A DNA stretch of 61,530 nt from Catajapyx aquilonaris (Eukaryota): assembly GCA_000934665.2 (NCBI GenBank), contig KZ538571.1:1-61530 (forward strand). Reading direction: 5' to 3'. Shown here piece after piece: positions 1 to 61,530 of this stretch. Each line of letters starts with the position of its first letter. Within the stretch, counting starts at the first letter, position 1. Made by a program: the position numbers and the translations under genes. The notes below the pieces were generated by a model. It saw only the letters and a program-made list of their open reading frames with translations. It did no database searches and was not told where the DNA came from.

Positions 1-998
1 AAAAATTTATTTGCGAAATTAGTTCCAACCAACGTAATTTTGGCGAAACAATAAAATTGCGAAAAAAATTGGCGTCGAAACCAACTGCAAAATTATCGCA
101 TAGTACAGTGCAATAAGCACATCTGGCACAGGACCAAACTTGTCAAGTAGGAAGGCCTTCACTATAAGTCATGCAAATGTAATAATTAATGTACTGTACA
201 AGTGCAAAAATCATGTAATGGCATGTAAGTGCTGGCCGCAGTGTTATGGGGGAGGTCAATAATCTCTGCAAGGATTGTTATGTAATGTCTGCTTGGCAAT
301 GATTCTGAAGTTAGATGACTCAAGATGATTTATGAAGGACTAATTGAAGCTGCATTTAATGATATGTTTACGACTGTAATTGAAAAAGGCTTCATGTGCC
401 ATGGGAGCCGGACTCAACCGACAGTTTATAATTTTTGTTAATTGACGGTGGAAATAACTGCACAATGAGGTATGTCTCCAAGCCTACCACAAGATAACTC
501 ATTCTTTTAATGTTCTACTTCAGTGAAGTTGTAGCATTCGTGGGCATGAAGGAACCAATTGACAAGTGCGAAACAGACATTTCTTGCCCTTTCTAGCACT
601 GTTACATTTTTCATGACCCGGGGGCAGTGACACCAATTTGGACAGAGTTGTTGATGACAGGGTCCTTTTTATGTGGAAGTGTTTGAATGTAGTAGCCGAC
701 TGGGACCTGTCTGGCCGGATCAGTTTTTTTTTCCCATTCCTTTTGCCATCTCCTTTCATTTACGTGTGTGATTTTTTTCTCTCAACCCGGGCCCCTATCA
801 ACAAGTCTTGAGCAGAAACATCCATCTTGGCAAGCCCCAACTGCCTTCTTTTGATGCGGAGTAATCGGGCATGTCGCGAATGAGGTCCTTGGCTCTCCGC
901 GCCCACCATGCCCTTAAGGGAAAAAATAGTGTGTCTCTCCTCCTTCCTCGCTCTTTAGATGAGGTCACATTGATTATTTGCTGTGTTTTTTATTGCAG

Positions 999-3930
999 AG
1001 GCTGCTGGCAACTTCGCCCATGGGATATGTGCCGTATTCACCCAACACATCTCAGGGAGGAGGAGGGCTTCTCACCACAGTGGATGGAAATTCCACAGTA
1101 CGTTTTGCTTCAGTTTACTGGAGTATGTTGTGCTAATGAGCCCGGTGTTTTCCAGATGCGGTCTGAGACGTCAAGCACTACTTGGGAAAGACAAGCTTCA
1201 AGGGATGGGATGGTTCCTTCTGCAACGCCGCCAACTCCTTCTTTTCCAGTGCATCCGCACACGCCATACGCAAACCAGGCTTCTCCTACACCTGCAGGAT
1301 TGCCGCCCCGGAGTCCACCTGCCGTTCGGTGAGTTTACATCGACGCCAGCCTAATTGCTAACCATTAACCATCTCGCTAACTCTAAAAATAGTCGCTCCT
1401 TTGCCGGAGTGCCCATGCAAAGCAAATCTATCAGGAAGTGGCCTTCCTCATCCTCCATATCCAGGTGAGCTCAAATTGGAGGACGTGCAGTTGAACTTGC
1501 ATGACAGGGATCATAATGCGCAAATATTTCAAGAGTTTGGGGTTGCACAGAACGAGTCACAACCATTCCGACACCAACGTCAGTTTAAATAAAAACAGTG
1601 GGCAAAGTGTCAGGCTCTGTGCCAACATTCGCATGTTAAGGCGCTGTAATAATATCTCATTGAGATAGGTCCAAATTAGAAGCCCGTGTCCTTTGCTCTG
1701 ACGGTGACATTCTGAGCGCTGTGACTCAGTTTGTAAATAATGTGACATGGAGAATCCGTCACGGTTCAGACGCTCGAGTTATGCAAGTTCAACTGTGGTT
1801 TGCTCTCATGCATGCAACGCACGTGACACATTGGGAATAACCCTTCACAATTGCTTCAATGAAAGGAGCCCCTTCGCTGGCAAGTAGGTGTGGGCAATAA
1901 CAGTTGCCATTCATAGCACGGGAGAGGAAACGGGATCCTCAGAGTCAAAACTCCCACTCCTAGGGTGGGAGTGTGAGGAAGGAAGAGCAGCTCCTAAAAA
2001 GAAAAGCACTTCCCTGCCAACACAAACAGCAGCAATGCCAAACCAGAACATTGAACCCCCCATCCTGCAGTTTCCGGGACTCGGATGACAACAAATTGTT
2101 CTTGTTTATTTCGCAGCAAGGAACGGTCGCCCTCGCCACACAATGTACGGATCGCATATGTGGACGCAACTCCTCAACCACACCACCACAACAGCTACAA
2201 TTATGCTTCGGACTCTGCTGCTTCTCCGTCACCTTCCCCCGCCCCATCTTACTACACGGGCCTATCCAGACGCTCCTCTTTCCATGAGATGGTGGAGGTC
2301 AGTCCAGCAAATGTCAAGTTTGCAAGGGACGTATCTCGTTACTGGTACAAGCCGCACATTTCCAGGGAGGAAGGTTAGACACTGCCCATTTAACAAAATG
2401 AAAACGGCCCATTTTGCATGTTACGAACCCATAATAATTTTCACAGCCATTGCGATGCTGAGGAACAAGCCCCCAGGAACATTTGTGGTTCGCGACTCCA
2501 ACTCGTTCCCAGGAGCGTATGGCCTAGCTCTGAAGGTGGCCACCCTTCCGCCAAACGTGTCAGGAAAGCACGGGGACCCAGGCGACGAGCTGGTTCGCCA
2601 CTTCCTCATTGAACCAACACCAAAGGGCGTCAGGCTCAAGGGATGCGCAAACGAGCCAGTCTTCAGTAAGTAATCTCCGCATCTTCTTATGATAAAACGG
2701 CTCCCTCCCCTGTAAAAAAAAGTGCACATATTAATTTTTATCGAGACGATGTGATGGACTTGCCAAACCGGGAAGAGTGGAGTGGAATTTATTATCTTGG
2801 GCACTTTTTTTTATATTGCAATCAGGGTGCAGAGTAATAGGAGGGGGCGGGGCTGAATTTCATTTTGCCTGAGCAGTAGCAGTTAAGTGATCAGGTTTGA
2901 CTGGTGGAATTTTAATGACATTGTTAGGTCGTACATCTGGTTGATGATATTGTTTGGCATTCGGCACTCACCGTATTTTTATAAAACGTGACTTTTTTCC
3001 AGCGTCACTATCAGCACTGGTGTACCAGCATTCGGTGACGGCTTTGGCCTTTCCCTGCAAGCTGCTGCTTCCGGGCGACGACCTTTCCAACGAAATTCTG
3101 GATATACGCACAACAACAGCACAACAGCTTTTGGCTCAAGGAGCTGGTCAGTTAATTACATACATTACAGCTGCATGTTGCAGGGGATGACATAATGACA
3201 TGATCCAATAAGTGTAAAATAGTACCATCCGTAGTGGCGTCATCACTTTAAGTTGTGGAACTGTGCGATGAATAAGAATTAGTTGGATGACTAGCATATG
3301 TAACATGCGGACCATTTTTGTTGAGGTTGAATTTGCATTGTAACTCGGTACATTGTTGTCCACAGCTTGCAATGTCCTGTTCCTCTTCACAATGGACACA
3401 GAGTCTCTCACAGGACCACAAGCAGTGAGAAAGGCCATTGGGGTTCTGTTCATATCTCGACCCCTCCCAATGGCCACCCCTGTCCACTTCAAGGTGTCTG
3501 GAGCAGGGATCACCCTCACGGACAATCAGCGCAGGCTTTTTTTCCGGTACATCTCTTTGCTTTTTGATGGGTGTGGAAGTGTAGTAAACATTCCCTTACT
3601 TTTTCCACAGGCGACACTATCCAGTGGCTGCCATATCTTTTTGCGGGTTGGATCCGGAAGACAGGCGATGGAGCCAGAGGTCGGAAGAAACAGGGATGCC
3701 AGTCAGCTCAAAGTATGTACTTGCGCTATTGCAAATGAGCTGTGTGATTACAACCTGTATTTTTTCACAGCCGAATATTTGGATTCGTGGCGCGCAAGCC
3801 AGCCTCCCTGTCGGACAACCAGTGCCACCTGTTTGCAGAGCTGGAGCCAGGCCAGCCCGCAGCAGCCATCGTCAACTTTGTGGCAAAGGTCATGATGTCC
3901 AGTGGGGCTAACAAGTCATCAGTTGTCTGA
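999..3930 (+). CDS. TNS: Tensin (blistery-like), 3' portion encoding the Pro/Ser-rich linker, SH2 and PTB domains; 5' exons lie upstream of the window
   Basis: Phase-consistent GT-AG exons: 999-1097, 1156-1328, optional 1393-1464, 2117-2373, 2447-2665, 3003-3146, 3366-3546, 3611-3712, 3771-3930 (TGA). Translation gives the tensin SH2 ([41 protein letters not shown]...LVRHFLIE...[10 protein letters not shown]) and PTB (ACNVLFL...[26 protein letters not shown]...[22 protein letters not shown]). Confidence 0.93.
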
Positions 3931-5907
3931 AAGCACTCACGGATGGGTGCGTTTGCCTTTATAACAAAAGAGGAGTAGTCTGGCGTTGCAATATTTGTTA
4001 TGAGCCCCCCCATGCAGATTGTAATTGTCGTTGGGGTTGAGGGTGAACAGGGTGCAGATCTTTTTAAATGTACAGTTTTCTTGCCTCCTGCATTCTGACT
4101 GACTTCACACACTTAACCAGTTTTTTTTTTTCTTCATCTCTTGCCTGGAAATAGTTCACCCCAGATTCCCAGCAATCACTCCGCAGCGTTTTTTCATAGC
4201 AGTATAACTACTGTACTAAGAGACTTTAAATATTGTACTTGGACGTAACAATCGCTGGTACTAATCTTAATTTTTTTTTGTTCTAACGGAGGCATTGCTC
4301 TGATTACGAGCTTCTGACTTTAAAAATGTATCGTGTTGAAGAGCTGTATATTTCTAGAAGCCTGCCAATGAAACGGTGCTAAATTAATAACTTTCAGTAT
4401 ATTTAGCAAGGTGAGCTGCATTTTTTCCTCTCTCTTATCTCGACAGGATATGTGCAGTCGTACTCTTGTTACATAAAGACAAATCATTGTATGTGGTAGT
4501 TGTTATCTGTTGGCTTGAACGTTGCTGACAAGAGTTGCTGCCTTCTCAGGATGCTGTACAGCTATCATTAGAGGACATCCCCTCCCAAGATGATCATCCT
4601 TTTCTATTGTAGGCCTATCTTTTTTGGACATTGCAATACATGTCTTCTGGCACTAGTCCTGGTTTGTTCTGCTTATTTTTTAAATCCGTGACTGTCTATT
4701 CCCATGTAAAAAGCTGAGGAACAGGTATAGAGTCGAATGAGAAGACTGCATCGTCTGGACATCAGCCGACAGCAGTCACCATGAAGACCGTGATCCAGCC
4801 GAGTTACAAGCGGTGGCGGGCACAGCTCACTGAAAGATCAGCTTTGCTAACAGCTAATCCGCTAACTGAAGACTTTGACTTCGCTAAATCGGCACCAAAA
4901 TGTCGTTCCTAGTTAAATGATATTATTGGGGGTTTAAAAGTCATGCGCAAATTGGCAAGAAAAACGGGAGCGTAGCCTAAAAAGTGCACATACCACTCCA
5001 CTGCCTAACCAAGGTGGCAACAGACGTCAGCAGGCCGTTGCCTCGTGGCATTCGATTCGGCTCCAGTTAAAAGACAGACAAAACTATGCAGCTGTGGAAC
5101 GTACGTGTTCTCCAACAAAAGTAATTGAAGTCACAGACAAGAATTTTAAAAAGGGAGCTTGTTACAATTTACTTCAAATGTACTGATTGTGTACTAGAAA
5201 GAATTTATTTCATTCAATCCCATTCATGTAACAATGACCAGGCACCAACTTAACACCACCTTCCAGATTAATAGTAAGTGCTTTTTATGTCAAAATACTG
5301 CGTGCACATCAAGTGCACATGAAAAGAATTTTTAAATCGTTCCCTTGTAAGTCCAGAGATAATTCAGTGCATAATTTTACGAGAAATTTTGCAGTTGAAG
5401 GGAAACTGACCCCAGATTCAAAACGTACCAGACCATGATTGGACTTTATTTAAATAATCTGCAAAGGTTCTGTGATGACCTGTCCTAATTGTCTGGTTTA
5501 AAAAAAAAAATCTACAGCAATTAAATACTTGAATGTTGAGACATTGAGTGTGAATAAACATATAATTAGGGGGGGAGAATTCCACTTTTATTATGATTAA
5601 CTTTGTTATTAAAGCGTTTTGAACGTCAGCGCGCGAAGGGGAAGTTGTTCGTCGAAGGCCACCACCTGTCGGCGTGATGTTGCACTGCGAGACTGGTGTC
5701 GCCATCTGTTCGCCTTGTGATCCAATCACGTGGTGGTGACTGTTCCACCGATAGACAGGAACAGGTCAAGTGTGGTCTCTGGCCAAGGGCGATAGTCCTT
5801 TCCTCCTCCTGAGAGCCATAGTCCTACCCGGGTGACAGTCCCAGGCAGGCCCACGCCCCAGAAGAAGAAGAAGAAGGGAGGAGACTGGAACGAGAGTAGC
5901 CCCGCAG

Positions 5908-8900
5908 ATGTCCGGATTCGACGAGAATCCCTTCGGGGAGCCGAACGTAGACAACCCTTTCGCGGTAAGCCACCAACAACGTTCCATTACATTATATAGA
6001 ACAGCAGAATCTCACAATAACTTCATTTTGGGCGGCAGGACCCGGCTGTGCAGCAGGTCACCCGCAACACCAACAATGTGCAGAGAGGACTGGAGGACTA
6101 CAACCCTTTCGCCGACCAGCCACAGGCCGTCGGACCGGTACGACTGGGGCATACCCACAAACATTCCGCTGCCAGGCTTCTCCCTAAAGAGATGGGAACA
6201 ATTATTAAGCTACAAGGAGTCATTGCGGCTCTTATCCATGATGGATGTCACATGACCTGGCTAATTACTCACACTGCCATTATATGTACACTCTTATTGT
6301 GGCATATTCTTATCTTAGACTGTACCCACGGAAGTTCACAGCCAAGCACGACACTTTTTCACTTTCAATTTGTTGCTTGACATGTGTCGATTGTACTTAT
6401 GTACACCGAGGCTCAAGTCCGGACAAAGTTCGTCAAGTCCGACTGCGACTGAAGGCCAGTCCAAGTCTATTGTACACTTTAGCATCAAGTGACTAACCCC
6501 TCGTATTGTGTATAGCACTAAAAAATATTCGTAATACGATTTTTCATTGTTTCAATGAAAAATTGTCTTCCTTTTCGCGTGATATAGTACCGTAGTTATA
6601 AACAGCTGATGTAGAACAAAGAAGCACAATGTAGCATCTACTGGGATGAATGGGATTCAGTGTTGCATAGTTTGGCGATGTCCAGTTTTATTGTGAAGCT
6701 GCAGACAAATATATGGTTCGATGTCGAAGCGAAGCCTGTGTTTGGTTTTAGTTGCTGCATTGGCAGAAAATCCTGATTCACACGAGTGGTGGCAAAAGGA
6801 ACAAGCTCAGAGTTTTAAATTCATGTTTTAAACTTATTAGCAAAAATTCTGAATGCCAACTTATTTTGGAATGCAATTTTCAAATATGGTGTCTAATGTA
6901 ATGCCTATGAGGCACTCATATGAAGTTGATGTCAGGCAGGCCGTAACCACAAATGCATATTTCTGCTATGTTTCCTCCTATGCTGTTGGAAAATACAGGA
7001 ATTGCTCAGACATCGTAGTTGCTCATGAATGTCACCCAAACGCCTTATGGTGCCTCCGAGTGAAGTTCTTCTTGTAGTGCTTTAGTAAGTGGAAAACATT
7101 CAAGGCTACCACCTTCAATGAATTCCGTCCATAACTGCAGTTGTGTCGTTTGCATCAAAAACTGTAAGAACCTTCTCTTGCAGACATATTCATTTCATTT
7201 ATCTTGACCAAAATATCTGCTAGTTACACGAGTTCGCAGAGACACTATTAATCAGTCAATAAGTTTGCCAAATGTAGGTTGTGATCCATTCAACGGCATG
7301 TGGACTATTCTCTGAAAAAGTGCCCTGTCGTTCTTAATGCTTCTACGGAGCCCAGTTTGGGAACAGGGGACCATACCAATCGTGGTGGATAAATTAAATC
7401 GGGGTAGTTTGTTCTCCCGTGGATTGCATGTCTATGGACAGAGCCAATCAATATCTTGGAGGGAAGAGATCATTAAATGTTTACTTTTGATTTGTTCTGT
7501 GCATCTATATTGTCAAGGTCGTCCTTTGATTGAAAGTTGATTTTGATGCTGGCTTTGGAAGGCGGATGACTTTGTGTGTCGACAGTGTCAATTTGCATAA
7601 AACATTAATTTGAGAAGCAGGAAAACTAGTTCAAACATGTCCTTGAGCGTTATCACTGATTCGATCCCTTCATTTCCCCAGCAGGTCAGAGGAGCGGCGA
7701 ATCCTCCGCAGTACCAAGTCCCAGGCGGCGTCCAGCAGCCAGCAGTGATGCAGCCCACGTCCACCACAATGGACCACCACCCCTCCGCAATCCCACCCCC
7801 AGGCACCACCCAGGCCCCTCCCCCGTACACACAGTCCGCCCAGCAAACAGTCAACACTGCCGAGCTGCAACGCAGGCAGGAGGAGCTGGAGAGGAAAGCA
7901 CAGGAGCTGGCTCGCAGGGAAGAGGAGCTCAGGCAGGCCCCATACAACGGTAAATACCTGCCATCGTATGCCCACGTATCGTTACTGACGGATCCGCCTC
8001 TTACAGTGCGGACGAACAACTGGCCTCCCTTACCGGCCAAGTTCTGCATGCAGCCTTGCTTTTACCAGGACATAGGGGTGGAGATACCGCTTGAGTTCCA
8101 GAAGGTGGTTCGGCTTCTGTACTACCTCTGGATGTTCCACACGTTCGTCCTGTTCCTCAACTTCCTGGGCTGCCTGGCCCTGCTGGTCCAGGAGGGGAAG
8201 GGAACCACATTCGGACTGTCCATCATCTACCTGATCCTCTTCACGCCTTTCTCCTACGTCTGCTGGTTCCGGCCTGCCTACAAGGCTTTCCGGAGCGACT
8301 CCTCCTTCAACTTCATGGTCTTTTTCTTCGTCTTCTTCTTCCAGCTGGTCATCTCCGTCGTCAACGCCATCGGGATACCAGACATGGGCTCATGGTGAGT
8401 TGGACACTGCCAACTAAAGCTAATTTATGAGATACATTGCATGTTTAAAATCGTAAAGCACCACATTACATGCCCTGTTGTAGTACAATTTTCAGCCATT
8501 TTGCAATGTGCCCAATATTGGTTGTACTTCTTGTCGTCTAGAATAGTACAGAGTCCATTATTCCTGCGTACCATTCATAGTCAGCTCAGACAATAATTGC
8601 GCAAAAAATTGCTTGACGTTTGTTACCTCTGTAACGAAGCTGTAGCGAACAATATGACACCTCAAAGCGAGATGCTAATGGCCAGTTCACGTTAGATCTT
8701 GCCTGAATCGCCAACATAGATCGGTGGAAGACGATTCGCTAACGTTGTGTCCGACTAATGAGTTTTGGTCCACAGCGGCTTCATCGTTGGGATAACGACC
8801 TTCAATTCGGAAGCAAGAGTGTCCACTTACGTGGTTGGGGGGATGGTCCTCGTAATTGCCTTTGGTTTTGCAGTGGAGGCCCTGCTCACGTTCCTCATGC

Positions 8901-9876
8901 TGGTCAAGGTAAACAGACGGGAGATTACCAACAAAAGGGTTGGGCAACCTGACATCCGCAACGGTCACTTGCGGTTGTCAGTTTCAGCCTGCCTTTCCCA
9001 CTCACATTTTTTGCTTTGGCCAGTCTTCAGTTGGACCCTCCTCTACTTACCTGCAAAAAAAAATATTTCGCACGGTTGGGTTTCATTTTTTAACTTATTT
9101 GTCCCCCTCTCTCGCCAAACCCACCACCCCCCAATCCTTTCCATCCCCTTTCCATCTTTTAAAAAAAAACAGTGGCTGGGTGGTTGTTGGGACGGAGTTT
9201 TCACATGGGCACACAGCCCTCGGCATCTTTCTCCTGTTGGTCGCCCTCGCGGAGACCTCCGAGATTGCTGCCGTGGCCCTCGCTTTGATATGGGTACGTA
9301 AGACGCAACAACCCTTTGTTTTGTCTCTTTGTCTGTCGGGTCACTATTGCGCTTCCTGTCTCTTCTCTGTCCCAATCCTTCACTCTTTTACACATTGCTG
9401 CCGTCTTACTAGGGCAGGATGGTGTTTCATGTGTAAATTTTACATATTGTACCAAGCCGTTGGATTCTGCTGAAATCGTCAGCCTCAGAAACGACCCTTT
9501 GTGCTATCTGCCTTTCAACCAAATGAAGTGATTCTAGCATAATCCATCGATACGGCAGCGTTTGGCTACGAAAACATTCCTGCCCTGGTTGTACAAGTCG
9601 CTTTCGGGCGTGCATGGAAGACTAATTGGCACAACTCCCTCCTTCCGCTTCGTCCTGCTGCTTCTGCTTGGTTCGCTTCCGACTTGCTCAGCCTAATCTG
9701 CTTCCCTGTTTTACACCAAGGTGCATCGCATCTACCGCAGCACAGGGGCCAGTTTTGCCAAGGCCCAGCAGGAGTTCACGTCCGGAGTCCTGCGCAACGA
9801 GCACGTCCAAAGCGCCACGGCTGACATTGCAGCCGGAGCCATCCGGCAACAAATGTCCAACTCCCCCCGGTACTAA
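5908..9876 (+). CDS. SCAMP: Secretory carrier-associated membrane protein (SCAMP)
   Basis: Exons 5908-5964, 6039-6137, 7685-7949, 8007-8394, 8776-8908 (or 9173-9293), 9721-9876 (TAA). N-terminal NPF repeats (DENPF, DNPF, YNPF), coiled coil [28 protein letters not shown]-peptide [18 protein letters not shown], four TM segments and C-terminal [15 protein letters not shown]. Confidence 0.95.
9173..9293 (+). CDS. SCAMP: Alternative (mutually exclusive) SCAMP exon 5b
   Basis: CAG acceptor ending at 9172, GTACGT donor at 9294; same phase (2 to 0) as exon 8776-8908. Encodes (C)[40 protein letters not shown], which parallels (C)GFIVGITTF...[25 protein letters not shown]. Confidence 0.75.
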
Positions 9877-10675
9877 CCGCTTAAAACCAAACGCTCATTT
9901 TGCATCAAGTCAACACTTTACAAAGAGCGTGCATGGATAAAATGGGAAAGGGGGGTTTAAATGAGAGGGGAAAAATATGTGGGGAGCCCGTAATTTATTA
10001 CTCGTCATTAATTCCATGCAGAGCCTGTGCAAGAGAGAGAAAATGAAAAAAAAAACTCATCTTTTTCCCCCTTGTTGTTTGTTTATCTGGCTACTTGTAG
10101 GCTAGTGTTTCTTGTTAACCTGATTTATGGACTTTGAAAAAAATCAATATCATGTACTGTACTTTATAAACAATGTGGAAGTGACTTAATATTGATCTAC
10201 TGTAGGTTTCAGGGATGAAAGTTTGTCAGGAACAGAGTCGACTCATTGCACCTGTTATAGGAAGTCAAACTGTAATCGACTCGAAGCAAAGCCGCTTTTG
10301 AATAAACCGTTAATTATGAACATTCCATATTATCCAGAAAAATTACTTCACCTTCCTACGATGGTTGCAAGTGGTTCGATCCTTGGTCCCATTTTTTTGG
10401 AAGGCTAGCAAATCTGTAATCGTCGCCTGCTGTGCACGTGATAAGGTTTCGCATTGTATTTTTCTTAAAAACCACCTCCGCTTTTCATTTCCCAAGACGC
10501 TGAGGATGTGCAAGGGAAGTCGTCATGGGAAAGGAAAACCCACCAGCAAATCCCTACCCCAACCCCCCCTTGAAAGGAAATTGCAAATGAATCCGGTGTC
10601 ATCTGGCATTGATTTTATTTAACTCACCAGAACAAATCTCGCATTTTATTGTTTATCATTACCTCCGACTTCTCT

Positions 10676-12284
10676 CTACTTTGCGTCTTTGCTCTGTGTC
10701 GACGACTTGGATTCCCTCAGGGAGGCAGTGCGACGCCTTCGCCGGAGAGCCAGGATCTTGTCCTTCTTCTCCTTCTGCCGTTGGGCCAACAGCTTTGCAT
10801 AGTCGGCTGCATCCTCCTTGCGCTTCAGTGCACGCTTGTGCTTCACCGTGCGCAGATGACGCTTGCGCTGGAACAAGACAGTAGCAATTTAGCCGCAAGT
10901 CAATTGAGAACAGACAAATGTCAACGGCTGGACCAACTCGCTGCCTACAAGAGCAGCAACGATAGCGATCCTGCAGTTATTAATCTCCACAGCATAAACG
11001 CCAACCAGGCCATGCAAGCACCTGGTTGGAGCTGGACTGTGGCACGTAGCAATGCGCAAGAAACATCAGTTACCTGCAGAACCCTGGGCGTGATGAGTCG
11101 CTGGATCTTGGGCGACTTGTACCTCTGCTTCTTTCCCTCCTTCTTGGGCAGGGGACGCTTCATGACAAAGAGACGCACGTCATCCTCCTTGGTCAGGTTG
11201 AACAGGCGCCGGATCTTGGAAGCTCGCTTGGGCCCCAGGCGTCGCGGGATGGTGGTGTCCGTCAGCCCAGGGATGTCCGTCTCCCCCTTCCGCACAATAA
11301 TCAGCGACAGCACGCTCAGGTTACTGTCGACGATGCATCCGCGCACAGACTTCCTCTTGCGCTCCCCATCCCGACGGGGCCTGTAGCAAGAATGCCCCTT
11401 GGACATCAACAACCGGACACGACCTGCCAAGAAAAAAAACCCAGAATCTCATCAAATCGCATGCCCACTAATTACGCATCCACCCTCCATTAATTAAGCA
11501 GCAATGTCATCAATCCCCGGCACCTCATCCCACCAGGATTCGACCGCCGACAACCGACATTTTAATCTCCACAACGTAAACGCCAACCGGGCAACAACAT
11601 ACACCCACTTGGAGCTGGGTTGTGGCCTACTATCAACCACCACTAAACAATCATCCGGCTAATTACTAACTTATCAACCGTTAAGTAGCTAAAATTTCAC
11701 ATACTGTTATTTTAACACATTTAATTTATCTACAAGTTTAAGCTATTATTTGTCGCTATTGAACGCATCGTTTAGCTGTTATTCAGCCGTCATGCAGCTA
11801 CATGAGTCACTGACTGTTAATATGAATGATTAGTTGTTAATGAAAAGGAGGCTGACCGCTTGTGAGGACCCCTTGCTTCATGGGGAAGCCTTGCTTGTCG
11901 TTCCCTCCGGTGAGGCGAAGGAGGTAGCCCTTCCACTCGTCCCCCAGCGGGTCGGCCTCCAGCTCGGCCCCGATCCTCTTCTCGTAGAACATCCGCAGCT
12001 TGTGGTCATCGTTGATCTCGAACAGCTTCTGGCAGCCCGTCGCCGGGAAGGCCACGTTCAACTATATGCAGTGGGAGGGGAAAGGGAAGAAGACCATGAG
12101 TGAGGGGGGGCATGCGGGCCATCGGAATCTGGGTCCATCCGGGGGGAGGGTCTGGCCCAGGGGTGCACCCGTGTGGATGGGGTTGTGCAGGGTGGAACGG
12201 AGCATGGTTCGAGGAGGGGTAAGTCCGTGATTGGAATCGTGGGAAGAGCAAGAGGGGAAATGGAAAAGGGACTCTCACCTTCAT
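10676..12284 (-). CDS. RPS6: 40S ribosomal protein S6 (eS6)
   Basis: Exons (minus) 12284-12279 (ATGAAG), 12061-11857, 11423-11074, 10867-10676 (TAG). Translation [18 protein letters not shown]...[16 protein letters not shown]...[18 protein letters not shown]...[18 protein letters not shown]...[15 protein letters not shown], including the S6K phosphorylation tail. Confidence 0.98.
10916..11043 (-). ncRNA. Box H/ACA snoRNA copy A in RPS6 intron 3 (snR37/SNORA10-like 5' guide)
   Basis: Minus strand reads hairpin 1 (CCACAG/CUGUGG lower stem, CCAACCAGG/CCUGGUUGG upper stem), H box AGAUUA, hairpin 2, then ACAUUU. Pocket strands UCCAGCU and CGUUU; the 3' pocket strand starts 14 nt before the H box. 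Confidence 0.85.
11502..11626 (-). ncRNA. Box H/ACA snoRNA copy B in RPS6 intron 2 (snR37/SNORA10-like 5' guide)
   Basis: Same architecture: hairpin 1 (CCACAAC/GUUGUGG), pocket ACCCAGCU / CGUUU, H box AGAUUA, a different hairpin 2, then ACAUUG. The 5' half is homologous to copy A with a compensatory G-C to A-U stem change. Confidence 0.85.
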
Positions 12285-12299
12285 GTCGGTGGTCTCGCT

Positions 12300-12340
12300 G
12301 CAGTCACCGACACATCAGAAGCGGAAATGAAGCCGGCTGC
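12300..12340 (-). promoter_or_regulatory. Probable RPS6 transcription start region with a pyrimidine-rich (TOP/TCT-like) tract
   Basis: Minus strand CTTCATTTCCGCTTCT lies about 35-50 nt upstream of the ATG. Ribosomal protein genes typically initiate in such tracts, but this one is interrupted by purines. Confidence 0.35.
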
Positions 12341-13740
12341 AGGGTTGCCAGGAGGAGCAGCACTTGCACTCACCCGCGGCCAGGTGGCGTTGCTGATGAG
12401 CCTGTCTGGTGGGGGGGGGTTGCCAGATCAAGCATTAGTCCATGTCCTTAAGGGCTACAGGACAACCGCTGTTACAACTAGCGGTTATTGTCCACATTTT
12501 TTTGGTCCAAATGTAAACTCTGTGTGCAGGCTGTTCACTGCGGCGAGAGGTCACTGCTATGCATCAAACTCATCCCCGGGAGAAAACCTGCCCAATGGCC
12601 CGATTAGTAGTACAAAAGTTGTTTTTTTTTTTTCCAGGGTCATATCGACGCGAATTCTGTTGGCACCATTGGGCATACGTCCTGACGGGGTGGGCACGGG
12701 GTGGGTGCCAATCGGGCAATGGCGACCATTTCCAGCTTCGACATGGTGTGCAGCACTGTGCAGGGATATACAACTGATGGCGTGGCAAGGACGGCAAGCC
12801 GTCGTACCGGTATGTCATAATAGGACTAACATACATACAGTTTCATCAGGTTCATTAAGTAGACTTATCCATGAGAAGTAACGTGCCAATGGGGGACAGT
12901 CAAATTGGGGTGAATTTAATTGCAGAAGAATAATGTCCCCGTTAAATGCATTTTATGATGCAGGATGGGGTTTGTGGTGTACTGCTGGGAGACAAACATC
13001 GTTGACACCATCAAGGACGTAGGCCACTGCTGCAGACTGCAGTCACGTTGGTCGCAATAAGGCACCCCGGACAAGGATGAGGCTCAATGAGTTGCGGCAT
13101 ATACATCCAGTGAAAAGTCCTTAAAAAATTTGGGCTGGGTAACCGACTTTAATTTTGAAAAATATCCGTCATTTTGGAGATTGCAAAAAATTGCGATTAC
13201 ATGAGAACTGTAGGGCGTAAAATGATTCTGCTTGAGCTATTTTGGTTTAAATGCTTTCTCAAACTTGAACTATATAATGACAGCCTAAATTATTCAAATA
13301 TTTTAATTTTATTTGCGTATATAAATGTGACCAAAATACATTATACAAGGAGTGTCAAGTATTTCGATTTTCTTGAAAAGTCATCATTCATCACACCTAC
13401 TCTGAACAATTTGCAAGTCAGCTTATGGAAGAAATAATAAGTTTCAATTCGTATGTTGGCATGATTTAGGATTAATACCGGCACAAATTATAATTAGAAT
13501 TTTGTCATCTACTGCCTTTCCTTGTACTGACTGATTTATGCTTGACAGGTTCGCTATCATGACTCCGATGAAGCCTACCACTTTACTTTGAGATGACTTC
13601 CTGCCTAGCTGGGATGCAGCCTGCAGAGTGTGCTGTACAAAACAATTCAGGTGAGTGCAATGCATCTATCTATACATGCCTAATTATTTGGAGTTAGCTC
13701 AAGAAGTGTCACATCTTTCTGACCAAGCTTGCCATATCAT

Positions 13741-13862
13741 GCATGATATGTGAACTTGGAGCATACCAAGCTGTTTGTCATGTCTTTTACATGGTTGCTA
13801 ATAGGTGTTCAGGTCAAAAATGACACAAATGTGTGTTGTCATGTTTTTCCACCACACCCCTC
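13741..13862 (+). mobile_element. Partial (right-half) copy of the GAG...CTC MITE at 15696-15940
   Basis: GCATGATATGTGAACTTGGAGCATACCAAGCTG...TTTTTCCACCACACCCCTC matches ~15813-15940 and is followed by AATT. Confidence 0.7.
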
Positions 13863-15695
13863 AATTCTGCATTATTATTTGACTGCCCGTTATTATTGGC
13901 TCACATTGCCGTCAAATTGAGGTGTTTTCCATTCACTTAAATTCGTAGGAATAATGTTGTAAAATTTGCGGATTAATTTCACTGCGAAAAGGATGGGGTA
14001 CACCCCCGTTCGCTTCAAGTGTTAACTGCCATTGGATGTCCTGCCCAGTGACCTTATTCCAAATCTTTTAACTCTTCTGCAGCAACTGTCCTCACTGTGG
14101 TGGTCTTCTGCCTAGAGCCGACAGCTGAACTGCGTATTTCGTACATCAGATGCTCCAACCTTGACTGACCTTCACCTAGTCTGGAGAGCAATATTATACA
14201 TGGTGAGCGTTCCAGCTGTAACCTCCTTTTGCATTGCAGGAGCCCTGTAGTTATATTCCAAGTGCCAGACATTATCTTTGCATTATGTTATTTTGGACTG
14301 GAGCCAGAAAGTAAATGTCATTAAGAAGAAAATGTCATTATTGAAAGATTGCATAAGCTTGGTTAGTTCCTCAAAATTGAAATGTTGATTTTGCATGACA
14401 TTGGATTAATTACTAGGCTGCAATAAGTCGAGTCAAAATTTTCCTGAATCTTTTACATTCAGTTATCTCCATGGAATATCCTTGAATTTTTTGAAGTAAA
14501 TCCAAATTCACCTGATTAATAGTTGGCAATGTCAGTACAATGTTATTAGCTGCCATGATCAGTTAAGAGCATTTTCATGGTTACAAGTTAAATGTACTAC
14601 TGTATTCTAACTTTCTAAGGCTGATTGGGGAGATTTCAAGATTGCATGTGATGCTAAGTCATGATGAGCAACTATCACATGTAGTGCCCATTTTGGCTTC
14701 AGAATATGTCAGTTTGCACGATTTCTTTTCCAACCAAAAACATTTCTGTAATACTCTGCCAGCATATGTAATTTGTAGCATGTAATTTAGCATTCCATGC
14801 TCCCAGTTAATACATTATTTTCAAGCCACACTACAGCAGTAATTTGTATTATTATTCACAGATGTGAATAGTGGCACCTTAATGTGCAGTGTTGAAGGCA
14901 ATAAAAGTAACTATTTAAATGAAAATATATGGCTGACACACATTCAAAGACATATTCAAAAACTGAGTTTCAATTTTTCACAGAAATATTTGTCCAATTA
15001 ATGTTGCAGATCTATTGCACTAATAAGCTGCTTATTATTAGGCAGTTACTCTTTCAAAGTTACTCATAATGGTTCAAAAGCACTAGCTGCTAATATTAGG
15101 CCGAATGGAATCACATGTCCAAGCTCTTCAAAGCAATGAATTTTCCATTGCAAAATGACTAAATGCAAACATTGGCATCGACCTTGAATGATTGAATTCA
15201 TTTTTGCAGCCTTTATTAAGAATGGGTACATGCAACCTAGTATTAGTAGCTTATTCTCTTTGATAACCACTCAATGTAACTGTGCACATGTCATATGCAT
15301 GGCAATAAAAGCATACAAGTACCACAAAGAGGCAATGATCACCCTCAACGAGAGTTGAAGTATTACTCTCATGTGACCTTGGCTCATTCATTACACTTTG
15401 CAGATGATGCATCTGATTGATTGGTCTCTGGACATCACCTGCCTGATTCCGCCAAACCAACAATGACTTTGGCCTCATCCAAATGAACTTCAGGAATCAA
15501 GCCATGTGCTATCCTGGCAGACCAGAAATGGACATGGTAAGCATTACTCTTGCACATTGTAGAGATATTGGTCAGTACAATCATGGAAAAATGCTTCTCG
15601 ATGCTAATTTTTCCTGTTGAGATTATGGTTGGGAAGTAAATTACATTCTAGCTATTGCGACAGTCTGTGCCAAGCAGATGTTACTTTCCAGAAAT

Positions 15696-15940
15696 GAGGG
15701 GTGCGGTGGAAAAATGTGACAACCCACGAAAGTGTAATTTTTCTAGAGAGCGAATTGAAGTTTGCCCTCAAATCATGTGGAATGAGGGTTTAGGTCTAGT
15801 CCTTGTTGCCGTGCATGATACGTGAACTTGGAGCATACCAAACTATGTGTCATGTCTTTTACATAGTTGGTAGACCTGTGTTTATAGGTTAACAATGATG
15901 ACAAAAATGGGGGTTATCACCTTTTTCCACAACACCCCTC
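15696..15940. mobile_element. MITE with GAG...CTC termini and 4-bp AAAT TSD (Sola-like)
   Basis: Left TIR GAGGGGTGCGGTGGAAAAA, right TIR TTTTTCCACAACACCCCTC; AAAT on both flanks (15692-15695, 15941-15944). Confidence 0.65.
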
Positions 15941-16522
15941 AAATCATTATGCAACCTGATGCAACAAAAATTGTTAAGTTTATTTTCCAAGTTTGTTCTT
16001 TGAGTCATGAGACTTTAATTGTTAGTTACGCTTCTGATGAAGTTGCTAGTCGTACTTGTCTAGTGTGATGTCAGTACGATTCTAAGGCTGAATACAGGCA
16101 GGAGATTTTTTGAAAAAATTGATGCCACTAAGAGATGAGCAACTATCAGTTTATTGGGCTCATATGTAATGGCATTCTGGCATCAAAATATGACTGCTTG
16201 TAAGATTGCTTGCAAACGATCACATTTCTATACTGCAATAGGCCACTACATAAGTGCTCATGTAACTGAGCTTGAATGATCCCAGTTAATAATGTATGCC
16301 AAGTCATACTACAGCAGAAATTTGAATTATTATTATTCACAGATGTGAATAGAGGCAACTTAATGTGCAGTGTTGAAGGCAATAAAGGTAACTAATTAAG
16401 TGAAGATATTTGGCTGACACACGTTCAATATGTCTTTTCAGTTCTTGAGCACCATTGGACCTAATTGGCAAATTATTAATCCAATACGTAAGTCGTAACT
16501 GGATCCATTGGTTTTCATTCGC

Positions 16523-16602
16523 CATTAACTTCCTATTTGTCTTACGTCCATTGTTTTCAGTTTATTAACTTCCTATTTGTCTTACGTCCATTGTTTTCAG
16601 TT
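16523..16602 (+). repeat. Tandem duplication of a ~40-bp unit
   Basis: ATTAACTTCCTATTTGTCTTACGTCCATTGTTTTCAGTT occurs twice in tandem. Confidence 0.9.
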
Positions 16603-19136
16603 CGCCAGAGTGAATTAATTTGCCAATTAAGTCAAATGAAAGGTTCTTTGACACATACGCATATCTGCTGAACTGATTGGGTTGTAATTGTGTGTTTGGC
16701 AATAGCTGTGACCTTGATTGTATCAAGTGATGATAACTTAATTAATTGCAGGATTTGAAGTACAGTAGTTCAAGACTGCCCACAATGATTATTATTGGTG
16801 ACAAAGATCTTGATCTTGCAGACGTTCATCCAGTCTCATATATGTGAAGGTTCTGGGTTATTTGCAGGCATCAAACATATCTTGGTGGAATTTGCTGCTA
16901 ATGGCATTAAAAAGTTCTAAAAGACAAAGCACGTATTGATTGTGTGGCAATGCAACCTATAATTAGTAGCCTAGCTAATTCTTTTGATAACAACTATTGC
17001 ATATATAACTGTGCAAAAGTCACTGCATGGCTATAAGCACATATGTAATTGCCACAAAGAGGCAATGAGCACTCTCAATGACCTGTCCTATACTCATTAC
17101 ACCTTGCAGAATGATGATGCATCTGATTGGTTCATGACCTGCCTGATTCTGCGAAACCAACAACCACTTTGGCCGCATCTTAATCAACTTGTGGAATCAA
17201 GCGATGGGAGGTGCTGTCATCATGCGAGGCTTCAACCCTTCATTTGCCACCTACTATCCTGGCACACCAGACATGGACATGGTAAGCATTATTACAATTA
17301 TTATTGTACACCTCACGTGTTGAAGTGCTGAGGCTGTGGAAGCCAGTGAATATTGGAAGCTAGTGCTTGGTCATTGAGAACAGTAGCTTTTAGAAGGAAA
17401 TAATGTTAATTGGCCATTCATTTTGAAGCCTGCAGCTAACCATTATTATGAGGAGTTTAAAGAAATATTGTGTATTGCATTAACACCATACAACATCAGG
17501 TGCTTGTTGTGGCCATTTTTGGTAGGTGTGCGCGCGGTAGGTGGTCATAATTATACTCTGTATTTGTCCGAAATGCATATTTTCATCCTGTGATGTCACA
17601 TTTATCTTGAGTCGTCGTCTCGTCTCGTCTCTTGAGCACCTGTGGGAGCGAGTGGGAGTCATTTGACATGGGCCTGTAGCCACCCCTTTGTTGACGTCAT
17701 GTATCTACAAGTGAAATCAGCTGCATTGCACAGTCTGTACTAACACATGATCCGAATTTTGGCCTGTAATAGGCTATTAATCAAGTTTCTGCTACCACTG
17801 CAATGTTTGAAATGGAATAATTCAGTCTTAAATTCTACATAACATGACGAAATCATTCCAATATGACTGATTGTTATGCAAGGTCATCATAATTAGGATT
17901 TGCAGTTGTTTATAATTTTTTCTCGTTTTCTTCACAGGACGTAAGTTTTGGGACAGCTCATTTCAGCATGGAGAATCGGCCTTGGGGATTGCAGATGTGA
18001 GTGATGCAACATCCACTACTTCCCGGAGGATGCTTTGGACCAGTCTTTGGAGGCACAATGTGGAAATCCCACTTGGTTCGACGGACAGCTGATTTTCACC
18101 CCAATCCTCGTCCAACTCATCTTGGTTGTTCTTCGACTGAGCATTTGCAACTCAACACCCATGGTGAGCATTATATACTTGTACCATTGCGCTGCTGCTA
18201 TCCCAAGTTGTTTGGCAGTAATTTTTAGGACTACAATGGGGTTTCTCATCATTGAGGCTTACACTTGATGGGAGGATGCTGAGGAAATTTGTTGTAGCAT
18301 GCCTCACATCCATGGTTTAATGTTAGATTAATAAAATATGGGAAGGCATTAATTCTTGTGAGCACAAAACCCACTCTTGCATCAGATTTCCAGATGGTAA
18401 AATGGTTGAATTGCATTTTGAGACATGAAAAAGGCAGAGAACTGTTGCAAAGTGGAGGAAGTTTATTATTTGAAACTGACCAGATTAATGAGATAACAAA
18501 ATGGTAATTTTCATTAATAAGTGTCCTAGGAGGCTGCAATTAAATATCTGCAGATTTTAAAACTTGATGTAGCTGCAATGTTATAACAGTTGAAGTTATT
18601 TACCAATACTTCTCGACTCAACATATTTATACGATTCCTCTTTTTATGATAAGGAAGGTGATGTCATTGGCATTAAATTGTTGTATAGGCCTATACACCA
18701 CAGCTGGCACCCAATGATTAACTTGAAGTATGTTGTTTAAATAAATTTGCAGTATCAAGTCTCTCATGAATATTGTTCTTTATCATCTGCAAGTCATTTG
18801 AGTTCAGCTGGCTAGTTGAAATTATTCTAAGTCTTTCAAGGTCATATTCAGATGAAAAGTTCAAAGCTTTAAAATTTCCCACTTGCATCATGTCCATTTT
18901 AATTACCTGCCCCATCCAAGTTTCTCTAGTTTTCTTTTCTTTCTACAGTAGATTGTCAATCATCCTGGAAAGTATGCAAGGATCAAGTAGCCTTTGAAGC
19001 AGTTACTTTGAAGATCCTGGAAAAGAGCAGCAGTCAGAAGTTAGTGTGGACATATCTTTATTGCAATTTTTGTACAGTGTATATTGGCTGTAATAAACAG
19101 TGTCCTTGCCCCTCCACCTACTGATGGCCATAGGGA

Positions 19137-19347
19137 GAGGCTTCGATGGATGGGGGCTCATGGGCAATGTAAGCCACGGAGTCTTGAGTCATCCAAGCAG
19201 TGTGCTTGGATGACTCAAGGCTCCGTGAATGTAAGCTACGTTGCCTCCCCTTCCCCTATCCTCCCAGGGCTTGCCCTGGGGGGATAGGGGAAGGAGGGCA
19301 ACGTAACTTACATTGTCCACACATGCACCACCATCCATCAAAGCCTC
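19137..19347. mobile_element. Foldback (palindromic) element with a nested 53-bp hairpin insertion at 19175-19227
   Basis: Arms GAGGCTTCGATGGATGG...CCCAGGGC / GCCCTGGG...CCATCCATCAAAGCCTC are centred at 19271-19272. The insert CACGGAG...CTCCGTG is flanked by direct repeats AATGTAAGC (19166-19174, 19228-19236). Confidence 0.75.
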
Positions 19348-20522
19348 ACCTTCAATGGGGCACATGTGGACAACGTAACCTACGTCATCCACATGCACCC
19401 CCATCAGAGGGAGGAGCAGCAAGGGACAGTGAACAAATGAGAGAGACTCACGGGACTCTGAAAATGTTTACAGGGAAAAAGGGAGGAGTCAACAAGACAG
19501 GCTCCGCGCCAGCGGACTTTGCGAATGCAGGGGCGGCCGGGGCCGCCCGAAAATACGCCCGGACGACCCCGGCCTTTTTTCGACTAAAACTACGATTTTT
19601 CAGCCTGCAAGTTTCCCCCTCTTCGACGTCATGCACATGACGTCGAAGAGGGGGGGGAGCCTAAATGCAGGCGGTAAATCTTGCTCTCTTCACCATCATG
19701 TGCCAAGAAAGTATTAGCACATGATGCCAAAAAGGGGGAAGATTTGTAGGGGGGTAAAAGGAGGCTGCTGATGACTCCAGCACCATCTGGGCTGCAAATT
19801 ATACTGGAAAAGGAAGAAAACAAATGGGCGAAAATAGACGGCAAGGAAAATGAGATGATCATTTCAGTCAGGACTGGCTTCCAGGATGGCACCATCTCAG
19901 CAACAGGCAGCAAATTACTGAAAGAAGAACAAAAACTATTAATTTTTAAATCGAAAGCTTAACATAAATAGAAAAGGGTCAATGCAATTACATGGAAATT
20001 GAACTGATTGCTTCCTGTGCACAGAAATTAAGCAAATTTTAGCACCCGGACGTTGATATTTCCCAGCCACATACCCCCCAAAAAAAGTTTAATTGACATG
20101 AACTCGTCCGTTTTCATCGAGAGGAATGCCCGAGCTGATAACGGTCAAGTTGAAGACATCTGTATAATGAAAATGCTGCAAGGCAATGAGCAATAATTCA
20201 GCCTGCAGACTTGGAGCACAGTACAAAAGGTTTCCCCTCATTTCCCAATAGAAAGCAGATACATTCAGAATAGTCATTTTATTGCAATCAGGTAATTCTC
20301 TCACCAGCCAACATTCAAATCCACGCAACTGCATTGAGACCTTGATCTTAATGATACTGACCTACAGCAACATCTCGTTATGGGCATCATCCTTTGGTAA
20401 CGGTCCTGGAAATCACTGCTGCTCTTCCGCTGGGCAAAAGAAATCTGAAAGCAACAGAGATGCAAGAATGTAAATCAAATCAGGTGAAACAGTTAACATG
20501 CGTAATCCATTGTTATGCAAGT

Positions 20523-20898
20523 CTCAAGTGCCAAAAGTCATGCGATAGAAACATGAAACTTTTGAAGTCACACACCACGCTGGTGTGTATGCCCATGTTT
20601 TGTCGTGAGGCAAGGTGCTGAACACAGCTCATGGCACTGCTTTATGACGACGGGAAATTCCAGCAGGCTATAATGCAGTTTCATTAGCAGGTCAAGGAGC
20701 ATTGTGGCCAGACTGAATCCTAACCAGCATTTATGGGACGTGGTGAAGAGGTCCCAAAATCCTCCACCTTCAAGAATCCAGGAAGCTGCAGTGGCTATCC
20801 AAGATGGCATGGCTCAACTTATGGAATCAATGCCACGTAAGAGTTGCTGCACTTCACAGGACTAGAGGATACCTATCCCATGACTTTTGGCACTTGAG
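20523..20898 (+). mobile_element. Internally deleted, decayed Tc1-like transposon
   Basis: TIRs CTCAAGTGCCAAAAGTCATGCGATAG / CTATCCCATGACTTTTGGCACTTGAG. Internal frameshifted remnants resemble Tc1 transposase motifs FQQDNA (~20658), PDLNPIEHLWDVVKR (~20708-20750) and LMESMPRRVAAL (~20818-20860). Confidence 0.8.
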
Positions 20899-21428
20899 GG
20901 TAATATAGGCTACAGCATGCACCAACAGATGCACTAAATTAGTCTACTGCTGACACTGGCCCAGAAAAATAATTTGCTAATGTTGGGAGCTATCAAAAAC
21001 CGCGGTGGTCAGTGATGCAGGAGTATAGTCAATTGATCAACATATGACAGAACAAATGAGAAAAGTTGCCAACGACCAATATGCATCCACACTATACATA
21101 ACCCTATACTGGGAGACAATTGATATCACAAACTGCTATGGGCAATCAACAGGAAATTATCATGACTGGCACAACCGGGAATGTGAGTCACCTTAATTCC
21201 ATTCAATTCTCTGAAGCGAGTGACTATGAGCTTCACTGTTGTACTGTAGATTTGGACAGGGCATTGTAAATAACATGACTAATCCTCTTCCACATTTAAC
21301 AGCAAAGCCTATTATCCAGCATTACATTTTAGTAATGACCCTTGGCATATATCAGGCATGAAATTACACCTTTCTTGTAGGCCACATCCCACTACACTTG
21401 CCCAATGGCAGTCAAGTTTCCTGCTGTA

Positions 21429-22699
21429 CCACCCCTGGAAAATGGCCTGTCAGTGTTGATTTGTAAATAATTTTTTTAAAAAGTTGCCCTGAAAACATTA
21501 AATCGTATGGATGGAAACCATGAGTTTGAGTAGAATTTTACCTTGGTATAGCCTTCTCACAAAATATGGTGTTACAGTTACTTGTGTATTCACTGCGAAG
21601 CATAAGACACTTGATTGAACCTGCGAGCAATGACAAGGTGACTGACATTATGGTTATGTTTTATTCCAATAAGGCTAAATTTTGCGATGAAAATGCACGT
21701 ACTGTGCATTAGTCTTTTTGTCAAGTCTTACCTTCAATGGCATCTTTCTCATAACTAATCTGCTTATTATTTAGCATTATCTTGGAGTGGCTATTCTACC
21801 TCTTCCCAATATATAATCAGGGCACCAGCACTGTACTTGCCCAATGCCAGTCAAGTTCACCTATCCAAAAATCACCTGCATGTCTAAGTCGCAAATATGA
21901 ATTAGTAGAAAATTAATCATGTTTTAATAACACACTTGTAGGCCCTAACATCTCTTCCATATGCCTCATTAGAATATAAATCACATTATAATAAATGTTA
22001 CAATATATTACATCACTTATAATCTAATATTATCTATAATCTATCTATACTTAATTCTAATAAAAGCTATAATCATACAACTACTTGTATTATAATGTTA
22101 TCTAGTCTCCTAGCTATGTATACTTCAATTCTAATGACAAATGTTATAACCATACAACTTATATTCTAATGAGGCATATGGAAGAGATGTTGGGGCCACA
22201 TGATCCATTTTCTACTAATTCATATTTGTAAGATGCACATGCAAGTGATTCTCATGCTAGGTGAACTTCACTTGCTGTGGGAAAGTACAGTGGTGCCCTG
22301 ATTACATTGGGAAGCGATTTGAATAGCCACTAAAAAGACACTGCTAAATAAGCAGATTATAGTGTGGGTACGAGAAAAATGCCATTGAAGGGAAGCCTTA
22401 ACTGAAAGACAACTGCACAGTACGTGCATATTCATCGCGAAATTGAGCCTTGGAGTAAAACATATATAACCATAAATGTCAATGCTCGTTAACTTGCCAA
22501 GTAACAATTTCCTCATGTTCAATCAAGTATGCTTTGCAATGAACACACAAGGAACAAGCACCACCACATTTTGTGAGAAGGCTATACCACTTAATAGGTA
22601 AAATGGTACTCAGCTCATTGTTTCCATTTGCCAGGTTTACGTTTCCAGTGGACTTTTTTTTTTTACAAATTAGCACTGCCAGGACATTTTCAGGGGTGG
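21429..22699. mobile_element. Old ~1.27-kb foldback element with ~550-bp diverged inverted arms, an AT-rich core and TA flanks
   Basis: TA|CCACCCCTGGAAAATG ... CATTTTCAGGGGTGG|TA. Internal reverse-complement matches include GGTATAGCCTTCTCACAAAAT / ATTTTGTGAGAAGGCTATACC, ATGCACGTACTGTGCA / TGCACAGTACGTGCAT and CATCTCTTCCATATGCCTCATTAGAATATAA / TTATATTCTAATGAGGCATATGGAAGAGATG. Confidence 0.85.
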
Positions 22700-25517
22700 T
22701 ATACACACGTGTACAAATTACAGGTGGCTTGTCAAAGCATAAGACTAATTAACTTTTGATTGTCAAATGTCAAGATAGATTACAGTATATTCAAGGCATA
22801 TGCTTTTGACGAGAGCAACCCTCAAACTGAATATCCCATTTCAACTGACCTTATTTGATTAACAATTTCAATTTTAAGCACCTGTTGATAACTACGCTTC
22901 CATTCAATTTTAATGCACAAGTTAATCATTCGGAACCACAACAGCAATTCACATTGAATGTCTAGAAACCTTCATCACATGTGCCCTTGGACTGGGTCTC
23001 AAATATTAATGCACTATTTTGCACTGAAATTAGTCAAATGTCTGCATCCCACTAGACAAGCCTCACACCAGTGCAGTGATCTGATTGTCTAGGGCGAGTG
23101 TTCAGCAGTGATTCCTAATTGATGCAGCCACAAACACTAAGATTGCAGGCCTATGTTTGAATGAACCTGACATATGTCACTTCTACACTAATTTTCCTAA
23201 GTTGCCTTCACATTTCGATCCTTCAGCTCAAACTGTACATGGATAATCCCATTTCCCATCAAGACACGACGAGGCACCAATAAATGACAGCAAGAGAATA
23301 GGACTCACCAATAAGTGCGCGGCAGTGTTGGCATCTGAAGTCACTCGAAGAACCATAATAATTGCGCTGGGGGCAGGCGATGAAATGAGATGACCATACA
23401 TGTCTGTTGTTGGAGTGTCTCAGCCAAATGAGTTGTCCATCGCAGCCTCAGTCACGTCTCCAGAGCAGCACAGATGTTTGAGGCTGCTTCTGCAAAGGGC
23501 GGATTGTATGAGATCAAAAAGTCAGGCAACAAGTTACTAATAAACTATGGAATGGGCTCAGCAGGGTCTCTTAGCAGTAAAAAGTAGGCCTACAATTAGT
23601 ATCAACTAACATTCCACACCTCCAAATTTTCAGGTGAAATGCAAATATTATTTGCTATTTACAGCACTCGAGCAAAGGTAGGCTTGCTTATCAAGTTGGT
23701 CTTCAAAGATAACAATTTTGTATTTTGTTTCATTGCAAAATATTTCGCCATCTTTTTTTACTAACTTATATATTACGTTATAAGCTCATTACACGTATTA
23801 AAAATGAGCAATGTTCGTTGGGGAAAAAGGGATGACCATAATGCAACAGCACTTCGATAAGCTGCATGGATCCAGAATATTATATTACCCTTAATATTCC
23901 GTATTCAGACTCAAAGCACCATTCACTAGTGATCAGGACAGAACAGGCAGTCATTTGGAAAGTTAAGTACTACCGTATCTACTATATACAGGCTAATTAT
24001 TGAACAAAAAAAAACATGTCAACTGATGGGAGGATTTTCCTGATTTGCATGTCCTTCTGCTCAAACTAACAGCACATCCCAATATAACCAATGTTGGGAT
24101 AATTCCCCAACAGAAGCAGGCCACTATTACTGCTGACGCTACATACACAGCATGACTCCAACAAAGCCAACAGCTGAACAGCACAACTACCCCAAGGCTT
24201 GTGACTTGAGAGCTTCATTTTATCAACAGTCGAGAATTTTTGAAACCCATCCCTTGTTGCCCTCACTCGAGTTCAGATTCAGCTGCCATGTTTAATGTCA
24301 CCAGCATGGCTTATGCAGCGCAAAATAATCAAGAGAAATGCTCACCAGATAATAGTGGTTGTCTCCGAAGACCATCGAAATGTTGGATGCTGCGATGAAA
24401 GACCAATGATCATGTAGTCATTGTAGAGGGTGCTGGTGATGCTTACTGCTTAGCGCTGTGAAGGGGGCAGCAGCATGGTAATGTAGACCTGTCAGACCAT
24501 AATCTCAAGGCTGCAGCTGCATAAAAGAAAGCATTTTGTAAAATAACGCACGTCAAACCACAATTACTCTGAGTACATATTTTGATATAATTATTATATC
24601 AATTTCATAATTATTACGAATGTCTGCAGAAGACAGCACAACTGTCATGTGTTCAACTCAGCCCATCAGCCAACAATCGATTCAACTTTAATGTCCCCAA
24701 ACAGAAAATTAGTGCTATAAAATGGTACCATTACATTATTCCTGGTGTTCAAAATTTGAATGGATCCAAGAAACGAACACTATTGCATGAAATATGAAAT
24801 ATTGCTATATTTACAAGCAGGAATTTTGAAGGATATTAAAATTTTGTAAAATATGGCAATATTTGACTGATTTTCTAAATGGCCAACAATTCAGCTTATC
24901 CATATCTGTACCAACATGCATAGCTAACGCCAGGTATAACAATGCAAATTTACCAACCACCTCCATTACATGTCGAGTCGGGTCTTTGGGGGTAAAATGG
25001 CGTACTTAGTGCCTCAAGGGTAGCGCAAGGCCAAAGCAAATTGGGCAATTTTAATCGCAATTTTCCTGTGGGTTTTGACTGAGGCAATATTTGACTGATG
25101 GGTGCTAGGAAGTCATCTCATTCGTCATTTATACCGTAGTCAAGATTGCACTTTTTAAAACCCCTTCCATTCCATTTTGTGCGTGGCATTTAACAGACCA
25201 AGATGCAGTTATGCTATTCAATGGCAGTTTCCCTGCATTTCAATGAGACAAGGTCAGGTGTCATTCGTCCAGCCCCATTTTCCTACACAAATTAATCCAG
25301 TATTTCTAATGGAGCTAGTCGCCAAGCAATCATTGGTTTTACTGCCCATTGCAATATATTGCGTTTTTTGCTTATACTGTTCTTGCTGCAACATGATGTC
25401 TGTTAACTCAGCCTGACCAAATTATTTTATAGCTTAGGGCAATGTTTTTCGTGCCAAATAGAGATTTGAGTAGGCAAGAATCCGATATTATCTGACTTGG
25501 TACAAACTGACCATTAA

Positions 25518-26322
25518 CCCCTTCGGCCCCAGATCGGCCCGAACCACACAGTTTTTGGCTTACGCGTACTCCAAAGATACGGACAAGATATTTTGCAAAT
25601 AATAACAGCTATACTTACGAGATCTGGGAAAACCCTATGAATGTGTCTGGAACCATTTTACTCGTCTAGAAGTCCCTAAATTAATTTACAAAAAAGGGCT
25701 ATAATAACTCGAAATTGGACTACTGCCGCCCAACTTTTAGGCTGATTTGATTATGAAATGCGTGAAAATATGCGGAATAACAACCATGAGAACCATGCCA
25801 GACGAATTTGCTGAAATCGTCGTACTTTGCGAGAAATAAATTAATACTTATTTGCGGCTTTCTGGCACTTCGGAAAACTTCGTAAAACTCCCAAATTTAT
25901 TTGTTTCTCATGAAGTACGACGATTTCAGAAAATTCATCTCATACCGGTACTCATTTAGGAGTTTTCCTAAGTGCCAGAAAGCCGCAAATAAATATTAAT
26001 GTATTTCTCGCAATGTACGACGATTTCAGCAAATTCGTCTGGCATGGTTCTCATGGTTGTTATTCCGCATATTTTCACGCATTTCATAATCAAATCAGCC
26101 TAAAAGTTGGGCGGCAGTAGTCCAATTTCGAGTTATTATAGCCCTTTTTTGTAAATTAATTTAGGGACTTCTAGACGAGTAAAATGGTTCCAGACACATT
26201 CATAGGGTTTTCCCAGATCTCGTAAGTATAGCTGTTATTATTTGCAAAATATCTTGTCCGTATCTTCGGAGTACGCGTAAGCCAAAAACTGTGTGGTTCG
26301 GGCCGATCTGGGGCCGAAGGGG
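25518..26322. mobile_element. Non-autonomous piggyBac-like foldback element, 805 bp, TTAA TSD
   Basis: TTAA|CCCCTTCGGCCCCAGATCGG ... CCGATCTGGGGCCGAAGGGG|TTAA; near-perfect inverted arms of ~360 bp (25518-~25881 / ~25959-26322); no transposase ORF. Confidence 0.92.
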
Positions 26323-27863
26323 TTAATTTCTGCGTGATGTAAACCTGCAAATGACGGATTTTAAATCGCCGCTGTACTAACCATTCATGCATGTCTACGT
26401 GGCTTAACCCGATGTCCAACTTGCCCGGGATGTCCAACTTGACAGAGGACGAGACATCAACCTTCGGTCCACGTACGAAGTGCTGCATCGCTGGTGCCTC
26501 ATTATCCCCTGCAAATAACGGAGCTAATTAAAATATAGCTTTGCACTAAAAAAATTAATAAGTGTCTCTGCCTGTATATAACTTCCCGACTTTTTCGTGG
26601 CTAAATGATTGAACCTGAATAGTAGCGCTTTTGTAGTACACAGCAGCCTTCACCAAGTATAACCCCCATCTAAATGGTGTGCACATACCTGTGTAGGCTA
26701 CTCGTAATGCAGTTGCCTGTACGTAGACCTGACACGTCCGCCTTCTTTGGAGATCAAGATGCAAAGAGGGAGCTGCACCGAGAGCTGCCCACAAGGCCCA
26801 CCCCACTCCGGATATGCTTATCTCCGCATGGTCAAATGCCCGCCAGCCCGGGTACAATAACACACCTCAGCATGACCTGTTGCATTTACGCTTTTGCAAA
26901 GAAGGGGCGGGTTTGCACTATTGCACCTTTCCCTGTCCCCAACACACCTGCCCAGCCGAGGTCAAAGCCGAAAAGATTTTAAAAAAATCAGAGTGGGTAC
27001 CATGGTACCGGGACTTAAAATACTTACAATACTCTTAATATGCGCGTTTAACGTTGTTCATCTGTAAATGTAACGATTCAGTTATTATATGCTCAATTGA
27101 GGCTCAATTAGCTCTACCATGGCCACAATATAATATTATTTTGCTGACGTATTTCACAGCCGACGTCTATTCCGCTATTATTGGTAATCGCCGTTATTTT
27201 GGCATAGCGGCGATTTGTCACTGCCAAGTGATTTTGTCGTCTGATGCGACGTTGCCACACTTACCCAATCTCCACATATGCCATGAACAGGCTTATTACT
27301 GCCTGACGTCGTGTGTAGTACGTTTCTCAGGTGTCAGACACATACATTGCAGGCGTCGAAATGTTCGGAGGAAGCTCCTTCCCTGCCGAATTCCTGGCCG
27401 AAAATCTGGCCCGACCAACCAAAACACTAGAGAAGGAACAGCCAAGGTGACAACGCGGCGGGACCAAACATGGCGCCTAACAAGTCAAACCCTGACTAAT
27501 CGACATGGCAAACAACTAATAATTAACAGGCCCTCTTAATTAATTAACGATCCTACTAACGCACTAACTCGTAAACAGTTAGTGTAATTGTTAACTAATT
27601 ACAACCACTAGGTGACGGATCAAAGATGGATGCCTAATGAACATTTACTTAATTTATCACCCGCGCTTTTTAAAAATCCTACTAATTACATTCCGACGCA
27701 TCTTTAAACACAATTAACGTTAACATGCCACATTTCAGGCGTTAAAAATGCCGCCATCTGTGTTCCGGTCTGGTTAATCACATTTTTTTTTAGTTGATAA
27801 GTGTCTATCAAGTGACAAGAGTGTTGTTGTCACCTTTTTGCATTAATTTTTGCACCCACAAAA

Positions 27864-30800
27864 ATGATGACCAACAACAACAACAACAACAACAACAACG
27901 GTGGTGGCGGTGGGTCCACTTCATCCACCTACTTCAACGACAGGGGTTTCCGAGGGGAGTCGTCCAAGGCGTACGGAGCAGACCCTGCCACCGGGTCCTT
28001 CTTCCACTCAGACTACAAGAAGTACGTAGCACTTACAGTCTGTTAACCGCATGGCAAGTACAACGCTTGGTCGTTGCAGGCATGAAGACTTGAAGCAGAT
28101 GCTGGACAGCAACAAGGACGGGCTCAAGCTGGAGGCGATGAAGCGGATAATTGGGGTAATTAAAACAATGCGGTACAGCATCGCACTTGTTAACTATAAT
28201 AAAAACATTGCGGTACAGCATTACACTTGTTAACTGTAACTTTTTGCAGATGGTGGCGAAAGGAAGAGATGCGTCGGAGCTGTTTCCAGCTGTTGTTAAA
28301 AATGTGGTGTCGAAGAACATCGAGGTTAAGAAACTGGTGTATGTGTACCTAGTACGTTATGCGGAGGAGCAGCAGGATCTGGCGTTACTTTCCATATCGA
28401 CATTCCAGCGTGCGCTCAAGGTAATTGAATCACACACTTTTTTTAATGTCCTGTTAATAATATCGTCTGTTTGTTGCAGGATCCGAACCAGCTGATCCGT
28501 GCCAGTGCCCTCCGTGTGCTGTCCAGCATCCGTGTTCCTGTTATAGTTCCGATTGTGATGCTGGCCATCAAGGACTCGGCATCTGACATGTCTCCGTACG
28601 TCCGCAAAACCGCGGCTCATGCCATTCCGAAGATATACAGCCTGGATCCGGACCAGAAGGAAGAGTTGGTTCACATCATTGAGAAGTTGCTGTCGGACAA
28701 GATGACCCTAGTGGTTGGCTCGGCCGTGATGGCCTTTGAGGAAGTATGTCCAGAGAGGATTGATCTTATCCACAAAAACTACCGGAAGCTCTGCAACTTG
28801 TTAGTCGATGTGGACGAGTGGGGACAGGTTAGTGTTGCTGCTTTTTGGTTACACGCAACGAATGGCTGAGTTGTTCATCTTTCAGGTTCTGATCATCAAC
28901 ATGCTGACTCGTTACGCAAAAACTCAGTTTGATGATCCCAACAAACATGAGGGAGCAGAAGATGGTGAGAACCGTCCGTTCTACGATGAGGAGGAGGAGG
29001 ATGAGCGGGAGGAGAAGAAGTTCATATTGGATCCCGATTACCGTTTGTTGTTGAGGAGTGCCAAGCCTCTGCTTCAGAGTCGGAATGCGGCTGTGGTGAT
29101 GGCCGTTGCGTCGCTCTACCATCATATCGCCCCAAGGTCAGAGGTCAACATCGTGTCCAAGTCGCTTATCCGCCTACTGAGGTCGCACCGAGAAGTGCAG
29201 TCAGTCGTGCTGAACTGCATCGCATCCATTTCTACACAGCGAAAGGTGACTAGTTAACGATATTAACACCACACATGCAATAACACGATCTGTTTATTTC
29301 TATGCTGCCACAGAGTGACGTGAGTAATTTACTAATTTTCTAGCGTTTATGGGTTTTAATTGATATTCCATTTTTAGGGCATGTTTGAGCCCTACTTGAA
29401 GAGCTTCTTTGTGCGAACCAGTGATGCTACCCACATCAAGCTTCTGAAGCTGGAGATAATGACCAACCTAGCCACGGAGACCAACATATCGGTTATCCTG
29501 CGTGAGTTCCAGACCTACATTGCCAGCCAGGACAAGGAGTTTGTGGCTGCAACCATCGAGGCCATCGGACGGTGTGCGTCAAACATCAAGGAGGTCAATG
29601 AAACTTGCCTCACTGGACTTGTTGCCTTGCTGTCCAACCGAGATTGTGAGTTACATGCTGTGCTGGATAAATAGGCTGAAATATAATGACTTAATCTTTT
29701 CAGCAACTGTTGTTGCGGAGAGTGTGGTGGTGGTGAAGAAGCTTCTTCAGACGCAACCGAATGAGCACAAGGACATCATTATCCACTTGGCAAAGCTTAT
29801 TGAAAGCATCACTGTGCCGCAAGCCAGAGCCTCCATACTATGGCTGCTGGGTGAATACTCCGAGCGAGTTCCACGTATCGCTCCGGATGTACTGCGCAAG
29901 ATGGCGAAAGTTTTCATTCACCAGGAAGATCTGGTTAAGCTTCAGATTGTCAATCTGGCTGTCAAACTTTATCTGACCAACCCTGCTCAGACCAAGTTGC
30001 TGGCACAGTATGTCCTTAACCTGGCCAAGTACGACCAAAACTATGATATCCGTGATCGCGTCCGTTTCATGCGGAACCTCCTGTTCCCATCTGCAAACTC
30101 AGAAGGAAGTACTGGTCGGTTGGCTAAACATGCGAAGCGAATTTTTATGGCATCAAAGCCGGCTCCGGTTTTGGAGTCGAAATTCAAAGATCGTGACCAG
30201 TTTCAGCTTGGTTCTATGTCGCACTACATTAATGCGAGGTCCGCAGGATATCAGGATTTGCCAGATTTTCCTGAGGCTCCACCAGATGCTACTGTACGTG
30301 ATGTTGAGTCTGCAGTTGTTTGGGAAGAAGTGCGTGCCATTAAAAAGCAGCAGGCATCCAAAAAGCGTTCGTTTTACTCTGAGTCTGAATCAGCAGATGA
30401 ATCCGAAGATGAATCCAAGTCGGATTCAGATGAGTCTGACTCCGAGACTGCTACAGAAACAAGTGATGAAACCGAGAAGGAAAGCGACTCTAAGGAATCA
30501 AGTGACGAAACTGAATCTGGAGAATCCGATTCGGATTCGGAATCTGAGAGTTCTGAAGAATCAGCCGAAGAACCAGCTGAAGCGCCAGCTTCAAAAACAC
30601 CTACAAAATCCAACCTTGATCTGCTTTTGGAGTTGGATGATGTTCTTCCTCAGTCGATTGCCACTCCAGTCTTGACCCCATCATTGGGTGGTCTTTTAAC
30701 ACCCATGGGGACTGCAGCAATGCCTGGAACCGCAACTGCAACGATAAGATCCGTGAATCCAGCCTTCGTGCCAACAAAAACTCGTGACCTGGTCGACAAA

Positions 30801-31519
30801 GTGTCAGGGAGCGGACTTCAAATACAGCACAGATTCACCCGCTCGCCGCATTTATACTCGCCAAGTATGGTGTCAGTCGAACTGACTTTCGTGAACAACG
30901 GGGAGGAAGATATGTCGGAGGTGAAGGTTGGTCAGAAGCACCTGCGGCCTGAGATGTCCATGCACGAGTTTGCAACCATATCAAAGCTGCCTGCTGGTGC
31001 AACCTTATCTGGAACAATCGGAGTTGACTTTTGCGACACGACCCAGCCGGCATCGTTTGAAATTGTGGCTGGCGGGAGAAGCGTAAGGGTCGAATTGAAA
31101 GCGCCTGTTGGAGAGCAGATCCATCCAGTGTCCATGTCGGAAGCAATTTTCATGCAGGAGCAAGGGAAGTTACGGGGAATGAATGAGAATTGCGCCAATA
31201 TCAAGCTACCAGGCGGAACTGACATGAATGCAGTGTGTCAGCGAGTTTACGAGGCGGCTAACGTTAATCAGGTTCCAGCCGTAGACATTTCGTCAACTCT
31301 CAGGTAAAAATGAATGTGATTGCATAACGGACAGATTAATTTGAACCCTGCACATTTTTTTCCAGATTTTCAGGCCAGACGCTGTCTTCCAAATGCTTGG
31401 TGCTCATAACGGTCCAACTGTCCCAAAATGGTGAAGACTCCCGAGTTGTGGTCAACTGTGAAAAGATGGTCATCTGTTCCATGCTTCTTAACGAGTTGAA
31501 ACAAGCGCTGTCAAAGTGA
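27864..31519 (+). CDS. AP3B: AP-3 complex subunit beta (beta3-adaptin; ruby/AP3B orthologue)
   Basis: Exons 27864-28021, 28080-28155, 28250-28420, 28480-28827, 28886-29245, 29378-29645, 29704-31303, 31366-31519 (TGA). Adaptin trunk motifs ([73 protein letters not shown]), Ser/acidic hinge, clathrin-box-like LLELDD, C-terminal [12 protein letters not shown]. Confidence 0.96.
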
Positions 31520-32939
31520 ATCCGTTATTCATACACTAAATGTTCTTGAGTATGAAACAATACATATATCTACATTGTCCGATTTGCCCTTTCATTTTTT
31601 TCTTTTGCGTACTTGGCCTCGAATCCTCTTTTTTTCCCCCCCCATTCAATTCCTAGACGTTCTGTCACTTTTCTTATCTGGCGCTGAAATCAAATTGACT
31701 CAAAATGTCACATGCTTTCAGCCTTCATAACAAGGAGAGAAGAAATGGAATTTTCTCGCTTTGATGTGTAATCCAATCATGGACAAAAACGGAGTGCCAA
31801 ATATTGGAAACGTGGCAGCATGTAAAAGAGGGGGGGGGCTCTTCCTTTTTTTTCTCTCTCTCTCTCGGCAAAGGACGCACTCAGCTATCGTAATTTTTAT
31901 TTTCAATATTAAAGTACATTTTTGGAAATGAACCTGCCGTACTCGAGCACATGTTTCCTATCGTTGTAAAGTATATCATTATCATTAAGTTTCCTGTTAT
32001 ACAAAAAGCGTGGCTTCGGCCAGATGGGGGAAAAAAAAAAGCACGGCTGCCAGCAAATTATAGATCCGACTCCTGTCTCAAGACAGTTTTTTTTTCTCTT
32101 TTTTTTCTTCTCTTTTTTTTCCCCCCCCCCTCTCTAACACCTCACCACATCTCTTCCTTTTTCGCTCTTTCTTTTGTACCCAGGTCCTCTCAAGCCTATT
32201 ACGGCTTAATTGCCGGCCGCCAGCAGAAGTTTGCGGAGTGTAGTGTCAGAAGAGTAGGCGGTCTCCTGTATTCTGGAGCTTTTCTAAAGCCCCCCCAATC
32301 TGCCTAATTTGCACTTTGCCTTGATGTTATCTCTTAACTTCTTCTTTTTTTTTCTCTTTCTCTCTAACATTTTCTACCTATTGTCCCTTAAGGAATCCCA
32401 GCAGAGTCTTCCTACCATATATATACACTAGACCGCGCACAAATTTTTGCCTCAACCCGCCTTAATTAAAGCCCTGCTTTCACTGATCAGATACCCTAAA
32501 ACACTGGTCGCATGAGGGTTAAAGTCTGGGGTAATCTGATTATCTTTTCGCATTAGCTCGCTGTGTACCTACCGGTTGGTGCAGCGCATCTAAACTTTGC
32601 CCACCCCCGCACTTTTTGGGGACTATCCTCCACGGTTGTTGCAACCAAAGTTTTTTTTATTTTTGTGGCAGACAACTTTTGAGGATGTGTAGTGTCACCA
32701 GGGGAATTTTGAGGAGAAACATAGTGGGTGGTATAACCTGCAGGATATCTCCACATCTTGTGAACGATATGTTATGCAAAGATTAGCAGATATCTTTGGA
32801 CACAGTTAGTCTTTACTAGCACATCATTGATAATGCCAACCCTGCAAGCTGCTCGAGTGTGGGTGCGCACTAGGTTTCGCTCGTTTAAAAAAAATCGCCT
32901 ATAATTTGCTATATAACTTACATACATACGTACTATCGG

Positions 32940-33070
32940 GTTCAAATACTTTTGGCCACTTTATCCTGGTCTTGAAGGCAACCCTTCGCACAGACCCCAC
33001 GTTAAGGAGGTGTGTGTGCGTGCGAAGGGTTGCTTCAAGACCAGAATAAAGTGGCCAAAAGTATTTGAAC
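32940..33070. mobile_element. Short hairpin MITE
   Basis: GTTCAAATACTTTTGGCCACTTTATCCTGGTCTTGAAGGCAACCCTTCGCAC pairs with GTGCGAAGGGTTGCTTCAAGACCAGAATAAAGTGGCCAAAAGTATTTGAAC. Confidence 0.75.
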
Positions 33071-33100
33071 ATGACATATTATTATTATAAAGCGTGTCAT

Positions 33101-33269
33101 ATACAGTATAGGCTATATGCCAACCTTGGCTATAACATACTTTCGCTTATAACAGACTCGAAAGGGCGATCCCTGCATATTTTTTTTTGATGTGGTTTTG
33201 TGTATTCGGCTATAACAGATCGCTTTTCGCGGTCCCTTGCATCAGTCTGTTATATCCGGATTCAACTGA
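33101..33269. mobile_element. Degenerate pogo/Tigger-like MITE
   Basis: Repeated TATAACA motifs, GGTCCC near the right end, terminus GTTATATCCGGATTCAACTG and left TACAGT. Confidence 0.45.
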
Positions 33270-33927
33270 ATAGGCTATATATGTCAGATACCTGTCCACA
33301 GACAGACAGACGGACAGAGCCGCTCTATAAGACTTTTTTGACGAGAAAAAGTCTAAAAAGAATTCAGGCATTAGGTTAACCGGACGATGTTATGCAACAA
33401 TGAGTCAACCCACATGAGACCAGTTTTGAGAAAAGGGGCTTTGAATGCCACCTGTGAAATTAATTCGGTTATGGAGGAAGTATGCAGATTCTACCAGCTT
33501 GATTGTAACTGTTAAATGAAGTACGACGATCCTTTGGGTATATACATTTTTTGTGGGTTGACACATTATTGCATAACACTGTCATACAAAGCTTCGAAGA
33601 CCTCCAATCGGTTATGAAACACCCTGTATACACTCGCATGCAAATAAGGTTGTGGGATTGACGTTTGAGGCATGGCCCAGGCTGGTCCTGCTGGATGCTG
33701 GGGATGATGATGGATGCAGGAGCGAAAAGGGGGGGCATATATATCTGGGCTTGGGATGGGGAGGGGAAGGGAGGGAGGGAGGGAGGGAAAAAAAGGCCCA
33801 CGAGAGATTTCACGCTTCAAAAAATTTGCATATTGGGCCTGCCTGCTCTTTCCCTCTCCAAAATGCAGCAGAGCTCTTTCTATATATACTATACCCAGCA
33901 GAGCACTATAGGTAGCCTATAGTCTTG

Positions 33928-33930
<3 letters not shown>

Positions 33931-33962
<32 letters not shown>
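33931..33962 (+). repeat. (GA)n microsatellite
   Basis: Pure GA dinucleotide run. Confidence 0.95.
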
Positions 33963-33966
<4 letters not shown>

Positions 33967-34880
33967 GCCTGGGCGTTATATACAAATTGGCCTAACCGCC
34001 TGGTGCTTGGCGCCGCCGTCGCCTGTTTAAATTTGCAAACTATGCCTTGGAAGACTCCAATTGCTTTTGCAACTCCTCATTTTCGTTGCTCCTGCTATTT
34101 GCAATTCTTTGAAAATAAAAGGGAGGGCTAATAATTGAATTCCCTCAACGCTCTATTGAATTATTCAAATAAGAGGAGGAGCGACGGGGTGCATTTTGAC
34201 AGGGCCGCCTCAGGAGCAAATGGGGCGGTGGTGGGGGTATATGTATAGTAGAAAATGGTGGATGGTGGGGATGGTGGGGATGGGAGGGGGGGGGGGNNNN
34301 NNNNNNNNNNNNNNNNGGGTGTTGGTCCTGGGAGGGATGCTGCGCTACTGCTGCATGCCACAGCCTTTGGAGGAATCCTAGCGTGGAAACAAGCATTTGC
34401 AGCTCAATTGGGCAACCCCCTCCGTTTTTCACCCCTACCACCCTCTCGCTTTTTTATTTACCCCCCTTTTTTTTACCTCCGCCTCTCTCCGGAGGTGGTG
34501 TTACGCCCGCAAGAAAATTCGGTTCGCAAAAGTTTCCGGACTAAATTCAACCCCACCACCTCTCTTCCCTGTCTGCCTCCCCCATCAACTATGCTAATGA
34601 GCAATATCGAGCTAACATCGTACTTAATGTCGCTCATGCAAATGAAAAGGGGGCCGGGCCATAATCTGGCGCTTCTAGGGCTAGGGAAAGGATGCTGCTG
34701 GAGCATCATATGTACTGTACCGTACATATATTTAAAAAAGAAGCATTCTCATGCCTCTTGCACATGGCAATGATATGCGAAACGACCAATTTTTCTTCAC
34801 ATACAACATATTAGCATTACTGGCAGCGGAGCCCGTTCTTCCATGGACAAACGGACTTTTCCTTGCACACCAGGGGCTGC

Positions 34881-34971
34881 TGGATTCATCAAATGTCGTA
34901 AGTCAAATTTTCGTCGTGATAACCTGTCGTATTACGAAAATTTGACATACGGCATTATTTTGATGAATCCA
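34881..34971. mobile_element. Short inverted-repeat element (MITE remnant)
   Basis: TGGATTCATCAAA...GTCAAATTTTCGT pairs with ACGAAAATTTGAC...TTTGATGAATCCA. Confidence 0.55.
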
Positions 34972-37900
34972 TCTTCTGTGGACTAGTAAGTTGCCATGGA
35001 GACCAGTTGCCATGATAACCCGTTGCTATGGACAAACAGACAAACTTTCCCTTATATTATGTCAGATTCATCAAGTGAGGAGCTTTCTGTTAGTTTCATT
35101 GCTGATCAGTAGGCTAAACTATAGTAGTGAACCCGCTGCCAAATTTTGGCAACACTGCCCGGCCCGCACTTGGACGTATAGCCTGTAGTCCCTATACAGT
35201 ATGATATGCCACAACCAGATGGCGCACATCCTCCCTCTCTGCACACTAATGCCCTCTGAGAAGGAATGTTACGTACTACATGCACGTTGGTGATGAGTCA
35301 GCGCGTGTATAGGGACAAAGTCATGCCAAGCCAATTCTATACATGATTCAGCGCATTCGGCAGGTTGTCACAATCGCAATTGTTTAAAACCGCGAAGGAA
35401 ACTCACAATCCGCTTACACCAGTTTAGAAAGAGAGAAAAAAATTACGACAAAAGTGTGTTAGTATAGTCCTTATTGGGAGGCACATGGCGCAGTGTCGAG
35501 TTCAGAGGATCGGCCCTTATTATAACATACATACACGTCAGAGGCGAGTGTTCTTTAGGGCCACGCCTCCCCCAACGTTACGCATAAAAGACCCATTAGG
35601 GTGTATTATAGGATAATCTGCCTCGGCCTCAGCCCGGCTGTCCCTCGGCGTCTGCAATTAGCACCATCCCCGCACTCTTCACCCCGGGGCCAATCGCCCC
35701 CCCTTCGATGCCCCCTCCTGCAATTGCCGCCTATCATCGGGACCCCCCCTCCTTTGATAGAGTTATACGCACGTAACCTGAGAGGATCTCCGCTGATCAC
35801 ACAGGGTGGTCCACTCTCCAGAACATCTCTACACAAACATGGGACCTCATCAGGTGCCTATCTAAAATCATTACGAAACAATCTTTCGCATCAGAGGAAT
35901 CCAACCGATTTCTTCTCTTTTTTAACCGGTTGCTGGAACAAACACTCACCTTTTCCCTTCCTCTTGAACCGGACCTGTGCACCACCCTGTACAAGAGTGG
36001 GGCGTAACCATTTGCCAGCCCAATTTTATCAAGAGGGTTGGGGAAAAGGGGGGGTCGATGAATCCCAAACATTTGGCAGCCCCAGCACTTGATCCGCACT
36101 CAATAATCATTGTCGAGCACCATAAGGATCAACACCCTTTTTTGTCAGGCAAGCTGTTGTCCAAAGGTCTGTCATAACCCATCAATATTATTTTTTGATA
36201 ACCAATCAACGCCTGATCCCCTATACTCAAATTAGCTATATGAAAGATGTGAACGTTTTTGTCGCAAACTTCTCTTATTTATGTGTGAAGAACCCTGCTA
36301 GTAATTAATACATGAAATGGTCGCAGTGGAGAGCGGTGTATATAGACCAGTAGTTGACACCAAAAAAAAAAACACCTTAACCGGATTCCTTCACAACTCT
36401 GGGAGAAATGGAGCTGTTAGCCCTGGCTCTGATCGGTAGCATGAGAGAAATATTTACCTGAGCAGCAAAAAAGGAAGAGGTGGGCCGTCCCTGTAATTTG
36501 AGTCGGCGCCATGCATATAAGACACTGGGGCGGAGGCGAGCCCTAATTAACGTCCAGGAGGCGCATTTTTAACGCGTCACTCTACAAAATAGGCCCCGAT
36601 GGTAATTTAGTCCTCATGGTGCTTGACACTTGGTGTGTCCTCCCAAAAATTCCTAAGGCTCGTACATATCAGGGCGGCGGCGGAGTCAGGATCATTTGAG
36701 TTGAGTAATGCGAAACTGACTGTGTGATGCCCCGGAAATTTCTCATGTTGCAAATCCAGCTGCACAGTTGCAAAACGGTCGACTCGGCCTTTGAACGGAT
36801 AAAACTTTATGAAATTGCTGTTAATAATGTGTTGTAGGGCTACTTGGTATTTCCAGAAATTAACTGGATCTTTCAAATTCATTAAAATTCAACATGTAGC
36901 CTTATTTTCGAAATGTCAAAATTATTTCAAATTATTCCATTTTTATATCAATATATTATGTAATTTTTCAAATTATACCTTATCAAAATTAGACAATTTT
37001 TCAATATTACATCAATATTATTTCATTATTTCCAATGTTTTCAAAATTTATTTCATCATTTCAAATGTTTTCAAACTTATTTTTCATTTTCATATTTTTC
37101 AAGAAAGATTATTTCAAAATATAGCCTAAAACATTAAAAATAATAAATTGCATATGCTGCTGTTGTGTACTATTTTTGCTATCTTTATGTATGAGTAATT
37201 GATCATTACAATAAAGTTGTTATAGCAACTAATAATTAAATCCATTCAGTTTGGACCGCGGCGCGGGTTAGAGTTTACAATAAGGTTCAATGCCCGATAC
37301 CATCAACCTATGCATTTTCTACGAATATGCCTAGAAAGCTCTATGCGATATATGCTGCAGGACTTTCTTGTTCTTGCAGTCAACATGATTTTTTGGTCCC
37401 TTATTCGCAGTCTCCCGCATTGGTTACCCGGCAACAAATCTCATTCGAATTTGCAAAGAAAGGCACTCTCGGGTCAAAAATTGATGCAATTTCTATAATC
37501 GCGTTTCGCGTACATCATTTTGTTGCTTGCTACAGCAGAGCAAAATTTACCAAATAAATAAATAATGGTGTTCCAATTTGCATGAACACAAGCCATTCCC
37601 GACTTTCCGCCCTAATCTGGTTGCTATATTAAAGCAGCTAGGTTATACTCTTGCACAGTTACTTTTAGTGTTTATACGGGAATCTTGCGCCGAATATTAG
37701 GCCGAATTGAGTCTTCTATATTCCATTTGTCTGAATTGCGATGAACTTTCGATTGGGAGTGGCCCATTGCAACAACTTGCATCGAACGCCAATGATAGAA
37801 CCTATCAGTTTTGAAGGCTTTATCAATAAGGATTGGTCCATCCAATCTAATATTTTATAGCAGCTAATATGCCTACTTTGATAACCACTGCTTAATAGTG

Positions 37901-39214
37901 CTTCAAGGAGGCTATGCAAATGCTAAAAATATACCTTTAGCAATGGGACACATTTTAAAAAGAAATAGTGTAATTAAAATTAAAGGGATAAACAGCATTT
38001 TTGATAGGGTATATCATGATCCGACAACAATAAAGATGGTCATCCATCCATCCATCGAGCAGCTGTGTATATACATATAGAAGGCGCCGCCGCCGTCTGG
38101 CTTTTTTTCCTCCCCCATCAGCATCACTTCTGGTGCTGCTGTCTCGTCCTCCTGCTGCCCTCCCCATGACGGCAGCCCGCTCCTCTCTTTTCCTCCTCCA
38201 CCGTCCCCTGTAATTGGGTTATCAAGCTACTCAGCTTTCTTGCCAGTGCTTTTTGATGGCTAGGAAAGGGCAAATTTGATTAGCCCGGTCGCATCGTGTT
38301 GCCAAGGTGTCAAAAGGGAATATTGATTTACACCCCCAGCGACACCAGAGCAAAATTTGTAATCACAAGGGAGGCGGGCTTTTCCTTCTCAGCAGGAAAA
38401 TGGACCTCTCGCCGCCTCTTCAAATCAAGTTTGCCTTCCCTCCCCTCCTCCCCAATTATTATTATATACCCGGGACACCAGCAGCACCAGCAGACACTCT
38501 GCTGCTGATGCTACACTGCTGGGGCTGTTATGTATATATATCTAACGGTGGTATACTGATGCTGTGGAGCACAAACAGCCCTCTCTTCCTCCCTTTGACA
38601 CTATATACCTTCCTCAAATGCTGGGGGCTCTCACGAGGTTAACCTCAGCATTTTCACACCCCGTGCGCCGCAGCACTTGCCTCTGGACAAATTGACTTGG
38701 ATGTCACGTCGGACCAAGTGCTGCGGCACTTTGTTTCGGGAACACTGTCCTAGAATGGGAGGCAAATGTTGACTTAACGCGTGTATAGGCCTTGGTTCAT
38801 TTGCGCTCCCAAGGCTTCAGATCTGATGCACCTGTTTGTTAGTTATTCCATCTGGTTGCGGCCTGTTGAGTACGTACCCAGGTCATGATCAAATGAGGAA
38901 ATTAAACATTGCATATGTAAAAAAACAAAAAAACAAATTGACTCAAATTATGACCAGGAGTAATTTTTGGCAGAACATGATTTTTCTTAACACCAATCCA
39001 GCAGCAAGTCCTATAAACACATTCAATTGCCGCTTTGCCTTATGATAATAAGCACACAATTGTGGGTCTGAAATGGGCCTTACAAAAGTATCCTGCCCCC
39101 ACGCAGAAATGTAAAAGAATCCTCTCAATATTAAGGGAGAAGCCCACCTTTTACGTCGCACAAAGATCCCCTAATCGTCTGGTGGTCACGAACGCGACCC
39201 GGAAGAAGGAGGGG

Positions 39215-39219
<5 letters not shown>

Positions 39220-39261
<42 letters not shown>

Positions 39262-39432
39262 NNNNNNNNNNNNNNNNNNNNNNNNNNNNNNNNNNNNNNN
39301 NNNNNNNNNNNNNNNNNNNNNNNNNNNNNNNNNNNNNNNNNNNNNNNNNNNNNNNNNNNNNNNNNNNNNNNNNNNNNNNNNNNNNNNNNNNNNNNNNNNN
39401 NNNNNNNNNNNNNNNNNNNNNNNNNNNNNNNN
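39220..39432. repeat. (GA)n microsatellite running into an assembly gap (N run 39262-39432)
   Basis: GA run followed directly by Ns. Confidence 0.9.
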
Positions 39433-40411
39433 GCCTAAAAGCCCCCCCCCCTCCCTCTCTCTCTCCATCCCCCTCCAATCATAACTAGGCCTGGTCAAAT
39501 GATTGGGAGGCTTCTCCATCACAACCGATCCGTGAAGCGCACCCGTGTGTATATAGTCCATATTACTATAACGGCCTCTTCTGATGCTATAAACCCCACT
39601 CCAGCACACACAACAATATAAAGCCTCCCGTTTTGTGTGTGTACCAAGGCGATAAGCACTTCATCTTCCACTTTTGTGGCCGACGACGCCCAATTATGTT
39701 TTTGCCAACTTGATTTTTACTCCACCCCGCTGCCTTCGACCCTATTATACAGGGTGTGCCATAAAGACCAGCACAACGTCCTGTCCTGTGGATTCCTTTA
39801 TGAAGAAGTGTTGTCTGTCTCCAAAGTATGGGTTACTGAAGCAATAATTAGTGTATAAAAAGTGCCTACTGCACACCAGAAAAATTACTGTTTGTTAATT
39901 TACCTGTATTAATACAAAGAAAATTATGATGAAAAGGCCGTGAGCTCTTACAATAACGTTCAAGTAGATTTGATCGTCTCCATCGCATCTTTCAACTACT
40001 AGTGTATATAGCCTACTCGTACATAGAAATGATGCCGCGAAAGAATGAACTTATGTGATTAAATAATTGTGCATTCCCGGGAGCAAAGTGTCCAAAAGCC
40101 TTGCATTGGGGTGTAAATAAGCTAAATAAAAATATAAACATGCCTTCTACATAATAATACTCCATAATTTATAGATTCAGATTATGTGCCTGCTGCGCCT
40201 ATATGGTAACGTGCTGTATATTAAATTAAAATTACATGGCAACAACTACATTCTGGGGCAGAAACGGACGCCTGGAGACATGCGAAAACATTGCACATGT
40301 GTTTCGTAAGTTAGTTCACATCCGAATCGGTCATAATCTCTCTGAAGCTAATAATTTTCGTTCGCTCCTATATGTTTGGTATAGTGATTTACTTTTTAAC
40401 TCCGAAGATTA

Positions 40412-40493
40412 AGTCCGCGGGATTTCTTATGGACATTTCGACAATGATGACATGTCATCATTGTCGAAATGTCCATAAGAAATCCCGCGGACT
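40412..40493. repeat. Perfect 82-bp palindrome with no spacer
   Basis: AGTCCGCGGGATTTCTTATGGACATTTCGACAATGATGACA|TGTCATCATTGTCGAAATGTCCATAAGAAATCCCGCGGACT. Confidence 0.95.
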
Positions 40494-43400
40494 GAGGTGC
40501 GCACCTCTACATAAAATGATCCTGTGGCATCCAGTACAAGTTATTACCCTCTGATGTCAATGGAGCACCCTGTACTTTTTGGCGCATGTGTGTGTGTTGC
40601 TCTGCCATGGCGCGGCCAAGCGTGAGGATTTAATTGATAGCCCGGGCCGAGGTTGCAATCTGGTCTTTCCGAGCCGCTGCCTCTCAATCAATATAACGTG
40701 GTGGCCCCTGGAGGGAAAAGGAAAGTCCGGGGGATATATAGAGGGAGAGTCTGCTGGCTGCTGGCTGGACAAGATGGCCGCTCCAATCCGGACCCGCAGG
40801 TTTATCAAGGGAGAAAAGGGAGTTACGGATGGTCACCCACCACCCCCTGGCTCGCCGGCGTATTATTTGCGCTAATCCGCTTTCAGTTACGCTCTTTTTA
40901 TCCACCCTCGCAGGAGGTCACGCCCATCTCCCCCCAAAGCAAAGTCTCCTGGGGAAAAACCCCGTGTCTATTGTATACGGATCCCCGGGTCGCTCCGGAG
41001 GAAAGTAGTTTTCTTTTCGCGCTTATGTTTCGTTTATTCCAGGTGAGCTGCGTGAATCAAGCTGTGAGTCAGAGGCGCCCGCAGGTAAAACGTCTGATGC
41101 CAACTGAAGTCACCATTAGAATCTGACAATGCTGTGCAACAGAATCAAGCAGTCGAATCTGAATCCCCATGAATTGTTGTGTGGTATATTCGCTAATTTG
41201 GATCACGTGAGCATCATGGCTGGCAGTTCAGCAGTTAAATACCTTTTAAGTATAATCAGGTATAATCCTCCCTCAACTGCTGTATAATGCAAAACGGCAT
41301 CGGAGGCCTGACTGATGTAAACGGGGCTCTCGAGAGGTCTGGCGCATCTCAATTAAGTGACTGCAGGGCGGGAAAGGCGTTACCAGCGAAATTTTGGTAC
41401 ACACAGGACATTGTCCCATTTGACTTTCTGGTTCAGCCGCAAGGGCAACAGTAAATAATGCAGGCTCGAGCTATATAACGGGCTACAGCGAACAACAGTA
41501 TACAGCACAACACTGCAGAAACTCACAAGTTTGTGCAACTAAATATATATAGGGGCCTCCGAAACACTTTGTTCGCACAATGCTGCCTCCAAACTGCTGT
41601 CATGTATAGCGAAAGTTATGCTCCAGTTAGCAGCACTCGTGTAATTTATTAGAAATATAACAGTTGGAATTGTTGAAAGGTTTGCTAAATGGTATTTCAT
41701 ATTATACAGTGCACAACAACTCATCAGGAACCAAGTAGGCTCCTATATACATTGTCTTTCTATTGCATAGGCTATAATTACTTGCCTATATAGTATAGCA
41801 TATATTCAGATTTGGCATAATCATATCAGATGCTATTAATATTTTGGTATCTGACCTGCGCAAATGTGTCCGCTCGTCGCTCGATGTCTACGAGACGAGA
41901 TCGTATGACGCTGTACCAACCTACCCCATGACCTAAACTTCCTTCTTTGCGGATACAGGCCTATCTTTCAGCGGATACACGCGGGGAAGAAATACCAACG
42001 CGGAGAAGGAAAGTGAGACCGAACTTTTGAGGTCGGTCGCTGATAGTCTCATGGTAAACCAATATTGCACAAAAAAATGAAACATGTCTACTGTATCATA
42101 GTATTCTGCCGTGTGCAGTTGAGGAAAATTTTGTCAGGAGTGGAAACATCAGTGCAATGCAAAAGACACCATGGCTGCTGATGCTGGGGAGAAGCAAAGT
42201 CGGGGAGGGCTTGTTTGAATTGCGGTAACAGGCAGGAGAGTATTGAGTTAGGGGAGGCGGGGTGTGAGGCTTGAAAGCACAAACCCCCCCCCCCCCCTCC
42301 TCCTCATACCCTCCACCTTTCCACCCCCAACATCGCCTCCATGCTGCTCCCTTCAAAGTGATGGAATGTCGAGTGTTTGACTGCTTCCCCCTATTGTGTC
42401 CATGGAACTAACCAAAGGCATCTCTGCTGGAATGCATCCCCCCCCCTCTCTGCTTGCTGCTGGCTTCAGCACAATGCACGTCTATATGCCCCGTATACAC
42501 ATATCTACACACCCTACACACACCAAGCGGATCCGTGTCATGGCCGACTTGGCATCCTCAACAGCCACAAGTGCGTCACGCCGTGCTTTTCAAAATGGCC
42601 ACAATTTCTAACCAATTTTTTTCTCTCTCTATCCCCATCCATCCCCTGATTCCCTCCTGTCCCCCCGTATATAACACCCCCCCAGGAGGTGTATTGAAAA
42701 CGAATGGCGTTTTGCCGCCCGGGTAGCTGGATCCACATTGATTTGGCCCGTTGAATTGTTTGGGCTTCATTATGCCATATGCAATTACCCCCTAATGCGA
42801 TTTGACTAGCTATAATATTTGACAGCGAGAACCATCCCGATGAATCAGTCCCATCAATCCTATGGTTACATTATAGTGATGAAACACCCGGCCATGCACT
42901 TTGGGCCTCTGTGCTCTCTAGGTACTTATTTCCAGTGGTTTTCCACTCTTTGTCCAGCACGCGACAGCCCGATTTCCAAAACGATCAGAATCATATTTTG
43001 TTCAAAATATACAGCAGTCCTTGACGCTTACCGTACTTTATGATGTCAATTATCTATCATTTATGAGTCAACTGATACAGCCTAACTGACAATCATGGAG
43101 GTTGATTTCACTCAAAACAAGTCAGTGCAATATTTCAAGAGTGTAACCAACTGTAAGCAGAAAACAACTCCAAAATAATTTACAGAGTGTGTCGGTCAGT
43201 TGAGGTTGTGAGAAGCAGCAGAATGCTGCAACTGATGGAGAGCAATTGAGCGCGTTCGGTCCCAAATGTATCCCGGCAGAGAGGATCGGACATCAATCAG
43301 GACTCCAAAGCACGTCTGGGGCTGCAACGATCGCTCTCTTCTTCCTTGTGTTTACGGCAACAGTCGTGCCCTTCCAGCACAACTAGGAGCCCGGCAGGAA

Positions 43401-46400
43401 ACAACACGCGAAAAAAAAAAACACACAAAAGTCCAAAGGAAAAACAGACCAGCAAACGTCGAGCATGCATCTACAACTGCAGAAGCTCCTTTCGATCCAC
43501 TTCATTGCACAAAAAAGGAAGTTAAGTCCCTTATTGAAACATCAATCAATGCGATATCAACTCAGTACAAAGGAAAATTTGTTCAAGTGCATTATTTACA
43601 AATCATAATCATATATTTTATTTTAATTTAAATGACTCTCTTCTTCTGACGACTGCTCCTTTTTTTCTCATCATGAAGGAGCGTTCCCAGAGTCTCCAAA
43701 AAATCTTAAACCGGGTTCATATTTCATCTGGCGGGTTGTCTGAATGAAGATTGGCAGCAGAGGAAGCAGGGTTTCAGATCACGTTCGGCCTGGGCATCAA
43801 ACACATATCGCTACCCGAGCGATTCTGGCCGCCAAACATCCGACAAATAGAATCATATTGGAAGGGCTTACATCGACAAACAGAGTGAGCAGTCCTGACA
43901 CAACCGGAAGATCAAAACTCACTTTGCTCATCCTTTTTTTCCCTCCTTATCTTTTCTTCAAAGGGGATGAAGGAAGGGTGGGGAGAGTTTTTAAAAAGAC
44001 TGCAGAGTAAGCTTCTTTTCCTGCGAAGAATTATCAAAGGCAAACAAGAAGTGACACAACATTAATTTAATCGCTTTTTTCATCCTGTCTATACACTGGT
44101 TTAGAAGGTCGTGACAAAAAAATAATATTGACGTGGTTTTTTTTTTGGTTCATAAATAAGGGACTTGTAGGCCTAACACAATGTACACTGTCTTGCTAAA
44201 CAAGTGGCATGTATAATTGAAATAGTTTCAACTATTTACATTTTTAACAAAAAAAATGCATTTTACCGAAATGAAAATGTGGATAATGAGACAATGGTGA
44301 CAACACAAGTTGAGACATCTACACAATAATCACTGCACCTTTTTTTTCAGAGCTAAATGCGACCTGAAAATTCAGACCGAAGCACTGAGATAAATCGAAG
44401 TGACATTGTTATGATTTACACAGCACATGATACTTTTCCAGTCAAAAAAAAGCCTGATGGACGCCGCATCATTACATTGAAATGCCTGTAATAGACGACG
44501 CATTATTTGAGCGGTATACGAGCATCACATAGGACCAGCAGTCCGTTGTTTTCAAAAGCTACAACAGGGTATCACCATCCACAACAGCCTCAATTACATT
44601 TTGGAATTGTGCTGGGGCACAAGAGAGGCGTATATTATCGTAAACTCCTCTTTTGTGGCCCTTTTTGTTGGACCCCCTCCTCTCCAAAAACGGACACAGG
44701 ATAATCCACCGTGATGCTAATCGTATATCCGCTTTTTAGCGCGTGCAATTGTTGAAAAGAGAAGTTATACGGTGTAAGCCTACATAATGACACAGTACAC
44801 CCTTTCGGAAAAAAAAACCGGTGAAATTTTACGCGCAGCTCAGACTTTTAATTGTTACGAATTTAGCACATTTTACAACGCGGTCTAAAAATTATTGCAA
44901 ACAGGATGTTCAACCATTGCATTTTTCGGTGGGCGAATTAGCAGAATTTCAAAAATATTAGTCGCAAAATTTTGAACAGAAATTTGCATAAAATAACGAC
45001 TGATGCAGCAAAAATGTAACATACGTCGTAAGTTATAGTCGGTATAATAGACATAGTATGAGTTTCAATTAGCAGATTATTTCTTCATCTCAGTGCTTCA
45101 GTATAAACCGGAAAATATTCACCGGTAAAGTGATATCACACGAACATTAATTTAAACAAATGCTTCTTTTATATCACAAGAGAAAAAAGTTCGAGTCAGT
45201 GAAAGATTGAAAATAATTTTCACATCATCTGTCATGAACATCTAAAAGGGGGACATAAAATCAGTGTGAAAAAAAGCAGAGAAAGAAAGAGTATATAGGC
45301 CTACTTAATATTATTATATAGATCTATTCAGAAAATGGTTTCCTGGTCATTGTTTTCATACCCTACCACACGACAAGGATCAAAATTTTCATACGTATAT
45401 AAGTTAAATATAACTACAAGACTTTTACCGGTATCAACAATATTTTTCCTACACAGTATAGACGACACCAGTGCAACAATGGGGTAAATAATAATAGTAA
45501 TTATGCGTGTAAAGTTGTTACAATTTACGTTGGGTCATACCAGGCCATAAATCATGTTAAACTCACCAACAGTTGCGCATTTTCAGAACAATAAAGTTAA
45601 GGAGATAAATGACACCATTAAGCAGGTCATTTATATTCTCTGGAAAATGCGGAAGAAACGTAACTTACTGTATATTGTCTGACAGAAGTAATTTTCATTT
45701 TAACCAAGTTATCTTTGGCAAATTAGTCGACCTCCCGTATTATTCCATCAAGCTAATTTTATATATTTCCAAGTTTGGAAAAAAAAAATATTATATATGC
45801 CAGTAAGAGTACAACCTTTTTTTTGGGTAAGAGAGTGCCAAAAAAATTCATACAATCATGTGTTTCTTCAAACTTGGGACAAATAAAGTTAGCTTGATTG
45901 AATAATGCCGATTTTTCATATAGATATCTCGCCAAAATGAAATGCATGTACGAGCTAAAGGTTTCGGTTTGTTCAAATTTGCGAAGAAATCAGTTAAATG
46001 AACTTAAGCAAATTATGCTGCTGATCTTAAAATTAACTCGGTTTAAACTGAAAGCAAAGTAGTTAAATAATTTCGCATTTCACAACTTCCACTGTAATAA
46101 TTATTGCAAGAAAAATATTCATTTTAAAAAGGTGGTTGGTTATTAGCGTAATCAGATGCGTACTTTTTGTCACATACTTATTCACAATCATGTTATTAGG
46201 AGTTGGCTCCAATACTTTCAATGAAAATTATTACATATAATCAGGAATAATCAGAATTAACAGTACGCCATACAGTATTTGAAACCCTGAAATGAAGAAC
46301 GATCAGAGTCAATAAACATTTTCTGATTTTGAGATGCTGTGAACGCTTGTTGAAGTTTACCATATACAAATTACAGTATATGCCTTTTATGATTTTTCTT

Positions 46401-46846
46401 CATAAATTTATCGCTAAGAGGCTGTAATTTTTTTCAAAAAAACTGAAAGTACCGGCCAATGTGTACATTCAACAATGCCTAACTCAATAATTTTAATCAA
46501 ATGTTACTCTGGTCGTTCTGAATTTCACTCCTTCATTTACGGACTCACACAGCTCAAAATAATGTATGAGTACTTGTGCATGCGAAGAAAATGTCACTTT
46601 TTTGGTGAGTTTAACCTGCTTTATACGGCAAGACATCAATTATTATTATGCTGTACAACTGTGTTCAAACAATTAGGCTTACCGCAAGGGCAAAGCCATA
46701 TTAATCTGATAAACATCCTAAGCGGGGGGGAAACTCGAAGTGAACATATTTTTATACAACAATGTCATTAAACAGAAGGTGTCGATGATTACCTTACCCC
46801 AAAATCATCATCAAGTGTCGCAAGTGTTTCATCACTGTCACCCACT

Positions 46847-48148
46847 TTAATGTTTGTCTCTGGTGAGGTCCTTTGGCAGCCCTTGCGTGCTGTCCACCAC
46901 CGAACTGTGCACAGATTGCTTCAGGTGCTCGTAGTACCGGTTCAGCTCTTCGACCGACGCGAACGACGCCGTGAAGACCCGATGCAAAGTGGAGGACACC
47001 ATGGCCGAAGCCGGCGGCGTCCTCTCCTGTTCTTCTGGTCCTCTGGCGACACCCCACAGGCCAGCCTCCGGTTTGGTCTGGAAGTACCCGGGCAGACGTA
47101 TGGGCGGCCCCTGGGGCGAACCGGCCCGCTCGTCGTTGCTGCCCTGGTTAGTCGGCGACGATCTTGGGCTGGCTTCGGGCCGGTCCTCCGTCACAACGTC
47201 AATGTCCTCGTCGTCTTCGGATGCGGAGACCAGTTTGGGCAGCTTTGGAGGCGCCGACACCGACGGCGCGTCGTCGTCGGGAGCTAGCAGGCTGGCCATG
47301 TCGAACTGTCGCTTCTTTGGGCCGACAGTGGTCAGGTGCTCCTTGTCTTCCAGCCTAGGGGCGGCCCACGGGGCAGGGATGGCCGGCTGGGGAGGTGGAG
47401 GTGGCGACGGAGGTGGTGTAGGACTCGGGGAGTCTTCGTCATCGACGGCTAAACCCATGTGCTTCCGTACCTTCCTCTGCGCTTTCCTCCGACGGAAGTC
47501 ACCCTTCTTGAAGTCCTCCAGGTTGGCCGGATGGATGGCCCAGTAGTGACCTTTCCCATTGGCGCTGCGACCCGCCTTGATGAAGCAGTCGTTCAGGCTC
47601 AGGTTGTGCCGGATGCTGTTGCGCCAACCGGGTCCTCTGCTCCTGAAGTACGCGTAGTTGTCCAGGATGTACTGGTAAATGTCGCTCAGCACCAGCTTCT
47701 TGTCAGGGGAGCTCAGGATGGCCATGGCTATCAGTCCGATGTAGCTGTGCTGCGGCTTCGGCTCTTCCTGCGCCCGGTACAGCCTCGGGTCGTACTTGAA
47801 GTACGGGTACAGCGAGAAGTCCTGCGGCCTCGGGGCCAGTCCGCCCGTGGGGTACGGCGAGGGCAGGGCCAGGGCAGGGTGGGCAAACCGGAGACGTTCG
47901 GCCACGGCGTAGTTGTACAGCTGGATTCGGTAGTGGTCCAGCGCTGCTTGAGGAAGGAGGCTGCCAGGAGGTGCCGCGGCCGTGGCGGCTCCGGATGACC
48001 CCGGTGCTGCCATGTGATGCGCGGGTGCCGTGGATGCTCCGGCCCCTTCGCTGATCTGCTTCAAGGTGCCCAAAGCGTACGGGATCATCGCAGCCGGAGC
48101 AGCGACCGGTGCGCCCAGTCTGCTGGCCTGACTCTCGTTGCTGCACAT
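46847..48148 (-). CDS. FoxQ2: Forkhead transcription factor FoxQ2 (Drosophila fd102C-like), single coding exon, ~433 aa
   Basis: Forkhead domain EPKPQHSYIGLIAMAILSSPDKKLVLSDIYQYILDNYAYFRSRGPGWRNSIRHNLSLNDCFIKAGRSANGKGHYWAIHPANLEDFKKGDFRRRKAQRKVRKHMGLAV is typical of FoxQ2. EH1-like motif FDMASLL lies C-terminal to the domain. First in-frame ATG is at 48148 (MCSNES...). Confidence 0.93.
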   Translation of the reverse strand: MCSNESQASRLGAPVAAPAAMIPYALGTLKQISEGAGASTAPAHHMAAPGSSGAATAAAPPGSLLPQAALDHYRIQLYNYAVAERLRFAHPALALPSPYPTGGLAPRPQDFSLYPYFKYDPRLYRAQEEPKPQHSYIGLIAMAILSSPDKKLVLSDIYQYILDNYAYFRSRGPGWRNSIRHNLSLNDCFIKAGRSANGKGHYWAIHPANLEDFKKGDFRRRKAQRKVRKHMGLAVDDEDSPSPTPPPSPPPPPQPAIPAPWAAPRLEDKEHLTTVGPKKRQFDMASLLAPDDDAPSVSAPPKLPKLVSASEDDEDIDVVTEDRPEASPRSSPTNQGSNDERAGSPQGPPIRLPGYFQTKPEAGLWGVARGPEEQERTPPASAMVSSTLHRVFTASFASVEELNRYYEHLKQSVHSSVVDSTQGLPKDLTRDKH

Positions 48149-51100
48149 CCTCCTCACCACACCATAGCACAACACAACAACAACAACAACCAAGAAAGAA
48201 AAAAACCGGTGACCCGCCCCCGGTCCGGACAAGTACTAGCTATCCGAAGGCCCCCCCAAACATGATCTATATTTGTCAGCAAAGCTCGACGTCAAAAGGG
48301 GGGGGTTTTCCCCCTATGTAGTTGTAGTAGCAGCATTGCCTACCCCTCCCGGCGGTGTGGGGGGAGCCAAGAGAGAGGGGGGGGAGAGAGGTGCTGATTG
48401 GCTCCCTCGGCCTGTGTGTCCACAGTTTGTAAGCATGATTGAGCATGCCCTGCCTCCCCGGATAGCAGGAGCCAACCAGAGGGGTCCTCCAAAGCCCCCC
48501 AAACTTGAACGGGGGGCGACTCCGCCTGCTCCGGCGCAGACACCCTCAAGCCTCGCAAGAATAAAACCCCCTCTTTTCCTGATGGCTGCTGCCGGGCGCC
48601 ATGCTGTACATGTTTCACATCAAGGGCGATCTACCACTTTCAGCTTGTTTATGGGCTGTCTATATATACTTCAAGACCGCGGAGGATACTCTATATAGTA
48701 ACTTTGCGTTAATCACGAAGGGCTGCTGACTCACAAATATTGTTGCGGACACTGTTAAGTAAGTTTCATCATTTTTATCCGCTTAATATTGTAGCGGATT
48801 GTATAGCTCTTATAGCCAATCATAAAGGGAGTTGTAAGGTGCTATCAGTCAAATATGACCATCCACTACAGCCTCCCGTTAGCTATTTTTGTAGGCCTAT
48901 ACAACAATGCAGTGTTCCATCAGACACTTTAAGTTAGAAGCTGCTTATTTTTAAGCAGTTGATGCTTTTAGAGATTGCCGGTCAAGATATTAGACCGAAT
49001 GGGTGAGACCTATCAGACAATATTATCTGCATGGAGGGCCAATGAGCCTATAACGACTCACCTCATATGTGTTAGCAGTGGGTAAAAATGGAACTCACAA
49101 TATATCAAGCGTTGAATTTCATTGGAATTTAGGTCCTCAATGAATGATTCAATTCAGCCTAATAGACTACTACAGCTGAGATTGTTGATAAGTTCCATAT
49201 ACGTCCTACAATATATTAGTAAAATGTATCGTTCATTATTAATATACGGGCTGCATACACAGTCAATAACACCAATATTTTCACCCAGTCTTTGGAAATA
49301 ATTGAGGCGTTGACATGCTGGAAAGAGCATTTAAATTACAAAGAGAAATGTGCATCAAAAAGAAAAAAGGTGCCTATATTTAAATGTGAAACTCATAAGT
49401 TGCTTTTCTTTGACCTTTCATGACTTTTTGTAACAAAATCCAACAATAAGAAAGCGTTTATGTATAAAAATATGCTCAAAACTGTTTTTTTTTACCTAGC
49501 CGCTGTGAAAATTTCGTGACTTATGCCCTTTCCCTGGTCAACGCCTCAATTGTTATTGTAATAATTTTACGAGATGAGATGAAAGCACTTCATATGCTGT
49601 GGATCACTCGGGCTATAGGCTACGTGACATTAATGACGGTATACTCCATCAGTCATGTGATACCGGTAGCCTATCTTATTAGGCATCTATCTTTTGTTAT
49701 AGTATACTAACTTATTTCAGTAAAATATGTGGGAATGAAATGCCTAAAATAAATTGGCCAGTGTGATGTGTTTACATTCTATTTATCATATACTGGAAAT
49801 CCGCCAACCAAGAATTTTTCATCACCAGAGGCCCTTTTTCTCATTTTTTTATTATAAAAAAAGCTAGGCTGATGCGCCGCAAGAGCTTTCCGCATAGTTG
49901 GTCATCGCCACATTGAATTATGCAGCGGGCCATCAATATACTGTTGCAATTTTGCATGATGTCCCCAGAGTAAACAACAATGCAGAGGTGCCGCGGTCTG
50001 TGCGATACAACAGGTATGCGCAAAAATAACTTCATATAGTGTGGAATGCGAGCAGTTTTTTCAACGGATAATTTCCATATAGCAGAGCTAATGTTCACAT
50101 CATAACAGTTTTAACATATCTCCACATCTTTCAATTGAAATATTCCGAGTGAATAAGTCACATAACTGAGCATTATTCCATATGGTGAATATTCCCATGA
50201 TATCCCCAATATAGGGGGTATTGGGTGTGTGTATACGTGCATGTTTATACACCCGATAATAAAAGTTGTAGACTGTTTCACATCAGATACAGCAACTATA
50301 TATCAGGAGAAACATAACACAGGTGCTATATGAGTCCTCTCTGTATATAGTCTATACAGTATGTTGTTATTACAATGCGCTGATGTCTCTGGGTGGTATC
50401 CTTCCTGTCGCCATCATCCAACCACATCCCGCATGCAGATTGGGTTGTGGACTGTCGCAATATGCAGATGAGTCTATGCTGATGAGGACAAGAGAGAGCA
50501 AGTGAAGAGAACAAGAGGAGAGGTCGCTTCTTGTTTGTGCCAACACAGCAGACTAAACCAGGCGCCGGCGGAATTTCATTATCGCATTGTCTATTTGGTT
50601 TGCGAAGTATCGCGGCGGCAGCAGCAGCACTGGGTGTTGTGCTTCTGCTGAGGGTAGTTGCTGATGGTGTTGGTGGGGGAAAGGAAGGAATAATAAGGAG
50701 GAAGAGATGATGATGGGGGAAGTTGGAGCAGCAGCATCGCAGGGTGTTTCATAATGCTGCTAACAAACTTCGCCAATCGCCTTCTGATGGGCATTTCTCA
50801 CATGAAACATGAAGAGCATTGAATTTCTGGGCATTGAGCTGTACTAAAAAATGCCAATAGAAGACGCGCGCTTGTTCTTTATATTTCTCATGGCCACCCC
50901 TCAGCACTTGACCACCTGCTGCCTCACCATTGACCCCCGAGGTGTGGATTCCTTCCAGCAGTTTTTCCTCTCCAACCAATGAGTGCCTGCGGACACCTAT
51001 CGGCCTCCAAAAAGGGACCGACCGCCGACCATAATAGCCTGAGAAAAGAATGCGCTCTTCTTCTAACAATGTATTTTTCTCTTTCCATTTTTTCCCCGCT

Positions 51101-54100
51101 ATCCCGCCGAGTCATTCCAAGCGTGGTGTGTACCATCAGGAGGGGGGGGGGGGGGGGGNGGGGGGGGGTGTTGAATTTTTGTTCAGTCAGTTAATGAGGG
51201 GGATGCGTCCCCTGGATGGTCACCTACCCGGTTGACAGGCCTGTCGAGCATTTCACGGGCGCCCTTTGATCCAACGTGGTTTCCAAACATGTAGCCCCTG
51301 CGTCTCCCATCCGGGTTGTAAACGATTACTTGCTGTTGCGAGAGCGACATCAATGGCCGCGAATTGAGCGGCATTGGCGTATCGGCCCAAAAATATGGAA
51401 ATGCGCCGCTACCCGAGCATGATGACAAAACGTGAGCTGAATCTTTTTTTGGGCGAACCGATTTTTTTTTTTTTTGAGCCGTGCAACCGTTTTTCGCGCG
51501 GGTGTGCAAAAAAGTTTGCAGCCGGCGTTATTGTTCACATCATCGGCTTGTATGCAAACTCTGCTCTATTTCTCTTCTGTATTNCCCCCCCCCCCTCAGT
51601 CCCGCGTACCTCCCACCCAAAATTTGCATTTACATCCTCAATTACATTGCCTCACATAGAGCCCCGGACCCATATTGTGTGTGTGTATAAAACGACGATG
51701 CGAGTTGAATTCTGTACCAGCATGTTTCACAGAATTGCACGTGCTTCATGCAGCCATTTATTGTGCCAAAGTTGTCAACTGTCGTATAATTATACCGTAT
51801 AGCAAAAAAACTGCGCAAAACCTGCACCAGCAAATGGCATATTGTGACATCTCTCTTGAAAATATTTCAAGATTGTGGGTCTTTTGTCAAGCGGAGGAAG
51901 ATTAAGTGCAATTTCATGTTACGGGTATATATATAGAACCAGATTTCTGCTTCTGTCTGTCCCCGGTTTGGTGGACAATAAGACTATAGCGTCTTATATA
52001 TAACTTATACCCCCCCACCCCATCTTTGTCTGACATTTCCTTCTTTATTCCAGAAGACTGCCTACATAGGGCTTGCTTTTCCGATATGTTTGAGATGCCG
52101 TGCCAGGCAGTCAAATGAAAAGTTTCTCCTACGATTCTTCCGGCCAGATTGCAGCCCCGAGCATCGGATCACGTCTCTTTAAAGAAAAGAAGAGAAAAAT
52201 ACACCTTGTGGGGTTTCCCCCCACCCTTTTTATCCCTTCCAACCGAGTGCGAACTGGGAGCTAAGAAAATTGGTAAATAATCAGGGTTCGAACAATAACC
52301 TTTCTGAAACGTATAAATTTTGCGTCGTGTTTCCCAGTTGCAGGCCTTATATATATGATGCTGGCAAAGCACGCGAAGCCCTCGCGTGATTCCAGATCCG
52401 GATCCAGTTCTTGGGCTGCCGACGACGACAAAAGCAGCACGTGTCCCCGGTCATTGTGCGGGTTTCCAACTTTTAGTAAAGCCCGAGAGAAGAGAGAAGC
52501 TGCTGGGTTGGGTTGGATGGGAGCCGAGTCGTAATTAGCCTTCAGGATTTGCCTATAGGGTTTCCAGATAATTACAGCTTTGCGCTTTTCCAGCCCTCCC
52601 TCTCCAACAGGGGTTTTGAACGTGTGCCTCGCCTGCACACCGATTGTCAACCGGAGGAAGATCCTTTATTCACCCTCCCTCCTGGTAATCCCATCACCGG
52701 ATGACTATGCCATCACGATACATGCATGCAACGACTTGATCATTACTTATTCCACCACATAATAAATTATATGGAGCAAACATGGTGATCCTGCTGAACA
52801 CATGTTTTGGCGACCACACAGAGCATAAATATATCATATACACGGACCCTATATGCTGCTGTATATAATCGGAGTCCCCCTCTCCCATCAGAAGCATCCG
52901 GCAAGCATTTGTGGTCGGAGTAATTCCTCGGGGCAGAGGCTGCAGACTCTTGGTCGGATGATTATCTGGCCATTGCTGCTTGCTGCGTTATTCCCAAGGG
53001 TCCTCCCAAAAGGTCTGTAGATGAATGGCTTAATTTGATTGGGAGCTGGCTGCCTCAGCGAATTCATCTGCCAAGTGCAGCTCTCCGCCAATCAGGAGAC
53101 GCAGCTGATGCCACTAAGGTTCAGGCTCAGAAGAGTCTCAGAGAGACTGACGCCATCAGGGGGGAGATCCAGACACAGAATCAGGAAAATAATAAGAAAT
53201 TCTGGCTTCACGCACAAAAGAATCGAATGGAGAAATATTACTGGAGATGGATTTCCATGGTCTGGATGTGAGGCGGAGTCATGTTGGAAAATAATGGATG
53301 TGTTCGGCTTCATTTGCTATAGCATACACAGTCCCTAACTGATAGTCAACTTGGGCAGAGAAACACTCTCTCGTATATTAAGAAGTCGTTATAAGCGATC
53401 ATTATTTTGCACCATGATCACTGTCAATAATTTCATAATTACAATGCAGACTGGAAAAATAAGCATAGTTGATTGTAAATAACTGAAAATTTTTGTGCAC
53501 AAATAAACATTCTCAGCATGCATCACAGTCGTCATCGAATTTAGAAATTTATGTTTCAACAATAACACGGCAAAATGATGCAGAATACTATGCATGAGGA
53601 AATCTAGCAGTAGCGTTCATGTTATAGAGTCATCACTAATTTAAACAGCGCGTACGTGTACGCAGAGTATCATAATATAACAACAGATGTAATATCGGAA
53701 AATTGTTGACACAATGAAATTTGATAGCATACCACCACATGAACCGTGGTTGTGATAATTTGTAACTATTCAAATGTGAATAGCTACAAATTATCACCAT
53801 AAGTAATGCAACTGTATATATCAGTACAGTGTGCAGCATGTATTTATTATTGTGTGCAGCACTGAATCACTCTGTAACAACACTGCTATATAATTATATA
53901 GAATTGTTGTTTATGCAGGATGTTCAATCTACATATATACAGTATATCTATTATCGCCAGATATCATCACTTACAATTAGTAAATGTTGGCCCTTTCACT
54001 AAAATTTATTACTATACAGTACACGACTTAAAATATAGTCTAAGTCCTGCTATTATGCAATAATTTGCATATATAATCCGATTTACTGCATTTTCTCAGC

Positions 54101-57100
54101 CGACTGCCATTTCTCTCAGCAAGATTTCATTTTTTTTCTCATCCCTGCCTCCCCCGCACACAGCAACACACTCTGTACAGTGTATACTGTATATATAGCA
54201 TAGGAATGGCGTGAAGTATTGATTACGTCGCATTTTGAACCCGCCGGCGCAACTCTGATGGTCCAAACCCGAACAAAGATGGGAGGAGACTGCAAAACCG
54301 TTGACAAAAATGCGCAGCAGCAGCTTTAAAAAAGTACACGTCTCCCACCCCCCACCTCCCATCCAACTCTCCCTGAAAAAAAAAAATCCCCATCCCCTTG
54401 CAACGCAACAAAAGACCAGGAGTAAATTCACGTACTGTTGTTTTAAAAGGCCAACGTTTGTGGAGTGCAGACCGGGCCTTTGCAGAGTTGGGTTAAGCAC
54501 AGCATCAAGGCTTGCTAGTAGTAGGCATTTGATAAGAGGAACAAAAGGTTCGTACCCAGCACACCCAACACTGACAGAAAAAAGTGCACACAAAAGCCGA
54601 GTTAGCCAGTGAGTGAATTTGGGGCGGAATGCTAAAGGTTTTCAGCATTTTTTTTTCTGGGTGTGTCTATAGTCGGCATATGTAAGGTTCCTAATCAAAA
54701 GCACCAAAAATGTTGGGGTGGAGTTTAGAGGGGTGTGTATCTATCAGCCCCTCTCCAACCGTACTCTTTATTAAATGTCTTCAACGTTCCAATCCCCCAT
54801 GAATAGGGGCGTCTATTGGCCATAATTGGGGGCAATCGCGTCCTGACATCTCTCGCACCTGGGAGGGGGTGGGAAGGGCCGAAAAAATGGGCCAATTTGA
54901 GTGTCTCTGCTGCAATGGGAGATAGGCAACCATAGCCGGGGCCAGCATAAACACAGTTAGGGCGGGGTGCACAAAGGCTGCGTTTGATAGGACAAGAGAA
55001 GAAGATGGGGGGACACCCGCAGAAAAGAGGCGGCCACAGCAAACCCTCCCCAAGCAGCAGCAACCTTTGACTCAACTCAATCCAGGCCCCTATTTAAGGT
55101 ACAAAGCGGCCCACTTTAAAGGCCCAATGGAAACCTGAGGCCTGGAGGAGGAAGTATAGGCCTATATGGCACGCCCAAGTATGGCCGGTTTCCCAAGGTG
55201 ACGTCGGTGGCGGCGTCGACATTAGTTAGAAAACATGTTGACTGAAGATCGCTTCTATGTTGGGAAAGGGACAACAACAACAACTGTTGTCGCGCGCGCC
55301 GGCGGCTGGGGGAATGAAGCAGCGGCGTCTCCTGTTGCAAATGCATGGAAATCCAGGAAATTGGTCTCAGGGGACCAAAGGGGGGCTGTCATGCACTTTG
55401 ATGCGGACACGCCACCAGCAGCAAGCAGCCACAGGGACAAAACCATCAGCAAGGCTGTCAGGCGTCGAGAGAAAGAAGGACGTAAACAAAATGCCAGCGT
55501 CGACTAAACACTTGCTAACTGGCGCAAATATGTATGAAAAACCACTCAAAATTTAGATATAGTTACTGTGAACCCTGATGCCAACTAATAAACACTAGCA
55601 AGTTACTCGTCGTTGTCCGGGAGTGTTGTGGTAGTATGTATAGGTATAGGGGTAGGTCTATGCAAGAATTAAATATTAAATAGTACACTTTATGCACTCA
55701 TCCACATATATTTTACGAGTATATGCTTAAGACTGGCCCTAAGGACCATTGTGTACTAGTAATCTAATTGAAAACAATAACGCAAGGCTTTCATTACCTC
55801 ATCTGAGATGGCCAACGACGCTTCGATTAGCGAAGTCGACGCATGCGTGGAATTTACGCTGATTGGATATTTGGATGTGTAAAGAAATATGATTATGGAT
55901 AGAGTTGGTCCAGGCAAAGACGACACGATCACGTATATAATTATGGTTTATTTCGAACATAACCAATATCTGTTACATAATGCTGTCTGCATACGGTATA
56001 TAAAATAATAGTTTGACGACCCCCTTTTCCGGAACAAAACGTGCACTGCTGTCACCCAACAGCACGAGTGCCACGAAACGCATTTCTTGCAAAGGCCTCC
56101 AATTTTCTCTAAAAGCATTTTTTTCACAGGAGCACAAAAACAGGCGCTCAATTACAGCACGTAGACGACCGCGTCTCTATTTTTTTTAAGTGTCTTCCAT
56201 TTTGAGTATATCCGCAGAAGTAGCAGCTGATGTCGGCGAGATAATGGGCACGCGTAAAACCAGCAGAAAAATCATTCAACAAAACCAGCTCCTGTGGTGC
56301 CGCCTCGCTTTAGAGGAAAAAAAGTGCACTTAAGAGCTAAGCAAGCTCCAGGTCCACCCCCAAAAAAGAGGTATTGGGCGACACCTAGACAAGCGGATTA
56401 GCCTCTTTGCACAACCCTTTTATTGGGAAAGGGGTGCTGAGTAGAAAAGAGATGTATACTTGATGGCGTGGGAGGGGGTGAAAAATCCCTTTGATCCCTC
56501 ACCGTCCCGCTGGACAAGTGTCATTTCACGATTAGGACCACCACATGCTGCTATAGGGGGAGGTGAATTAGGAGCAAAAGGGCTGAAAGAAGCAATTACC
56601 ACTCTAGTTGTGTGAAAGAGGGAGAGAAAAAAATGGTGGTGTGATAGAGGGGTGGGGGGGATCTGGGGCCTGCCGCCTCTGTTTTTATTTGGGAGGCTCA
56701 TTATAGCGTCCCTGCGGCCTCTTCTGGCTTGTTGAAGGGCACAAAAGATTACTCGTGACACAGAGAGGAGGATTCCCTTTTGTATATATAAGGAAGAGGC
56801 GATTGAGATAGAAAAGAGGTGTATAGCATCTGGTGATGGGCAGAACTTTTTTTTGTGTGTGTGGAGGGGTGTGGGAGTGAATTCTTTAGCATTGTGAGCT
56901 TGACGCTGACATGGCGCGGCAGATGCTCATAAAAACAATCCTTTTCCACTTTTTTATGCTTTTCAACAAAAAAATGAGGGGGGTTTTACGTTTCTTGCCA
57001 GCAGTTCAGCCCAATAAAGACCCACCCACTCTCTCTTTCCCCCACTCTATTCAGCAATGGCAATGGAATGGTTCAATAATGCCTTCTAAATTGGCTCGTT

Positions 57101-57591
57101 CCAGTTTCGAGAGATTATGTGAGCAAAATTGAATGCTCATTTCAAAGATGTGGCCTATAACTTCCAGGGCCCTGTTTCATATTATATCGCTCCGCAAGAC
57201 GAAATGCGACCCTGTAATATAAGGCACAGCTGCACAATTATTTTTTTGCCAGTCTATATAGTATGAATCCTGTATTGTTACCAGTTGGAACGACTATAGT
57301 TACAAATCCTATCCTCCGATGATGTCTTTTGGTTCTGGCGATGACACGTTTGTCTTATTGCGTGACGAATTTCTTCCCGAGGCTCGAATACAGCAAGCAG
57401 CATCACCTAATGAGAAAAAGTAACGTGGGAAAAAATAGTCTGAATCATTGGTGCTCATCACGCCGCACTGATCCGGCTTGATGCTGTGTATGTGGCGGCC
57501 GCTCCATTTGCTACCGTTGCAACCAGACCAGTTCTCCTCCCCTCAGCTCCTGACAGGCATGCTAAAATGTCAAAATCCAGTAACCCTCCCC

Positions 57592-57592
<1 letters not shown>

Positions 57593-57639
<47 letters not shown>
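57593..57639 (+). repeat. (CT)n microsatellite
   Basis: Pure CT run. Confidence 0.95.
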
Positions 57640-57641
<2 letters not shown>

Positions 57642-58623
57642 GCTTTTCCAGATAGATAGAACCCCCCTCCAAAAAGGGGGGGTTGAACCCGGGGAGGCAG
57701 CCACCCGCGCCACCCCCTTCGCCTTTCAATCCAGATTTCACGTCCAATAAAAGCGCGGCGACTCGCCTGAATCGGTCAAATTAGTAACCTGCCAGGACAG
57801 AAAAACGGAAGCAATTAAATAATCACACTTGGTTTGTTCTTGTGGAGGGGGCACAATGGAGAGAGCAAAAATTTCAATATGGTTAGCCCCCCCTCTCCTA
57901 CCCGTAGTGCGTCCGGGGTTATCCGGCAGACAAAGAACTGCACCAGAGGGGGGGAGGTTGGGAGGGCTTCTTTTTGGACAGAGGAGCCGATCCGGGTTAG
58001 TCTCCCGGATCATCGTTTATGCCGCTCTGACTGCTCCCTCGTTGGGTACGTTTATTCAACTCGCAATGGCCTGTGCCAACCAGAGATAATTACAAAGGAT
58101 GGGGGCTCCGGTGGTGCTTGCGAGGAATCTTGTCACGGGGAGGCGGGTCGACATGGCATGGTTGCAGAACCATCAAGGGTTATGGCCCTATATACCCCCG
58201 CACCCCAGCAGCAGCAGCAACCCTCCCATCCAACAGCCGCAGCCGATTTGATTACTCGCTTCCTGCTTATCGAGCGCCTGCATTTCGGTTCCGGCCTCGT
58301 TATCAGGGAGGCTCCTTTTGATGCTGCGGATGATGCGGATCAAGCACGCGGATCAAGATTCGGATAGTATAGATAAGGACCGGCTTGTTAGCCTGATGTC
58401 CGAATGCGGTTGCTTGTGGCCTCTACTATATATAGTGTATATCTCAGCAACTCAGCTCATAAGGCAGTTCCTGTGATGTACACAGCTGGACATAATAATA
58501 TAGTCCCTTTCAGCGTCAGGGACTGCTATTGTGTTCATGAAAAAGTTCCAAACATTTCTCACATATCCAACAAATGTCCAAATATCAGCACCTCTAACTT
58601 TCCCCCCATATTTTTAGGACTAT

Positions 58624-58768
58624 TAGCTTTTGGGTTGGGTTGTACACTGCTGGACATAATATAGAAGTCACTTTGAGATTTTTTGGCGTGAGCGGCGATT
58701 TCTATTCGCTCCGCCCAAGGGACTGCTGCTACATTATGTCCAGCCGTGTACAACCAACCCAAAAGCTA
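58624..58768. mobile_element. MITE-like inverted repeat, with an extra partial arm at ~58478-58510
   Basis: TAGCTTTTGGGTTGGGTTGTACACTGCTGGACATAAT pairs with ATTATGTCCAGCCGTGTACAACCAACCCAAAAGCTA; the upstream TGTACACAGCTGGACATAAT...AGTCCCTT also pairs with 58716-58752. Confidence 0.6.
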
Positions 58769-61530
58769 TTATAAAGTTAGAGGTGATGTTTTTGTAAGCG
58801 CAACCGAGTGCGCACCGCACAGCTCAAGCAACGTACACGGTTGGCATTATCAATGGTAAGCTCTCTGTATAGTGGGTGTATACTGCGTTTGCGATATTGC
58901 CAGGGCTTTGGAGCTAACCTCACGGGGGAGTAACTCTGGCCACGTTGCCGAAACAATGGAGCTGCGCGAGTGTGAGTGCGCACTCTGTTGAGCTCGTTAA
59001 AAATCATATGTGTAGTTATGGCTTCCAAGTTCCAAGTAATGTTCTGCTATAGTTGACAGTGAGATGGGCACCAACCAAGCGGGTACAATGCAACCTGTGA
59101 TCCTATATGCAGACTCGATGGGAGGGCTCTATATATGGAGGCGTTCAGTATATATAGATTGTGACATCTAAGCATGGAGAATGAATCTGCTGGAAGCGGA
59201 TCTGCCTCCACTTTGAAGTGAAAGGGTCGTCTTCTTCCTTACTGGCCCCATATGCAGTGGTTCCGGAGCCGAGAGAGCAGTACGTTTCCGTCGCGGGCCA
59301 CAAAAGGGCCCCCCCCCTTTTCAGCTCTTTCCCAAAATTGCGGCTCAGAGAAACGGAAGGCCTCTTTTCAACACCTGCATGCACATCCATCCCAGGCAGT
59401 CAGTCAGTCGGAGGGGGGTCACCTTATAGCCAGGCTCTTACCCAGAACCACTCCCAATTTTCACCTTCTCCAAAAGGAGGAATCTCTACTTGTCAGACAC
59501 GAAGAAGAAAAAAAAATGCGCTTCTTTCTGAGCTCCCCCATTTTGCCCGTCATCCGAAATGCAAAAGGCACAAGAAAGGCTTCTTCTGCGCCATACAACG
59601 CTACTGCTCGATGAATCCAATGATTCCTTACATGGTTGCAAGCAACACCCACGCCAGATCTGGAATTTTGCTGGTCTGATATGAATTTATGAAGACCTGA
59701 AAAGCATGAGATCTATCAGAGTTCACAACGACGGTATTTTCAGACAATGAGGGTTTTTAATTTTTAATTGAATTATCCCTTATTGGATGCCTTATTATTT
59801 TCGAGCATAGTAACCGACTCTTTAATTTATAAAATCTGAAGCGACTCTTTGAGGACTCAATGCCTTATTCAATTTGGACTGAAAGGTGATTAATCGTACC
59901 GCATTTCAAATTTTAACACTCACATCCGGCCCCATCATATACTGAATGTTGACATCCAGATGAATGACGCCCACTGTGTAATCACGACCAAATCCTGAAG
60001 TGTAATGCCCATTCTTTCTGCTTCAAGCCTCAAGTAATCCCTGCAAAGTACACCGCCTCATTCCCCCCTCTCCAACCCGCCCCTTAGACTAATATTTACG
60101 ATCTAAATATCACCTAATTTTCTTGCAAGCCATCCGGGAACCACATTGCTTATATAATATCCAACCCCTCTGCTGCGGTCTTTCTCCCGGGCCATCAATC
60201 CCACTTCTATCTCCTATATAAGAGAGGGAACCCCTCCTGACTAAATCCGCTTATGGTCCACAAATTAATCAGCGGATATTCATCGGGAGGAAATAATAAA
60301 ACCGACCTTGATTATGTGCCTGCAAAGAGGGGAAGCCGCACAAGATTGGAAAAGGCAAGCGGAGTTCGAGGATTTAATATGGGACGTTATGTATCGAGAG
60401 GGATGGTGATATTCCCGTGAGTCTACTGTATATGCTGCTCTCCGAGAGCGGATTTTGACCGGATTTTGGTTCCGGATATTATTCTGACAGTATTGGGTTT
60501 TGATCAATCTGCTGCTCTGCAACATCATTTCGGATTTTGGTATATGTTAAATTTAACTCGAGAAAACGTGAGAGAAGCGTAACCGCAGGGATGGAAAAAA
60601 GGGTTTTTCTAGTTTAATGTTATTTTTCAAGCCATCATTTATTTTTTTTGAAGATGTTTTGCCAAAAAATACAATCGTACATCGCACCGTCGTCGTCTCT
60701 CGAATCTGCAGCAGCCAGCCAGTGAAATTGACGTTCAGCACTATGGAGGTTGGGGGGGTGTTGGGAGATGACTGGGGCGAAAAAGAGAGGAGGGGAGGGA
60801 AAATGGAGGGTGCCCCCTGCGCTGGAAATGGAGGCTTCTTTGAGCTGGTGTAGCACGTACATTATGGCTCATCCATTTCTGGGTCGGGCCCGGCTGCAAT
60901 CAGGGGCGGGCGATTAGTGCTGCTGCTGACTTGGTCAAAATGGCAGTTTCCGGCGTTTTGGGCCTCCCCCCCCCCTCTCCCAAATCTCTCCTCCCCCTCG
61001 CACCACTTTGAATGCGGCTCTGACGAGAGCTGAAAACTTCGTTAGAAATGGTTGGGAGACGGCGCATAAATCGTTGCAAATTATTTGGAAAAGCCAGAGT
61101 CCGATAGCAACTACTGGGGAGGGAGGCATGGGAAGCTCTTCAAAAGACATTTCCTCTTTTTTTTTCTTTTTTTTGGACCACCCTTCCCCCCCTTATATAC
61201 CCCCATCGAAACTGCAGGTGCAGTCGTCGACTTTTCGCTAATGGAAAAGTTAGAGCTGCTGGGAAGTGCGCCTCCATTCCAGCACCATACAGAGAGAAAT
61301 CCCCATATATATAAAGCTCAATATTTGTACGTATTAATAAATGTATGTATGTCACGCCCAATTAAGCCACTTCCCGGGCACGGAGAGCGCTCAAATTTCT
61401 CAGAGCCATGTCTTACCTATCACTGACCCCGAGAAAAGTCCCAAACCCGCACTTTTTTGAGTCTAAGGGGGGTTTTCAGCAGATTAACCAATTGCCTAGC
61501 AACCCTGGCTGTCAACAAGCCCAAATGATG

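Follow-up and report, generated by a model that had tools for sequence, protein, structure and literature searches.

The window considered here, that is, the whole stretch of 61,530 bases that was analysed, contains on its minus strand the gene for ribosomal protein eS6 (RPS6). The coding region (10676..12284) is defined by an open spliced frame, by Pfam matches and by a spliced contig. Its four exons (12284-12279, 12061-11857, 11423-11074 and 10867-10676) join into a stop-free frame for a protein of 250 amino acids, and exons 2 and 3 match the Pfam family Ribosomal_S6e at 1.3e-25 and 1.2e-21, respectively. The three introns occupy 12278-12062, 11856-11424 and 11073-10868; the second (11424..11856, 433 nt) follows codon ~71 and the third (10868..11073, 206 nt) codon ~187.

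In a contig from run X5, the kind of which is not on record, two segments with exact boundaries are missing, 10868-11073 (206 nt) and 11424-11856 (433 nt), and both have GT..AG ends on the minus strand. The contig joins 10867 to 11074 and about 11423 to 11857, and its loose end at 12063 runs on into the letters of exon 1. Among the sequencing runs that contain this stretch, none is recorded as RNA, and the contigs that cover the RPS6 locus consist of spliced mRNA and genomic DNA only.

Two candidate box H/ACA snoRNAs in RPS6 introns

Introns 2 and 3 each contain, in the sense orientation of RPS6, a hairpin, the box AGAUUA, a second hairpin, and ACA followed by three nucleotides. This arrangement had been put forward in a preliminary description of the locus; its coordinates are confirmed, and the spliced contig establishes that the surrounding segments are introns. 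All features described below lie on the minus strand.

Copy A, the candidate in intron 3, is 128 nt long (10916..11043) and is matched by our family model R1, described below, and by the Rfam family ceN36-1. Its distances to the 5' splice site and to the intron's 3' end are 30 and 48 nt, respectively. In its 5' hairpin, stems P1 (CCACAGU/GCUGUGG) and P2 (CCAACCAGG/CCUGGUUGG) accompany a pocket with CCAGCU as the 5' strand (11030..11035) and CGUUUAU as the 3' strand (10994..11000), the latter starting 14 nt before box H (AGAUUA, 10981..10986). The 3' hairpin (10922..10979) is rod-like in the minimum-energy fold, and the ACA box (10919..10921) and UUU complete the element.

Copy B, the candidate in intron 2, is 125 nt long (11502..11626), is matched by the same two models, and leaves 230 nt to the 5' splice site and 78 nt to the intron's 3' end. 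Its stems are P1 (CCACAAC/GUUGUGG) and P2 (CCAAGUGGGU/GCCCGGUUGG), with one G.G mismatch in P2. The 5' strand of the pocket, again CCAGCU (11613..11618), would pair with AGCUGG on the 3' side of the target U; the 3' strand, CGUUUAC (11576..11582), also starts 14 nt before box H (AGAUUA, 11563..11568), and its CGUUU would pair with GAACG on the 5' side of that U. The 3' hairpin (11508..11559) is rod-like, with no internal loop >2 nt, and precedes the ACA box (11505..11507) and UUG. This ACA is paired when the whole element is folded to minimum energy.

RNAfold predicts two hairpins for each copy, giving the hairpin-hinge-hairpin-tail fold of the H/ACA class, and by sequence the ACA directly follows the lower stem in both. 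A bipartite pocket with 'U N' unpaired at a spacing of 14-16 nt is present in both 5' hairpins, at 14 nt; neither 3' hairpin has such a pocket in the minimum-energy folds.

Homology of the 5' hairpins and a family in other genomes

When intron 2 is compared with intron 3, a single local alignment is found. It spans the 5' hairpin and box H and scores 59; dinucleotide shuffles score 18.4 +/- 2.3 with a maximum of 31, and 0 of 500 reach the observed value. The homology of the 5' hairpins, with identical pocket strands CCAGCU/CGUUU located 14 nt from box H, had been proposed earlier and is upheld by this comparison. Between the stems of the two copies there are two two-sided changes (G-C to A-U in P1 and A-U to G-C in P2), two one-sided changes that keep the pairing, and one change that disrupts a pair (C-G to G.G). 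Within the window, the motif CAGCTCCA-N(10-40)-TGGCGTTT is confined to copies A and B, and none of 100 shuffles gave any match. Judging from their sequences, copies A and B are paralogues.

A pattern scan of metagenomes returned five loci, L001-L005. Two of the five, L001 and L003, are RPS6 genes that carry a family element in the same intron. The remaining loci, L002, L004 (an identical stretch) and L005, are without RPS6 and are not matched by the model at E up to 10; we treat them as chance. Covariance model R1 was built from three metagenomic elements only, without copies A and B. Run over both strands of the 61,530 bases, it finds copy A at 41.8 bits (E about 1e-7) and copy B at 27.7 bits (E about 2e-4), E-values that are rough because the calibration was shortened. 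A third match (17959-17831, 10.9 bits, E 1.6) lacks an ACA and looks like chance.

Copies A and B thus each combine a significant R1 score with a sense-strand location in an RPS6 intron, which is how we define membership in this family. Family members occupy RPS6 introns 1 and 2 in L001, introns 2 and 3 in L003, and intron 2 and the last intron in the window. Intron 2, the host of copy B, is at the same position as the snoRNA-bearing RPS6 intron of both L001 and L003, so that the copy B intron position is conserved in all three genomes; L003 also has family copies in introns of another gene. On these alignments and model scores, copies A and B belong to one family living in RPS6 introns of at least three genomes. 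The preliminary description had spoken of a host gene different from that of the human counterpart. The host is indeed RPS6, but the case is no one-off: the metagenomic RPS6 genes of L001 and L003 harbour this family too, in the same intron.

Pairing in the 5' hairpin is conserved across the family. In a MAFFT alignment of five members, 92.3% of cells pair, and none of 500 shuffles reaches the covariation score; sliding the stem partners lowers the pairing to 18-38%. A model-fitted alignment of eight members gives 95.8% pairing. While the stems covary, the pocket strands CCAGCU and CGUUU are invariant in all eight members from the three genomes. A two-hairpin fold and pockets conserved in relatives had both been named as tests of the original proposal; RNAfold provides the former, and the eight invariant pairs of strands provide the latter. 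The 5' hairpins of A and B are identical at 49 of 59 positions, those of A and the relatives at 44-47 of 54-59, and those of B and the relatives at 42-45 of 51-60, values too alike for a call on whether the A/B duplication happened in this lineage.

The shared guide pocket and known snoRNAs

The motif GAACG-U-G-AGCUGG of the large-subunit (LSU) rRNA belongs to helix 90, which adjoins the peptidyl-transferase centre. Pairing by hand, CCAGCU and CGUUU match AGCUGG and GAACG, which flank 'UG' in this motif, and place the target U 14 nt from box H in both copies; the motif was taken from human 28S and yeast 25S probe texts and represents a universally conserved motif, not this organism's rRNA. With that reading, the proposed complementarity to the LSU around the snR37/SNORA10 uridine holds. 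Special weight had been placed on the complementarity of ACCCAGCU in copy B. This segment is antisense to the target, but its 'AC' is paired in P1, and the part left free is that of copy A; the free antisense in both copies is CCAGCU (6 nt) plus CGUUU (5 bp, one G-U).

According to the literature, the 5' hairpin of yeast snR37 guides modification of 25S U2944 in H90, the signal being gone in snr37-delta, and human SNORA10, by prediction, and SNORA63 are both assigned to the same uridine, 28S-4491, with SNORA63 additionally assigned to 28S-4390. The 5' pockets of copies A and B most likely direct modification of this helix-90 U (yeast psi2944, human psi4491/4521).

At Rfam gathering thresholds, nothing in the whole window matches. 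Below them, ceN36-1 (RF01627) is the one H/ACA family of Rfam that comes up for all of A, B, L001 and one L003 copy, with scores of 28.0, 12.0, 21.3 and 24.7 bits, respectively; neither A (E 0.0015-0.021) nor B reaches its gathering score of 48 bits. SNORA63 (RF00092, gathering score 90) matches neither A nor B at E up to 10; it matched one of the five elements searched at that limit, L001, with 17.5 bits and E 0.67. The other H/ACA families of Rfam 15, including SNORA10 and snR37 (whose presence in the library is assumed), show no match at E up to 10 in sequences of 146-2001 nt. As the nearest curated families, the Rfam search suggested at the outset points to ceN36-1, below its gathering score, and to SNORA63 by way of the relatives, but not to the SNORA10 and snR37 models named there.

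The ceN36-1 snoRNA is an experimentally cloned nematode H/ACA snoRNA. It resembles copies A and B: its two hairpins span about 130 nt, and the same stems enclose the same 5' pocket strands (CagCUCC ... GGCGuuu). The alignment does not extend to the 3' hairpins of A and B; with the metagenomic relatives ceN36-1 shares CACCU 15 nt before ACA. Two members, CeN36-1 and CeN36-2, are known from Caenorhabditis elegans as well, entered under a single probe. We did not find a host gene or target for ceN36-1 in the ceN36 texts consulted.

SNORA63 has in common with A and B the 4491-type guide; its 4390-type pocket is missing from both. The host gene of SNORA63 is EIF4A2, unlike RPS6, and that of SNORA10 is RPS2. 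Copies A and B share their putative target uridine with snR37 and SNORA10 and, with snR37, a 3' hairpin that lacks a pseudouridylation pocket; snR37 differs in being an independent yeast gene of 386 nt with extra branches. Our literature search on snoRNAs and RPS6 introns found no report of this combination.

In line with established snoRNA biology, A and B would each come out of their intron once RPS6 is spliced, lose the sequence outside the hairpin-H-hairpin-ACA core and associate with the proteins dyskerin/Cbf5, Nop10, Nhp2 and Gar1. Both copies would then redundantly guide pseudouridylation of the helix-90 U.

It is highly improbable that the elements are something other than snoRNAs, such as intronic hairpins with another role (e.g. 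in control of RPS6 splicing) or chance resemblances. Such a reading could appeal to the lack of an Rfam family at gathering score and to the fact that A and B are known from sequence alone. It would have to account for a full H/ACA grammar present twice, bipartite antisense strands that do not vary and that fit a known site of pseudouridylation with the canonical spacing of 14 nt, stems that covary across three genomes, and a motif not expected by chance. The L003 copies in the introns of another gene also speak against a cis role specific to RPS6.

Another explanation, improbable in our judgement, is that a single copy is functional, the second one (most likely B) being a duplicate in decay from which no stable snoRNP forms any more. 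Copy B does score below A with both models (R1, 27.7 versus 41.8 bits; ceN36-1, 12 versus 28 bits), and its G.G mismatch in P2, its sequestered ACA and its very short upper 3' stem are what one might expect of such a duplicate. Set against this, the pocket strands, box H, ACA and 14-nt spacing of B are unchanged, and its intron position is the one conserved in all three genomes. The two compensatory and two pairing-preserving stem changes are, moreover, the signature of selection on the fold.

The 3' hairpins and the fate of the second guide

The 3' halves of A and B show no similarity to each other, their alignment score being reached by 45 of 500 shuffles and, separately, by 307 of 1000; the original observation that the 3' hairpins are dissimilar thus stands. 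Compared with the relatives' 3' hairpins and with the relatives' second snoRNA type, the 3' halves of A and B give nothing above shuffles, and a blastn-short search of that second type against the window returned chance words only. Profile scores of the 3' halves are likewise within the shuffled range (230 of 1000 score as high for A, and 97 of 1000 for B).

The relatives themselves have a conserved 3' pocket, UCGCUAUA / CACCU, in all six metagenomic members. Copy A retains AUCGCUAU, a remnant of 7-8 nt, at the place of the relatives' 5' pocket strand UCGCUAUA; in copy B, neither strand of the pocket is left. In minimum-energy folds, the 3' hairpins of the six relatives have internal loops of 4-9 nt per side, compared with none >3 nt in A and B; the pocket-less hairpins are a minimum-energy prediction at a G+C content of 54%, where the relatives have about 38%, and such predictions sometimes close pockets that are genuine.

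When the 3' pocket of the relatives is matched to the helix-89 loop, its 3' arm forms 7 bp, and pairing of its 5' arm requires a C to be bulged or mismatched. AUAGCGA, which lies immediately 3' of the helix-89 'UC', has its complement in the relatives' UCGCUAU. In human 28S, a hand count places the second U of GCGUUCAUAGCGAC 101 nt to the 5' side of the U in AACGUGAGC, which equals 4491-4390, and the SNORA63 consensus aligns with the relatives' 3' hairpin, represented by that of L001 (CUAUACC ... GG.AC..UU.GUU.CA.ACAU). The probable target of the relatives' 3' pocket is the U of the helix-89 loop (human 4390), so that the family's two sites would match those of SNORA63. A canonical fit of the copy A 3' hairpin to the helix-89 site was tried and fails, with six target nucleotides left unpaired.

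Taking the two halves together, we consider it likely that A and B are paralogous intron-encoded H/ACA snoRNAs that act as redundant helix-90 guides and have both lost their second pocket. The ancestral family would have had an open 3' pocket as well, probably for the helix-89 loop U. The 3' hairpins of A and B, now continuous stems, would most likely serve only as a module for ACA-side assembly and stability; with only a structural role, they would have drifted apart, a short remnant still being present in A.

The preliminary description had offered a different account, to which we give a small chance: the helix-90 guide stayed in each copy, and a module swap or fast divergence supplied a new, functional second guide, a case of modular neofunctionalization in which A and B would each modify an extra site of its own. 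The 3' hairpins of A and B are indeed unrelated, both 3' stems are well paired with the ACA at the right place, and by hand analysis each 3' hairpin contains strands able to form an open pocket at 14-17 nt from ACA. Families with a shared and a diverged guide are also known; SNORA64, for example, is described as a diverged paralogue of SNORA10 with another target. This account is opposed by the internal loops, none of which exceeds 3 nt in the 3' hairpins of A or B versus 4-9 nt in the six relatives, and by the ancestral AUCGCUAU at its ancestral place in A, which points to decay in place rather than a swap. Intragenic duplication, the other part of the earlier account, is retained; the swapped module and modular guide evolution are not demonstrated, in view of the relatives' conserved second pocket, the remnant in A and the pocket-less folds. 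Of the two scenarios, the data agree better with a second guide that decayed than with the gain of two new ones.

By analogy with yeast, the pocket-less 3' hairpins could instead be specialized non-guide modules rather than decayed leftovers, although we regard this as quite improbable. The snR37 study reports that the pocket-less 3' hairpin of that snoRNA brings in dedicated proteins and acts as a scaffold for assembly around the peptidyl-transferase centre. If the same were true here, one helix-90 anchor would be combined with two different protein- or rRNA-binding 3' modules, and the two copies would divide tasks in ribosome assembly between them rather than being simply redundant.

Under the preferred reading of redundant guides with a lost second pocket, the arrangement itself is ordinary and follows known rules; what is new is its presence in this genome. 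Intragenic ('cis') duplication of intronic snoRNAs is described as a main route of vertebrate snoRNA family growth, and the principle is the same here, with paralogues in different introns of one host gene. For annotation of this genome, the analysis contributes two well-supported candidate H/ACA snoRNA genes and ties them to a family that Rfam misses at its thresholds. The putative helix-90 pseudouridine guide appears to have been retained in the RPS6 introns of at least three genomes and to have been duplicated into different introns in each. The apparent reduction of a two-guide snoRNA to a one-guide snoRNA in both copies would make this locus a small case study of snoRNA turnover.

Host gene and the two intronic elements

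RPS6 lies on the minus strand in four exons (12284-12279, 12061-11857, 11423-11074 and 10867-10676) with an open frame of 250 codons, and Pfam Ribosomal_S6e is recognised in exon 2 (1.3e-25) and exon 3 (1.2e-21). A contig from sequencing run X5, whose kind is not on record, skips 10868-11073 and 11424-11856 exactly, and its loose end at 12063 continues as the letters of exon 1. Thus, the contig lacks all three introns as they were read here, and its simplest source is a transcript; run X1, which is DNA, contains no joints of this sort. Of the 2856 nt in the spliced contig from X5, RPS6 occupies only positions 63-837. The remainder extends beyond the 3' end of the gene on the low-coordinate side (window 10650 and beyond), and may stem from read-through, from a neighbouring transcript or from a chimeric assembly. 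In the RPS6 3' region (10590-10670, minus strand), Rfam gives a weak hit to the C/D snoRNA Z266 that is at chance level (17.8 bits, E 7.6; gathering score 43).

The two candidate H/ACA snoRNAs, copy A (11043-10916, intron 3) and copy B (11626-11502, intron 2), are both in the RPS6 sense orientation (minus strand). Each consists, in order, of a 7-bp lower stem (P1), an internal loop, a 9-10-bp upper stem (P2), the hinge AGAUUA (box H), a second hairpin, and ACA followed by 3 nt. The internal-loop strands are CCAGCU and CGUUUAU in copy A and CCAGCU and CGUUUAC in copy B, with 14 nt between box H and the start of the loop's 3' strand in both. The preliminary description (hairpin-AGAUUA-hairpin-ACAnnn in introns 2 and 3) is thus accurate.

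Local alignment of intron 2 with intron 3 gives a single match, which coincides exactly with the 5' hairpin and box H. Its score of 59 can be compared with 18.4 +/- 2.3 (maximum 31) in 500 dinucleotide shuffles. Two stem pairs differ between the copies in both partners (P1, G-C to A-U; P2, A-U to G-C), two more differ on one side with pairing preserved, and one is broken by G.G; the earlier claim of homologous 5' hairpins with a compensatory stem change is borne out by this score and these two-sided changes. The 3' halves, previously described as unlike, show no similarity, their score being reached by 45/500 shuffles and, in a second test, by 307/1000. The combined pocket motif is found in the window only at copies A and B, and none of 100 shuffles contained at least one match.

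A multi-copy family in relatives

Metagenome contigs were scanned with a pattern combining the shared pocket strands, their spacing and ANANNA, and five loci were found. Two of these, L001 and L003, belong to a single metagenome and encode RPS6 (60-81% identity per exon); in both, the match falls within the intron that follows codon ~72, the position of copy B's intron. The other three (L002 and L004, an identical stretch, and L005) have neither RPS6 nor a model match and were taken as chance. Further copies were sought by reading the loci and by searching with R1, a covariance model built from three metagenomic elements only, with copies A and B left out. L001 has a second full-length copy in RPS6 intron 1 (L001:1607-1744, plus strand; exon 1 was located). 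In L003, the following RPS6 intron carries a second copy, and two more full-length copies (L003:1272-1137 and 923-788, minus strand) lie in introns of the gene downstream. The family is multi-copy, spreading between neighbouring introns and genes.

The R1 search of the window is a test independent of A and B. Over 61,530 bases on both strands it picked out precisely A, with 41.8 bits (E about 1e-7), and B, with 27.7 bits (E about 2e-4; both E-values are rough), with the next-best match at 10.9 bits. When five members are aligned with MAFFT, pairing holds in 92.3% of stem cells and 8/13 pairs show two-sided change, the P1 covariation between window copies and relatives hanging partly on a one-base register choice; the covariation score was reached by 0/500 shuffles, and sliding the partners left 18-38% paired. 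The model-fitted alignment of all eight members, which leans towards the model, is 95.8% paired, and neither strand CCAGCUCC nor strand GGCGUUUA varies in any of the eight. The best Rfam match throughout is ceN36-1 (A 28.0, B 12.0, L001 21.3 and one L003 copy 24.7 bits), in no case reaching its gathering score (48).

The last RPS6 intron of L001 and L003, at the same position as intron 3 of the window, holds a second, different H/ACA-like element (L001:2803-2936, plus strand; L003:2112-1980, minus strand). The common strands are CAGGCAGCU / AGUGUUCA and AGUGUACC, and the two elements align with a score of 34 (shuffles 14.9 +/- 2.3; reached by 0/1000). This element has no counterpart in the window, where the equivalent intron holds copy A.

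Predicted targets and the second guide

In the usual H/ACA geometry, the 5' pocket is predicted to pair through CGUUU with GAACG on the target's 5' side (one G-U) and through CCAGCU with AGCUGG on its 3' side, for a total of 11 bp with 'UG' left unpaired. The LSU motif was taken from human and yeast texts, being printed in human 28S and in a yeast 25S probe. The pairing proposed earlier stands for the 11 bp around 'UG'; the extra 'AC' of copy B is instead paired in P1. According to a 2026 preprint, snR37 uses its 5' hairpin to pair with helix 90 and to guide U2944 (the signal is gone in snr37-delta), and human U4521, predicted for SNORA10, is the equivalent of yeast U2944. A 2019 paper (Mol Biol Evol) lists 18S-210 and 28S-4491 as SNORA10 targets and SNORA63 as a conserved guide for 28S-4491 and 28S-4390.

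The 3' hairpin of all six metagenomic members has an open pocket, with UCGCUAUA on the 5' side and CACCU on the 3' side, 15 nt before ACA. The helix-89 loop of human 28S, printed as GCGUUCAUAGCGAC, contains AUAGCGA, the complement of the relatives' UCGCUAU. By hand count, the second U of GCGUUCAUAGCGAC is 101 nt 5' of the helix-90 U, which equals 4491-4390 and agrees with the number 2944/4491 presumed for the U in AACG-U-GAGC (yeast 2944 in the preliminary description). With this helix-89 U as the target, the 3' arm forms 7 bp directly after 'UC', and the 5' arm (ACCUU) pairs only with one target C bulged or mismatched. The Rfam SNORA63 consensus has ACGCUUGG at the 5'-arm place, a perfect complement of the helix-89 target, and aligns with the L001 3' hairpin (17.5 bits, E 0.67). 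Given the pocket's fit and this alignment, the relatives' family probably carries two guides in the manner of SNORA63, one for 4491 and one for 4390; it resembles SNORA63 in the two presumed sites, but is not a member by the Rfam threshold. Within RPS6 intron 2 of the window, upstream of copy B, 11766-11752 (minus strand) reads GCGUUCAAUAGCGAC, the sense helix-89 loop with one extra A; this likeness to the site at which the ancestral 3' pocket of the family presumably aims may be chance.

When scored with a profile built from the relatives' 3' hairpins, those of A and B do not exceed shuffles (230/1000 and 97/1000 as good, respectively). Copy A keeps AUCGCUAU at the place equivalent to the relatives' 3' pocket, and nothing clear is kept in copy B. 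In minimum-energy folds, the 3' hairpins of all six metagenomic members contain internal loops (4-9 nt per side), whereas those of A and B are continuous stems of much lower energy with no loop >3 nt, a prediction in G+C-richer sequence rather than proof. The module swap suggested earlier is not needed, since A keeps AUCGCUAU in place and both 3' hairpins are predicted to be pocket-less. The 3' hairpins of A and B may be new functional guides. Our reading is that the second guide decayed in both copies and that these hairpins would survive only as an ACA-side assembly module, so that they could drift apart while the 5' hairpins stayed fixed.

Duplication and known systems

The 5' hairpins are identical at 49/59 positions between A and B, at 44-47 of 54-59 between A and the relatives, and at 42-45 of 51-60 between B and the relatives. 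Copy B holds the conserved intron position and copy A has the sequence nearer to that of the relatives; the identities are too alike to date the duplication.

That introns of ribosomal-protein genes encode snoRNAs is textbook knowledge. No paper on snoRNAs in RPS6 introns was found in our incomplete literature coverage, which is not proof of their being unreported. Equally well established are snoRNA paralogues in neighbouring introns, termed cis-duplication, and families are also known in which one guide is shared and the other has diverged, SNORA10/SNORA64 being an example (Mol Biol Evol 2019). The 2026 preprint reports that half of the yeast H/ACA snoRNAs use one hairpin only, and that the 3' hairpin of snR37 has no pocket, like the predicted folds of copies A and B. 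Because intronic hosts, cis-duplication and one-guide snoRNAs are all known, copies A and B follow a known kind: as predicted genes they are well supported, and their arrangement is of an already known type.
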